A DNA stretch of 32,000 nt from positions 240,001-272,000 of the forward strand of contig NZ_CP043314.1 of assembly GCF_008189525.1 (NCBI RefSeq). Reading direction: 5' to 3'. The first letter of the stretch is position 1. Each line of letters starts with the position of its first letter. Of this stretch, positions 1 through 32,000 are shown one piece after another. The notes below the pieces were generated by a model. The model made no database searches. It was given only the letters and a program-made list of their open reading frames with translations, and had not been told where the DNA came from. Position numbers and translations under genes: made by a program. This DNA is from Candidatus Saccharimonadota bacterium (GTDB lineage Bacteria; Pseudomonadota; Alphaproteobacteria; CAJXXZ01; 1604HC).

Positions 1-39
1 TCTAGCATGCTTTGTGACACCTCTTTTTATTCTTGTCAT
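1..39 (-). CDS. rplT: 50S ribosomal protein L20, first 13 codons only (gene runs off the left edge)
   Basis: The reverse complement of 1..39 reads ATG ACA AGA ATA AAA AGA GGT GTC ACA AAG CAT GCT AGA = MTRIKRGVTKHAR, the canonical L20 N-terminus. It lies downstream of rpmI on the same strand, as in the conserved rpmI-rplT operon. It is absent from the ORF track because the window edge truncates it. Confidence 0.7.
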   Translation of the reverse strand, partial: MTRIKRGVTKHAR

Positions 40-274
40 TTAAAAAACTCCTTAATTTTACGTCTATTTCCTAGAACAAATTGTTAATTTAAAAAATTAT
101 ATAATTAAAACATAATGCTTAACAGAAATTAAATCAATAATCACTAAAGTTAAGTATTAGAAAAATAAAATTCTAATTCAAATTTTTGTAACTTTATACA
201 AATATACAAAAGCTTAAGAATAAGAAAATAGAACATAATTCCTGTTTATATTATAAATTTTTACAAAACTTGTT

Positions 275-478
275 TTAGGTTGGCAAGCCGTTAGGCATTA
301 TTTTCTTTATTAGCTTTGCATGGGATGAATGAACTTCAGTCAAACCTCTTGTTTGTTTCTTCATTTCATTTCTTCTTTTTCTCAATCCGTGTCTTTTGCA
401 GGCATTTCCTCTGAGAATTTTACCATTTGCATTGGTACGTAATCTTTTCCAAGCAGACTTTTTAGTTTTAAGCTTCAT
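275..478 (-). CDS. rpmI: 50S ribosomal protein L35
   Basis: MKLKTKKSAWKRLRTNANGKILRGNACKRHGLRKRR... matches the L35 pattern (K-x-K-T-x-x-x-A-x-K-R-[FL]...G-K-[IV]-x-R...H-x-L). I start at the internal ATG (476-478) because a GAGG Shine-Dalgarno lies about 5 nt upstream. The 16-codon extension in the ORF track (to 526) is unlike L35. Confidence 0.85.
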   Translation of the reverse strand: MKLKTKKSAWKRLRTNANGKILRGNACKRHGLRKRRNEMKKQTRGLTEVHSSHAKLIKKIMPNGLPT

Positions 479-710
479 TTGAACCTCTTTTGAAGAAATC
501 TTAACATTTAGATTAGCTTTTTTCAATAATTAAATGCTTGTTTTTAAAAGATTTTTAGTTAATTTATATAGAATTTAAGAAAGTTAAGAGTTTTATTTTC
601 TCATAATTTACAAAACTCTATACTTATGAATTTATGATTTGTAATAAAAAGTAAAGATTGATAAAAAAAAACTAATAACCTAGAATAAAGCTTCGTGAAA
701 AGAGGTTTTT

Positions 711-1019
711 ATGATCAAGAATTTTGATAGTAGTACTGAAAAAGAAATGGAATCTAACTCAGTTTCTATTTTGGATTTTTGGGCTGATTGGTGTGGTCCT
801 TGTCTTAATTTTATGCCAATTTTTGAAAAAGTAGCAGAAGAATTTCCTGGAGTTTCATTTTATAAAGTGAACATAGATGAAGCTAGAGAGTTTGCTCAAA
901 AAAATAGAATTATGAGCATCCCTACAATTATGGTATTAAAAAATGGAAAAGTGGTTGATCAGCACAAAGGATCTATGTCTGAAGAAATGTTTAGAGAATT
1001 TGTTGAAAAACACTCTTAA
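711..1019 (+). CDS. trxA: thioredoxin
   Basis: WADWCGPC active-site motif, cis-Pro context (MSIPT), 102 aa. Confidence 0.95.
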   Translation: MIKNFDSSTEKEMESNSVSILDFWADWCGPCLNFMPIFEKVAEEFPGVSFYKVNIDEAREFAQKNRIMSIPTIMVLKNGKVVDQHKGSMSEEMFREFVEKHS

Positions 1020-1111
1020 TATAATATAAAAGCAAAACAAGAATACAGATATAAAGGAATTGAATGTAATTCTGACTATTAAATCTTAGTTAGTTGGGTT
1101 AAAGTCTGTCT

Positions 1112-2215
1112 ATGAGTCTTTCTTGTGGTTTTGTAGGTCTTCCGAACGTAGGTAAATCTACAATTTTTAATGTAATAATGAAAAAAGTTGTTGCTGAGTC
1201 TTCAAATTATCCTTTTTGTACAATTGAACCTAATAAAGGAAGCGTCCCAATAAAAGATGATAGATTAAATAATTTATCTAAAATAGAAAATTCTGCAAAA
1301 GTAATTTTTCCTACCCTAGAATGCGTAGATATTGCTGGGCTTGTTAAAGGGGCTAGCAAAGGAGATGGACTTGGAAATAAATTTCTAAGCCATATTAGGC
1401 AAATAGATCTGATAGTTCATGTAGTAAGGTGCTTTGATTCTGAGGAAATTATCCATGTTCATGGAAAGGTAGATCCAGTTTTCGATGTTGATTTGATTAA
1501 TACAGAGTTAGTTTTCGCAGATATAGAAGTGCTAGAAAAATGGATTAAGAAAAATAAAGCATTGAAGACAAAAGAAATAGATTGGGCTAAATCTTATTTA
1601 AAGCACATAAATGAAAATAAATCTTTAGATCAGTTTAAAGAAGATAATAAGGATAAAAATACAGAAGAAATAATGTCTTGGTTAAAAAGCATTGGTATTT
1701 TGAGCGTGTTACCAAGATTTTATGTAGCTAATATGTCTGAAGATGAAATCAAGAATGGAAATAAGTATTTTGAGGAACTAAAAGCTGCTTACCCAAATGA
1801 AGTTGTTATCCCTATTGCTGCGAAATTAGAAGAAGAATTAATGTCTATGCCAGATGATGATTACAGAGAAATGTTAAGAGAATTTGGTGTAAAGAAAATA
1901 GGTTTGGATTTTGTTCTTTCTACTGCGTATAAATTTTTAGGATTGGAAAGTTTTTTTACAGTAGGGCCGAAAGAGGCCAGAGGATGGACTATTAAAAAAG
2001 GATACAAAGCTCCAGAAGCAGCTGGAGTTATTCATACAGATTTCCGTGATGGTTTTATATGTGCTGAAGTTATTTCTTATGAAGAGTTTATTAGCTGTGA
2101 AGGATACGTACCTGCCAAAGAAAAAGGGAAAATCAGAAAAGAAGGTAAGGATTATGTTGTTTCTGATGGAGATGTATGTAATTTTAGGTTTAATGTATTA
2201 AAAAAGCCTAAGTAA
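1112..2215 (+). CDS. ychF: ribosome-binding ATPase YchF (Obg-family P-loop protein)
   Basis: N-terminal GLPNVGKSTIFN P-loop, DIAGLVKGASKGDGLGNKFL G3/switch region, and the C-terminal TGS-like FFTVGPKEARGWTIKKGYKAPEAAGVIHTDF block typical of YchF. 367 aa. Confidence 0.95.
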   Translation: MSLSCGFVGLPNVGKSTIFNVIMKKVVAESSNYPFCTIEPNKGSVPIKDDRLNNLSKIENSAKVIFPTLECVDIAGLVKGASKGDGLGNKFLSHIRQIDLIVHVVRCFDSEEIIHVHGKVDPVFDVDLINTELVFADIEVLEKWIKKNKALKTKEIDWAKSYLKHINENKSLDQFKEDNKDKNTEEIMSWLKSIGILSVLPRFYVANMSEDEIKNGNKYFEELKAAYPNEVVIPIAAKLEEELMSMPDDDYREMLREFGVKKIGLDFVLSTAYKFLGLESFFTVGPKEARGWTIKKGYKAPEAAGVIHTDFRDGFICAEVISYEEFISCEGYVPAKEKGKIRKEGKDYVVSDGDVCNFRFNVLKKPK

Positions 2216-2569
2216 AGTTGAGTTCGAATTTACAAACAAATTTTTGTATTCTATGGGCAATACTCTTGTGATTTATGTTTATAATATAAATGTTGATTTG
2301 TAGTTTTTACTTATTGATTGTAGATTATGTTATTTCTTGTTTTATTGATTTCTATTTTGTTCTTATTTGATTTTTCTACTTAAATTTTCATATTTTTAAA
2401 TAAATAATATTATTTTGATTTTAATATACTGTTTTGTAGAATTTATGCCAATTTATTGCGAAATATGAATCATGCTTTATAAGTATGCTTGAATGATAGA
2501 TGATTATTACGTTATTTATTTTCTTTTTATTTACTAATATTGATTAATTTTAATGAAAATGGAGGATGA

Positions 2570-4438
2570 ATGAAGTTGAAGTCAAGTTTGTTAATTTTAA
2601 GTTCTATTATTTGTTGTGATTTATCTTGTAGAAGTTTAGCTTTGGAAAAAGCAGCTGTAGATTTTCTCAGCAAAGGTGAAAAATATGATGGAGCAATTGG
2701 TTATTGTGAAAAAATAGATTCAGAGTATGTGTTGTGTTTAGAAACTGGTGAATCAGTATCTTCCAAAAATAAAAGCTTTGCAAAGTTGTTTAAAAACAAT
2801 CCTTTTGGTGGTAAGCATTTAGAGCTTTCTCCAATTTGGAGGAGCATAGTTTCAAAAGAAGCAGATCTAGAATTTGTGATTGATTCTGAAATAGGATATG
2901 CTGTTTCTCAGAAACTTGTAGGAAAGTCAGAAAAAGATGCTTCCATAGCTATGCTTGATAAAATGAAATTAATTAGCTCTGATTATTTTAAATCTGGTAT
3001 ATTGAAAGGTTTAGAGAAACATTCTGCAGAGTTATCTGTAGAAGACAAAGATAAATTCGCATCATATCGCACTGAAGTTGATCTGGATGCAAAAAAACTA
3101 CAAGAAGAATATGACTTAGCTGTTAAACTTAAATCTAAATTGGAAGGTGTAGATTCTTTTAGTGATCAGGATAGAGTTTTGTTAAATGAACTTAAAGTAG
3201 AATACGAAAAAGCTAGACAAGGTTATGAAGTTTCTGAAAATTTGGAAAAAATTAAAAAACATGCCACAGGACTATACGAAGGTAAAGTTAATGATTACAA
3301 AAAAGAAATATCTGATTTTAATGAAATTATTGAAAGTAGATTTCCTGATTCAGATTTGGATTTAAGTTTTTTGAAATCAGTTGCAAGTGCAGATTTTGAG
3401 AAGTTTGTAATTAGTAAGTACGCTCAGAATATAAAATCTTTATTAAATATTTTTATACAAAAACTAATTAAGATTCATGATATTAAAAAGGATTTTGAAA
3501 AATTGAGAGGAATTAAAAATTCAGAAACTTTAGAGAAAATCAGAAAAAGTTCAGATTTAGAAGATAACTCTTATATGAATACATTTTGGAATTTAACTAA
3601 TGTACAAAGTTTAACAAAAATATTAGAAAACACTTCATCACTTTCTATTGATTCTGCTTATGATTTGCTAGTAAAACATTCTCAAGTAGAAAATGCTACA
3701 TTGGCTGAGAAATACGCTAAAAAAGATCTATCAATGAATGAGGTTCTAAAAGAAACTAAAGAGCAAATTTTTGAAAGATTTAAAATTTATCTAAATACTA
3801 AATTAATAAGCAATTCTATTTCTAAAAATATTTTCGAGTATTCAGTAAATCAATATAAATCTCTTTTAGGAAAAATAAACAGTGCAATAGAAAAAAATAA
3901 AAAAGAAGCAAGGAAAGAGAAAATTACTGAAGCATTAAGCAATATACAGAAATACCTTGTTATGGAAAATGAAAATATAGTTAAATCAATTGAAAATTTA
4001 AGTGCAGCAGTAAACTCTGTTGATATTTCTCATAGATTAAATGACAGTGATCTAAAATCCATAGAAAACAAGTCTGCGTATGGCAAATTTGCGAATAGTA
4101 GTAGTTCTTTTGGATTCTCTGCAGATAATTTAGGTTTTAATATTTACTCTAAAGAAGGAAAAAAAGATTTAAATATAGACAAGTTTCTTGTTGAGCAGAG
4201 TGTATCTTATTTGCAAGCAAAAAATTCTACAGATTCTTTTGAAGAAGAAATGCATGAAATTTTCAGCAAAATGGAATCTCTTATAGGAAAAGAAAAAGGG
4301 AATGATTACCTAAAAGGGCAAAATAGCTCTTTGAATATGTTAAGCAAGTCACCAGAAGAGTTAGAACAAAACCTAAAAGATGGTATGAGTTCCATAAAAC
4401 AAAAACATATAGATGAAATAAGCAAGCTATCCAAGTAA
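2570..4438 (+). CDS. orphan secreted or surface protein, predicted helical/coiled-coil (622 aa)
   Basis: Long uninterrupted ORF in an AT-rich genome. Hydrophobic N-terminal signal-like segment (MKLKSSLLILSSIICC...), GGAGGA just upstream of the ATG, and a K/E/S/L-rich body with heptad-like stretches. I recognise no catalytic motif. Confidence 0.6.
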   Translation: MKLKSSLLILSSIICCDLSCRSLALEKAAVDFLSKGEKYDGAIGYCEKIDSEYVLCLETGESVSSKNKSFAKLFKNNPFGGKHLELSPIWRSIVSKEADLEFVIDSEIGYAVSQKLVGKSEKDASIAMLDKMKLISSDYFKSGILKGLEKHSAELSVEDKDKFASYRTEVDLDAKKLQEEYDLAVKLKSKLEGVDSFSDQDRVLLNELKVEYEKARQGYEVSENLEKIKKHATGLYEGKVNDYKKEISDFNEIIESRFPDSDLDLSFLKSVASADFEKFVISKYAQNIKSLLNIFIQKLIKIHDIKKDFEKLRGIKNSETLEKIRKSSDLEDNSYMNTFWNLTNVQSLTKILENTSSLSIDSAYDLLVKHSQVENATLAEKYAKKDLSMNEVLKETKEQIFERFKIYLNTKLISNSISKNIFEYSVNQYKSLLGKINSAIEKNKKEARKEKITEALSNIQKYLVMENENIVKSIENLSAAVNSVDISHRLNDSDLKSIENKSAYGKFANSSSSFGFSADNLGFNIYSKEGKKDLNIDKFLVEQSVSYLQAKNSTDSFEEEMHEIFSKMESLIGKEKGNDYLKGQNSSLNMLSKSPEELEQNLKDGMSSIKQKHIDEISKLSK

Positions 4439-4578
4439 GTAACTTTGTAATTAAAAAACTATATAAATTATGTGTGTTTTGTCAAATGATGATTGTTAGA
4501 CAGTTTTAGCAGAATAGGTTAGTTAAATGCTTGATGTTTATGGCTTTAAAATACATGTATAATAATACTATTTGCAAA

Positions 4579-5361
4579 TCAGTTAGGTAATTTTTTATTC
4601 TTACTGTTATCTTTTATAAGTAATGTAATCACATAAAGTATATATGCAGATCCTATAATAAGAGATGCTATCCATATATACGCGAACACAAGAGTGCTTA
4701 ATAAAGATAGTATTCCAAAGAATATATGATACTGAGATTTATTTAATTTAATTTTGTTTATGGCAATTGTTCTGATTTTACTTATTAATCCCATAGAAAT
4801 TAAAAGTGTGTTTATGCAAAACACCCAATGGTTTAATTTTATTTGTAGTACATTCTCTACTACAATTGGCATAAAAAGAAGTAATCCCCCAGCAGGAGCA
4901 GGTATTCCTTCAAAGGTTTCAGAATGTTTTTCTTTTGATGTGTTTGTGTCATATGGTTCACAGTTTGAAAATGATTTATCAGAAAATCTTGCCAATCTGA
5001 AAGCCATACATAGTGAGAAAAACACACCAATAGACCAGCCTAGATTTAGCCAGTTATGTGTTTTATAAAAGAATATTATTAATATCGGAGCTATTCCAAA
5101 GCTTAGGAAATCTGCTAAAGAATCCAAAGTCTTACCAAACTCTGAATCGGATTTCAAATATCTTGCTATCTTTCCATCAATCCCATCAATAAAAGCGCAT
5201 ATTATGATTAATATTACAGCTTCGTTTACTTTTCCATTATAAGAAAGTTTTATTGCTTTTAAGCTTAAACAAATTGAAAGAGAGGTTACTATATTAGCTA
5301 TATAATTAATCCCTTTGTTAATAAATAATTTTTTTCTGTATTTTTTGATTCTTTGGTTCAT
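4579..5361 (-). CDS. pssA: CDP-diacylglycerol--serine O-phosphatidyltransferase (CDP-alcohol phosphatidyltransferase family)
   Basis: DGIDGKIARYLKSDSEFGKTLDSLADFLSFG fits the D-G-x2-A-R-x8-G-x3-D-x3-D signature. The protein is polytopic and 260 aa, and psd lies nearby on the same strand. Confidence 0.9.
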   Translation of the reverse strand: MNQRIKKYRKKLFINKGINYIANIVTSLSICLSLKAIKLSYNGKVNEAVILIIICAFIDGIDGKIARYLKSDSEFGKTLDSLADFLSFGIAPILIIFFYKTHNWLNLGWSIGVFFSLCMAFRLARFSDKSFSNCEPYDTNTSKEKHSETFEGIPAPAGGLLLFMPIVVENVLQIKLNHWVFCINTLLISMGLISKIRTIAINKIKLNKSQYHIFFGILSLLSTLVFAYIWIASLIIGSAYILYVITLLIKDNSKNKKLPN

Positions 5362-5640
5362 TTTTTCTTTCTGATTGTAATTTTTTTCTGATTAAATTGC
5401 TCTAGAAATATCTAATTTAAGCTAAATAGTATCTAGAAATCAAAAAAACACTACACAATATATATATATTTAATATTTTTTTAGATTTTTATCTAGGATT
5501 TCTCTCATAAATTTTCATTGTTATAGTTTTTTACAGATTTGTGAGGTTAATTTACATATATTATTTTGATGTTCAGTTGAATAGCTTTAAGATTTTCCAT
5601 ATTAAGATCAGCATGTTTTATTATTGATACTTTTATATTC

Positions 5641-6285
5641 TTACTGTTTTGCTATTATAGTTTCTCCGGCTACTAAAGTTTGTCCTTTTTTTATACAAAC
5701 TTTCATGCTCTTTGGTATGTATACTTCAGTTCTGCTGCCGAATTTTATCATTCCATAGGTTTGTCCTATTTTTAAGTTTTCCTTCTCATTTACATCACAT
5801 ATGATTCTTCTAGCTACAAAACCAGCTATTTGAGATACTACGCAATCTATAAAGCCATTTATCTTCATAGATAATCTTTCATTAGTCATAAATACTTCTT
5901 TTTTCCAAGCGAAATCGAAACTACCTTCTTTATAAACTATTTTTTCTATATTCCCAGAAATTGGTGCTCTGTTCACATGAACATCTGTAACTCTTAAAAA
6001 AATACCTATTCTTGTGAACTTGTCTTCTTCTAGATCAAAATCAGGGCATGGATGATTATCTATTGCCACCACTATTCCATCAGCAGGGCTTACCACTATT
6101 CCATCTAGTGATGGCACAACTCTATTAGGGTCCCTGAAAAACCATATAGAAAATATATTAAAAGATAAAGCTATGAATCCAGCTATGTAATGGAAATAAA
6201 ACAACCCAATTGATAGAAAAAACGAAACAATTATGATTGGATATCCTTCTGATCTTATTTTATTTAGTAAGTATTTATTTATCAT
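5641..6285 (-). CDS. psd: phosphatidylserine decarboxylase proenzyme, short type
   Basis: FFRDPNR, SPADGIVV, TDVHVNRAPISG and the self-cleavage motif KFGS-RTEV (Gly-Ser site) are present. There are N-terminal TM helices; 214 aa. Confidence 0.85.
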   Translation of the reverse strand: MINKYLLNKIRSEGYPIIIVSFFLSIGLFYFHYIAGFIALSFNIFSIWFFRDPNRVVPSLDGIVVSPADGIVVAIDNHPCPDFDLEEDKFTRIGIFLRVTDVHVNRAPISGNIEKIVYKEGSFDFAWKKEVFMTNERLSMKINGFIDCVVSQIAGFVARRIICDVNEKENLKIGQTYGMIKFGSRTEVYIPKSMKVCIKKGQTLVAGETIIAKQ

Positions 6286-6944
6286 TGAATTTCCTTCAAG
6301 AAGTCATTATGCAATTTTTCTAACTTTGAAACAACAGTTTCTGCAGAAATTAGTTTTTGTGATTCCAAGACATCTAGTTCATGTTCAACAGGTAAATACA
6401 TATTTACATACCCACCTAAGTTTTGATTTGCATATTTTTGTCCGATTTTTAATAAATCTCCAGTTTTTACATAACAGCTCACAGATTGCAAAGAGTTTTG
6501 TGAAACATGCTCTATTATAATCTCTGTCTTTCCAGAAATGACAATTATCAAGCTTTCTCTCTTTTTATAGAAAATGTTTTGCTCTCCGCTTAAGCCTGGA
6601 TTGTAATAAATGTGCTTTACAGTTCCTTCTATAGGGCTCCTGCATACATGAATATCTGTTATTCCATTTTTTATTTCTATTTTGTTCCATTTTTTATCTT
6701 TATATTCATTTTCTGTTACTGAATCTAGGGCTATATCTTTTTTTATGGATTCTACTATTCCATCGCAAGGTGGTAAGCAAGAATCTGGATCTGTAATTAC
6801 TCTCTTTTCATCTCTGAATAGTAGCAAGATAAGTGCTGTGCAGAGTATAGGAGTGAAATACCCAAGAACGAATACTGTGAATAGGAAAATAAAGCATACT
6901 TTTATGGCTTTAAAACCTTGTTTACTTAGTTTTAATCTCAACAC
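6282..6944 (-). CDS. Psd-family paralogue lacking the pyruvoyl-forming serine (GS -> GG)
   Basis: It aligns with the adjacent psd over its full length (LFRDEKRV, PPCDGIVE, TDIHVCRSPIEG, LKIGQKYA). At the cleavage site it reads NLGG-YVNMYLP where psd has KFGS-RTEVYIP. It has a GTG start, overlaps the xseB stop by 1 nt and overlaps the psd start by 4 nt. Confidence 0.7.
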   Translation of the reverse strand: MLRLKLSKQGFKAIKVCFIFLFTVFVLGYFTPILCTALILLLFRDEKRVITDPDSCLPPCDGIVESIKKDIALDSVTENEYKDKKWNKIEIKNGITDIHVCRSPIEGTVKHIYYNPGLSGEQNIFYKKRESLIIVISGKTEIIIEHVSQNSLQSVSCYVKTGDLLKIGQKYANQNLGGYVNMYLPVEHELDVLESQKLISAETVVSKLEKLHNDFLKEIQ

Positions 6945-7351
6945 TATTTTTCTTCCTTTACGTTAAAAAATTCTAATGAAATTTTTTTAATTTTATCTAA
7001 TGTTTTATCTAAAATTTCGTTAATTTTGTTTTTAGTATCATTTTCTTCACTTAGATTTAGATCTGTTAAGCTAGAATCTAATGATTCAAATATTTTTGAT
7101 TGTGCTTTTTTGAATTCACTTGATATTTGTTTTTTTATTTCAGAAAACTCAGATTCCTCTTCCTTTATTGAATCAACTTTTATTTCAGCATTTCTTAATT
7201 CATTTTCAGCTTCTTTTGCAAGATATATTCCTTTTTCATAAGTTGATACCGCTTTGTTTAAAGGTAAGTCCCCAGACTCTAGTTTATTCTTTATATTCTC
7301 TAGTTCTTTTATTTTGTCCTCAAAGCTAAGTTCTTTTTTATTCAAATTCAA
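6944..7351 (-). CDS. xseB: exodeoxyribonuclease VII small subunit with a roughly 55-aa acidic/coiled-coil C-terminal extension
   Basis: The N-terminal 70 aa (SFEDKIKELENIKNKLESGDLPLNKAVSTYEKGIYLAKEAENELRNAEIKV) match the XseB helical-hairpin pattern (L-E-x-G-x-L-x-L...Y-E-x-G). It has a TTG start overlapping the upstream stop (TTGA). It is 135 aa, whereas XseB is normally about 80 aa. Confidence 0.75.
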   Translation of the reverse strand: MNLNKKELSFEDKIKELENIKNKLESGDLPLNKAVSTYEKGIYLAKEAENELRNAEIKVDSIKEEESEFSEIKKQISSEFKKAQSKIFESLDSSLTDLNLSEENDTKNKINEILDKTLDKIKKISLEFFNVKEEK

Positions 7352-7923
7352 TCTATTTTACCTACTTCCCACTGTATTTCTTCGTTATTATATACTCTTG
7401 CTATGATAAAAAAGAAGTCAGAAATCCTGTTTAAATACTTTCCGATATTTACATCTCTATGTTCTTCTTCACACGCCCAGAAAGCTAATTCTGTCCTTCT
7501 TAATATTGTCCTACATATATGTAAGTGGCTGGAAAATAAAGATCCACCAGGTAAAACAAAATTATGAATTGGTTTAAGTTTTTTAAAGAAAAAATTTGCC
7601 TTATTCTCTATCCAAATATGGTATTCTTCTGTGATTTCTAAATTTGCCCCATTTATTTTTGCTCCTATATTGAATATTTGATTTTGTACCTTTAATAATA
7701 TCTCTAGTAAATCTTTATCTTTACAGTAATTTAAGCACAATCCTATGTAAGAGTTAGATTCATCCAAATTCCCAATGAAAGATATTAAATTAGAGTTTTT
7801 AGGAACTATACCACTTGATGTTGATGTTTTCCCTTTATCTCCATTTTTAGTTATATAAGAACAATTCACAGGGGTACTGTACCAAATAAATTGTACATTA
7901 TAAATATTAATTACTATTTTCAA
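7348..7923 (-). CDS. ATP:cob(I)alamin adenosyltransferase, PduO type
   Basis: ITKNGDKGKTS near the N-terminus (canonical T-[KR]-x-G-D-x-G-x-T), CRTILRRTE (the R-R-x-E motif), and a size of about 190 aa. Confidence 0.85.
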   Translation of the reverse strand: MKIVINIYNVQFIWYSTPVNCSYITKNGDKGKTSTSSGIVPKNSNLISFIGNLDESNSYIGLCLNYCKDKDLLEILLKVQNQIFNIGAKINGANLEITEEYHIWIENKANFFFKKLKPIHNFVLPGGSLFSSHLHICRTILRRTELAFWACEEEHRDVNIGKYLNRISDFFFIIARVYNNEEIQWEVGKID

Positions 7924-7990
7924 TAACCCTAATATGAAATTGTTAAACTAAATAAACATATACATTATAAAACTATTAAGAAGGTTTTTA

Positions 7991-8473
7991 TTAAAGTAAA
8001 CGTACTATTAATGCACTTAATGATATAGCAGGGGCCATTGAAAAGCGCAGCTTTCTATGTTCGTATATATAGTTTTTGTAATTAGTGAATAAAATAAAAT
8101 TTCTGATATTTTTAGGTTTGTTTTTAGTAAACTTAATACCTAACAATATCAATGAGAACACAATTTGAAATAAACCAGAAAAAGTGTAGAAAGTTGTTAT
8201 GCTTTCATATGGAACTATTAAAGAGTAAGTGAAAAATAAAAAATAATCTCCTAATCCCATATAAGATTTTGTGATTTTTTGCGCTAAGAATGTTAAAAAT
8301 AAAAATGCAGCAGATTCAAGGCATGATTCATAAATATATCCATTCTTTTTTGAAAAAAATAATAACAATATTATGCCTTCCAGTGGGATTTTTTTGTAAA
8401 TTACATCGTATATTGATATGTATATCGCTGTAACAATAAATATAGTAGATTCTAGAAAATTAAACTCATACAT
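7991..8473 (-). CDS. polytopic membrane protein, probable A24-family (CpaA-like) prepilin peptidase
   Basis: Two candidate catalytic Asp motifs lie in TM context: ISIYDVIYKKIPLEG (D-x4-IP) and MGLGDYFLFF (G-x-G-D). Its size of about 160 aa matches CpaA-type peptidases. I start at the ATG at 8471-8473; the ORF track begins 3 codons earlier at a TTG. Confidence 0.5.
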   Translation of the reverse strand: MYEFNFLESTIFIVTAIYISIYDVIYKKIPLEGIILLLFFSKKNGYIYESCLESAAFLFLTFLAQKITKSYMGLGDYFLFFTYSLIVPYESITTFYTFSGLFQIVFSLILLGIKFTKNKPKNIRNFILFTNYKNYIYEHRKLRFSMAPAISLSALIVRLL

Positions 8474-8558
8474 AAACTTCAAAATATTCTAGCATGCTTT
8501 TTGTTGTTTTAAATAAAATAATTGAACATTAATTTAACATATTTAATATCTATTTCAG

Positions 8559-10181
8559 TTAAGAAATATGTTTGAAAATTTTGTTTTGTATGAATGTTAA
8601 AAAGAAATACCAAATTGTATGTATCATTAACATTGCAGAAACATTAGATAAAAAGAATAAACTTAAAATAAATATCATTACTTTTCTATTATTTGCTGAT
8701 TCAGAGGAATCTTCTCCAGGAGTTTGAAGTAAAATCAAAGAGCTGGAAATTATAGGTAAAATTCCTATTTTGAAAAATTTTGTAATGTCTATACTTACAT
8801 TCCCTAAAATATATGAAAAGGGAATCCAAACTTTATCGAACAAATATTGTATTCCATTAGCTAAATCAAAAGGAAGAAGCCCAAATAAGTTAGTAATTGA
8901 AGTTGGATCGCTAGATGTTAAATCTTTTATCCACAAGAAAGCTTGGTGTCTAGGTTCTATGATTATAGACCATACTGTAGAGAATGAAAAAAGAACAAGA
9001 ATTTGTATTATCATTGGCAGAATGTTACCAAAAGGATTGATATTTTCTTTTCTATATAAAGATAAAGTTTCTTTTTGTATAGAAACTTTGTCCTCTCCAT
9101 ATATTTCACTTAATCTGTCTAATTTAGGTTTTAATTTCTTTATCTTTTTTATTGACATGTATGACTTATAAGAAAGTGGAGAAAATACAAGTACAAATAA
9201 AGTGCTCAAAACAAAAGAAGCAAAAACCATGCTGTTATTTAGTTTTTTACTAATAAATAGTAATGATTTCATGATTAATTTTTTAAGAGACTTCATTACT
9301 CCAAAATGTATTACATCATCCATTTTTCCGATATTATATTGTTTCTTGTACTGTTCTAACATTTCTAGTTTCTTAGGACCTGTAAACAAGTAGAAACTAG
9401 CTGTTTGAGATGTGTTTGGAGATAATTTAATGTTAGGGAAAGTAAGAGTTAGGTTAGATTTATCTTTATTGTAATCTACTGAAACAGGTTGAGAGGAGTG
9501 TATTATAGAACACCAATAATCTTTCTCTAAACCAGCCCAACCATATCCATTGTCTGTTCTAGATCTATTAGATCTTCTTATTTTCTGATCAATTCCTGAA
9601 ACATAAGAAAAATCTTTTGATTTAAGCTCTACTTTCAGATTACCTTCAATATTTTCTTCTTTTTTAGAGTTAAACATAGAGTATTCAAATTTAATAAGAT
9701 AGTCATCTATTATTTGTGAATTTTGTACAAAAATATCTCCAGTTTTATTTTTCCATGTCATAACTGAGGGTTGTTTGCTGGACAGGCTATTTTCCATGCT
9801 CCATTCAGTGTTTTTATTAGGGGCTTGTGTGTTTCCTTCTAAATCCCAATAAGCTCTAAAAAAAGAAGATTTAGGTATTGTTTGTATTAAACTTTCTGAA
9901 TCAATAGTTTTTTTATAATCTTTTAAAGAAACTTCAGATATAATTGCTCCTTTTTTAAAAACCTTTCCAGATATTTTATTGTTTTCTATAGGTTTGTAAT
10001 CTCCAGAAGCATAAGGTTCATCTATTTTGGTTACTGGTTTTTTTTGATTAATTACTTTGTTTTCTGATTTATTTTTAAAAACTTTAGAAACCAAGATGTC
10101 TGTTGTAAAATAGGATAGATAAGCAACCATCATAAAAGTTACAAATCTAGGCAATGATTTTAGATTGAATTTTTTGTCCAT
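8559..10181 (-). CDS. yidC: membrane protein insertase YidC
   Basis: N-terminal TM helix, large periplasmic domain, and the conserved core PLSYKSYMSIKKIKKLKPKLDRLSEIYGEDKVSIQKETLSLYRKENINPFGNILPMIIQI (the M-x-x-L-x-P-x-[IL]...Y-[KR]-x-x-x-[IV]-N-P pattern). 540 aa. Confidence 0.9.
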   Translation of the reverse strand: MDKKFNLKSLPRFVTFMMVAYLSYFTTDILVSKVFKNKSENKVINQKKPVTKIDEPYASGDYKPIENNKISGKVFKKGAIISEVSLKDYKKTIDSESLIQTIPKSSFFRAYWDLEGNTQAPNKNTEWSMENSLSSKQPSVMTWKNKTGDIFVQNSQIIDDYLIKFEYSMFNSKKEENIEGNLKVELKSKDFSYVSGIDQKIRRSNRSRTDNGYGWAGLEKDYWCSIIHSSQPVSVDYNKDKSNLTLTFPNIKLSPNTSQTASFYLFTGPKKLEMLEQYKKQYNIGKMDDVIHFGVMKSLKKLIMKSLLFISKKLNNSMVFASFVLSTLFVLVFSPLSYKSYMSIKKIKKLKPKLDRLSEIYGEDKVSIQKETLSLYRKENINPFGNILPMIIQILVLFSFSTVWSIIIEPRHQAFLWIKDLTSSDPTSITNLFGLLPFDLANGIQYLFDKVWIPFSYILGNVSIDITKFFKIGILPIISSSLILLQTPGEDSSESANNRKVMIFILSLFFLSNVSAMLMIHTIWYFFLTFIQNKIFKHIS

Positions 10182-10356
10182 ATACTAAGAAAGTTACTTC
10201 ATGTAAGTTCTATATTCAAGATATTGATATGAATATATTTTATATTGAGCTTTTTACATACATACTTAAGCTTAAATTTGTAAATTTTAACTTAATATAC
10301 TCAGTAAAAAATAAATAAAGGGTGATTTTTTAATCATATAAATGTAATATTTTTCT

Positions 10357-11055
10357 ATGACTTTTATGGCTTTTATATTTTTCTTTGTTTCTAATTTGGT
10401 TTTTTGTGAATATAAAACATCAATACAAGACAATCTAGATAACATTCTATCTGAGTTACAAACTTTATCAGATAACAAAATTATTTCTAAAGAAGAGTTT
10501 ATAAGTCTTAGAAATAGTATGTTGAATGTAAAAAGAAAAGTGAATTTCTTAATGATAAATAGTAAGGTTAAAACTTTAAAGTACGATTCATTTATAGAAA
10601 CAATTACAGGATTTTTACCAACGCCAAGTGCATCTCATAATATGGAAGAATATGAATACAAAATGTATTTAAAAGAAGCTATAAAGGCTATGAGCAAAAG
10701 AGACTTTGAGTCAGCTAAGCGTAAGTTTGACTATCTAAGAGTTAACCAAACATATGACTTAGCTATATGCTACTATTGGATTGGTTTTATTAATTTTAAT
10801 CAAAATAATTTAGATGATGCAATTATGAATTTTGGTATTTTTTGTAAAATTATGGATCAAAATAATAAATCTGAATTTTATTTGAAAAACAAATCAAAGA
10901 TATACAGAGCATTGATGAGCATGATGAAAATCTATTATAAAAAGAATGAATTTGTAAAAGCAAAATCACTTCTTAAAAAAATAAAGCATGATCATTTAGA
11001 TGAGATAAAAAGTGTTTCAGATAAAGCTATAGTAAATTCTGTTTCTTTAGCGTAG
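10357..11055 (+). CDS. exported TPR-like protein, possibly YbgF/CpoB-like
   Basis: Signal-like N-terminus (MTFMAFIFFFVSNLVFC), a helical middle segment, and a C-terminal half with TPR-like A/Y/F spacing (YKMYLKEAIKAMSKRDFESAKRKFDYL ... YYWIGFINFNQNNLDDAIMNF ... ALMSMMKIYYKKNEFVKAKSLLKKI). The family assignment is weak. Confidence 0.4.
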   Translation: MTFMAFIFFFVSNLVFCEYKTSIQDNLDNILSELQTLSDNKIISKEEFISLRNSMLNVKRKVNFLMINSKVKTLKYDSFIETITGFLPTPSASHNMEEYEYKMYLKEAIKAMSKRDFESAKRKFDYLRVNQTYDLAICYYWIGFINFNQNNLDDAIMNFGIFCKIMDQNNKSEFYLKNKSKIYRALMSMMKIYYKKNEFVKAKSLLKKIKHDHLDEIKSVSDKAIVNSVSLA

Positions 11056-11333
11056 TCGGTTTTTGATTAATTAAACCTTGAGAAGTAGGTTTTTTAGAAA
11101 TTAGATGGATTCTTTGTTTGAAGTTCAGTCCAATTCCCAAATTATTTTATATATGTATAGAGTTTATAGATACTTACTACTAAAAGAATTTATTTATATA
11201 AAATATCCAATATTCTTTGCAAGGTTAAGGTTAGTGATTTATAAGTTTTATTGAGTTTTAATGTAATTTTTTACTAAACAAAGCATAAAATTATCTAAAA
11301 TTTAATTAAATTTTGTAAAAATTGTGAAAAAAC

Positions 11334-11363
11334 TTGAAATCTTATGGTGTGTTTTTGTAATAC
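11334..11363 (+). promoter_or_regulatory. candidate sigma70-type promoter for the head-gene cluster
   Basis: TTGAAA (11334-11339), an 18-nt spacer, then TAATAC (11358-11363), about 70 nt upstream of the portal ATG. AT-rich DNA gives many chance matches. Confidence 0.3.
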
Positions 11364-11376
11364 TAGTAAATGTAGG

Positions 11377-11390
11377 GTGCAAGTTTGCAC
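11377..11390 (+). promoter_or_regulatory. GC-containing inverted repeat in the portal 5' leader (operator or RNA hairpin candidate)
   Basis: GTGCAA-GT-TTGCAC has perfect 6-bp arms. It can be extended imperfectly to AGGGTGCA/TGCAC(T)CCT. It stands out in a 379-bp otherwise AT-rich spacer, between the candidate -10 and the ATG at 11435. Confidence 0.35.
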
Positions 11391-11434
11391 TCCTATAAAA
11401 AAACTTCACAAAAGGATAAAAATGGGAATTACTT

Positions 11435-12493
11435 ATGAACTTAATTCATAGAGTTTTTCCGTATCTACAGAGAAAAGATAAAAACACTAAATGTGATTTT
11501 ATACCAAACCTAATGAATGTTAATTCATTTTCTGGTGGTTCTATGTGTAAACAAGATTTTAAAAATATAATCGTTTATAGATGTATTTCTCTTATATCAA
11601 GAAACATAGCTAATATTAAATGCTTCTTGTATGATTCGGAAAATAATAAAGTTAGCAACAATTATGTATCCAATTTGCTTATAAAGCCAAATGGGTACGA
11701 AACTTGGTTCGAGTTTGTAGAAAATTTGGTAACAAATCTTTGTTTGCATGGAAATGCTTATACTTATTTGGAGTCAGGTGAACATGGATATGAAATGTAT
11801 AACTTGAATCCAGAAAATGTAGAGATACTGAAAAATAAATATGGTCATGCTGAATCTTATAAAATCAAGGAAGAAAAAAATAAATATAACGTTTATAATT
11901 CATCTGAAATAATGCATATAAAGTTCAATAATCCTTATTGTCCTTGGGTTGGCTTGAGCCCAATGGGGTGCATAAAAGAATCTGTAAGGTTTTATGATAG
12001 TGTTACAAAACATAATCAATCAATTTTAGATAATGGTGGAAGACCTTCTGGAGCTTTTATATTGAAAAATAAAGTGGATGACTATGAGTTTGAAAAGCTA
12101 AAAAATAGCATAGCTTTGTCACACAAAGGAAAAGGAAACGCAGGCTCAATAATTTTACTGCAGTCTGATGTGGATTGGAAAGATTTAAGTATATCTTCTA
12201 AAGATATGGATTTTAATGTAGGAAAAAATATTGCTGCTAGAGAAATTTGTCAGGCTTTCGGAGTTCCTCCGGTAATGTTAGGTTTGCAAGATGCATCCTT
12301 TTCTAACTACAAAGAAGCTAGGTTGCATTTCTGGGAAGATACTTTGCTTCCTATGGCAAATAAAATATTACAAAAGATAAATGATCTGGTTTGGGTAAAC
12401 TTATCTGAAAAAGATTCTAGTTTAGAGAAGTTTTCTATAAAACCTGACTTCTCTTCTGTGCCAGCTTTGTCTGCAAAAAGCGAAAATGCATAA
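11435..12493 (+). CDS. phage portal protein, HK97 family (RcGTA g3-like)
   Basis: LHGNAYTYLE and CQAFGVPPVMLGLQDASFSNYKEARLHFWEDTLLPMANKI are the hallmark HK97-family portal blocks. 352 aa. Confidence 0.9.
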   Translation: MNLIHRVFPYLQRKDKNTKCDFIPNLMNVNSFSGGSMCKQDFKNIIVYRCISLISRNIANIKCFLYDSENNKVSNNYVSNLLIKPNGYETWFEFVENLVTNLCLHGNAYTYLESGEHGYEMYNLNPENVEILKNKYGHAESYKIKEEKNKYNVYNSSEIMHIKFNNPYCPWVGLSPMGCIKESVRFYDSVTKHNQSILDNGGRPSGAFILKNKVDDYEFEKLKNSIALSHKGKGNAGSIILLQSDVDWKDLSISSKDMDFNVGKNIAAREICQAFGVPPVMLGLQDASFSNYKEARLHFWEDTLLPMANKILQKINDLVWVNLSEKDSSLEKFSIKPDFSSVPALSAKSENA

Positions 12494-12629
12494 AATATGC
12501 TTAATGTATCACATATCCAATTAATATTATGAATATTATTTAAAACAATTAAACGAACAAAAAATAGGAGGTTTTATAATTAAATTATTAACTTATTCTA
12601 AAAAAGGTGGAGCCTTAGAAATAGAAGAA

Positions 12630-13214
12630 ATGGATTCCAATTTTGACAACATATCCGAAGAATTCTCAAAAATATGGGACTTTGTTTTATATCAGAAGAA
12701 AAATTTTAATGACATGGAGAAGAAATTGTCTGGGTTATTTGCAAAAATTGGTTCTGTCGTAGATCAGAAAATGGATAAGACAAATGAAAATGTAGATTCA
12801 GGAAATGAAAGAGATACAGGTGTAAATCTAATTGTAAGAGAGTCATCATTATCACAAGGCATGAAAAAAGATTTTGAAGAAGAGGATGATTACTATATTG
12901 AAAAGCAAAGTGATGAAATTGTAATTTATTCAAAGTCAGAGAATTCAAAGTGCTCAATAAATTTAGATAGGCTTTATGGTGAAGCTTTTAATATGAAGTT
13001 TGATGAAAACAAGCCTAAATCTTTCACGGGGCACAGGGATAAAATAGAAATAAAAAAATTGGTAAGTGAGTCAGAATTAGAGTCTTTGAGAAGATCTCTA
13101 GAATCTGGAGGCGTAGAAAATAAAGAAGAAAGTGCCTGTGTGTATATATTTGATGGAAAAGCATATTTCTATTATAAAGAAGAAAAAGAATTGAGTTATG
13201 AGAGCTTTGAGTAG
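12630..13214 (+). CDS. acidic hypothetical protein inserted between portal and protease
   Basis: 194-aa ORF, D/E/K/S-rich, with no motif I recognise. Its 3' end overlaps the protease start by 17 nt. The frame is open upstream to 12525, and a strong AGGAGG (12566-12571) is followed by ATA/ATT at 12576/12579, so the true start may be non-canonical and earlier. Confidence 0.55.
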   Translation: MDSNFDNISEEFSKIWDFVLYQKKNFNDMEKKLSGLFAKIGSVVDQKMDKTNENVDSGNERDTGVNLIVRESSLSQGMKKDFEEEDDYYIEKQSDEIVIYSKSENSKCSINLDRLYGEAFNMKFDENKPKSFTGHRDKIEIKKLVSESELESLRRSLESGGVENKEESACVYIFDGKAYFYYKEEKELSYESFE

Positions 13215-13620
13215 TGGTCTTAATGAAAATGAATTTATTGTGCAAGGGTATGCAAGTACATTTAATTTCAAAGATGGTCAGAGTGATATAATAAAACCAG
13301 GTGCTTTTGATAGTAAGAAAATAGATATTCCAAAAATAAAAATGCTTTGGAAACATGATATTATGAAGCCAATAGGGTATTGGTACGAAATGTTTGAAGA
13401 TGAGTGTGGGTTGTTCGTAAAAGGTAAAGTGTTTAGAAATCTATCTTTTGGAGAGCAAATTTGTAATTTTATAAAACACTCTTTTGTAAAAGGTTTGTCA
13501 ATAGGATATATACCAACTTCATTTCAAACATTTAAAAATTGTAGAATAATATCTAAGTTAAAGCTTTATGAAATATCAGTAGTTACAAATCCTGCTAATG
13601 AAAAAGCAAAAATAATCTGA
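13198..13620 (+). CDS. HK97-family prohead (maturation) serine protease (RcGTA g4-like)
   Basis: GYASTFNFKDGQSDIIKPGAFD, KMLWKHD (catalytic His context), KGLSIGY (catalytic Ser context) and a C-terminal EISVVTNPANEKAKI. 140 aa. Confidence 0.85.
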   Translation: MRALSSGLNENEFIVQGYASTFNFKDGQSDIIKPGAFDSKKIDIPKIKMLWKHDIMKPIGYWYEMFEDECGLFVKGKVFRNLSFGEQICNFIKHSFVKGLSIGYIPTSFQTFKNCRIISKLKLYEISVVTNPANEKAKII

Positions 13621-13667
13621 GTTAATCTAAATAAATTATGTTAATTGTTCTTTCTTGAAAGGGAAAA

Positions 13668-14780
13668 ATGAATATATTAAACAACAAAAACAGTCTAAAA
13701 AAGAATGTAAATACCTTTGGTGGTATGAGTTTTGATGGTGGAAGGTTTGAAGGTTCTAATTTGGAAAAACAATTAGATTCTGAGAAGCAACCTAAATCTG
13801 AAGAAATTCCTTCTAATATAGAGAAAAAATCTTATGGAGCTCCTCAAACTTGGGGATCCTCTGAAACTGAGTCAGTATCAAGTATAGCAAAGTATATTGC
13901 AGGTAATTTTTCTGATATAGAAACTAAATCAATGTCTAATTCATTTTTTAATAGTATAAGTACAAATAGAAATGGACATTATGTGCCTGATGAGTCAGGG
14001 GAAATTCTTCTAGAGAATGATTATTACTTCTCTCCAATAAGATCTAGAGCTAGAACTATATTTTCAGATAGAACTACATGTACTGTTAACAAATTTAACT
14101 CACCTGAAGTTACAGAAACTGATCCTAGCACGCCTTACCAAATTGGAACTAAAAAGCTAGAGCTATCAAAAGAAACTCTCAGTATGCATGCGTTGCAAAT
14201 TTGTATACCTGTTTCTCAAAATTCAGATGAAATTCATTCGATTGTGGATTTCGAAGAAGCAGTTAATAGAAAAATGTGCACTGAACTTTCTGAAAGAGAA
14301 AGAAACTTATTTATATCTGGAGTTGATGGAAAAATAGATAGCATTATACCTTCAGAATCTCAAACTATGACAGGTAAGCTAGATGATAACTATATTTCTC
14401 TTAGAAAAATGCTTACAAAGCTGGAGCTGAAATATCATAAGAATGCAGTTTGGTTTATGACACCAGAAACATATTATGAAAAAGTTCTAGGCCTTTCTGA
14501 TGCAAATAAGCGTCCTATATTGAATATGGATCAAATAAGCTCTGACTGTAATTCAATATTCGGAAAAGAAGTTGTTTTTGTAGAGGAGTTAAGAGGTTCA
14601 GGATGTGATATCATTCTTGCTGACTTAGAATCTGGTTATCTGATCTGCGAAAATAAAAATATTTTCTATCAAGAGGATCCATTTAGTGAGAAACCTATGG
14701 TACTTCATTACATGAGAAAATATATGTGTTCAAAAGTAATTGATGAAAAAGCTTTTGTAGGTTTTAAGGAATCTGCATAA
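13668..14780 (+). CDS. phage major capsid protein, HK97 family (RcGTA g5-like)
   Basis: The C-terminal block ADLESGYLICENKNIFYQEDPFSEKPMVLHYMRKYMCSKVIDEKAFVGFK follows the GTA/HK97 capsid pattern (GDF-x-GY-x-I-x-[DE]-[RK]...[RQ]-[DE]-[DP]-[YF]-[ST]-x-KP-x-V-x-[FH]-Y...A-x-x-x-[LF]-K). The N-terminal roughly 100 aa are S/E/K-rich and delta-domain-like. The gene sits immediately after the protease. Confidence 0.88.
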   Translation: MNILNNKNSLKKNVNTFGGMSFDGGRFEGSNLEKQLDSEKQPKSEEIPSNIEKKSYGAPQTWGSSETESVSSIAKYIAGNFSDIETKSMSNSFFNSISTNRNGHYVPDESGEILLENDYYFSPIRSRARTIFSDRTTCTVNKFNSPEVTETDPSTPYQIGTKKLELSKETLSMHALQICIPVSQNSDEIHSIVDFEEAVNRKMCTELSERERNLFISGVDGKIDSIIPSESQTMTGKLDDNYISLRKMLTKLELKYHKNAVWFMTPETYYEKVLGLSDANKRPILNMDQISSDCNSIFGKEVVFVEELRGSGCDIILADLESGYLICENKNIFYQEDPFSEKPMVLHYMRKYMCSKVIDEKAFVGFKESA

Positions 14781-15304
14781 TGCTTTTAGATTTACATTGT
14801 GAGAAAAAGTATGATTCGATTCCTATAAACATACAGTTTGTAAGAAAATGCTTTAACGTGCATGAAGACTTGGAAGATTCTTATATTGAAAAGTTATTGA
14901 AAATAGCTTGTGAAAAACTAGAATCTATAACTGGATCTTCAGTTATTGAAAAAGATTGGGTTTTGACAGCAAAAAGGGTTGAGATCAAGTTGTTTAAAGG
15001 TCCAGTGAGAAATGTTTCTAGTATATCTGTAAAGACTAGAAATGGAACATACAAAACAATACCAGTTGAAGATTATTATCAGAAAATTAATTTAGGAAAT
15101 AGAATTATAATCTTAAGTGAAAAGTATATGGATAAAATAATTAAAGTTAATTATTCTGCTGGGTACAGGGTAAATGAGCTGCCTGGAGATTTAGAAAGTT
15201 ATATTTTGAGAATGTTCGGAGATTTATACAATGGGAATATGGAAAGTAAAGCTGAAGAATATAAAGTTAGTAAGTCATATACAATGAACGAAATAAGAAT
15301 ATAG
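14780..15304 (+). CDS. gp6-like head-tail connector protein (RcGTA g6-like)
   Basis: The pattern FVRKCFNVHEDLEDSYIEKLLKIACEKLESITGSSVIEKDW...IKLFKGPVRNVSSISVKTRNG...IPVEDYY matches the family layout (D-D-x-x-I-x-x-L-I-x-A-A...E-x-x-T-G-x-x-[LI]...W...L-x-x-x-P-V-x-S-V-x-S-V). Its start overlaps the capsid stop (TAATG). Confidence 0.7.
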   Translation: MLLDLHCEKKYDSIPINIQFVRKCFNVHEDLEDSYIEKLLKIACEKLESITGSSVIEKDWVLTAKRVEIKLFKGPVRNVSSISVKTRNGTYKTIPVEDYYQKINLGNRIIILSEKYMDKIIKVNYSAGYRVNELPGDLESYILRMFGDLYNGNMESKAEEYKVSKSYTMNEIRI

Positions 15305-15306
15305 CA

Positions 15307-15705
15307 ATGATATTTAGGAATAATATACCTATGAAGAATATACTGAATGGATCTGTTCCATCAATGCATCATAGAATTTCTGTAATGTCTATTAAAACTT
15401 CTACTGAAAATAAGCTTCTGTCTAATGAATTTTGTATGACTGGAGAAAAGTTTTGGGGATATATACACTCTTCATCAATAGTGAAAAAGAAAAATAATGT
15501 TTTTGATAACTTCTTTGTAATAATATCTAATATTTCAGAAAAATGTTTGATAAGCAGTGGTTTTAATTGGAAAAATAGGTACTTTCAAAGGTATTCTAGG
15601 ATTCAACCGATTAATCAAAATGTTGGATATGTGTACGTAAAAGATATAACTGAAAATGGTTTAGAGCAGGTTAGCTTTAATGAACAGTACTTTTCTTTTC
15701 CTTGA
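15307..15705 (+). CDS. probable head-tail adaptor / head-closure protein (RcGTA g7 position)
   Basis: It starts 2 nt after the connector stop and has the right size (132 aa). The HHRISVMS...FWGYIH pattern loosely resembles the family's R-I-x-[IL]...[VF]-W-A motif. The call rests mostly on position. Confidence 0.5.
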   Translation: MIFRNNIPMKNILNGSVPSMHHRISVMSIKTSTENKLLSNEFCMTGEKFWGYIHSSSIVKKKNNVFDNFFVIISNISEKCLISSGFNWKNRYFQRYSRIQPINQNVGYVYVKDITENGLEQVSFNEQYFSFP

Positions 15706-15777
15706 TTCTTATGCTCTGAACTCTGAAAAACAAAAAGTTCATAAACAATAATATAAAAAATCAAAGTGGGTGAAAAA

Positions 15778-16104
15778 ATGTATGAATTACTAGAAGACGT
15801 TTGGAAAGAAATTAGAAAAGAGATTGGTAATGTTTATTTAGGTGATAAGGTTTGCGAGTTTGATAAGAGTTGCTCTGTCTCAATAAAAAGTTTTGTGAAA
15901 AATTTAGATTATATAAATGTGAAAATATCATGCTGCTTTAATTTTAAGAAAAAAGACAGTGAATATTATGAACAGATGATTAACTTGGAAAGTAATATAC
16001 ACAACCTAAAAAATAATATTTTGATAAAAGATTTAAAAACTAAAATAGATTTAGAAAAGTCTAAAGTGGATATATTTATTATTAAAGAAATTAAACAAAG
16101 CTAG
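15778..16104 (+). CDS. small hypothetical protein in the RcGTA g8 (DUF3168-like) position
   Basis: 108 aa from the ATG at 15778, which has GGTG about 7 nt upstream; the ORF track starts at a GTG at 15766. The call is positional only, with no convincing motif. Confidence 0.35.
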   Translation: MYELLEDVWKEIRKEIGNVYLGDKVCEFDKSCSVSIKSFVKNLDYINVKISCCFNFKKKDSEYYEQMINLESNIHNLKNNILIKDLKTKIDLEKSKVDIFIIKEIKQS

Positions 16105-16215
16105 TTTCAAAAAACTCAATAAATCAAATAATTAAAAACTAAAATAAATTACAGCAAATAATATTTAATTTAAAGTAATATTTGTTAATTTATCAAAAAA
16201 GAAAGAGAGTAGTGT

Positions 16216-16674
16216 TTGATCGAAATAAAGGATCTGTTAAAAGATCGTAGTGAAATTATAAGCGGAGATTGCTCATTATTATTGAACTCTAATAATATTC
16301 GTAATTTAGAAGGAGCTTTAATGCATGATTCAAATTCATGCTCAAACAAGTACCAGATTAAAATAAGTGGTGAATCAGATCTTCCAGAGATTTTCCTAAA
16401 TGGTGAGCTTCTAATAAAATCTCCTATAAGATTTTTTCAATTCGTAAATAAAGAAGAAAAAATAATGTTTAATAGAAAACCTGCTGAAGGATCTATACTG
16501 TTTTCAAAGAGAGATCAAATTACAAAAACAAATGTTCTTGTAGAAGAGGACTATCGTCCTGGGTGCGATGGTAAGGTAAATTACAAGCCACTATTTAATG
16601 TTTTTGTTAAAAGCATATCTTGTGACTTTAAAAATTTAGAAACAAGATGGGCAGTTGTTTTGGATGAGAAATGA
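16216..16674 (+). CDS. hypothetical protein (152 aa), unassigned
   Basis: TTG start preceded by AGAGAG. It is separated from the previous gene by a 111-bp AT-rich spacer, and its stop overlaps the next start (ATGA). No tail-tube or other family motif is recognisable. Confidence 0.45.
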   Translation: MIEIKDLLKDRSEIISGDCSLLLNSNNIRNLEGALMHDSNSCSNKYQIKISGESDLPEIFLNGELLIKSPIRFFQFVNKEEKIMFNRKPAEGSILFSKRDQITKTNVLVEEDYRPGCDGKVNYKPLFNVFVKSISCDFKNLETRWAVVLDEK

Positions 16675-18197
16675 ATTGTTTTTGTGTTTATCTGACATCT
16701 AATAGTGACTTAAGTAAGTTTAATTCCAGTGATGTGAGGAAAATCGATGATACTACTAAGGTCAAAATTGTTCAATCCAAGTTTGATTATGTAGAAGCAG
16801 AAATATATGTTTCTTCATTTATATCGGATTTAAATAAATATCCATTTTTAATTATAACGAATGATCATGGTGTAATGTTTTTTGGAAGCTATGAATATAT
16901 AAATAAACAAAATAATTCTTATAAAATATCATTCAAATCAAAAGCTTCTAGTGAAAAGAAACAAAAATGTTTGGATAAAGAGTTTTTAAATAATGGATTA
17001 AGTAATGCTTTGGATCCTAAAGGAAATGTAGTAAATAGTCTAGTATATTCAGATTCGTTGATGGGATGTGAAAGCATATTCGATGACAAGGAAGATTCTT
17101 ATTCAATAGACAGTATGTCCATTCTTAGTAGAAATGATTTTTTAAAGAAAGAATATAATTCAGTAGAATCTGAAGAAAGTTTCTCTGTTACTTTTTGTTT
17201 TTCTTGGGATGATCACATTTTCAGGCAGAGTGATGTTTTCGAAGAAGTGTATAAGAATTTTAAAGAGAATGAGCTGTCTAAATGGCCTCAAAAATTTTCT
17301 AAACATGGTCAGTATACAATTTCAAACTCTTTTATAAAAAAAGAATATGGAAATGTTTATGGTGCTTTGGTTTTGGATTGGATGGAATTAATAAAGAGAA
17401 GAGAAAAATGGTGCTTTAATATATTTGGAGCAAATGTATCCAAAGACTTAAACTTGAATATTGATCTTAACAAGGTTTTTTCTGGTTGTGATGAATGGAA
17501 AGAGAAGCAGTTTTATAAGAAAAATGACTCTGTTTCTTATGAAAAGTCAATTTTTATTTGTGCTGTAGATCATTTTTCAGGATTAGTTTTTGATTTGGAA
17601 TATTGGATAGAATCAGATAAAAAACCAGAAATTTTACAAAAGAATAAAGATAATATATTTGATTCAGAAGCTGGAAAATTGCTTTTATATCAAATCAAAA
17701 ATATGCTTTTTGCTTACACTAGAGCGTATCAATATGATTATATATTGGAAGTGAAAATAAACTTAACAAATTCTTTGGATTTATGCTTTGTACAGCTTAT
17801 GGATAAAGTGAGATTTAAATCTGTGGAAGATGGAAAAATATATACAGGTGTGGTTTTTGAGTATGAAAAGACAATTTCTGATAAAGAGTCTATTTTGTTT
17901 TTAAAGATAAAAAGTTTAACAAAAGTAAAAAGCTTTGATTCAGATATTATTTATTATTTTAGAGATGAGTACTGTAAATCCTATTGCTTTGAATATGAGC
18001 ATAAAAGATTGAAAGACCTTTATTTTAAAAGAATTTTTGATAAATCAAGTATAAAGTCTCATTCTGATCTTTTGAAGAATTTAAATATGGTTATAGATTT
18101 TATAGAAGATGAAGAAAAGTTTCTGGGAATAAAAATTAATTCAGTGCAAAAAAAATTACCTGACTTGTGCTTGAATTATGAAGTAAGGAGAAAATAA
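16671..18197 (+). CDS. hypothetical protein (508 aa), unassigned, aromatic- and Cys-rich
   Basis: A 1.5-kb uninterrupted ORF in AT-rich DNA is very unlikely by chance. It is coupled to the upstream ORF by an ATGA overlap. I can assign no family. Confidence 0.65.
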   Translation: MNCFCVYLTSNSDLSKFNSSDVRKIDDTTKVKIVQSKFDYVEAEIYVSSFISDLNKYPFLIITNDHGVMFFGSYEYINKQNNSYKISFKSKASSEKKQKCLDKEFLNNGLSNALDPKGNVVNSLVYSDSLMGCESIFDDKEDSYSIDSMSILSRNDFLKKEYNSVESEESFSVTFCFSWDDHIFRQSDVFEEVYKNFKENELSKWPQKFSKHGQYTISNSFIKKEYGNVYGALVLDWMELIKRREKWCFNIFGANVSKDLNLNIDLNKVFSGCDEWKEKQFYKKNDSVSYEKSIFICAVDHFSGLVFDLEYWIESDKKPEILQKNKDNIFDSEAGKLLLYQIKNMLFAYTRAYQYDYILEVKINLTNSLDLCFVQLMDKVRFKSVEDGKIYTGVVFEYEKTISDKESILFLKIKSLTKVKSFDSDIIYYFRDEYCKSYCFEYEHKRLKDLYFKRIFDKSSIKSHSDLLKNLNMVIDFIEDEEKFLGIKINSVQKKLPDLCLNYEVRRK

Positions 18198-18199
18198 AA

Positions 18200-18319
18200 A
18201 TGCATGTTTTTTTAGATTTAATTTATAATGAAAGTTTTGAGTTGGCTAGTATAGCTAACCATAAGCAAAAAGAAGTTTTTATAAGCTTTATTCAAGAAAA
18301 TATAGGGAGGTTATCATAA
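18200..18319 (+). CDS. possible 39-aa coupled ORF, or the 5' part of a frame-disrupted gene
   Basis: ATG at 18200 lies 2 nt after the preceding stop, with AGGAG 8 nt upstream. It translates as MHVFLDLIYNESFELASIANHKQKEVFISFIQENIGRLS. It is not in the ORF track because it is under 60 aa. Confidence 0.3.
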   Translation: MHVFLDLIYNESFELASIANHKQKEVFISFIQENIGRLS

Positions 18320-18513
18320 AAATTCTTGTTGTTCTTTTTAAAATCTGTAAGGGTTCATTATTTTACATATTTAATTTTGTTAGAAAAAGATACAGCTTTA
18401 AAATCCTATTTAATAAGCTTATTAATATTTTTTCTAACTTTAAAAGTAATAAAGGTTATGATCTTATAAACACATTAGAATCAGAACATAAAATAGACTT
18501 TTTAGTAAAAAAA

Positions 18514-18807
18514 ATGCTATCAAGAAACTTTAAAGATGAAGTTCATAGAAAAGACAGAAAAGACTCTAGGTTAAGAGATTGTTCTATATATAAGGACAAG
18601 CCAAACAAAAGAGCGAATGCTATGTTTTTATTAGCCTTTTTTGGACTGTTTTCTTGTCTTTTATTGCTTGGATTAATGCCTAATATAACATCAGAAGTTA
18701 TATGTATTATTTCTGCTTCAGCAGGTATATTTGGATCATGCTTGAAAGATGCCTATGTATTTGAATTTGGATCAAGAGAGGATAGAAAGAGTCTAGATAA
18801 ATTCTAG
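18514..18807 (+). CDS. small two-TM membrane protein (holin-like topology); the reading frame is open 83 codons upstream of the ATG
   Basis: It has a basic N-terminus, two hydrophobic helices (AMFLLAFFGLFSCLLLLGLM and VICIISASAGIFGSCL) and a charged C-terminus. The same frame has no stop from 18265 to 18513. Confidence 0.5.
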   Translation: MLSRNFKDEVHRKDRKDSRLRDCSIYKDKPNKRANAMFLLAFFGLFSCLLLLGLMPNITSEVICIISASAGIFGSCLKDAYVFEFGSREDRKSLDKF

Positions 18808-19052
18808 GTTTTGTATATTAAATTAAGTGCTTAAAATATTATTTTATATATTCTTGATGAAATTTCTTATAAGTAACTATTCTTAAGTGCTAAACAATTA
18901 ATAATTAATCATAAGATATATTTTTAAACTATATGCTAACATCCAAATCAGATATTTACATGTGATTATGTTTTAAAAATCTTATACTTTTTGTTTTCTA
19001 CGCTTTGATAAAACATTTGTATAAAAAATATATGTGTAATATCATTAATCCA

Positions 19053-20108
19053 ATGAGCAATGTTGTAATAAAATTTGGGGGAAGTGTTCTTTCAAATTTA
19101 GATAATATTGGTATAGTGGCAAAAAAAATCGCTACTGAATTTAAAAAACCTCCTATTATAGTAGTATCTGCTATGAGTGGTGTTACTAATAAAATAGAAT
19201 CCGTTATTGATTCTGTTTATAATTCTAGAGATCTGCAAAAGGATTTTGTCTTTTCAACTGGAGAAATGTTTAGTGCTGGAATCTTTTCTATGTTTCTAGA
19301 AAAGTTTGGCAGAAAATCGGAGCCATTATGTGGTTGGCAAGTCCCTATAGAAACAAACTCTTCACATGGAAATGCAGATATAAAAGCTGTTCATAAAGAA
19401 AGAATCAGCTCTCTACTAGAAAGAGATATCATTCCTGTTGTTGCAGGTTTTCAGGGTATATGTGATGGAAGAATAACCACTTTAGGTAGAGGAGGAACAG
19501 ATCTTAGTGCAGTTTCTTTGGCTGTCGAGTTTGGTTTTGAATGTTGTTTATATAAAGATGTATCTGGGATTTTCGAGGTAGATCCATCTATAATAAAGTC
19601 TAAAAAACTAGATTTTATAAGCTATGAAAGCATGCATAATGCATCTCTTAGAGGCTCTAATGTAGTTTCACATAAGGCAGTAAAATATGCATCTGAAAAA
19701 AACATAAAAGTGATTGTGAAATCTATTTTTGACGAAAGTGAATGTACTGTTATTTCGAAAAAAGAAGGAGATTCAAAAAATTTAATTGCTTTACAAAAAG
19801 CTTTTTGTATAAAATTGACTGGCCTTGATATTCCAGAAATAGAAAATTCTATAATATCTTTTAATAAGAAGTGGTGTATATTCTTATCTGAGAGTGATTA
19901 TTTGAAAAATAAAAATAATTTTATGATTGAGAAAATGTATAAAGTTAACTTGATGCATGAAAAACCTATTAATATAGGCATCTTTATAAGAATAGCTAAA
20001 AAATACTCTGAAATGTATGGGAATATGGATACTTACTCTTGGATCTGTGTTTCTAAAGATAAAAGAAAAGAACTAACAAGAGAGCTTTATGAATGCTTTG
20101 CTGTTTAA
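19053..20108 (+). CDS. lysC: aspartate kinase
   Basis: VIKFGGSVLSN (the K-F-G-G-[ST]-S motif), VVSAMSGVTN, LGRGGTDLSAV and GIFEVDP. I start at the ATG at 19053 (MSNVVIKFGG); the ORF track begins at an upstream TTG at 19005. Confidence 0.9.
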   Translation: MSNVVIKFGGSVLSNLDNIGIVAKKIATEFKKPPIIVVSAMSGVTNKIESVIDSVYNSRDLQKDFVFSTGEMFSAGIFSMFLEKFGRKSEPLCGWQVPIETNSSHGNADIKAVHKERISSLLERDIIPVVAGFQGICDGRITTLGRGGTDLSAVSLAVEFGFECCLYKDVSGIFEVDPSIIKSKKLDFISYESMHNASLRGSNVVSHKAVKYASEKNIKVIVKSIFDESECTVISKKEGDSKNLIALQKAFCIKLTGLDIPEIENSIISFNKKWCIFLSESDYLKNKNNFMIEKMYKVNLMHEKPINIGIFIRIAKKYSEMYGNMDTYSWICVSKDKRKELTRELYECFAV

Positions 20109-20188
20109 TTTATACTTTAATTAATTTTATTTTTAATTAAATGTGCTTTGCAAGAAGTGTTTTCATAATATAGACTGTACTTTCTATA

Positions 20189-20887
20189 ATGAATGAAATG
20201 AAGCACAGAAAAAACATTACTATATATAAAAAGATTTTTAGTGTTACCTATGAAGAATCAATGCTTATTATGAATAAGCACATGGATATTGTGCATAAAG
20301 ATGGAAGTATGGTTTTCTTTCTTATCTTTAATTATCTTCCTGTAATAACTCTTGGAGTTAATGAAAAAGAATTAAGTGAAAGTTTTATAAAAACTATTTC
20401 TGAAAAGAATATTTCTTACTATAAGTCTAGCAGAGGTGGTAAAATAACATATCATGATAAGGGTCAATTTACATGCTACCCAATAATTAATTTGGATTAT
20501 TTGGGAGTAAGTCCAGCAAATTATGTTGTAAGATTGCAAGAATGGATGAATGGATCTATAGGAAGTTTAGGGGTTGAGTCTAAAAAGCATGCAATAGGTG
20601 TTTGGGTTAAAGACTGTATATGGAAAAAAGTAGGTTTTATTGGTGTTAAAATTTCTAGGAAAATAACATCTCATGGGTTTTCTATAAACTTAAATGCCAA
20701 TTTGGATGCTTTTAATATGTTTATTCCATGTGGTATGGAAAGTTGTGTAGTAGGTAATTTACGTGATGTTAAATGCAAAAGTATGTTAAATGAGGCTATA
20801 AATAGAAATTGTTTATCAGAGAAAAGTAATAATTTATATAAGTTTTTCTATAAAAAGCTAGATTGCTTTTTTGATAAATTTTACTGA
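20189..20887 (+). CDS. lipB: lipoyl(octanoyl) transferase
   Basis: SSRGGKITYHDKGQFTCYPI (the R-G-G-x-[IV]-T-Y-H-G-P-G-Q pattern) and KKVGFIGVKISRKITSHGFSINL (catalytic Lys context). Confidence 0.9.
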   Translation: MNEMKHRKNITIYKKIFSVTYEESMLIMNKHMDIVHKDGSMVFFLIFNYLPVITLGVNEKELSESFIKTISEKNISYYKSSRGGKITYHDKGQFTCYPIINLDYLGVSPANYVVRLQEWMNGSIGSLGVESKKHAIGVWVKDCIWKKVGFIGVKISRKITSHGFSINLNANLDAFNMFIPCGMESCVVGNLRDVKCKSMLNEAINRNCLSEKSNNLYKFFYKKLDCFFDKFY

Positions 20888-20897
20888 AAATGCTTTT

Positions 20898-22028
20898 ATG
20901 AACTCAACACTAAAAATATTGTCCGATTTAGTTTCATTTAAATCTGTTACTCCAATAGGTATAGATTGTTTGGAATATATAAAAAACTTTTTGGATAAGC
21001 TTGGGTTTGAAAGCGAGATTATAAAGTTTGGGAATGTATATAATTTATATTCAAAAAAGGATTCTGAAGGCCCTCATATTTGTTTTGCAGGTCATGTAGA
21101 TGTTGTTCCTCCTGGTGATAAGTGGGACAGTGATCCATTCAAGCTAAATATACATGATGGAAAAATTTATGGTTTGGGTGTTGTAGATATGAAAGGTTCA
21201 ATAGCCTGTTTTTTGAATGTGTTGAAAAATAGAATAAAAGATATAAATTCATCTGTAAGTGTTCTGCTCACCACAGATGAAGAAGGTTTGGCGGTAGATG
21301 GTCTTGCAAAATGTGTAAGCTGGTTAAAAGAGCGTAATCAAGTATTTGATCTATTTTTATTAGGAGAGCCATCTTGTATAGAAAATACAGGAGATTCAAT
21401 AAAATCCGGAAGAAGGGGGAGTTTAACTTCTCAAGTAAGAGTTTTAGGTAATAAAGGACATATAGCTTATCCAGAACATGCTTGTAGTATTACTTCTGCT
21501 GCATTGGAAATTATGGAATTTTCTAATAATAAATCAATAGGATATGAGTATGAAGATTTCCCTAAATCAGTGGTTCAAGTGACTCATTTTAGGACTCCAG
21601 AAAGAGTAGAAAATCTCTTGCCTGGTGAATGTTTCATAGATTTTGGTATTAGGTTTAACCCTAGTTTAACTCCAAACAGTATAATAGAGATGTTTGAAAA
21701 TAAATTTTTAGAAATTTCTAATAAATATAAATTAGAAATTATATCTCAATGGACAAAACATGGTAATCCATTCTTTGTAAGAGATAAAAATATAAAAGAT
21801 TTTATAAGAGAAAGCGTAATTAATGAGCTTGGTATTTCTCCTAGATTTAACGCTGATGGTGCTACAAGCGATGGTAGGTTTTTGATAGAATTAGCCCCTG
21901 TTATAGAAATAGGGTTAGAAGAGTCTCAAGCCCATAAAACAAATGAACATACAACACTAGAGAATATCATGAATTTAGAGAGAGTTTTTGATTCTATTGT
22001 TTCTAATTTCCATAAAATAAACACTTAA
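20898..22028 (+). CDS. dapE: succinyl-diaminopimelate desuccinylase (M20 peptidase)
   Basis: FAGHVDVVPPGDKWDSDPF, GVVDMKGS, TTDEEG, GRRGSL and HKTNEH are present. I start at the ATG at 20898, after the lipB stop; the ORF track starts at a TTG at 20871. Confidence 0.9.
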   Translation: MNSTLKILSDLVSFKSVTPIGIDCLEYIKNFLDKLGFESEIIKFGNVYNLYSKKDSEGPHICFAGHVDVVPPGDKWDSDPFKLNIHDGKIYGLGVVDMKGSIACFLNVLKNRIKDINSSVSVLLTTDEEGLAVDGLAKCVSWLKERNQVFDLFLLGEPSCIENTGDSIKSGRRGSLTSQVRVLGNKGHIAYPEHACSITSAALEIMEFSNNKSIGYEYEDFPKSVVQVTHFRTPERVENLLPGECFIDFGIRFNPSLTPNSIIEMFENKFLEISNKYKLEIISQWTKHGNPFFVRDKNIKDFIRESVINELGISPRFNADGATSDGRFLIELAPVIEIGLEESQAHKTNEHTTLENIMNLERVFDSIVSNFHKINT

Positions 22029-22123
22029 TACAAAATGATAATTTTAGCTATAAAAAGCTTAAATAACATTTATATTTCTTATTACTTGTTATTTTTGAAC
22101 CCTAAACATGTTATTTTAAATCA

Positions 22124-23320
22124 GTGAAGCGAATCTTGTTAATAGAAATAGAAGAACTTACTGTAAAAGGATTTTTATTAGATTTGCAAAATAAATCCAT
22201 ATTGTTAGAGGAAAAAACAGATAAATCAGACTTTAGGAATAAAAAAATCCAAAATAAATCTTCTATAAACATACCTCATATCATGAAAGATCTTGAATTT
22301 GTTAGTAATTTAGAGAGAAACAATTACATTAAATTTCTCAAAGAAATTACTGTTCTGGAAAGTTGCATAAGATACTTATTGAAAAATTTGTCAGACAGAG
22401 TGGAATCTTTGCCTGAAAGCTCAGTCATTTTAATGAATGGATATATATATTCTCACGACTTTTTAATAAAACAAAATGGAAAAGAAGAACATAAGCATAA
22501 GAATGATTACATAAAGAGAAGCATGAAAAATAAAATGCTTAGTAAAAATAGCTTCATATTTTTGATAAAAAGTATAAAACAAAAAGAATCTACTCAAAAA
22601 ATCAGAAAATTCAAATGCTTTTGTTTTTCAAATGAATATAAAAAATATCTTGAGAAAATTCTTAATATGGAAGGTTTTGATAATTTATCAATTATTCCAG
22701 TTTCTTTTCTTAAATTTAAAGATTCTACAAAAGATACAATTTTTAATGAATTTTGTTTTGTAAATATATACTATGAAAAAACTTTTTTATATTTTGTAGA
22801 AAATAAAGAAATAGTTTCTATAAAAGTTTTAGATATTGGGTATGAGTTACTAGATAAAAATATTTCGAAAGAGTTATCTATTTCTATTGATTCAGCTATA
22901 AATATCAGAAAGAAAAACAAATCAATTAAGTTTAGCAAAACAAACTTAGAGAAATATATAAAAATCAAAACTCAAGACTATATGGATATATCAGTATCAA
23001 AAGAAGATTTAAGAAACAAAACAATTAAATCAATAGGGCATATATATGATTTTATTGAAAGATTTATTTTAGATCTTAAATATAATGGAACTATTTTTGT
23101 GAAAGATGAATTTTCTAATGAAATAAAAGGAATTGATAGTTTTTTAAAGGAGAGATCTTTTTTTTGTAATTTAAGTAGTAATAAAATAAAGCTTCATCAT
23201 ATTTACTTTTTAATTAACAAAATGCATGAAGAATACAAGAAAACCAGAATAATGCATAAATTAAGAAACTGGGTTAATTTTAGATTAAAAAAGATTTATG
23301 ATATTATTAAAATAAGATAA
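22124..23320 (+). CDS. ftsA: highly divergent FtsA-like (actin-fold) cell-division protein with eroded nucleotide-binding motifs
   Basis: It lies immediately upstream of ftsZ and is 398 aa. LLIEIEELTVKGFLL aligns with E. coli VGLEIGTAKVAALVG. FVNIYYEKTFLYFVENKEIVSIKVLDIGYELLDKNISKELSISIDSAINIRKK aligns with VVDIGGGTMDIAVY...IPYAGNVVTSDIAYAF...DAEAIKVRHG. The C-terminal amphipathic helix KLRNWVNFRLKKIYDII resembles the FtsA membrane-targeting helix. GTG start. Confidence 0.55.
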   Translation: MKRILLIEIEELTVKGFLLDLQNKSILLEEKTDKSDFRNKKIQNKSSINIPHIMKDLEFVSNLERNNYIKFLKEITVLESCIRYLLKNLSDRVESLPESSVILMNGYIYSHDFLIKQNGKEEHKHKNDYIKRSMKNKMLSKNSFIFLIKSIKQKESTQKIRKFKCFCFSNEYKKYLEKILNMEGFDNLSIIPVSFLKFKDSTKDTIFNEFCFVNIYYEKTFLYFVENKEIVSIKVLDIGYELLDKNISKELSISIDSAINIRKKNKSIKFSKTNLEKYIKIKTQDYMDISVSKEDLRNKTIKSIGHIYDFIERFILDLKYNGTIFVKDEFSNEIKGIDSFLKERSFFCNLSSNKIKLHHIYFLINKMHEEYKKTRIMHKLRNWVNFRLKKIYDIIKIR

Positions 23321-23351
23321 ATAAATTGATTGTTATTTAAGAAGGAGTTTT

Positions 23352-24614
23352 GTGAAAAGAGATCTAAGTCCCAGAATAGTTATTTTCGGAGTTGGTGGAG
23401 CCGGTTCTAATGCAGTAAAGAACATGATGGAAGATATGAAAAGAAGAGGTCATGATCAAGTAGAATTTGCAATTTCAAATACTGACGCTCAAGCATTGGA
23501 AAGCTCCCCTTGTGAAAAAAAGATAAAATTAGGTCCAAAAATAACAAAAGGTCTTGGTGCTGGTGCAATTCCTGAAATAGGCAGGAAAGCAGCTGAAGAG
23601 AGCATTGATGATGTTATGGAATATTTAAAAGATTCTAATATGGTAATAATTGTTGCTGGGATGGGAGGTGGTACCGGAACAGGAGCTGCTCCAGTTATAG
23701 CTGAAGCTTGTAAAAAAGAGGGTATATTAACATTAGGTGTTGTTATAAAGCCTTTTTTGTTTGAAGGATCTCCAAGGATAATGGCTGCTAAAGAAGGTAT
23801 TGAGAAACTAAAGGACCAAGTAGATACATTTTTAGTTTTTGATAATCAAAACTTACAAAGAGCAGAAAGTGGAAATACACCATTTCTTCAAGCTTTTTCT
23901 ATGCCAGATAAATTCTTATCTGAATGTGTTTCTGGAATAGTTAGCATCATAAAAAGTAATGGTTTAATAAATGTAGATTTTGCTGATTTATGTACTGTTG
24001 TTAGAGACAGAAAAAGCAAAGCAATGATGGGTATAGGTAATTCTGTAGGTGAGAACAAAGGTTCTAGCGCATCTTCTGAAGCTATGTTCGACAATGTTTT
24101 GCTTGATTGCTCAGATATGTCTTGGAAAAATGTAGACCATATTTTGGTTTGTATAAATGGAGGAGAAGAGTTGAGCTCTGAAGATGTTTTCCAAGCTGTA
24201 GGAAAGATACATGAATCTATTTCTCCAAATGCAAAGGTTATTTTCGGAGCTGCTTTTGATAAAAGTATGGGAGATTCTATGCGTGTGTTTATGTTTGGAA
24301 CCACAACAGAATCAAAAAACTTGGAAGAAGATTTAAGATCTGAATCATCAAAAAAAGATAATAATGAGTTTAAAGGTGTAGGTGAGGATATTTCTTATAT
24401 GACTGAAGATGAATCTTTTATTGGAAGTCATCATGATTTGAACGATTCAGAATCAGAAAATTCATATGAACCTAGCTTAAAAACAAGTCAGAATAAGAAA
24501 AATAAAAAAGGAATATGGTCTAGGTTATCAGGATTTTGGTCTGTGGAAGAAGATATAAAAATAGAAGAGGAAAAATCTGAAGATATTCCTGAATTCTTTA
24601 AAAAGAAAGATTGA
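23352..24614 (+). CDS. ftsZ: cell division GTPase FtsZ
   Basis: GVGGAGSNAV, the tubulin signature GGGTGTGAAPVIA, NTDAQAL, a long acidic linker and the C-terminal conserved peptide DIPEFFKKK. AAGGAG lies 5 nt upstream of the GTG start. Confidence 0.97.
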   Translation: MKRDLSPRIVIFGVGGAGSNAVKNMMEDMKRRGHDQVEFAISNTDAQALESSPCEKKIKLGPKITKGLGAGAIPEIGRKAAEESIDDVMEYLKDSNMVIIVAGMGGGTGTGAAPVIAEACKKEGILTLGVVIKPFLFEGSPRIMAAKEGIEKLKDQVDTFLVFDNQNLQRAESGNTPFLQAFSMPDKFLSECVSGIVSIIKSNGLINVDFADLCTVVRDRKSKAMMGIGNSVGENKGSSASSEAMFDNVLLDCSDMSWKNVDHILVCINGGEELSSEDVFQAVGKIHESISPNAKVIFGAAFDKSMGDSMRVFMFGTTTESKNLEEDLRSESSKKDNNEFKGVGEDISYMTEDESFIGSHHDLNDSESENSYEPSLKTSQNKKNKKGIWSRLSGFWSVEEDIKIEEEKSEDIPEFFKKKD

Positions 24615-24665
24615 GCAAATTTATTTTTTGTATACTTTTGCTTCTAAAAGATGTAAAATCTTCAA

Positions 24666-25262
24666 GTGATTGAAAAGATAAAAGCATCTAATTTAAAAAA
24701 AGGTCATATAATAGATTTTGACAATGAGTTATTTGAAATAAGAGATATTTCTCATGTAAAGCCAGGAAAAGGAAGGGCTTATTTTCAGGTAGAAATGAAA
24801 TCTTTTACTGGACATAGAAAGCTTGATAGAAGATTTGGAACAGATGATGTTTTTAACAAAGCAATAATAGAAGAGAAAATCTTAAGATTCGATTATTACA
24901 TGAATGGTGTATATAATTTCTTTTGTGATACAACAAATGAAGTTTACGAAATAAGAAATAATGAACAAAATGATAAAAACAAAAAGAAGCATAATTTATT
25001 CGATTTTTTGCAAGATGATGTAAATATTTCTGCATTTTTTTACGATGATAATTTTATAAATTTCAAGTTTAGAGATGATGTTGTTTTTGAAGTAAAAGAA
25101 GCGGCATCTTATACTAAGGGACAAACTGCAGCAGCATCTTATAAAAATGCTGTTTTGTCTAATGATGTTAAGGTTTCGGTTCCTACATATATAAATTCCG
25201 GAGATAAAATAATAATAGACCCATATTCTGGTGACTTTAAAGAAAAATACAAAGGAAATTAA
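24666..25262 (+). CDS. efp: elongation factor P
   Basis: KASNLKKGHIIDFDNELFEIRDISHVKPGKGRAYFQVEMKSFTG contains the K-P-G-K-G loop. A Lys/Asn-rich insertion (NNEQNDKNKKKHN) sits in domain II. GTG start. Confidence 0.9.
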   Translation: MIEKIKASNLKKGHIIDFDNELFEIRDISHVKPGKGRAYFQVEMKSFTGHRKLDRRFGTDDVFNKAIIEEKILRFDYYMNGVYNFFCDTTNEVYEIRNNEQNDKNKKKHNLFDFLQDDVNISAFFYDDNFINFKFRDDVVFEVKEAASYTKGQTAAASYKNAVLSNDVKVSVPTYINSGDKIIIDPYSGDFKEKYKGN

Positions 25263-25266
25263 TCAA

Positions 25267-26037
25267 ATGTTAGATTTAAATATAGAAGAAATAAGTAGCC
25301 CGATAAAATCTGGGAAAATAAACTTAATGTTAGGTGTTTTGCAGAAAATCGAAGGAATGGCTTGTAGAGATTTTAAGCAAAACTCTATGATTTTGGATAA
25401 AAACAAATTGGATTTTGTGGATAGGTTTGAAAAAAGAGTTGAAAAGAAAATAGCAGAATTTTTCCTTAACAAGGTAAAAGGTGATGGAATAATAGGAAAG
25501 CATTATAATATAGATTCTACAAATGAAAACAACTGGGTAATTAATCCACTAGATGGCAGAGCTAACTTTTTAAGAAACATTCCGATATTTTGTATTAGTG
25601 TTGCGTTTATGACAGGAAATATAGTTAAATCTTGTGTTGTTATTAATCCACTTTTAGGAGAAATTTATCAAGCTGAAGTAGAAAGTGGAGCGTATTTAAA
25701 TGATGCTAAAATTTCAGTTTCTAAAGAAGTAAAAGAAAATAAATTGTTTGGAAGCTGTACTAATGAAGAAGTTTGTATAGATACAGCAAATACCAGATCT
25801 TTAGGGTGTTCAACATTATCTATGTGTTATGTTGCTAGTGGAAGGTTTGATTTTTCAGTTGATTTAGGAAAAGAGCTAGTTGATGTTGCTGCAGGTGCTT
25901 TGATGGTAACAGAAGCAAAAGGTTTTGTTAGTAAATCAGGAGTTACATGCAATAATATTCTTGGGTTTGGAAAGCAGAGCTTAGTATCTTCAAGCAAAAT
26001 GTCCAAAAAATATATTCAAAATAATCTTAAAATTTAA
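25267..26037 (+). CDS. suhB: inositol monophosphatase family protein (SuhB-like)
   Basis: WVINPLDGRANFLRNIP (the [WV]-x-[DN]-P-[LI]-D-G-T-x-N-F motif) and LGCSTLSMCYVASGRFD (the [AG]-x-x-[LM]-x-x-V-A-x-G-x-x-D motif). I start at the ATG at 25267, after the efp stop; the ORF-track start at 25231 overlaps efp. Confidence 0.85.
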   Translation: MLDLNIEEISSPIKSGKINLMLGVLQKIEGMACRDFKQNSMILDKNKLDFVDRFEKRVEKKIAEFFLNKVKGDGIIGKHYNIDSTNENNWVINPLDGRANFLRNIPIFCISVAFMTGNIVKSCVVINPLLGEIYQAEVESGAYLNDAKISVSKEVKENKLFGSCTNEEVCIDTANTRSLGCSTLSMCYVASGRFDFSVDLGKELVDVAAGALMVTEAKGFVSKSGVTCNNILGFGKQSLVSSSKMSKKYIQNNLKI

Positions 26038-26247
26038 ATTTATTTACTTAGTTTAAATTCTTCTACTATTTTTATAATAGTTTACATAAAATAAAAAACC
26101 TTATATTTGAAATTATTTAAATATAATAATAGTTTATTTAATAATTACTTTTATCTCCTGATTAGGATTATTCACATTCAATATATACTTTTTACAGTAT
26201 TATCTCATAATATTCCTTGAGCACTGACTTTTTGGTATATTAAAATT

Positions 26248-27600
26248 ATGTTTTCTTCTGGTCCCACTAAAAAGCACTGTGATTTTGATATAAAGTCATT
26301 AGGAAATTTTCTTAAGCAAAGAAATCATGTTTCTGATCAAGGTATAGAAAAAATAAAAGAACTTTCGGATAAAGTAAGAGAGTCATTAAAAATCCCACAT
26401 GATTACAAAATAGGGTTTGTAAATGGATCTTGCACAGGAGCTTTAGAAGCAGTATTTTGGAATGCTTTGGGTGATAGAAGTGTATTTGTGTTGGATTATG
26501 GGCTGTTTGGGAAAAGATGGGCTGATGATATATTGTTAAACATTAAAATGCCAGGAAAAAGGCTTGATTTATCTCAAATTGAATTAATTAAAAAAGCAGC
26601 ATCAAATAATGGTTCCTATAATAGCTCTTATGACACAAGTAAAGGTTCTGAATTAAGGGTATCTGAAAAAGAAATAGAATATGAAACTCCAATAATTTAT
26701 GATAATGATTTTGTTTTTACTATGACAGAAACTGCAACTGGGGAAAAGTGGTTTGACAAAGAGTTTCTGAGAAAAGTTAAAGGGCTAAGGATTGCTGATC
26801 TTACATCAGCTGTCTTTTGTGAAGAAATAGAATGGGATTTTCTAGATTGTGCAGCATTTTCATTCCAGAAAGCTTTGGGTGCAGAAGCAGGTTTGGGTTG
26901 TATAGTAATGAACCCTAAAGGATTTAGAAGAGTTTTAGAAAGAGAAAAAATATCTAATAAATCTGTATGTGCGAAATTTCCTATTCCTAGATTTATGAAA
27001 ATAACTGAAAATCTTTTCAAAAATATAATGCCTAATACCCCATCCTTTATTGTTGTAGAAGATATAATACAGAGCATAAATTCATTTATGAAGCTAGGTG
27101 GGATTAAAAACTCAATAAAAGAGTGCACAAATAATAGAGAGTGTTTATTGAAAAACATCTGCTATTTAGAAAATGTGAATAAAGCTTGTTTGTTCGATAA
27201 TGAGTCTAGTGATGGTGGATATGCTATGAATAATATTCATACCTGTAATGAAACTATTGAAAATAATGATAATGATGTAAAAAACCTTAAATCTGAATTT
27301 ATTGCAAAGTCAGGAAATGAATTAGATACGTTAAGATCAATTCAACAATCTAATTATGTTTTGTGCTTAAAACCATCTTACAAGAAATGGAACTATTTAA
27401 GTAAAAATGAAAAATGGAATTTCATAAATTTAGTTGCAGAAAAATTAGAGGGATATGATGTTTTAGGAATTGTAGGTCATTCTATGTCTGAGCCGTGTTT
27501 TAGGTTTTGTACTGGGCCTACAATATTTGTAAATAAACAATATATTAAATATTTCATGCAAACATTTATTAATGTTGCAGAAGACAAAGATATTACATAA
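26248..27600 (+). CDS. serC: phosphoserine aminotransferase, alphaproteobacterial type, with low-complexity insertions
   Basis: MFSSGPTKK (the F-S-S-G-P-C-x-K start), IPHDYKIGFVNGSCTGALEAVFWNALG, and AFSFQKALGAEAGLG (PLP-Lys context, like S-W-Q-K-V-L-G-G-E). It is 450 aa; by my recollection homologues are roughly 380-390 aa, and the excess sits in N/S/K-rich segments. Confidence 0.8.
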   Translation: MFSSGPTKKHCDFDIKSLGNFLKQRNHVSDQGIEKIKELSDKVRESLKIPHDYKIGFVNGSCTGALEAVFWNALGDRSVFVLDYGLFGKRWADDILLNIKMPGKRLDLSQIELIKKAASNNGSYNSSYDTSKGSELRVSEKEIEYETPIIYDNDFVFTMTETATGEKWFDKEFLRKVKGLRIADLTSAVFCEEIEWDFLDCAAFSFQKALGAEAGLGCIVMNPKGFRRVLEREKISNKSVCAKFPIPRFMKITENLFKNIMPNTPSFIVVEDIIQSINSFMKLGGIKNSIKECTNNRECLLKNICYLENVNKACLFDNESSDGGYAMNNIHTCNETIENNDNDVKNLKSEFIAKSGNELDTLRSIQQSNYVLCLKPSYKKWNYLSKNEKWNFINLVAEKLEGYDVLGIVGHSMSEPCFRFCTGPTIFVNKQYIKYFMQTFINVAEDKDIT

Positions 27601-28480
27601 GTTTTTAAGTTCTGTTTTAGTTGGATATAATTTTAAGCAGAATTTGTACAAAATATTTTCCAAAACAGTTCCTGAAAAGTACTATGAAAATGAATCTGAT
27701 TTGAAAAATTTATCATTAAAAATATCAAAAGGTAAAGAATATTCTTACAAACCATATGAATCTAGAAAACTAAAAATAAATAATTCTAAGATTAAAGAAG
27801 TAGATCTTAAAGAGTTAAATGGTAACTTTTCTAGAAACCATTCTAGAATAGAAAAATATTTAGAAGAAATAGGAATGAAAGGTGATGTAAATCCTAAAGA
27901 TAGCTCTTACACGAGTTATGATGGTATTGTAGTTATTTTTGATAGCATAGAGACTTTTAGGCTTAAAATTGATTTTATTAACAAATTAAATATTAGAAAT
28001 AAAAAATTGCACGTTATTGTAGATGATTCTGGAAAAAATTATAGTTACGAGCAAACTCTGCTTATTAAAGGGTCTAAAGATATTTTAGATTTTTCATATC
28101 ATAAGAAAGTGGAAAAGATTGAAAAATTAAATTCTATTCCAAAAACTGATAAAGAGGCTGCACAGATAATAATCGAAAAGACACTGGGTAGTAATCAGAA
28201 CTTATCTATAGAATATTTAGAGTTTAGTAATGATAAAAATAGGTTTATTAAAGATTACATTTGGAGTAATTCAGGCAGGAAGTTGCTTTTCATAGAGGTT
28301 AATCCTTATATACCTTTTTATTCTTTGCTAGTTAAAAGTTATGCTACTTTAGATGGGAATGTAGAAGTTGCTGGAGATAGGGGAATTACAGGGCATATAG
28401 GTACATTAGATTATGAAAAAAATGCTCCTGTATACATTAATGCAATTATGAAAATTTCCAATATTGTTGGTAATTCTTAA
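27572..28480 (+). CDS. hypothetical protein (302 aa), unassigned
   Basis: Long ORF whose only in-frame ATG overlaps the serC 3' end by 29 nt. The N-terminal third is K/N/E-rich. I see no motif. Confidence 0.55.
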   Translation: MLQKTKILHKFLSSVLVGYNFKQNLYKIFSKTVPEKYYENESDLKNLSLKISKGKEYSYKPYESRKLKINNSKIKEVDLKELNGNFSRNHSRIEKYLEEIGMKGDVNPKDSSYTSYDGIVVIFDSIETFRLKIDFINKLNIRNKKLHVIVDDSGKNYSYEQTLLIKGSKDILDFSYHKKVEKIEKLNSIPKTDKEAAQIIIEKTLGSNQNLSIEYLEFSNDKNRFIKDYIWSNSGRKLLFIEVNPYIPFYSLLVKSYATLDGNVEVAGDRGITGHIGTLDYEKNAPVYINAIMKISNIVGNS

Positions 28481-28481
28481 G

Positions 28482-28507
28482 CTGAATTTAAGCGTTGTGT
28501 AATTCAG
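28482..28507. terminator. weak hairpin between convergent genes (possible bidirectional terminator)
   Basis: CTGAATT (28482-28488) and AATTCAG (28501-28507) form a 7-bp stem with a 12-nt loop, directly after the stop at 28480. There is no clear U-tract, and the stem is AT-rich. Confidence 0.25.
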
Positions 28508-28599
28508 AAAGTATTAAATGAGCATTTTTAATTAAGTATTGTTAATTAAATTTTATTTGATTTTGAAATGGTTGTTATAAAATAATTTTTTCATAAATA

Positions 28600-29025
28600 T
28601 TATTTTTTCATAAACTTAAATAGATCTTCTATTTGTTTCATACTATTCACAATCGCACTTTGTGGCATATTAACGAAATTAGGATATGCTTCATCGTACA
28701 ATTTTAATCTTTCTTCTAATTTTTTTACTATTTCTAAGCCTTTTTTAGAAAGTTTGATTTCGTAAGATCTTTTATCATGTTCTGTTTTCTTTTGTGTTAT
28801 ATATCCGCTATTTTTCATTTGTTTTATATTATATGGAACATTTGTCAGCATGCAGTCATTAACAAGTTCTAACAAAGATATATTGTTTCTGTGAATGAAA
28901 AGCAGAATTATGGATTGCATACCAGACAATTCATTACAGTTTATTATTTTATTATTATTTTTCATCATATTAAAAGTTGATTTTTTTAATTTAATTATAT
29001 TTTCTATAATCTCAAATATTTTCAT
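28600..29025 (-). CDS. MarR-family transcriptional regulator
   Basis: 141 aa with a winged-HTH pattern: LSGMQSIILLFIHRNNISLLELVNDCMLTNVPYNIKQMKNSGYITQKKTEHDKRSYEIKLSKKGLEI (the D-[KR]-R wing and L-T-x-x-G). Confidence 0.85.
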   Translation of the reverse strand: MKIFEIIENIIKLKKSTFNMMKNNNKIINCNELSGMQSIILLFIHRNNISLLELVNDCMLTNVPYNIKQMKNSGYITQKKTEHDKRSYEIKLSKKGLEIVKKLEERLKLYDEAYPNFVNMPQSAIVNSMKQIEDLFKFMKK

Positions 29026-29065
29026 TTTTCTCTCTAACTTATTTTGGTTTAATAATATTACTATA

Positions 29066-29092
29066 AAGTTAAGTTTTGCTAAGTTAAGTTTT
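29066..29092. promoter_or_regulatory. 12-bp direct repeat in the marR / 29145-ORF divergent spacer (candidate operator)
   Basis: AAGTTAAGTTTT occurs at 29066-29077 and again at 29081-29092, separated by GCT. It lies within the 119-bp divergent intergenic region. Confidence 0.3.
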
Positions 29093-29144
29093 AATATGAG
29101 TATTTATAAAATATTAATACAAATGGTGTAAAACACTATTCTAG

Positions 29145-29843
29145 ATGACTTATATAAACTTAGTATTTGGATTTAAAATAAAATTTCTAGAAACAGGGAT
29201 GATGGATTACATAAAGACGGATCATGCCAATATAGAAAAAGATAAAATAATGATTGTTGAGGATAGTGATAACTTTTTTTCAATTGCATTTTTTTATAAT
29301 TCTAAATCTTACGTAGAATCTTTTTTAATCACTATACTTGCTCTTAGAGAATATTTTTCAAAAATAGGTAGCATTCAATTTAAATGTCCTAACATATTAA
29401 TGCTAAATGGAAAAAAGGTTTGTTATTTACACTTTCATGAAATAGGTGATAAGAAATTTATCAGGATTTTCGTACAGAAAAATTATTTCTGCTATGGATT
29501 CATCAACAATTTATGTCAATTCTTAGAAAAATGGATTAATTTGTCTAAAATGTGTGGATTTGATTATCTGGTTTCTTCTGCAAATAAAATAGAAACAGAA
29601 TCATGTAGTGATGATAAAAAACAAGAAATTTTCTTGCAACAAAAAAATTACGACAATTCAGGTGATATACACTTTGATTCTAGTGAAATTAACCTAGTAA
29701 ATTCGAATTCTGAGGGTGGGAGTTTGGTAGAAAAAGGATTGTTTATTTTTGATAAATTTAACGAAAATGGACATTTTTCCATAAGGGGCTATGACTATAT
29801 TAAATACACATTTGAGGTAGAAGATTTAATGTGTAAGTTTTGA
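29145..29843 (+). CDS. BPL/LplA-fold protein: degenerate biotin-protein-ligase-like, lacking the GRGRxGR loop
   Basis: FFSIAFFYNSKSYVESFLITILALREYFSKIGS-IQFKCPNILMLNGKKVCYLHFHE aligns with E. coli BirA [60 protein letters not shown]. The segment where GRGRRGRKW should lie reads KIMIVEDSDN. This by-eye alignment is the only basis for the call. Confidence 0.35.
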   Translation: MTYINLVFGFKIKFLETGMMDYIKTDHANIEKDKIMIVEDSDNFFSIAFFYNSKSYVESFLITILALREYFSKIGSIQFKCPNILMLNGKKVCYLHFHEIGDKKFIRIFVQKNYFCYGFINNLCQFLEKWINLSKMCGFDYLVSSANKIETESCSDDKKQEIFLQQKNYDNSGDIHFDSSEINLVNSNSEGGSLVEKGLFIFDKFNENGHFSIRGYDYIKYTFEVEDLMCKF

Positions 29844-30016
29844 TTTTACGTTAACCTAATTATGTGTTTTCTAATAACTTTAATTATGAATTTAAATATG
29901 AATTATTATTAAACAAATAACTGAATAATAACAATGAAATTGATTGATTAAAGAAATAACAATTAAGATCTTTCATAACAAATAGAACACATGGGTATGC
30001 TTATTTAATAAAGGTT

Positions 30017-30571
30017 TTATTTTATAATTTTATATTTAAGTATATTTCCAGGAGGGAAGTTTCTCCATACAGTTTCAATTCTCTTGCATGTCATGTCGAA
30101 GTTTTTATACTTAAATGGTGAAAATGGAGTGTAAGTAAGCTGTAGATATGTTGCTCCTGTTTGTAACATGATTTTTTTATAGGTTTCAATAATTTCTAAT
30201 GATTTTTTCTTTCCCAAAGACAGTAAAGGCACAGTAGATAATATGTATTTAATATCTTTTATGGTTTTTAAATCTAATATATCGTATATATCGCAAATAT
30301 CTTTGTTTATGAAAGTTGACTCAGGGAATCTTTTTCTCAAATCATTACAGAACTCTTCTTGGATTTCGAAAGATATTAATTTAGATTTGTTCTCCATCTT
30401 GTTGTAGACGTGTTCTGTTATTGTTCCGGTCCCAGCTCCAACTTCTAATATTGTTCCAGAGTTCAAATCCATATTTTTTATAAAAGCTTTTGATAAATGG
30501 CTAGAGCTTGGAATAACTGATCCTGTAAGTTTGGGGTTTTTTATATATTGTTTAAAAAATACTTTTTTCAT
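30017..30571 (-). CDS. pmtA: phospholipid N-methyltransferase, Sinorhizobium PmtA type (COG3963-like class I SAM methyltransferase)
   Basis: The N-terminal FFKQYIKNPKLTGSVIPSSSHLSKAF matches the family's F-x-x-W-[IL]-x-x-P-x-x-[VT]-G-[SA]-[IV]-x-P-[ST]-S block. The SAM motif I is ILEVGAGTGTIT. 184 aa. Confidence 0.75.
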   Translation of the reverse strand: MKKVFFKQYIKNPKLTGSVIPSSSHLSKAFIKNMDLNSGTILEVGAGTGTITEHVYNKMENKSKLISFEIQEEFCNDLRKRFPESTFINKDICDIYDILDLKTIKDIKYILSTVPLLSLGKKKSLEIIETYKKIMLQTGATYLQLTYTPFSPFKYKNFDMTCKRIETVWRNFPPGNILKYKIIK

Positions 30572-31242
30572 TTTGTTTTTCCTTCTTTAATCTCTTTCTT
30601 TTGACTATTTTCTTCAGAAAAATCCATTCCTTTTACTATAGATGAAAAGGCTTCAGAGCAATTTTTATAAGAATAATGATTTACATGTACAGTAGGAAAA
30701 GATTTTATTTTTTTGCTTAGAAAATCAACAACACCTCTGTTCTTAAACACATTAGAATAAAAAGATGTATAGGAGAAATGCAACATAGGGCATAAATTAG
30801 ATTCCATTATATCAGAACATTGGTTAAGTATTTTATTTCTTTCTGCTTTATTTATTAATAAAAATGGGATAGAGGATATTATTAATCTAACTCTACTCAT
30901 TTCCTCTGGAGATATTATTTCAGAAAGATCTGCAGCATTTCCTTGTATTATTTTTACATTCTCGAATTTTTTTCGCAGAACTTTGCAAAAACTATCATTA
31001 ATTTCTATACATATTGATTGTGCAGAGCTATATGCTTTATTGTTTATATATTTTGTCAATGACCCAGATCCTCCGCCTATTTCAAGAATTATGTCATTTT
31101 GAGATAGGTTTTGTGAAAAATGTAAGATATGTTTACCTGCTTTTTTTGGGATCTCTCTAAAGGTCCCGGTTTTTATTGGATTTTTTAGCCAATTCAAAAA
31201 GAACATCATCTTAGTCATAAGGGTTATTCTATCATAGTTCAA
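30568..31242 (-). CDS. second, more divergent PmtA-family SAM methyltransferase (tandem paralogue)
   Basis: FLNWLKNPIKTGTFREIPKKAGKHIL plus ILEIGGGSGSLT show the same architecture as the downstream gene. There is a 4-nt stop/start overlap. The C-terminal tail is K/E-rich. Confidence 0.6.
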   Translation of the reverse strand: MNYDRITLMTKMMFFLNWLKNPIKTGTFREIPKKAGKHILHFSQNLSQNDIILEIGGGSGSLTKYINNKAYSSAQSICIEINDSFCKVLRKKFENVKIIQGNAADLSEIISPEEMSRVRLIISSIPFLLINKAERNKILNQCSDIMESNLCPMLHFSYTSFYSNVFKNRGVVDFLSKKIKSFPTVHVNHYSYKNCSEAFSSIVKGMDFSEENSQKKEIKEGKTK

Positions 31243-31335
31243 TTATATTGATAATATACACAATTCTAGTTTTTTGATTAATTATTGTACCTTATTACTA
31301 TTTGTTTTAAAAAATATTAACCTACTGTTTGTAAA

Positions 31336-31408
31336 GCCAAAATAGCTCAGTTGGTAGAGCAACTGATTCGTAATCAGTAGGCCAGGTGTTCGAATCACCT
31401 TTTTGGCA
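31336..31408 (+). tRNA. tRNA-Thr, anticodon CGU
   Basis: A manual cloverleaf gives 73 nt. Acceptor GCCAAAA/TTTTGGC, discriminator A. D arm GCTC-AGTTGGTA-GAGC. Anticodon arm ACTGA-TTCGTAA-TCAGT (U33, CGT, A37). Variable loop AGGCC. T arm AGGTG-TTCGAAT-CACCT. No CCA is encoded. Confidence 0.9.
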
Positions 31409-31739
31409 ACTTAATCCCTACAGTCTTAAGTCACCTTTTTGGCAACTTAACTCCTTCGGACTTAAATCACCTTTTTGGCAACTTAATCCCTACAGTCTTA
31501 AGTCACCTTTTTGGCAACTTAACTCCTTCGGACTTAAATCACCTTTTTGGCAACTTAATCCCTACAGTCTTAAGTCACCTTTTTGGCAACTTAATCCCTA
31601 CAGTCTTAAGTCACCTTTTTGGCAACTTAACTCCTTCGGACTTAAATCACCTTTTTGGCAACTTAATCCCTACAGTCTTAAGTCACCTTTTTGGCAACTT
31701 AATCCCTACAGTCTTAAGTCACCTTTTTGGCAACTTAAC
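31395..31739 (+). repeat. 36-bp tandem array (9 full units plus a terminal partial core) seeded on the tRNA-Thr 3' end
   Basis: The core is TCACCTTTTTGGCAACTTA (T-stem 3' strand, acceptor 3' strand, discriminator, then ACTTA). It is followed by one of two 17-nt fillers: A = ATCCCTACAGTCTTAAG, B = ACTCCTTCGGACTTAAA. Unit starts are 31395, 31431, 31467, 31503, 31539, 31575, 31611, 31647 and 31683, with a partial unit at 31719. The order is A B A B A A B A A. Copies of each variant are identical by eye. Confidence 0.97.
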
Positions 31740-32000
31740 CTATAAATAATTTGCATTATATTAACTGGTAACACGAACATAATTCATAAGTTAGGAAGCA
31801 TGATCATTGTAATTTAAATTATAAATTTGTACATGTAACTACTTGTTTAATAGTTTTTCAATTTTTTACTGTTTTTTTTCGCTTTTATGTTTTAGAATTT
31901 GCTGTGACTTTTTTAATATTATCATTAGGGCTCTTACTGTCAAAATTCTGGCAAGAAACTATGGTTATTTCTATTAATCCACTTTCTGAAGTAATTAATA

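Follow-up and report, generated by a model that had tools for sequence, protein, structure and literature searches.

Members of the Cytomitobacter/Nesciobacter family carry, immediately before the gene for phosphatidylserine decarboxylase (Psd), a maintained paralogue of this enzyme that lacks the serine from which the pyruvoyl cofactor is made, and this paralogue is probably neither another enzyme nor a gene in decay but a partner protein without catalytic function. The stretch of DNA that we analysed (32,000 nucleotides; hereafter referred to as the window) spans bases 240001-272000 of one contig of 616,088 bp. The genome is consistent with that of Ca. Nesciobacter (Ignotibacter) abundans, a diplonemid endosymbiont; Ca. 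Ignotibacter (formerly Nesciobacter) abundans has been described as an endosymbiont of Diplonema with a genome of 616.1 kb (PMC11909080).

The genes concerned form a string on the minus strand of the window. Its first member encodes a PduO-type cob(I)alamin adenosyltransferase (ATR; 7348-7923) and is followed by xseB, encoding the exonuclease VII small subunit (6944-7351), by the gene for the serine-less paralogue (6282-6944; 220 amino acids, GTG start, PF02666), and by the gene for a short-type Psd (5641-6285; 214 amino acids). We refer to the last two as the upstream copy and the downstream copy, and to the conserved arrangement as the ATR-xseB-upstream-downstream string. A preliminary description of this DNA had reported two short-type Psd homologues lying head-to-tail with a 4-nt overlap, and the open reading frames were found exactly there, sharing an ATGA start/stop overlap (6282-6285, minus strand) that predicts translational coupling. 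The Shine-Dalgarno-like stretch GAAGGAAA precedes this overlap. At the other end of the upstream copy, the TAG stop codon of xseB and the GTG start codon have one base in common (TAGTG, window 6942-6946), behind an AAGGAAG stretch; the same junction is a gap of 30-360 nt in Cytomitobacter genomes, as opposed to the one-base sharing in the window. The pssA gene (4579-5361, minus strand), encoding the CDP-diacylglycerol-serine O-phosphatidyltransferase that makes the Psd substrate, lies 279 bp downstream of psd. A profile search of the window's own genome yielded two PF02666 genes only, namely the upstream and the downstream copies. Since the genome also carries plsC, cdsA, pssA and two further CDP-alcohol transferases, PE synthesis is predicted to be live. 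Elsewhere in the window, positions 7991-8482 contain a small A24-type prepilin peptidase-like gene, which scored 25 bits, just below the Pfam cut-off of 26.5, and positions 2570-4438 encode a 622-amino-acid protein with a signal-like N-terminus and without a Pfam match.

Both copies matched the PF02666 profile end to end, the upstream copy with 61.1 bits (profile positions 5-197 of 198) and the downstream copy with 137 bits, where the gathering cut-off is 22 bits. The downstream copy has the FGS-R site and all the family-conserved residues, and it passed the NCBIfam equivalog NF003685 (192 bits versus a cut-off of 183). The upstream copy fell below every NCBIfam equivalog cut-off, the best being that of NF003684 (90.4 bits versus 317). 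BLASTP aligned the two proteins with each other across 210 residues (27% identity, E 1e-23), reproducing the end-to-end alignment and the motif pairs quoted in the preliminary description.

At the aligned cleavage site, the downstream copy reads FGS, whereas the upstream copy reads LGG (G177-G178). Four alignments (BLASTP, MAFFT of 14 sequences, hmmalign and MAFFT of 131 sequences) agreed in placing Gly178 in the column of the cleavage serine, a column that is Ser in 116 of the 116 canonical Psd sequences in the 131-sequence alignment. The substitution described at the outset was thus borne out. Moreover, neither Ser, Thr nor Cys occurs inside the NQNLGGYVNMYLPVEH segment of the upstream copy, and no such residue is conserved at or near the cleavage site of the upstream copies, where the window has Gly-Gly and five orthologues have Gly-Ala (GA-T in the relatives). 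The upstream gene had been described as intact, coupled and devoid of the pyruvoyl-forming serine; this held, and the loss was found to reach further, to the QIAG..ARRI motif, G172 and R179. All six upstream copies have each of Q146, G149, A152, R153, R154, I155, G172 and R179 replaced, and likewise P46 and F92. These positions are conserved in about 83-100% of the 116 canonical Psd sequences (83-99% at the QIAG..ARRI positions, 100% at G172 and 91% at the Arg after Gly-Ser). The Asp and His of the processing triad (D61 and H99 of the upstream copy) are kept and are invariant across the six genomes; G62, R102, P104, G107, G117, E130, G168, G177 and P185 are kept as well.

The pyruvoyl prosthetic group of Psd derives from the serine of the Gly-Ser cleavage site (PMC7952604). 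As a conserved Ser, Thr or Cys is absent near the site, the upstream copy cannot form the cofactor by the known route and, without self-cleavage or a pyruvoyl group, it is not a decarboxylase. It belongs to the Psd fold family and nonetheless fails the defining features of the enzyme; lacking the serine, QIAG..ARRI, G172 and R179 and lying below the equivalog cut-offs, it cannot be filed as that enzyme. Public records label the Cytomitobacter orthologues of the upstream copy either "phosphatidylserine decarboxylase" or "hypothetical protein". The upstream copies are therefore misannotated where they are listed as active decarboxylases, an error that the present analysis corrects.

We modelled the upstream copy with AF2 as a single chain, using the 131-sequence alignment. 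The model (pLDDT 90.9, pTM 0.86) features predicted N-terminal hydrophobic helices (residues 8-24 and 30-42) and a beta core. Comparison with the beta chains of E. coli PSD (7cnz, 7cnx and 6l06) gave Z scores of 10.2-11.4 over 145-154 residues with an rmsd of 3.9-4.4, and the structural alignment ended with model residue 176 on chain residue 252, one before Gly253-Ser254. With Foldseek and VIA-align, the model also matched EIIA-Glc domains (Z 13-14) and the pyruvoyl decarboxylases PsiD and Ao-ADC1 (Z 9.6-10.2). When the sequences of the PDB were searched with the upstream copy, a chance match alone was obtained, to a quinone oxidoreductase (E 0.24). The upstream copy shares with the short-type Psd (PF02666; PRK05305 models; E. 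coli PSD 6L06 and 7CNW-7CNZ) the full-length match, the predicted fold, the N-terminal membrane helix pair, the triad Asp and His, and the psd/pssA neighbourhood, and differs from it in the residues of the cleavage site and substrate side listed above (the Gly-Ser serine, QIAG..ARRI, G172 and R179).

Relatives found via the protein were Ca. Cytomitobacter primus, Ca. C. indipagum and Rickettsiales/Alphaproteobacteria MAGs of 0.56-0.63 Mb. A search of related genomes for the same tandem pair had been proposed, and the adjacent pair was found in seven of the seven genomes of the Cytomitobacter/Nesciobacter family, where it follows ATR and xseB with its gene order unchanged. The two copies overlap by ATGA or TTGA in six of these genomes and by 8 nt in the seventh. 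The downstream copy reads GS in the six genomes whose upstream copy reads GG (the window) or GA (the other five). Elsewhere in the order, a single canonical psd is present in the two other families that have psd, and psd was not detected in four genomes. We also examined an even sample of 301 Alphaproteobacteria, including two unpublished genomes (G051 and G250, with one ordinary match each) that were used in the tally only. PF02666 matches occurred in 209 genomes; outside the family, more than one copy was found in nine genomes only, and adjacent extra copies in none. When we built a profile from the six upstream copies and ran it against 1.8 billion representatives, nothing closer than generic Psd was retrieved; its three hits below 1e-30 were two clusters of the family itself and the true Psd of the window. 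In word-indexed protein searches, the upstream copy, like the downstream copy of the relative G001 described below, returned self-matches only.

In the phylogenetic tree, the six upstream copies formed one starred clade (97/92) and the six downstream copies another (100/100). The stem of the former is long (1.4 changes per column), and because of this its point of attachment could not be placed. A single family-specific duplication of psd was not rejected (AU p 0.25); most simply, the upstream copy would be a psd duplicate that arose within the Cytomitobacter/Nesciobacter family. Horizontal transfer was considered as another origin and set aside on the grounds of this AU result and of the search of 1.8 billion representatives, which contained no relative nearer than generic Psd. 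The tree drew the upstream clade beside two sporadic serine-less sequences (P0026 and P0123), but this joins long branches and we did not trust the placement.

We then considered whether the upstream copy is maintained. Across the six genomes, 57 of its 220 positions are invariant. Pairwise comparison of its amino acid sequences gave 65-76% identity within the genus and 41-46% with the window; ATR and pssA reach the same level, and xseB a lower one. A dN/dS estimate for the serine-less copy had been suggested in the preliminary description; within the genus, the NG86 values were 0.12-0.25, as compared with 0.08-0.24 for the true psd, these values being rough because dS is saturated, exceeding 1 throughout. 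The reading frames are open in all seven genomes, free of the frameshifts and stops in orthologues that had been named beforehand as refuting the proposal. When the upstream frame was shuffled, about 17-19 stops were expected, and none of 20,000 shuffles was stop-free. Of all point changes, 5.8% create a stop, and a neutral frame would have a 5% chance of being open after about 0.08 substitutions per site. These results, taken together (invariant positions, dN/dS, neighbour-level identity and a stop-free frame), show that the upstream copy is maintained. The pattern is that of a gene kept under ordinary purifying selection and evolving about as slowly as its bona fide neighbours. The former active-site region of the upstream clade is remodelled yet conserved (H146, S156 and Y171-A172-N173; also E46 and T51); thus, the region is under a constraint of its own and not merely eroded.

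In one relative, both copies are dead. This genome (G001; GCA_913063285.1; 0.8 Mb in 20 contigs, 87% complete) carries the ATR-xseB-upstream-downstream string, with FTG at the cleavage site of the upstream copy and LGG at that of the downstream copy. The triad His is gone from both, and the downstream copy also lacks QIAG..ARRI. The two frames (L015:855-2097; also L067, L068 and L069) are open and overlap by 8 nt, and three independent assemblies agree on the sequence of the pair completely or almost completely. Positional orthology with the pair of the other genomes fits the indels shared in the MAFFT alignment of 14 sequences, and AU tests did not reject it (p 0.36 and 0.069). Both frames lie on branches of about 4 changes per column, on which, by the stop-shuffle and neutral-stop tests, open frames are not expected without selection.

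The surroundings of this pair differ as well. The pssA gene is absent after it, with no detectable remnant, and the genome (a MAG, 87% complete) gave no match to PF01066 (pgsA, pssA), PF01148 (cdsA) or PF01553 (plsC). The window genome and Cytomitobacter have the plsC, cdsA, pgsA and pssA families all present, at separate loci. Incompleteness of the G001 assembly might account for the absence of one gene, but scarcely for that of five genes from at least five loci, and its gene content suggests a wholesale loss of phospholipid synthesis. As a separate observation, the cdsA match in one Cytomitobacter genome (G004:C1:55213-55953) has two in-range TAA stops and may be broken or mis-bounded.

G001 thus keeps a coupled pair of which both members are dead, in a genome in which the phospholipid pathway was not found; this suggests that what is retained is more than an activator of PS decarboxylation. 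The prozyme-like activator put forward in the preliminary description would be one version only of the partner idea; the intact, coupled and serine-less nature of the gene was borne out. The case argues against activation of PS decarboxylation as the sole purpose, with which it is hard to square, and is easily accommodated by two mutually dependent proteins with another role. What is conserved is therefore probably the pair itself, and not only PE synthesis.

A second, independent set of serine-less Psd proteins was found outside the family. The sporadic serine-less hit P0068 represents about 100 sequence clusters (54-82% identity) from uncultured Alphaproteobacteria. The members of this clade have GGY (or GGF, GAY and similar) for GSR, a variable residue for the His, and QTA.FC.KRI for QIAG..ARRI, and the gene is located directly upstream of pssA with a spacing of 0-4 nt (e.g. 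L100:1456-3050, L102 and L099). The P0068 search of an even, class-wide sample of 401 genomes did not contain the clade, which we located by centring on the family f61. Among species genomes it corresponds to one genus of that family (g317; four genomes of lake alphaproteobacteria, 1.5 Mb, 99-100% complete). All four carry the GGY copy, which scored 97-103 bits. Each also encodes, elsewhere in the genome, a long-type Psd that scored about 209 bits and has DYHRVH as well as an intact MGST site (L105:560-1465 and L106:577-1476, minus strand); in the sister genera, a single short Psd of the canonical kind is present, with FGSR. As read from these sequences, g317 is a case of a dead short-type Psd retained once a live Psd was available, and its PE is presumably made by the acquired long-type Psd.

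The GGY clade is starred, nested among canonical alphaproteobacterial Psd and separate from the clade of the window, and the loss of the serine and the Gly-Gly-Tyr tripeptide therefore arose independently in the two. Kinship of the LGGY copy of the window with the GGY clade, which the tripeptide might suggest, is ruled out by the separate starred clades; the tripeptide is convergent. The g317 protein resembles the upstream copy in being a serine-less short type with Gly-Gly-Tyr that co-exists with an intact Psd, and differs from it in being the original operon copy beside pssA rather than a tandem duplicate, and in having mostly lost the His. The phenomenon is thus not confined to endosymbionts, the GGY clade constituting a second, free-living system. 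Since the dead copy does not adjoin the live long-type Psd, a dead Psd can persist without a neighbouring Psd partner.

Three further sporadic hits without the serine (P0026, P0067 and P0123) either came from short contigs or had no second psd visible. Among the best 150 profile hits, we also noted Gly-Cys at the cleavage site of P0015, P0044 and P0072 and Ser-Ser at that of P0038 and P0039, with Asp and His intact in all five; these homologues may be processing variants rather than dead copies. P0012, a protein of 1243 amino acids, gave 12 separate matches to the C-terminal part of the Psd profile (positions about 148-200); the region surrounding the cleavage site seems to be repeated in it as an array.

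As to what the protein does, we tentatively favour, short of regarding it as established on balance, a pseudoenzyme partner that forms a mixed dimer with Psd and has a regulatory, structural or lipid-binding role. The upstream copy, a predicted membrane-anchored protein of the Psd fold, would be made together with Psd from one message by virtue of the start/stop overlap, and would pair with the downstream Psd-fold protein. We infer the mixed dimer because the solved PSD is an (alpha-beta)2 dimer joined via its beta subunits (PMC7952604), because the coupling is conserved and because G001 keeps both dead copies. Within such a dimer, the upstream copy might tune the maturation or activity of Psd as a pseudoenzyme subunit; alternatively, it might lend the complex a membrane-located structural or lipid-binding role. 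Coupling by itself is no proof of a complex, as overlaps are common in compact genomes, and xseB and the adenosyltransferase gene also overlap their neighbours.

The closest known parallel is the AdoMetDC prozyme of trypanosomatids, a dead paralogue that heterodimerises with and activates S-adenosylmethionine decarboxylase, a pyruvoyl enzyme. The prozyme and the upstream copy are alike in being paralogues of pyruvoyl decarboxylases that lack the self-processing serine, are under selection and co-occur with the live enzyme. They differ in fold (the SpeD/AdoMetDC fold versus the duplicated-hybrid fold of Psd) and in that heterodimerisation and activation of the prozyme are experimental findings, whereas the heteromer of the upstream copy is deduced. 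Unlike the prozyme, the upstream copy is bacterial, tandem and translationally coupled, and one lineage has a pair in which both members are dead. By analogy, the prozyme would offer the best available model of how the upstream copy works, but this model must be incomplete if the same function underlies the G001 and GGY cases. Degenerate LytM factors (EnvC, NlpD and DipM), which are catalytically dead and activate other enzymes, provide another precedent for dead-enzyme regulators with a related beta-hybrid fold; LytM-type structures (4bh5, 7qrl and 8c0j) were matched by the model of the upstream copy in the structure search with Z scores of 8-9. They differ from the upstream copy in that the superfamily relation is distant and that their targets are unrelated amidases, not their own paralogue.

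The main rival to the mixed dimer, a reasonable possibility that we are nevertheless inclined to doubt, is that the upstream copy has been neofunctionalised and acts alone as a membrane- or lipid-binding protein, for instance as a binder of PS/PE head groups, a sensor or a partner of PssA, its adjacency to psd being a trace of the tandem duplication. The conserved residues of the remodelled pocket, together with the retained Asp61, His99 and R102-P104, would be in keeping with such a role, as would the coupling of the GGY clade's dead short Psd to pssA, far from the live long-type Psd, and the retention of the proteins by G001 without a detectable phospholipid pathway. On the other hand, G001 has also kept its former true Psd after this had died, which is easier to understand if the two proteins are mutually dependent, and the overlap between the copies is maintained in seven of the seven genomes. 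A PssA partner, moreover, could not be the general role, as G001 is without pssA.

A broader reading, which we consider somewhat unlikely, is that the short-type Psd has a second, catalysis-independent role, for example as a structural or lipid-organising membrane dimer. Such a role would explain all three settings, namely the tandem partner, the doubly dead pair of G001 and the pssA-coupled GGY copy.

It is improbable that the upstream copy is still an enzyme, a decarboxylase or hydrolase that would use the retained Asp and His with another nucleophile or cofactor. The invariance of Asp61 and His99 in the six genomes and the intact fold of the AF2 model would allow for this, but the site and its vicinity offer no conserved Ser, Thr or Cys, the substrate-side QIAG..ARRI motif is missing, and both G001 and most of the GGY clade have lost the His as well. 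Every characterised family member depends on the pyruvoyl group derived from Ser (PMC7952604). Least probable by far, and effectively refuted by the conservation data, is a functionless, decaying duplicate that has not yet acquired a stop codon: the upstream copy does evolve faster than the true psd (terminal branch 1.33 versus 0.41) and drift is strong in these genomes, but its frame is open in seven genomes despite saturated synonymous sites, against the shuffling result (0/20,000) and the roughly 0.08 neutral substitutions per site that suffice to bring openness down to 5%, its conservation equals that of ATR and pssA, and it has survived in genomes of about 0.6 Mb that are stripped of most metabolism.

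Neither a dead Psd paralogue nor a Psd prozyme was the subject of any paper retrieved by full-text searches of the literature, and the searchable genome papers on these symbionts mention neither psd nor phospholipids. The pair is a real, family-wide feature that is undescribed as far as we have searched. To our knowledge, Psd is the only route to PE in most bacteria and has been regarded as self-sufficient and encoded by one gene. A dead paralogue that is conserved and made together with Psd in such stripped genomes would represent either an overlooked component of PE synthesis, as a subunit or a regulator, or a use of the Psd fold that does not involve catalysis. The upstream copy would be the first protein known to be to Psd what the prozyme is to AdoMetDC.

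Follow-up and report, generated by a model that had tools for sequence, protein, structure and literature searches.

Phage-type head genes in the chromosome of a reduced endosymbiont raise the question of what they are for: they might build a particle that still carries DNA between cells, form a shell turned to another use, be a relic on its way to loss, or be the remains of a recent prophage. We analysed such a locus in a 32,000-nucleotide stretch of DNA (the window; positions are counted from its first letter, and all features described here lie on the plus strand). The portal and capsid proteins of the window are 100% identical to proteins of Candidatus Nesciobacter abundans, a member of the Holosporaceae with a 616-kb genome that lives as an endosymbiont of the diplonemid Diplonema japonicum. 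We consider it likely that the locus is a vertically inherited, reduced RcGTA-type GTA cluster of this bacterium, with ten genes in one operon (11435-18807) flanked by ybgF and lysC, and we infer its function from the sequence of its genes.

The cluster was already known, because George et al. 2022 (Genome Biol Evol 14:evac099, PMC9254644) described exactly the N. abundans cluster, the same object as the locus analysed here, in a study that also covers C. primus and C. indipagum. In that work the GTA head and portal clusters were placed downstream of ybgF, the large terminase was found to be unlinked and encoded elsewhere in the genome, no tail homologues were detected in the Holosporaceae endosymbiont clusters, and purifying selection was reported, with dN/dS < 1 in Holosporaceae pairs. 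The genes after the adaptor were left as 'unknown', and a holin was not mentioned. To this we add a ten-gene synteny with three Cytomitobacter genomes that persists despite saturated synonymous sites; the link of the last gene to TeaA, with a likely upstream ATA or ATC start; the CBM5/12 module in orf508; the recognition of orf152, orf508 and orf164 as Holosporales-wide families tied to the GTA cluster; a conserved promoter-like element and hairpin 5' of the portal gene; and an unusually divergent capsid protein together with a Nesciobacter portal that lacks the conserved C-terminus.

Setting and age of the locus

The cluster lies among housekeeping genes, as the preliminary description had proposed and as gene content on both sides bears out: ychF, pssA, two psd copies, xseB, pduO, yidC and a ybgF-like TPR gene upstream, and lysC, lipB, dapE, ftsZ, efp and serC downstream. 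Its composition is also like that of its flanks, with a GC content of 0.22-0.32 throughout. The conserved upstream neighbour, a ybgF/CpoB-like TPR gene (10357-11055; weak TIGR02795 match, named tetratricopeptide repeat protein by NCBI), is separated from the portal gene by the 379-bp spacer noted before and occupies the same position in three Cytomitobacter loci (L001, L005 and L006), at 22-26% identity.

Comparison with these relatives showed that the same ten genes occur in the same order in all three Cytomitobacter genomes, with synteny from ybgF to lysC kept in this other genus. Because the ybgF-lysC position is the same in both genera, the insertion predates the split between Nesciobacter and Cytomitobacter. 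All ten ORFs remain open in the four genomes even though dS between Cytomitobacter strains is 0.9-2.2, and because dS is saturated, dN/dS is unreliable for the cluster. None of the ORFs is open by chance: at a stop probability of 0.095 per codon, stop-free runs in 500 shuffles reached at most 138 codons, and each gene had a probability of 1e-5 to 1e-22 of remaining open. The portal, protease and holin of Nesciobacter share 41-46% identity with those of Cytomitobacter, the same as for lysC and dapE (41-46%) and more than for yidC (32-34%).

These comparisons bear directly on whether the locus could be a fragment of an ordinary, recently integrated prophage. The genes for its portal, protease, capsid, adaptor and holin are each of phage type, but a recent arrival would not share its ybgF-lysC position with a different genus at protein identities of only 22-46%, its GC content is indistinguishable from that of the flanks, and its portal resembles that of RcGTA much more closely than any phage portal of known structure. 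Family and profile searches found no terminase, integrase or tape-measure family in any ORF of the 32-kb window, as had been noted earlier, no repressor or replication gene was present, and a check for att sites and an integrase found no att-like flanking repeats around the cluster. A recent prophage fragment is thus effectively refuted by the cross-genus synteny, and we regard it as very improbable. The earlier reading of the locus as RcGTA-type, long-resident, maintained intact by selection and not a prophage is supported, and it agrees with the interpretation published for this genome: the portal is nearest to Rcc01684, the synteny extends across genera and the ORFs are open despite dS > 1.

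Head genes

Family matches place the portal, protease, capsid and adaptor genes, all co-oriented, where the preliminary description had put them. The portal protein (11435-12493; PF04860, E = 3e-67) is of the RcGTA g3 type, and its best match among solved structures is the RcGTA portal Rcc01684 (1e-35), followed by a phage portal (2e-13). It shares 42-45% identity with the Cytomitobacter portals and lacks the conserved C-terminal ~28 residues, a region whose motif, SFLTxNEKRxxLGY, is kept in 13 of 13 relatives. The prohead serine protease (S78, g4; 13198-13620) matched PF04586 (E = 2e-26, spanning profile positions 10-152 of 165) and phrog_80 (9e-33). Its catalytic residues His53 and Ser101 are retained, as are 29 of 32 positions that 85% or more of the family share; by a separate measure, it keeps 85% of the family positions that are at least 80% conserved.

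Between these two genes we found a tenth that was missing from the earlier description, orf194 (12630-13214), which encodes an acidic, fast-evolving protein at the g3.5 position and whose end runs 17 nt into the protease gene. Pfam and PHROG searches gave no family match for it. With an HMM built only from Cytomitobacter it ranks first of 96 window ORFs, but only at E = 0.026, and positional counterparts of 138-158 aa are present in the three Cytomitobacter loci.

The HK97-fold major capsid protein (g5; 13668-14780) is strongly divergent, matching PF05065 at E = 5e-21 and RcGTA Rcc01687 at 1.4e-4. Of the positions conserved to 80% or more in its family, it keeps only 35%; the family median is 97%, and the values are 41-46% in Cytomitobacter and 86-97% in the other Holosporales. 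The motifs quoted previously were found in the translations. The claim of full-length genes with preserved hallmark blocks holds only in part, given the absent C-terminal residues of the portal and the low retention in the capsid. The capsid gene overlaps the next gene at TAATG (14778-14782), confirming an earlier observation. That gene encodes the head-tail adaptor (g6, gp6-like; 14780-15304; phrog_442, E = 5e-6), which joined a 63-member family including Rhodobacterales g6 genes in an iterated HMM search; the family profile aligned with the RcGTA adaptor Rcc01688 at E = 0.077 over 17-154.

The history of the capsid is one reason to consider that the system has been repurposed, to make a particle or compartment that has no tail and has ceased to move DNA from one bacterium to another; such a structure might hold protein or other cargo, act in the interaction with the diplonemid host or serve as a storage shell. 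The capsid diverged sharply in the ancestor of Nesciobacter and Cytomitobacter (35-46% retention against 86-97% elsewhere in the Holosporales) and now evolves at a housekeeping-like rate, with 64% identity between L005 and L006 compared with 63-67% for lysC and dapE. Retention of the portal, the maturation protease and a terminase reported in the literature speaks against such a change of use, as such a set makes sense chiefly where DNA is packaged through a portal vertex. A known system for comparison is that of the encapsulins, in which, as here, a cellular genome encodes a shell protein of the HK97 fold and tail genes are missing. Alongside the shell gene, encapsulin operons carry the gene for a cargo protein that bears a targeting peptide, but none for a portal, prohead protease or adaptor. 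The Nesciobacter locus differs on each count: it has a portal, a protease and an adaptor, and neither a cargo gene nor a targeting peptide is evident in it. The locus thus does not fit an encapsulin nanocompartment, and the lack of portals and proteases in encapsulin-type compartments also weakens the broader case for repurposing.

Genes downstream of the adaptor

The preliminary description had called the module head-only. This is not supported, because five further conserved genes follow the adaptor (15307-18807), including orf508 with its CBM5/12 module and a TeaA-type holin homologue. The families of orf152, orf508 and orf164 (the last gene) were found in 24, 23 and 13 loci of Holosporales, respectively, in every case downstream of portal-protease-capsid-g6(-g7-g8); for this reason we assign the genes downstream of the adaptor to the GTA system. 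The roles proposed below for orf132, orf112, orf152 and orf508 are positional guesses.

The first two genes occupy the positions of the neck genes. After a 2-nt gap, also seen before, orf132 (15307-15705) lies at the stopper (g7) position, with 28-31% identity to its Cytomitobacter counterparts and a weak colinear hhalign alignment with the g7 family (E = 0.06, 16-115 versus 19-125). It is followed at the tail-terminator (g8) position by orf112 (15766-16104), the top window ORF with a Cytomitobacter-only HMM (E = 7e-4), for which hhalign detected no similarity to g8. In L005 the counterparts of orf112 and orf132 are fused. Less reduced Holosporales do have g7 and g8 (hhalign 99.4% and 99.7%).

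Beyond the neck positions lie two genes of Holosporales families. The protein encoded by orf152 (16216-16674) has no Pfam, PHROG or PDB match, and its AF2 model is unusable (pLDDT 30). The stop codon of orf152 overlaps the start of orf508 (16671-18197) at ATGA, as read directly from the sequence. orf508 belongs to a Holosporales-specific family of 480-640 aa, with only three full-length relatives among 1.84 billion representative proteins, and its AF2 model is poor overall (pLDDT 40). The only confident part of that model is a CBM5/12-type carbohydrate-binding module (17472-17615, about residues 268-315), which superposes on chitin-binding domains to about 2 Å. Consistent with this, the family profile matched chitin-binding domains in the PDB at 9e-6 to 3e-5, and 6 of the 16 members of the family matched PF02839 (best E = 1e-6). 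orf508 therefore carries a CBM5/12 module that is predicted to bind glycans. Such a module would also suit a particle put to a new use.

A holin homologue at the end of the operon

The last gene of the operon (18316-18807, about 163 aa) is a homologue of the gene for the ICP1 holin TeaA and encodes a putative holin. The holin activity of TeaA itself has been shown experimentally (Hays and Seed 2020, eLife 9:e53200). By hhalign, the orf164 family aligned with TeaA over its full length (97.8%, E = 8e-13, 158 columns), and 7 of 10 family members matched phrog_1544 (best E = 1e-23); tblastn gave 30% identity to TeaA over 92% of the query, and the window protein alone reached a BLASTP E value of 0.003. 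The hydropathy pattern is likewise the same, with three hydrophobic segments (Kyte-Doolittle), near residues 1-21, 100-124 and 127-145, that correspond to those of TeaA. With hmmscan, PF11351, the 3-TM holin family linked to TeaA by remote homology, matched neither the window protein nor its family members nor TeaA itself.

Public annotation gives this gene as a 97-aa hypothetical protein, QEK39050.1, starting at 18514. The 66-67 codons upstream of that ATG are open, with a chance of about 1e-3 of being so, and align with the Cytomitobacter N-termini. A Shine-Dalgarno-like AGGGAGG (18304-18310), read directly, stands ahead of the extended frame, 5 nt before an ATA at 18316 and 2 nt before an ATC at 18313, and the full-length form has no ATG, GTG or TTG start in Nesciobacter. 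Translation probably begins ~66 codons upstream of the annotated ATG, at the ATA or ATC that follows GGGAGG, and the first hydrophobic segment exists only if it starts at 18313 or 18316.

A peptidoglycan hydrolase directly precedes the holin homologue in less reduced relatives and in phages: a hydrolase is present in L003, L004, L010, L013, L016, L027 and L034 (Hydrolase_2), and it adjoins the holin homologue in phages Tiera and 1.023.O. No endolysin was found beside the holin in the window or in Cytomitobacter, and the Nesciobacter cluster has lost both the hydrolase and a gene of ~290 aa. The locus also differs from ICP1 in having no antiholin adjacent in Nesciobacter or Cytomitobacter, and in that its holin is a prediction from sequence.

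Losses of this kind could mean that the cluster is a relic in early decay, functional in the ancestor and perhaps still in Cytomitobacter, and disused in Nesciobacter without having yet accumulated stops. The missing hydrolase and ~290-aa genes, the lost holin start codon and the truncated portal C-terminus, the last two specific to Nesciobacter, would fit this history. So would the retention of conserved positions in portal and capsid, which is lowest in Nesciobacter, and its intergenic gaps of 136, 60, 111 and 118 bp, where the Cytomitobacter genes are near-contiguous. Yet the ten ORFs, ~2,300 codons in all, are still open in DNA in which 9.5% of codons would be stops by chance, the reading frame ahead of the holin ATG is open too and has GGGAGG before it, and strong deletion bias in a genome of 616 kb should already have removed 7 kb that served no use. 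We think early decay quite unlikely.

Absent genes and comparison with known systems

The RcGTA head-tail cluster of Rhodobacter capsulatus comprises g1-g15, and its release depends on a holin of the 3-TM type. Relative to this system, the Nesciobacter cluster has the portal, S78 protease, HK97-fold capsid and adaptor in the same order, and both clusters are chromosomal, without an integrase and vertically inherited. They differ in that TerS and TerL are not adjacent in Nesciobacter, that g9 (tube), g10/g11 (chaperone and tape measure), g12 (distal tail), g13 (hub), g14 (peptidase) and g15 (megatron) are not detectable, that lineage-specific proteins stand in place of the tail genes, and that the holin is inside the structural operon, where that of RcGTA is at a separate locus. 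The RcGTA structure was reported by Bardy et al. 2020 (PDB 6TBA and related entries).

No member of the TerL family built from 40 canonical loci lay less than 10 kb from the portal in any Holosporales-type locus examined, and the only non-canonical locus with a TerL match was L008, a MAG labelled only Alphaproteobacteria. Families for g9-g15 were confined to canonical loci, and hhalign detected no match between them and the orf152, orf508 or orf164 families. Reduced GTA sets of obligate intracellular alphaproteobacteria (2017, cited in George et al. 2022) likewise conserve the head genes best, and differ from the single GTA cluster of the Holosporaceae endosymbionts.

Absence of the canonical DNA-delivery tail g9-g15 favours the repurposing of the capsid system raised above, and so does the biology of the symbionts, whose populations are small and largely clonal, leaving little use for gene exchange (George et al. 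2022, PMC9254644). TEM of >850 endosymbiont cells in the same study revealed no particles, an observation that weighs against repurposed particles too. On balance we consider repurposing unlikely and continue with the reading as a reduced GTA cluster. Against that reading we count the lack of tail homologues in profile-profile comparison, the lack of particles, and the losses in portal, capsid and holin.

As a reduced GTA, the system could work as follows. A fraction of the cells would transcribe the operon from a promoter of its own; the capsid protein would assemble on the portal and be matured by the protease; the unlinked terminase would fill the head, which the adaptor and the proteins at the neck positions would close. 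orf152 and orf508 might form a short distal or receptor-binding structure in place of the tube, tape measure and baseplate of RcGTA, and the holin would permeabilise the producing cell, leading to particle release.

Conserved elements upstream of the portal gene

The non-coding DNA upstream of the portal gene has a mean column identity of 72% in an alignment of Nesciobacter with the three Cytomitobacter genomes. It contains a promoter-like element (11334-11363) with TTGAAA at 11334-11339, an 18-nt spacer and TAATAC at 11358-11363; TTGAAA is invariant and the spacing is kept across the alignment, suggesting that the element acts as a promoter. The taxa that George et al. 2022 (PMC9254644) list as having GTA transcripts do not include Nesciobacter, which would accord with disuse and early decay; conservation of both this element and the hairpin that follows it in Nesciobacter too points the other way. 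The hairpin, TGTAGGRTGCA...TCCTA (11371-11397), lies downstream of the putative promoter and ahead of the start codon of the portal gene. It has no Rfam match and folds as RNA at -14.3 kcal/mol (z = -2.1). Its outer stem, GUAGG/CCUAC, is preserved in each of the four genomes, and the motif occurs once per locus.

A published locus and its gene content

The window encodes capsid and portal proteins with 100% identity to those of Candidatus Nesciobacter abundans, a member of the Holosporaceae that lives inside the diplonemid Diplonema japonicum as an endosymbiont, and the locus is the subject of a whole paper (George et al. 2022, Genome Biol Evol 14:evac099; PMC9254644). That study described gene transfer agent (GTA) capsid/portal clusters in N. 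abundans, Cytomitobacter primus and C. indipagum, with ybgF upstream of every one and the large terminase gene away from the cluster. It reported GTA transcripts for C. primus, C. indipagum and Sneabacter, Nesciobacter not being among those named, as well as dN/dS below 1 in Rickettsiales and Holosporaceae pairs and no particles by TEM of more than 850 cells; a holin goes unmentioned (PMC9254644). The preliminary observation of an HK97/RcGTA-type head module is correct, yet already published: because the 2022 paper covers this very genome, the finding and its main interpretation were both in the literature, and as submitted the finding adds nothing to that paper. The increments beyond it are a holin homologue with a probably mis-annotated start, a CBM5/12 module, Holosporales-wide accessory families, a conserved leader and a quantified divergence of capsid and portal; with these, the open question of function becomes easier to test.

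An ORF map and family scans confirmed the core genes: the portal (11435-12493; PF04860, 3e-67), the S78 prohead protease (13198-13620; PF04586, 2e-26), the HK97-fold capsid protein (13668-14780; PF05065, 5e-21) and the gp6-like adaptor (14780-15304; phrog_442, 5e-6). The TAATG overlap of capsid and adaptor, the 2-nt gap that follows the adaptor and the 379-bp spacer upstream of the portal are all as first described. Family scans placed housekeeping genes on both flanks, and the composition, uniform at GC 0.22-0.32, is like that of the flanks. As had also been claimed, no window ORF matched a terminase, integrase or tape-measure family; a search around the cluster for att-like repeats found none. 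The original gene list missed orf194 (12630-13214), between portal and protease, and five further genes come after the adaptor: orf132, orf112, orf152, orf508 and orf164. The chance of each ORF staying open at random is 1e-5 to 1e-22 (stop probability 0.095 per codon), and no stop-free run in 500 shuffles exceeded 138 codons.

Synteny and constraint across genera

We compared the contigs around the closest portals, those of C. indipagum (locus L001) and of two Cytomitobacter-like 620-kb genomes (L005 and L006). All three have the gene order of the window: a ybgF-like gene, portal, orfX, protease, capsid, adaptor, two small ORFs, ORFs of about 152, 500-510 and 165 aa, and lysC. L005 has a single 225-aa ORF (13626-14303) in which the orf132 and orf112 counterparts are joined. 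Such cross-genus synteny effectively excludes the idea that the cluster is a fragment of a recent prophage.

Amino-acid identity between Nesciobacter and Cytomitobacter is 43-46% for the portal, 42-47% for the protease, 40-45% for orf164, 31-33% for the capsid, 31-35% for the adaptor, 28-31% for orf132, 25-29% for orf152, 26-27% for orf508, 20-24% for orf112 and 21-23% for orf194; for the flanking lysC, dapE and yidC it is 41-44%, 44-46% and 32-34%, respectively. For the closest pair of Cytomitobacter genomes, dS was 0.9-2.2 and dN/dS 0.13-0.35 (0.6 for orfX); overall, the Nei-Gojobori method gave dS of 0.8-3.3 and ratios of 0.1-0.6. All these ratios are only indicative because dS is saturated. 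In DNA of 27% GC, some 2,300 codons have remained free of stops throughout this divergence, which strongly supports purifying selection. The locus is best read as a reduced operon of the RcGTA type, inherited vertically and maintained by selection, which would encode a head and a neck, its own holin and two distal proteins specific to the lineage, one of them putatively glycan-binding.

Relationship to RcGTA

The RcGTA portal Rcc01684 is the best solved relative of the window portal, at 1e-35 (next phage portal, 2e-13), and the capsid matched Rcc01687 weakly (1.4e-4). We built gene families by iterated HMM search on 80 portal-centred loci from GTDB genomes, N. abundans not among them. The adaptor falls in a family of at least 63 members that includes g6 of Rhodobacterales, Caulobacterales and Hyphomicrobiales clusters. 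The g9-g15 families, which were not found in the window cluster, are confined to canonical clusters among the 80 loci. Homologues of the stopper g7 and tail terminator g8 are clear in less reduced Holosporales, namely Paracaedibacter, Finniella and several MAGs (hhalign 99.4% and 99.7%).

The large terminase gene, TerL, adjoins the portal in at least 40 of the 80 loci, all of them canonical except L008, and was absent within 10 kb of the portal from every Holosporales-type locus examined; in the present genome it lies elsewhere, according to the literature (PMC9254644). Locus L008, from the MAG Alphaproteobacteria bacterium 43-37, has a TerL-family ORF within it, unlike the Holosporales-type loci examined, and its portal, with 39% identity, is the closest after Cytomitobacter among the GTDB portal loci listed.

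Genes after the adaptor

At the g7 position, orf132 gave a weak but colinear hhalign match to the g7 family (E 0.06), the one exception to a blank hhalign comparison of the orf132, orf112, orf152 and orf194 families with the RcGTA g3.5-g15 families (27-72 loci each). Its neighbour orf112, at the g8 position, returned nothing by hhalign against RcGTA families and was the top of 96 window ORFs with a Cytomitobacter-only HMM (E 7e-4). Pfam, PHROG and PDB-profile searches gave no match for orf132, orf112, orf152 or orf194; a homologue search with orf194, orf132, orf112, orf152 and orf508 concatenated was likewise empty, and the families of orf132, orf112, orf152 and orf508 bear no resemblance to RcGTA g9-g15 or to any PHROG of known function. 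Paracaedibacter members of the orf508, orf152 and ~290-aa families had no tblastn match in 50,697 phage genomes.

The orf152 family occurs in at least 24 Holosporales loci, each time after the neck genes, and the orf508 family, of 480-640 aa, in at least 23. Among 1.84 billion representative proteins searched exhaustively with HMMER, only three full-length relatives of orf508 emerged. At the centre of this protein, at about residues 268-315, lies a CBM5/12 carbohydrate-binding module: PDB chitin-binding domains match the family profile (9e-6 to 3e-5), and PF02839 was found in 6 of 16 family members. The module is also the sole confident part of an AF2 model built from a four-sequence alignment (pLDDT 40), where it superposes on chitin-binding domains at about 2 Å; single-sequence AF2 of orf152 reached a pLDDT of 30. 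Foldseek with the orf508 model gave no match at E ≤ 0.001, and we place no weight on the scattered matches to baseplate, hub and tube proteins (Mu gp44, diffocin, Milano, monocin), which were not significant.

Less reduced Holosporales carry, after the orf508-type gene, a gene of about 215-310 aa, a Hydrolase_2 peptidoglycan hydrolase that matches the phrog_938 endolysin (3e-19), and then an orf164-type gene. The ~215-310-aa gene and the Hydrolase_2 gene have been lost in Nesciobacter and Cytomitobacter. Two further arrangements were seen. An opposite-strand EamA transporter gene splits the cluster of Paracaedibacter symbiosus (L003, 15258-16265) and of a Holosporaceae MAG (L004, 14896-15777) into a head-neck-orf152 half and a half with the orf508-type gene, ~290-aa gene, Hydrolase_2 and holin. 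Candidatus Bodocaedibacter vickermanii (L002) has about 3.4 kb with six unannotated ORFs of 57-177 aa between protease and capsid (11685-15076), and a DDE transposase gene at the locus end.

The last gene is a TeaA-type holin homologue

The public annotation of the last gene, QEK39050.1, is a 97-aa hypothetical protein starting at ATG 18514. The 66-67 codons upstream of this ATG are in frame and stop-free (chance about 1e-3) and line up with the N-terminal regions of the Cytomitobacter orthologues (164-167 aa), and an AGGGAGG at 18304-18310 precedes the extended frame. The protein is probably about 163 aa long, starting at ATA 18316 or ATC 18313, and the mis-annotated length of 97 aa is thereby probably corrected.

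The orf164 family corresponds to phrog_1544 (7 of 10 members match, best E 1e-23). Its Paracaedibacter member has tblastn matches in 157 phage genomes, among them ICP1 'teaA: holin', with 30% identity over 92% of the query (E 2e-12). The family resembles TeaA both in sequence, over 158 columns by hhalign (97.8%, E 8e-13), and in its three hydrophobic segments, which coincide with those of TeaA; the window protein alone matched TeaA by BLASTP at E 0.003. TeaA has been put in PF11351 'GTA_holin_3TM' via remote homology (Hays and Seed 2020; PMC7182436), and hmmscan obtained no match to PF11351. Homologues of orf164 directly follow peptidoglycan hydrolases, of three different types, in Polaromonas phage Tiera, Vibrio phage 1.023.O and less reduced Holosporales, which supports a holin role for the family.

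A conserved element upstream of the portal

Sequence identity over the 140 bp that precede the portal start is 72% among Nesciobacter and three Cytomitobacter genomes. A TTGAAA (11334-11339), invariant in the four genomes, is followed after an 18-nt spacer by TAATAC (11358-11363; TACAAC or TAAAAC in relatives) and by a hairpin, TGTAGGRTGCA...TCCTA (TGTAGGGTGCA...TCCTA; 11371-11397), with a conserved outer stem and an interior that varies between genomes. The promoter-like motif and hairpin occur once per locus. Rfam returned a single match, far below its gathering score, and sigma-70 and terminator scans showed no enrichment over shuffles. We infer a dedicated promoter plus leader element upstream of the portal.

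State of the capsid and portal, and possible functions

For each family we took the positions that at least 80% of members conserve and measured the share that a protein keeps (retention). The preliminary description had the hallmark blocks of all three families preserved, which is true in part: retention is 85% for the protease (Cytomitobacter, 82-85%; family median, 95%), 60% for the portal (71-72%; 95%) and 35% for the capsid (41-46%; 97%). Other Holosporales keep 86-97% of the capsid positions, which places the remodelling of the capsid in the ancestor of the diplonemid symbionts. Capsid identity is 64% in the closest pair of Cytomitobacter genomes, with 63-67% for lysC and dapE; at the sequence level, the capsid is now conserved like a housekeeping gene. 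A remodelled capsid, the missing tail and the clonality of symbiont populations all favour a less likely rival reading, repurposing for a role other than gene transfer.

The Nesciobacter portal ends about 28 residues short of the C-terminal motif SFLTxNEKRxxLGY (window 12400-12630). This motif is kept in 13 of 13 relatives, including Cytomitobacter, and is absent from Nesciobacter alone, where 136 bp of non-coding DNA follow the portal stop. Intergenic gaps are also wider in Nesciobacter than in Cytomitobacter. The truncation and the wider gaps, together with the loss of the holin ATG and the absence of reported Nesciobacter transcripts, speak for another rival explanation, early decay specific to Nesciobacter. 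The selection-maintained operon is the better-supported reading; in such an operon, capsids would assemble, the heads would be filled with DNA and bear a short non-canonical distal structure, and release would be driven by the holin.

A bolder possibility, which we consider unlikely, is an undescribed kind of self-releasing, essentially tail-less capsid particle whose function has changed from bacterium-to-bacterium gene transfer. An RcGTA-derived head and neck would be capped by the Holosporales-specific orf152 and orf508, the CBM5/12-bearing orf508 being perhaps a Dit/hub analogue with a glycan-binding insertion, and the particle would exit via its own TeaA-type holin without an endolysin. 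Remodelling of the capsid in the common ancestor, followed by housekeeping-like constraint, would point to the changed function, for example delivery to the eukaryotic host or some interaction with it.

At stake is why endosymbiont genomes of 600 kb retain 7 kb of phage-derived capsid genes; recombination that slows Muller's ratchet, host manipulation and storage are possible reasons. The former 'unknown downstream genes' are now testable parts. The putative holin can be assayed for activity in the way that TeaA was, and a ligand can be sought for the predicted glycan-binding module. The Holosporales-wide families, with at least 20 members, are large enough for proper structure prediction, and the conserved promoter-like and leader element offers a route to the regulator and the conditions of expression.

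Other genes in the window

Tandem phosphatidylserine decarboxylase paralogues with very unequal scores lie on the reverse strand at 5641-6944, and the pair is kept in all Cytomitobacter loci. A 622-aa ORF between ychF and pssA (2570-4438) matched nothing in Pfam or NCBIfam. The equivalent position holds no gene in L005; upstream of pssA, L006 carries an unannotated ORF of 1056 aa. Finally, two adjacent reverse-strand ORFs of 184 and 224 aa (30017-31242), overlapping by 4 nt, each match the N-terminal part of RrnaAD/methyltransferase profiles.

Follow-up and report, generated by a model that had tools for sequence, protein, structure and literature searches.

A perfect 36-bp tandem array that begins inside an intact tRNA-Thr(CGU) gene and reiterates the 3′ end of this gene is probably a young, lineage-specific, neutral minisatellite that is non-coding and serves no required function. 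The array is located near the right end of the 32,000-nucleotide stretch of DNA analyzed herein, which we call the window. This DNA derives from Candidatus Nesciobacter abundans, which belongs to the Holosporaceae and lives as an endosymbiont in Diplonema japonicum, a diplonemid and marine protist (PMC13598402). The tRNA gene and the repeat units are arranged as follows.

31336 to 31408, plus strand: intact tRNA-Thr(CGU) gene, anticodon CGT, no encoded CCA (ARAGORN; Rfam RF00005, 75.7 bits; alignable with the orthologues of four relatives)
31395 to 31739, no strand assigned: 36-bp tandem array, nine full units plus a 21-nt partial unit (TRF, exact-core count, unit listing)
31395 to 31430, no strand assigned: A-type unit, core plus filler TCCCTACAGTCTTAAG (unit listing)
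31467 to 31502, 31539 to 31574, 31575 to 31610, 31647 to 31682, and 31683 to 31718, no strand assigned: the other A units, identical to the first
31431 to 31466, no strand assigned: B-type unit, core plus filler CTCCTTCGGACTTAAA (unit listing)
31503 to 31538 and 31611 to 31646, no strand assigned: the other B units, identical to the first
31719 to 31739, no strand assigned: terminal partial unit, core plus C (B-like), followed by unique sequence

The preliminary description of this DNA had reported the tRNA gene, the 36-bp array, a 19-bp core that recurs ten times at an exact 36-bp period, and two fillers in the order A B A B A A B A A that are identical within each variant. ARAGORN, Rfam, and TRF agree on the gene and the array, and the 19-nt core TCACCTTTTTGGCAACTTA is found in 10 exact copies with 0 mismatches and exact 36-bp spacing, compared to 0.03 copies expected by chance. 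Likewise, the listing of units recovers the same filler order and the same identity among the copies of each variant. The length of the core requires revision: an A always comes next after the 19 nt, so the invariant block is really 20 nt, and it extends to 21 to 22 nt around B units. The first core copy corresponds to the final 14 nt of the tRNA, TCACCTTTTTGGCA.

TRF delimits the array to positions 31395 to 31738, with a period of 36, 9.6 copies, 0% indels, and a score of 562. Apart from the array, no repeat in the 32-kb window scores above 60, and the array is the only sizeable one in the ~49 kb of N. abundans DNA sampled. Its left edge falls at the T-loop/T-stem of tRNA-Thr(CGU), and its right edge lies 165 nt ahead of the start codon of a gene for an MFS transporter. 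The A and B units differ at six positions, all of which are within the filler and none within the 20-nt core (P = 0.004 to 0.006 for this placement by chance). As in bacterial minisatellites, the 36-bp copies are arranged head to tail with high identity and with no unique DNA between them. As at att sites, the repeated block is a direct repeat of a tRNA tail (14 nt plus 6 nt of trailer) located 3′ of an intact tRNA gene.

We consider it highly improbable that the array is an assembly artefact in which the copy number or the A/B order was invented by the assembler. The window is identical to OY490516.1 (assembly GCA_960610765.1; 616,058 bp) across all 11,984 bases that the two share. The bacterial genomes in the data note for this assembly were obtained from PacBio HiFi reads with metaMDBG (PMC13598402), and a 345-bp array is well within the length of single reads. 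An older, Illumina-based N. abundans assembly comprises 616,088 bp, which differs from the HiFi assembly by 30 bp overall, and the aperiodic order of the A and B fillers is atypical of collapse or expansion. In favor of an artefact, only one of the two contigs has a record of the exact 119-aa open reading frame (ORF) that spans the array. This frame has the following position.

31386 to 31745, plus strand: 119-codon open frame across the array, judged spurious

The preliminary description had drawn attention to this frame and to the peptide period SPFWQLN[PS][YF][SG]LK that it specifies. The frame does exist and was called by a gene caller, and we add that a second plus-strand frame is open as well, such that two of the three forward frames continue through the array. 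One possibility is that the array encodes a tandem-repeat protein, such as a secreted effector, of 119 aa and with a period of 12 aa (SPFWQLNPYSLK). The 119 open codons, the gene-caller prediction, and the A/B differences, which in this frame are either synonymous (two changes) or conservative replacements (P/S, Y/F, and S/G), are all in keeping with such a protein. However, the sole start codon of the frame is a GTG inside the tRNA T-arm, no ATG, GTG, or TTG is present inside the array in either open frame, and the second frame is equally open. The proportion of synonymous differences (two of six) is the chance expectation. The ORF product has no family match and no homologue among 5.8 billion clusters, the latter being a weak negative given that the ORF itself is absent from the protein collection. 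Judged by these sequence features, the array is almost certainly non-coding, and we regard the repeat protein as extremely improbable.

A chain of small hairpins had also been proposed for the array. The ACTTAA and TTAAGT arms on which this proposal was based are present, but stable folding is not predicted, as the filler hairpins formed as RNA reach only -0.6 (A) and -2.0 (B) kcal/mol. The most stable hairpin found locally has -5.3 kcal/mol, and what it encloses is not a filler but a core that follows an A filler. When folded as DNA, single units yield -0.2 to -3.5 kcal/mol, mostly no better than shuffled sequences, and the tRNA plus the array folds with z = -1.75 relative to shuffles, with unit hairpins near zero. 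A search of Rfam at a permissive threshold returned the tRNA and chance-level matches only, and no terminator-like site was found 3′ of the tRNA or inside the array. A structured RNA element or an intrinsic terminator was rejected given the tRNA-only Rfam result, the hairpin energies of -0.6 to -5.3 kcal/mol, and the lack of any terminator-like site. With no terminator after the tRNA, transcription probably continues through the array, which would form a 3′ trailer.

A functional role for the array as an RNA or DNA element is very unlikely, although two forms of this proposal can be envisioned. The co-transcribed repeats could provide single-stranded tRNA-3′-end mimics that act as decoys for tRNA-end-recognizing enzymes or toxins, or that are antisense to the tRNA 5′ strand. 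Alternatively, the array could tune the maturation of tRNA-Thr or the read-through into the MFS-MnmA-AcpS genes. Such roles would be consistent with a core that is invariant while the filler is variable, with the lack of a terminator between the tRNA and the array, with the shared orientation of the array and the MFS gene, and with the minimum-free-energy fold, in which the tRNA 5′ acceptor strand is able to pair with a distal core copy. However, the array is absent from all relatives examined (see below), its overall folding is no better than that of shuffled sequences, it has no Rfam match, and its cores are not accompanied by the complementary strands that would be needed for an acceptor/T minihelix. 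Processed tRNA-end mimics, which were among the alternatives of the preliminary description, find no support in the sequence.

Other types of repeat were likewise considered and rejected. A CRISPR array would carry many unique spacers of similar length, whereas here there are only two 16- to 17-nt "spacers," each used three to six times, and there are no cas genes among the neighbors. For a partition-site or iteron array (sopC-like), the short ACTTAA/TTAAGT arms are present, but no par or rep gene resides in the neighborhood. A sigma-54 or sigma-70 promoter in each unit was dismissed because the -35-like TTGGCA in the core is not followed by an acceptable -10 box. Finally, the fillers match the T-arm by eye at only 4 to 5 of 16 positions, which is the chance level for degenerate T-arm copies, and no source for the A and B fillers was found in 146 kb of clade DNA.

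The array is flanked by the following features.

30568 to 31218, minus strand: PmtA/RrnaAD-like methyltransferase gene, left neighbor, divergent from the tRNA
31735 to 31762, plus strand: promoter-like site TTAACC, 16-nt spacer, TATATT, across the array end (consensus match only)
31904 to 32000, plus strand: start of the MFS transporter gene, which exits the window (gene call; synteny in five relatives)

The MFS gene is the first of a conserved MFS-MnmA-AcpS block, and the site at the end of the array is a possible candidate promoter for it, as judged by its match to the consensus. The 8.5 kb past position 32000 encode MFS, MnmA, AcpS, a protein of unknown function, a DedA/VTT protein, XseA, RNase E/G, and a Mur ligase. 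About 3 kb past the window end (~35,000 in the joined sequence; ~5,600 in L001), gene orientation switches from plus to minus and the cumulative GC skew peaks, which could reflect a replication terminus or merely an effect of gene orientation; a search for dif-like sites gave no noteworthy match within eight mismatches.

On the opposite side, the left neighbor is one of two PmtA/RrnaAD-like methyltransferase genes (30017 to 31218, minus strand) that are tandem paralogues overlapping by 4 nt. A second pair of tandem paralogues with a 4-nt overlap encodes phosphatidylserine decarboxylase-like proteins (5641 to 6944, minus strand), and both pairs concern phospholipid head-group metabolism. Further upstream of the array, the gene at 26248 to 27600 (plus strand) codes for a 450-aa phosphoserine-transaminase-like protein whose family match comes in two separate stretches and falls far under the curated cut-off, which suggests a divergent or insertion-bearing SerC.

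The segment from the T-loop to the 3′ end of a tRNA gene is the classic identity block of tRNA-targeting integrases. Our starting description had offered, as one reading, an amplified att site, possibly at the border of an island located past the window end. The evidence does not support this reading. No integrase or recombinase was detected in ~10 kb downstream or 31 kb upstream of the array (precomputed Pfam annotations and our own scans), no distal core copy was found in 8.5 kb downstream (at most three mismatches) or 31 kb upstream, and no island or foreign DNA is evident in the ~10 kb to each side. Instead, the downstream genes are housekeeping genes that are syntenic in five relatives. 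An island would bring an integrase gene next to the tRNA and kilobases of foreign DNA between the repeats, whereas only 16 to 17 nt separate the copies. It would also create a break in synteny at the distal repeat, whereas the array is followed by the conserved MFS-MnmA-AcpS genes.

Integration-derived tRNA fragments have been reviewed (PMC9897764), and displaced tRNA 3′ fragments that bound genomic islands represent the attL/attR direct repeats of tyrosine-integrase elements (PMC9897764; PMC4383910). The N. abundans repeats are similar to these in that the block comprises the T-loop or T-stem 3′ strand, the acceptor 3′ strand, the discriminator, and a few trailer bases, and in that an intact tRNA is present at one end. 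They differ in number and spacing, with ten copies at 36-bp intervals where island-bounding repeats number two and are separated by kilobases, and in that the array has neither an integrase nor cargo and is flanked by conserved housekeeping genes.

A related explanation, which we view as unlikely, is that an att scar seeded the array. An integrase-borne element would have inserted in the T-loop-to-3′-end segment, left attL and attR as direct repeats, and then decayed until only a few bases were left, after which the two att copies mediated amplification in tandem. This history would fit the extent of the repeated block (T-loop through 3′ end, with 6 nt of trailer) and the 9.6 copies, which imply that two cores existed before expansion. 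It would also fit a tRNA-Thr(GGU) gene of a relative, C. primus, where a third tail copy resides 206 nt downstream with similarity that reaches the T-loop. However, the lack of an integrase and of foreign DNA in the ~10 kb flanking the array on each side, the 16- to 17-nt distances between copies, and the synteny of the downstream housekeeping genes in five relatives count against a scar just as they do against an island. Moreover, mobile elements are reported to be very few in these endosymbiont genomes, which retain RecA/RecFOR and MutSL (bioRxiv 10.1101/719211).

Phage-like genes do occur in the window. A phage portal gene, an S78 prohead protease gene, and a major capsid gene, followed by unannotated ORFs, are located at 11435 to 18200 (plus strand) among housekeeping genes. 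These constitute a head cluster of the GTA type, and a GTA-type cluster has already been described in these endosymbionts (PMC9254644). The cluster, whose portal, protease, and capsid genes occupy 11.4 to 14.8 kb, is at a distance of 13 kb from the tRNA on its 5′ side, with FtsZ, EF-P, and other core genes in between, and is therefore not an element bounded by the array.

Database searches recovered no other example of the array. The core plus trailer is present in no phage, viral, or plasmid record; blastn matches to phages and plasmids are confined to the tRNA body, and the core has no match in viral contigs. In a collection of genome contigs that evidently does not include the N. abundans genome, the 20-nt core has only two isolated matches, both in Staphylococcus simulans and with no tRNA there. 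A pattern for the clade-wide tRNA 3′ end gave no match in metagenome contigs.

We compared the locus with those of five related complete genomes, which were reached via MnmA homologues. These are MAG CP060235 (L006), C. indipagum (L007), C. primus (L008, OX638200), and two more genomes of ~620 kb (L010 and L011). The coordinates of the locus in each are as follows.

L006, 8601 to 8673: tRNA-Thr(CGU) locus
L007, 8525 to 8599: tRNA-Thr(CGU) locus
L008, 8618 to 8690: tRNA-Thr(CGU) locus
L010, 8251 to 8324: tRNA-Thr(CGU) locus
L011, 8300 to 8835: corresponding locus

The MFS-MnmA-AcpS block is kept in all five relatives, and the orthologous tRNA-Thr(CGU) is there in four of them. In MAG CP060235, C. 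indipagum, and C. primus, a NUDIX gene and MFS flank the tRNA, which is on the opposite strand and points its 5′ end toward MFS. In L010, it is inverted together with tRNA-Leu and the NUDIX gene has been lost, while in L011 it is missing from the locus. The N. abundans locus is also without the NUDIX gene that adjoins the tRNA in the first three relatives, and its tRNA has its 3′ end toward MFS-MnmA-AcpS, unlike three of the four relatives that retain the tRNA here. The left-neighbor PmtA/RrnaAD-like gene is not beside tRNA-Thr(CGU) in the relatives, and a homologue search with its product matched only itself. Given these flips in orientation and the absence of the tRNA from one genome, the locus is a hot spot of rearrangement. 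We also observed that the tRNA-Thr(CGU) of L010 (8251 to 8324; Cytomitobacter) is one base short at the T-loop/T-stem junction (GATT-ACC) compared to the other four genomes.

The array is absent from the orthologous locus in the relatives, and neither copies of the tRNA-Thr(CGU) tail within 2 kb nor orphan fragments were found in any of the five. The tRNA bodies align across genomes, while the trailers and flanks have no detectable similarity, and mapping of breakpoints between N. abundans and the relatives by flank homology gave no signal. On the genomes compared, the array is specific to N. abundans and occupies a spot that has been rearranged repeatedly in the clade.

A parallel was found at a different gene. 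In C. primus (OX638200, 1134 to 1413, minus strand), the last 17 nt of tRNA-Thr(GGU), AAATCTCTCCAATGGCA (plus TA), are reiterated, once in a perfect 65-bp × 2.0 tandem duplicate and once more at 206 nt downstream, within a 636-bp gap free of genes. Each of these two tail copies has its start in the T-loop. When 19 tRNAs from the six genomes were surveyed for tail copies, only tRNA-Thr(CGU) of N. abundans and tRNA-Thr(GGU) of C. primus carried them, always downstream and on the same strand. The C. primus reiteration (1134 to 1357) is similar to that of N. abundans in that it occurs in the same clade, starts in the T-loop, runs through the discriminator into the trailer, and is located downstream on the same strand. 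It differs in involving another tRNA, in having only three copies, and in its unit lengths (65 bp, with the older copy at +206 nt).

The C. primus case hints at a recurrent process. The two cases may reflect chance together with a tolerance filter, or else a process anchored at the T-loop, for which an old att scar and fork stalling with template switching at tRNA genes are candidates. An extended version of the latter idea is that the Cytomitobacter/Nesciobacter clade experiences recurrent, T-loop-anchored downstream copying of tRNA 3′ segments, either by a cryptic site-specific recombinase or by fork stalling and template switching at highly transcribed tRNA genes, and that the N. abundans array has been kept because it supplies ten single-stranded mimics of the tRNA-Thr 3′ end. 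If true, retention of transcripts carrying such mimics would explain why the cores are invariant. We judge this combined proposal to be quite unlikely.

Rather, we favor the minisatellite explanation, which the preliminary description had listed among its alternatives as a product of slippage. The array is lineage-specific and perfectly homogeneous, is not found after the tRNA in relatives, is non-coding, and is essentially unstructured. Its formation probably began with a short tandem duplication that reached from the T-loop (left edge, TTCG|AATCACC) to ~22 nt into the 3′ trailer (right edge). The leftmost copy would complete the tRNA gene, and thus the tRNA would remain intact and the duplication would cost nothing. 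The identical 20-nt cores would then serve as substrates for replication slippage or for RecA-mediated unequal exchange, and a clustered 6-nt change in one unit would have given rise to the B filler. From a start of A-B-A, at least three block duplications (of A, then AB, then BAA) would produce the order A B A B A A B A A. This minimum number follows from contraction of the present order, in which BAA-BAA, AB-AB, and A-A can each be collapsed. Because there are no private substitutions in 324 bp, all of these events are likely to be recent. The cores would be identical because they have been homogenized among themselves, with the first core held by selection on the tRNA. Any transcript of the array would be cut off at the discriminator base and then degraded.

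The presence of RecA/RecFOR and MutSL and the scarcity of mobile elements support this minisatellite mechanism. In addition, perfect young arrays arise in relatives as well (9 bp × 16.3, 9 bp × 11, and the 65-bp × 2.0 duplicate of C. primus). The young arrays elsewhere in the relatives are as follows.

L007, 14483 to 14629: perfect 9-bp × 16.3 array, inside an 89-aa ORF
L008, 7307 to 7405: perfect 9-bp × 11 array, next to the CSD gene
L011, 13107 to 13380: 120-bp × 2.3 array, inside a 489-aa ORF

Some observations do not fit the simplest form of the minisatellite explanation. The placement of all six A/B differences in the filler is unexpected under neutral divergence (P ~0.005), and it requires tRNA-anchored homogenization, a single clustered mutation, or constraint on the core; we attribute it to one or the other of the first two. 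The non-integer copy number (9.6) indicates that a single simple duplication is not the whole history. Also, the independent, T-loop-starting reiteration in C. primus suggests a directed process rather than random slippage. A further point against the explanation is that no second array of any size was found in the ~49 kb of N. abundans DNA sampled.

Tandem repeats in Ehrlichia ruminantium are reportedly actively variable. Intergenic VNTR loci of Wolbachia provide another example from obligate intracellular Alphaproteobacteria (PMC3287509). These loci share several properties with the N. abundans array: intergenic copies repeated head to tail with perfect or near-perfect identity, a unit some tens of base pairs long, a small, AT-rich genome, restriction to a lineage, and an origin ascribed to slippage or unequal exchange. 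In contrast, the N. abundans unit has its start within a functional tRNA gene, whose 3′ end it repeats, and there are only two unit variants, whose differences are all outside the tRNA-derived core. Variation in copy number is the hallmark of slippage loci and would be expected of the array if the minisatellite explanation holds.

A second point of comparison is the control region of animal mitochondrial genomes, where repeats can include part of the adjacent tRNA-Pro, tRNA-Thr, or tRNA-Phe gene, with slipped-strand mispairing as the accepted mechanism. The similarities are a compact genome, an array that starts within a tRNA, and a first copy that keeps the gene intact. However, the mitochondrial repeats belong to another genetic system with another mode of replication, and they are typically heteroplasmic, with documented variation in length.

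If the array is indeed a minisatellite, then it would be a handy strain marker for an uncultured endosymbiont, and it would indicate that a 616-kb genome described as stable still makes young repeats at rearrangement breakpoints. Alternatively, if T-loop-anchored reiteration proves to be systematic, having affected two tRNA-Thr genes in two genera independently, it would point to a specific mutational or recombinational mechanism at tRNA genes. Such a mechanism, if true, would act in genomes that carry no obvious mobile elements.
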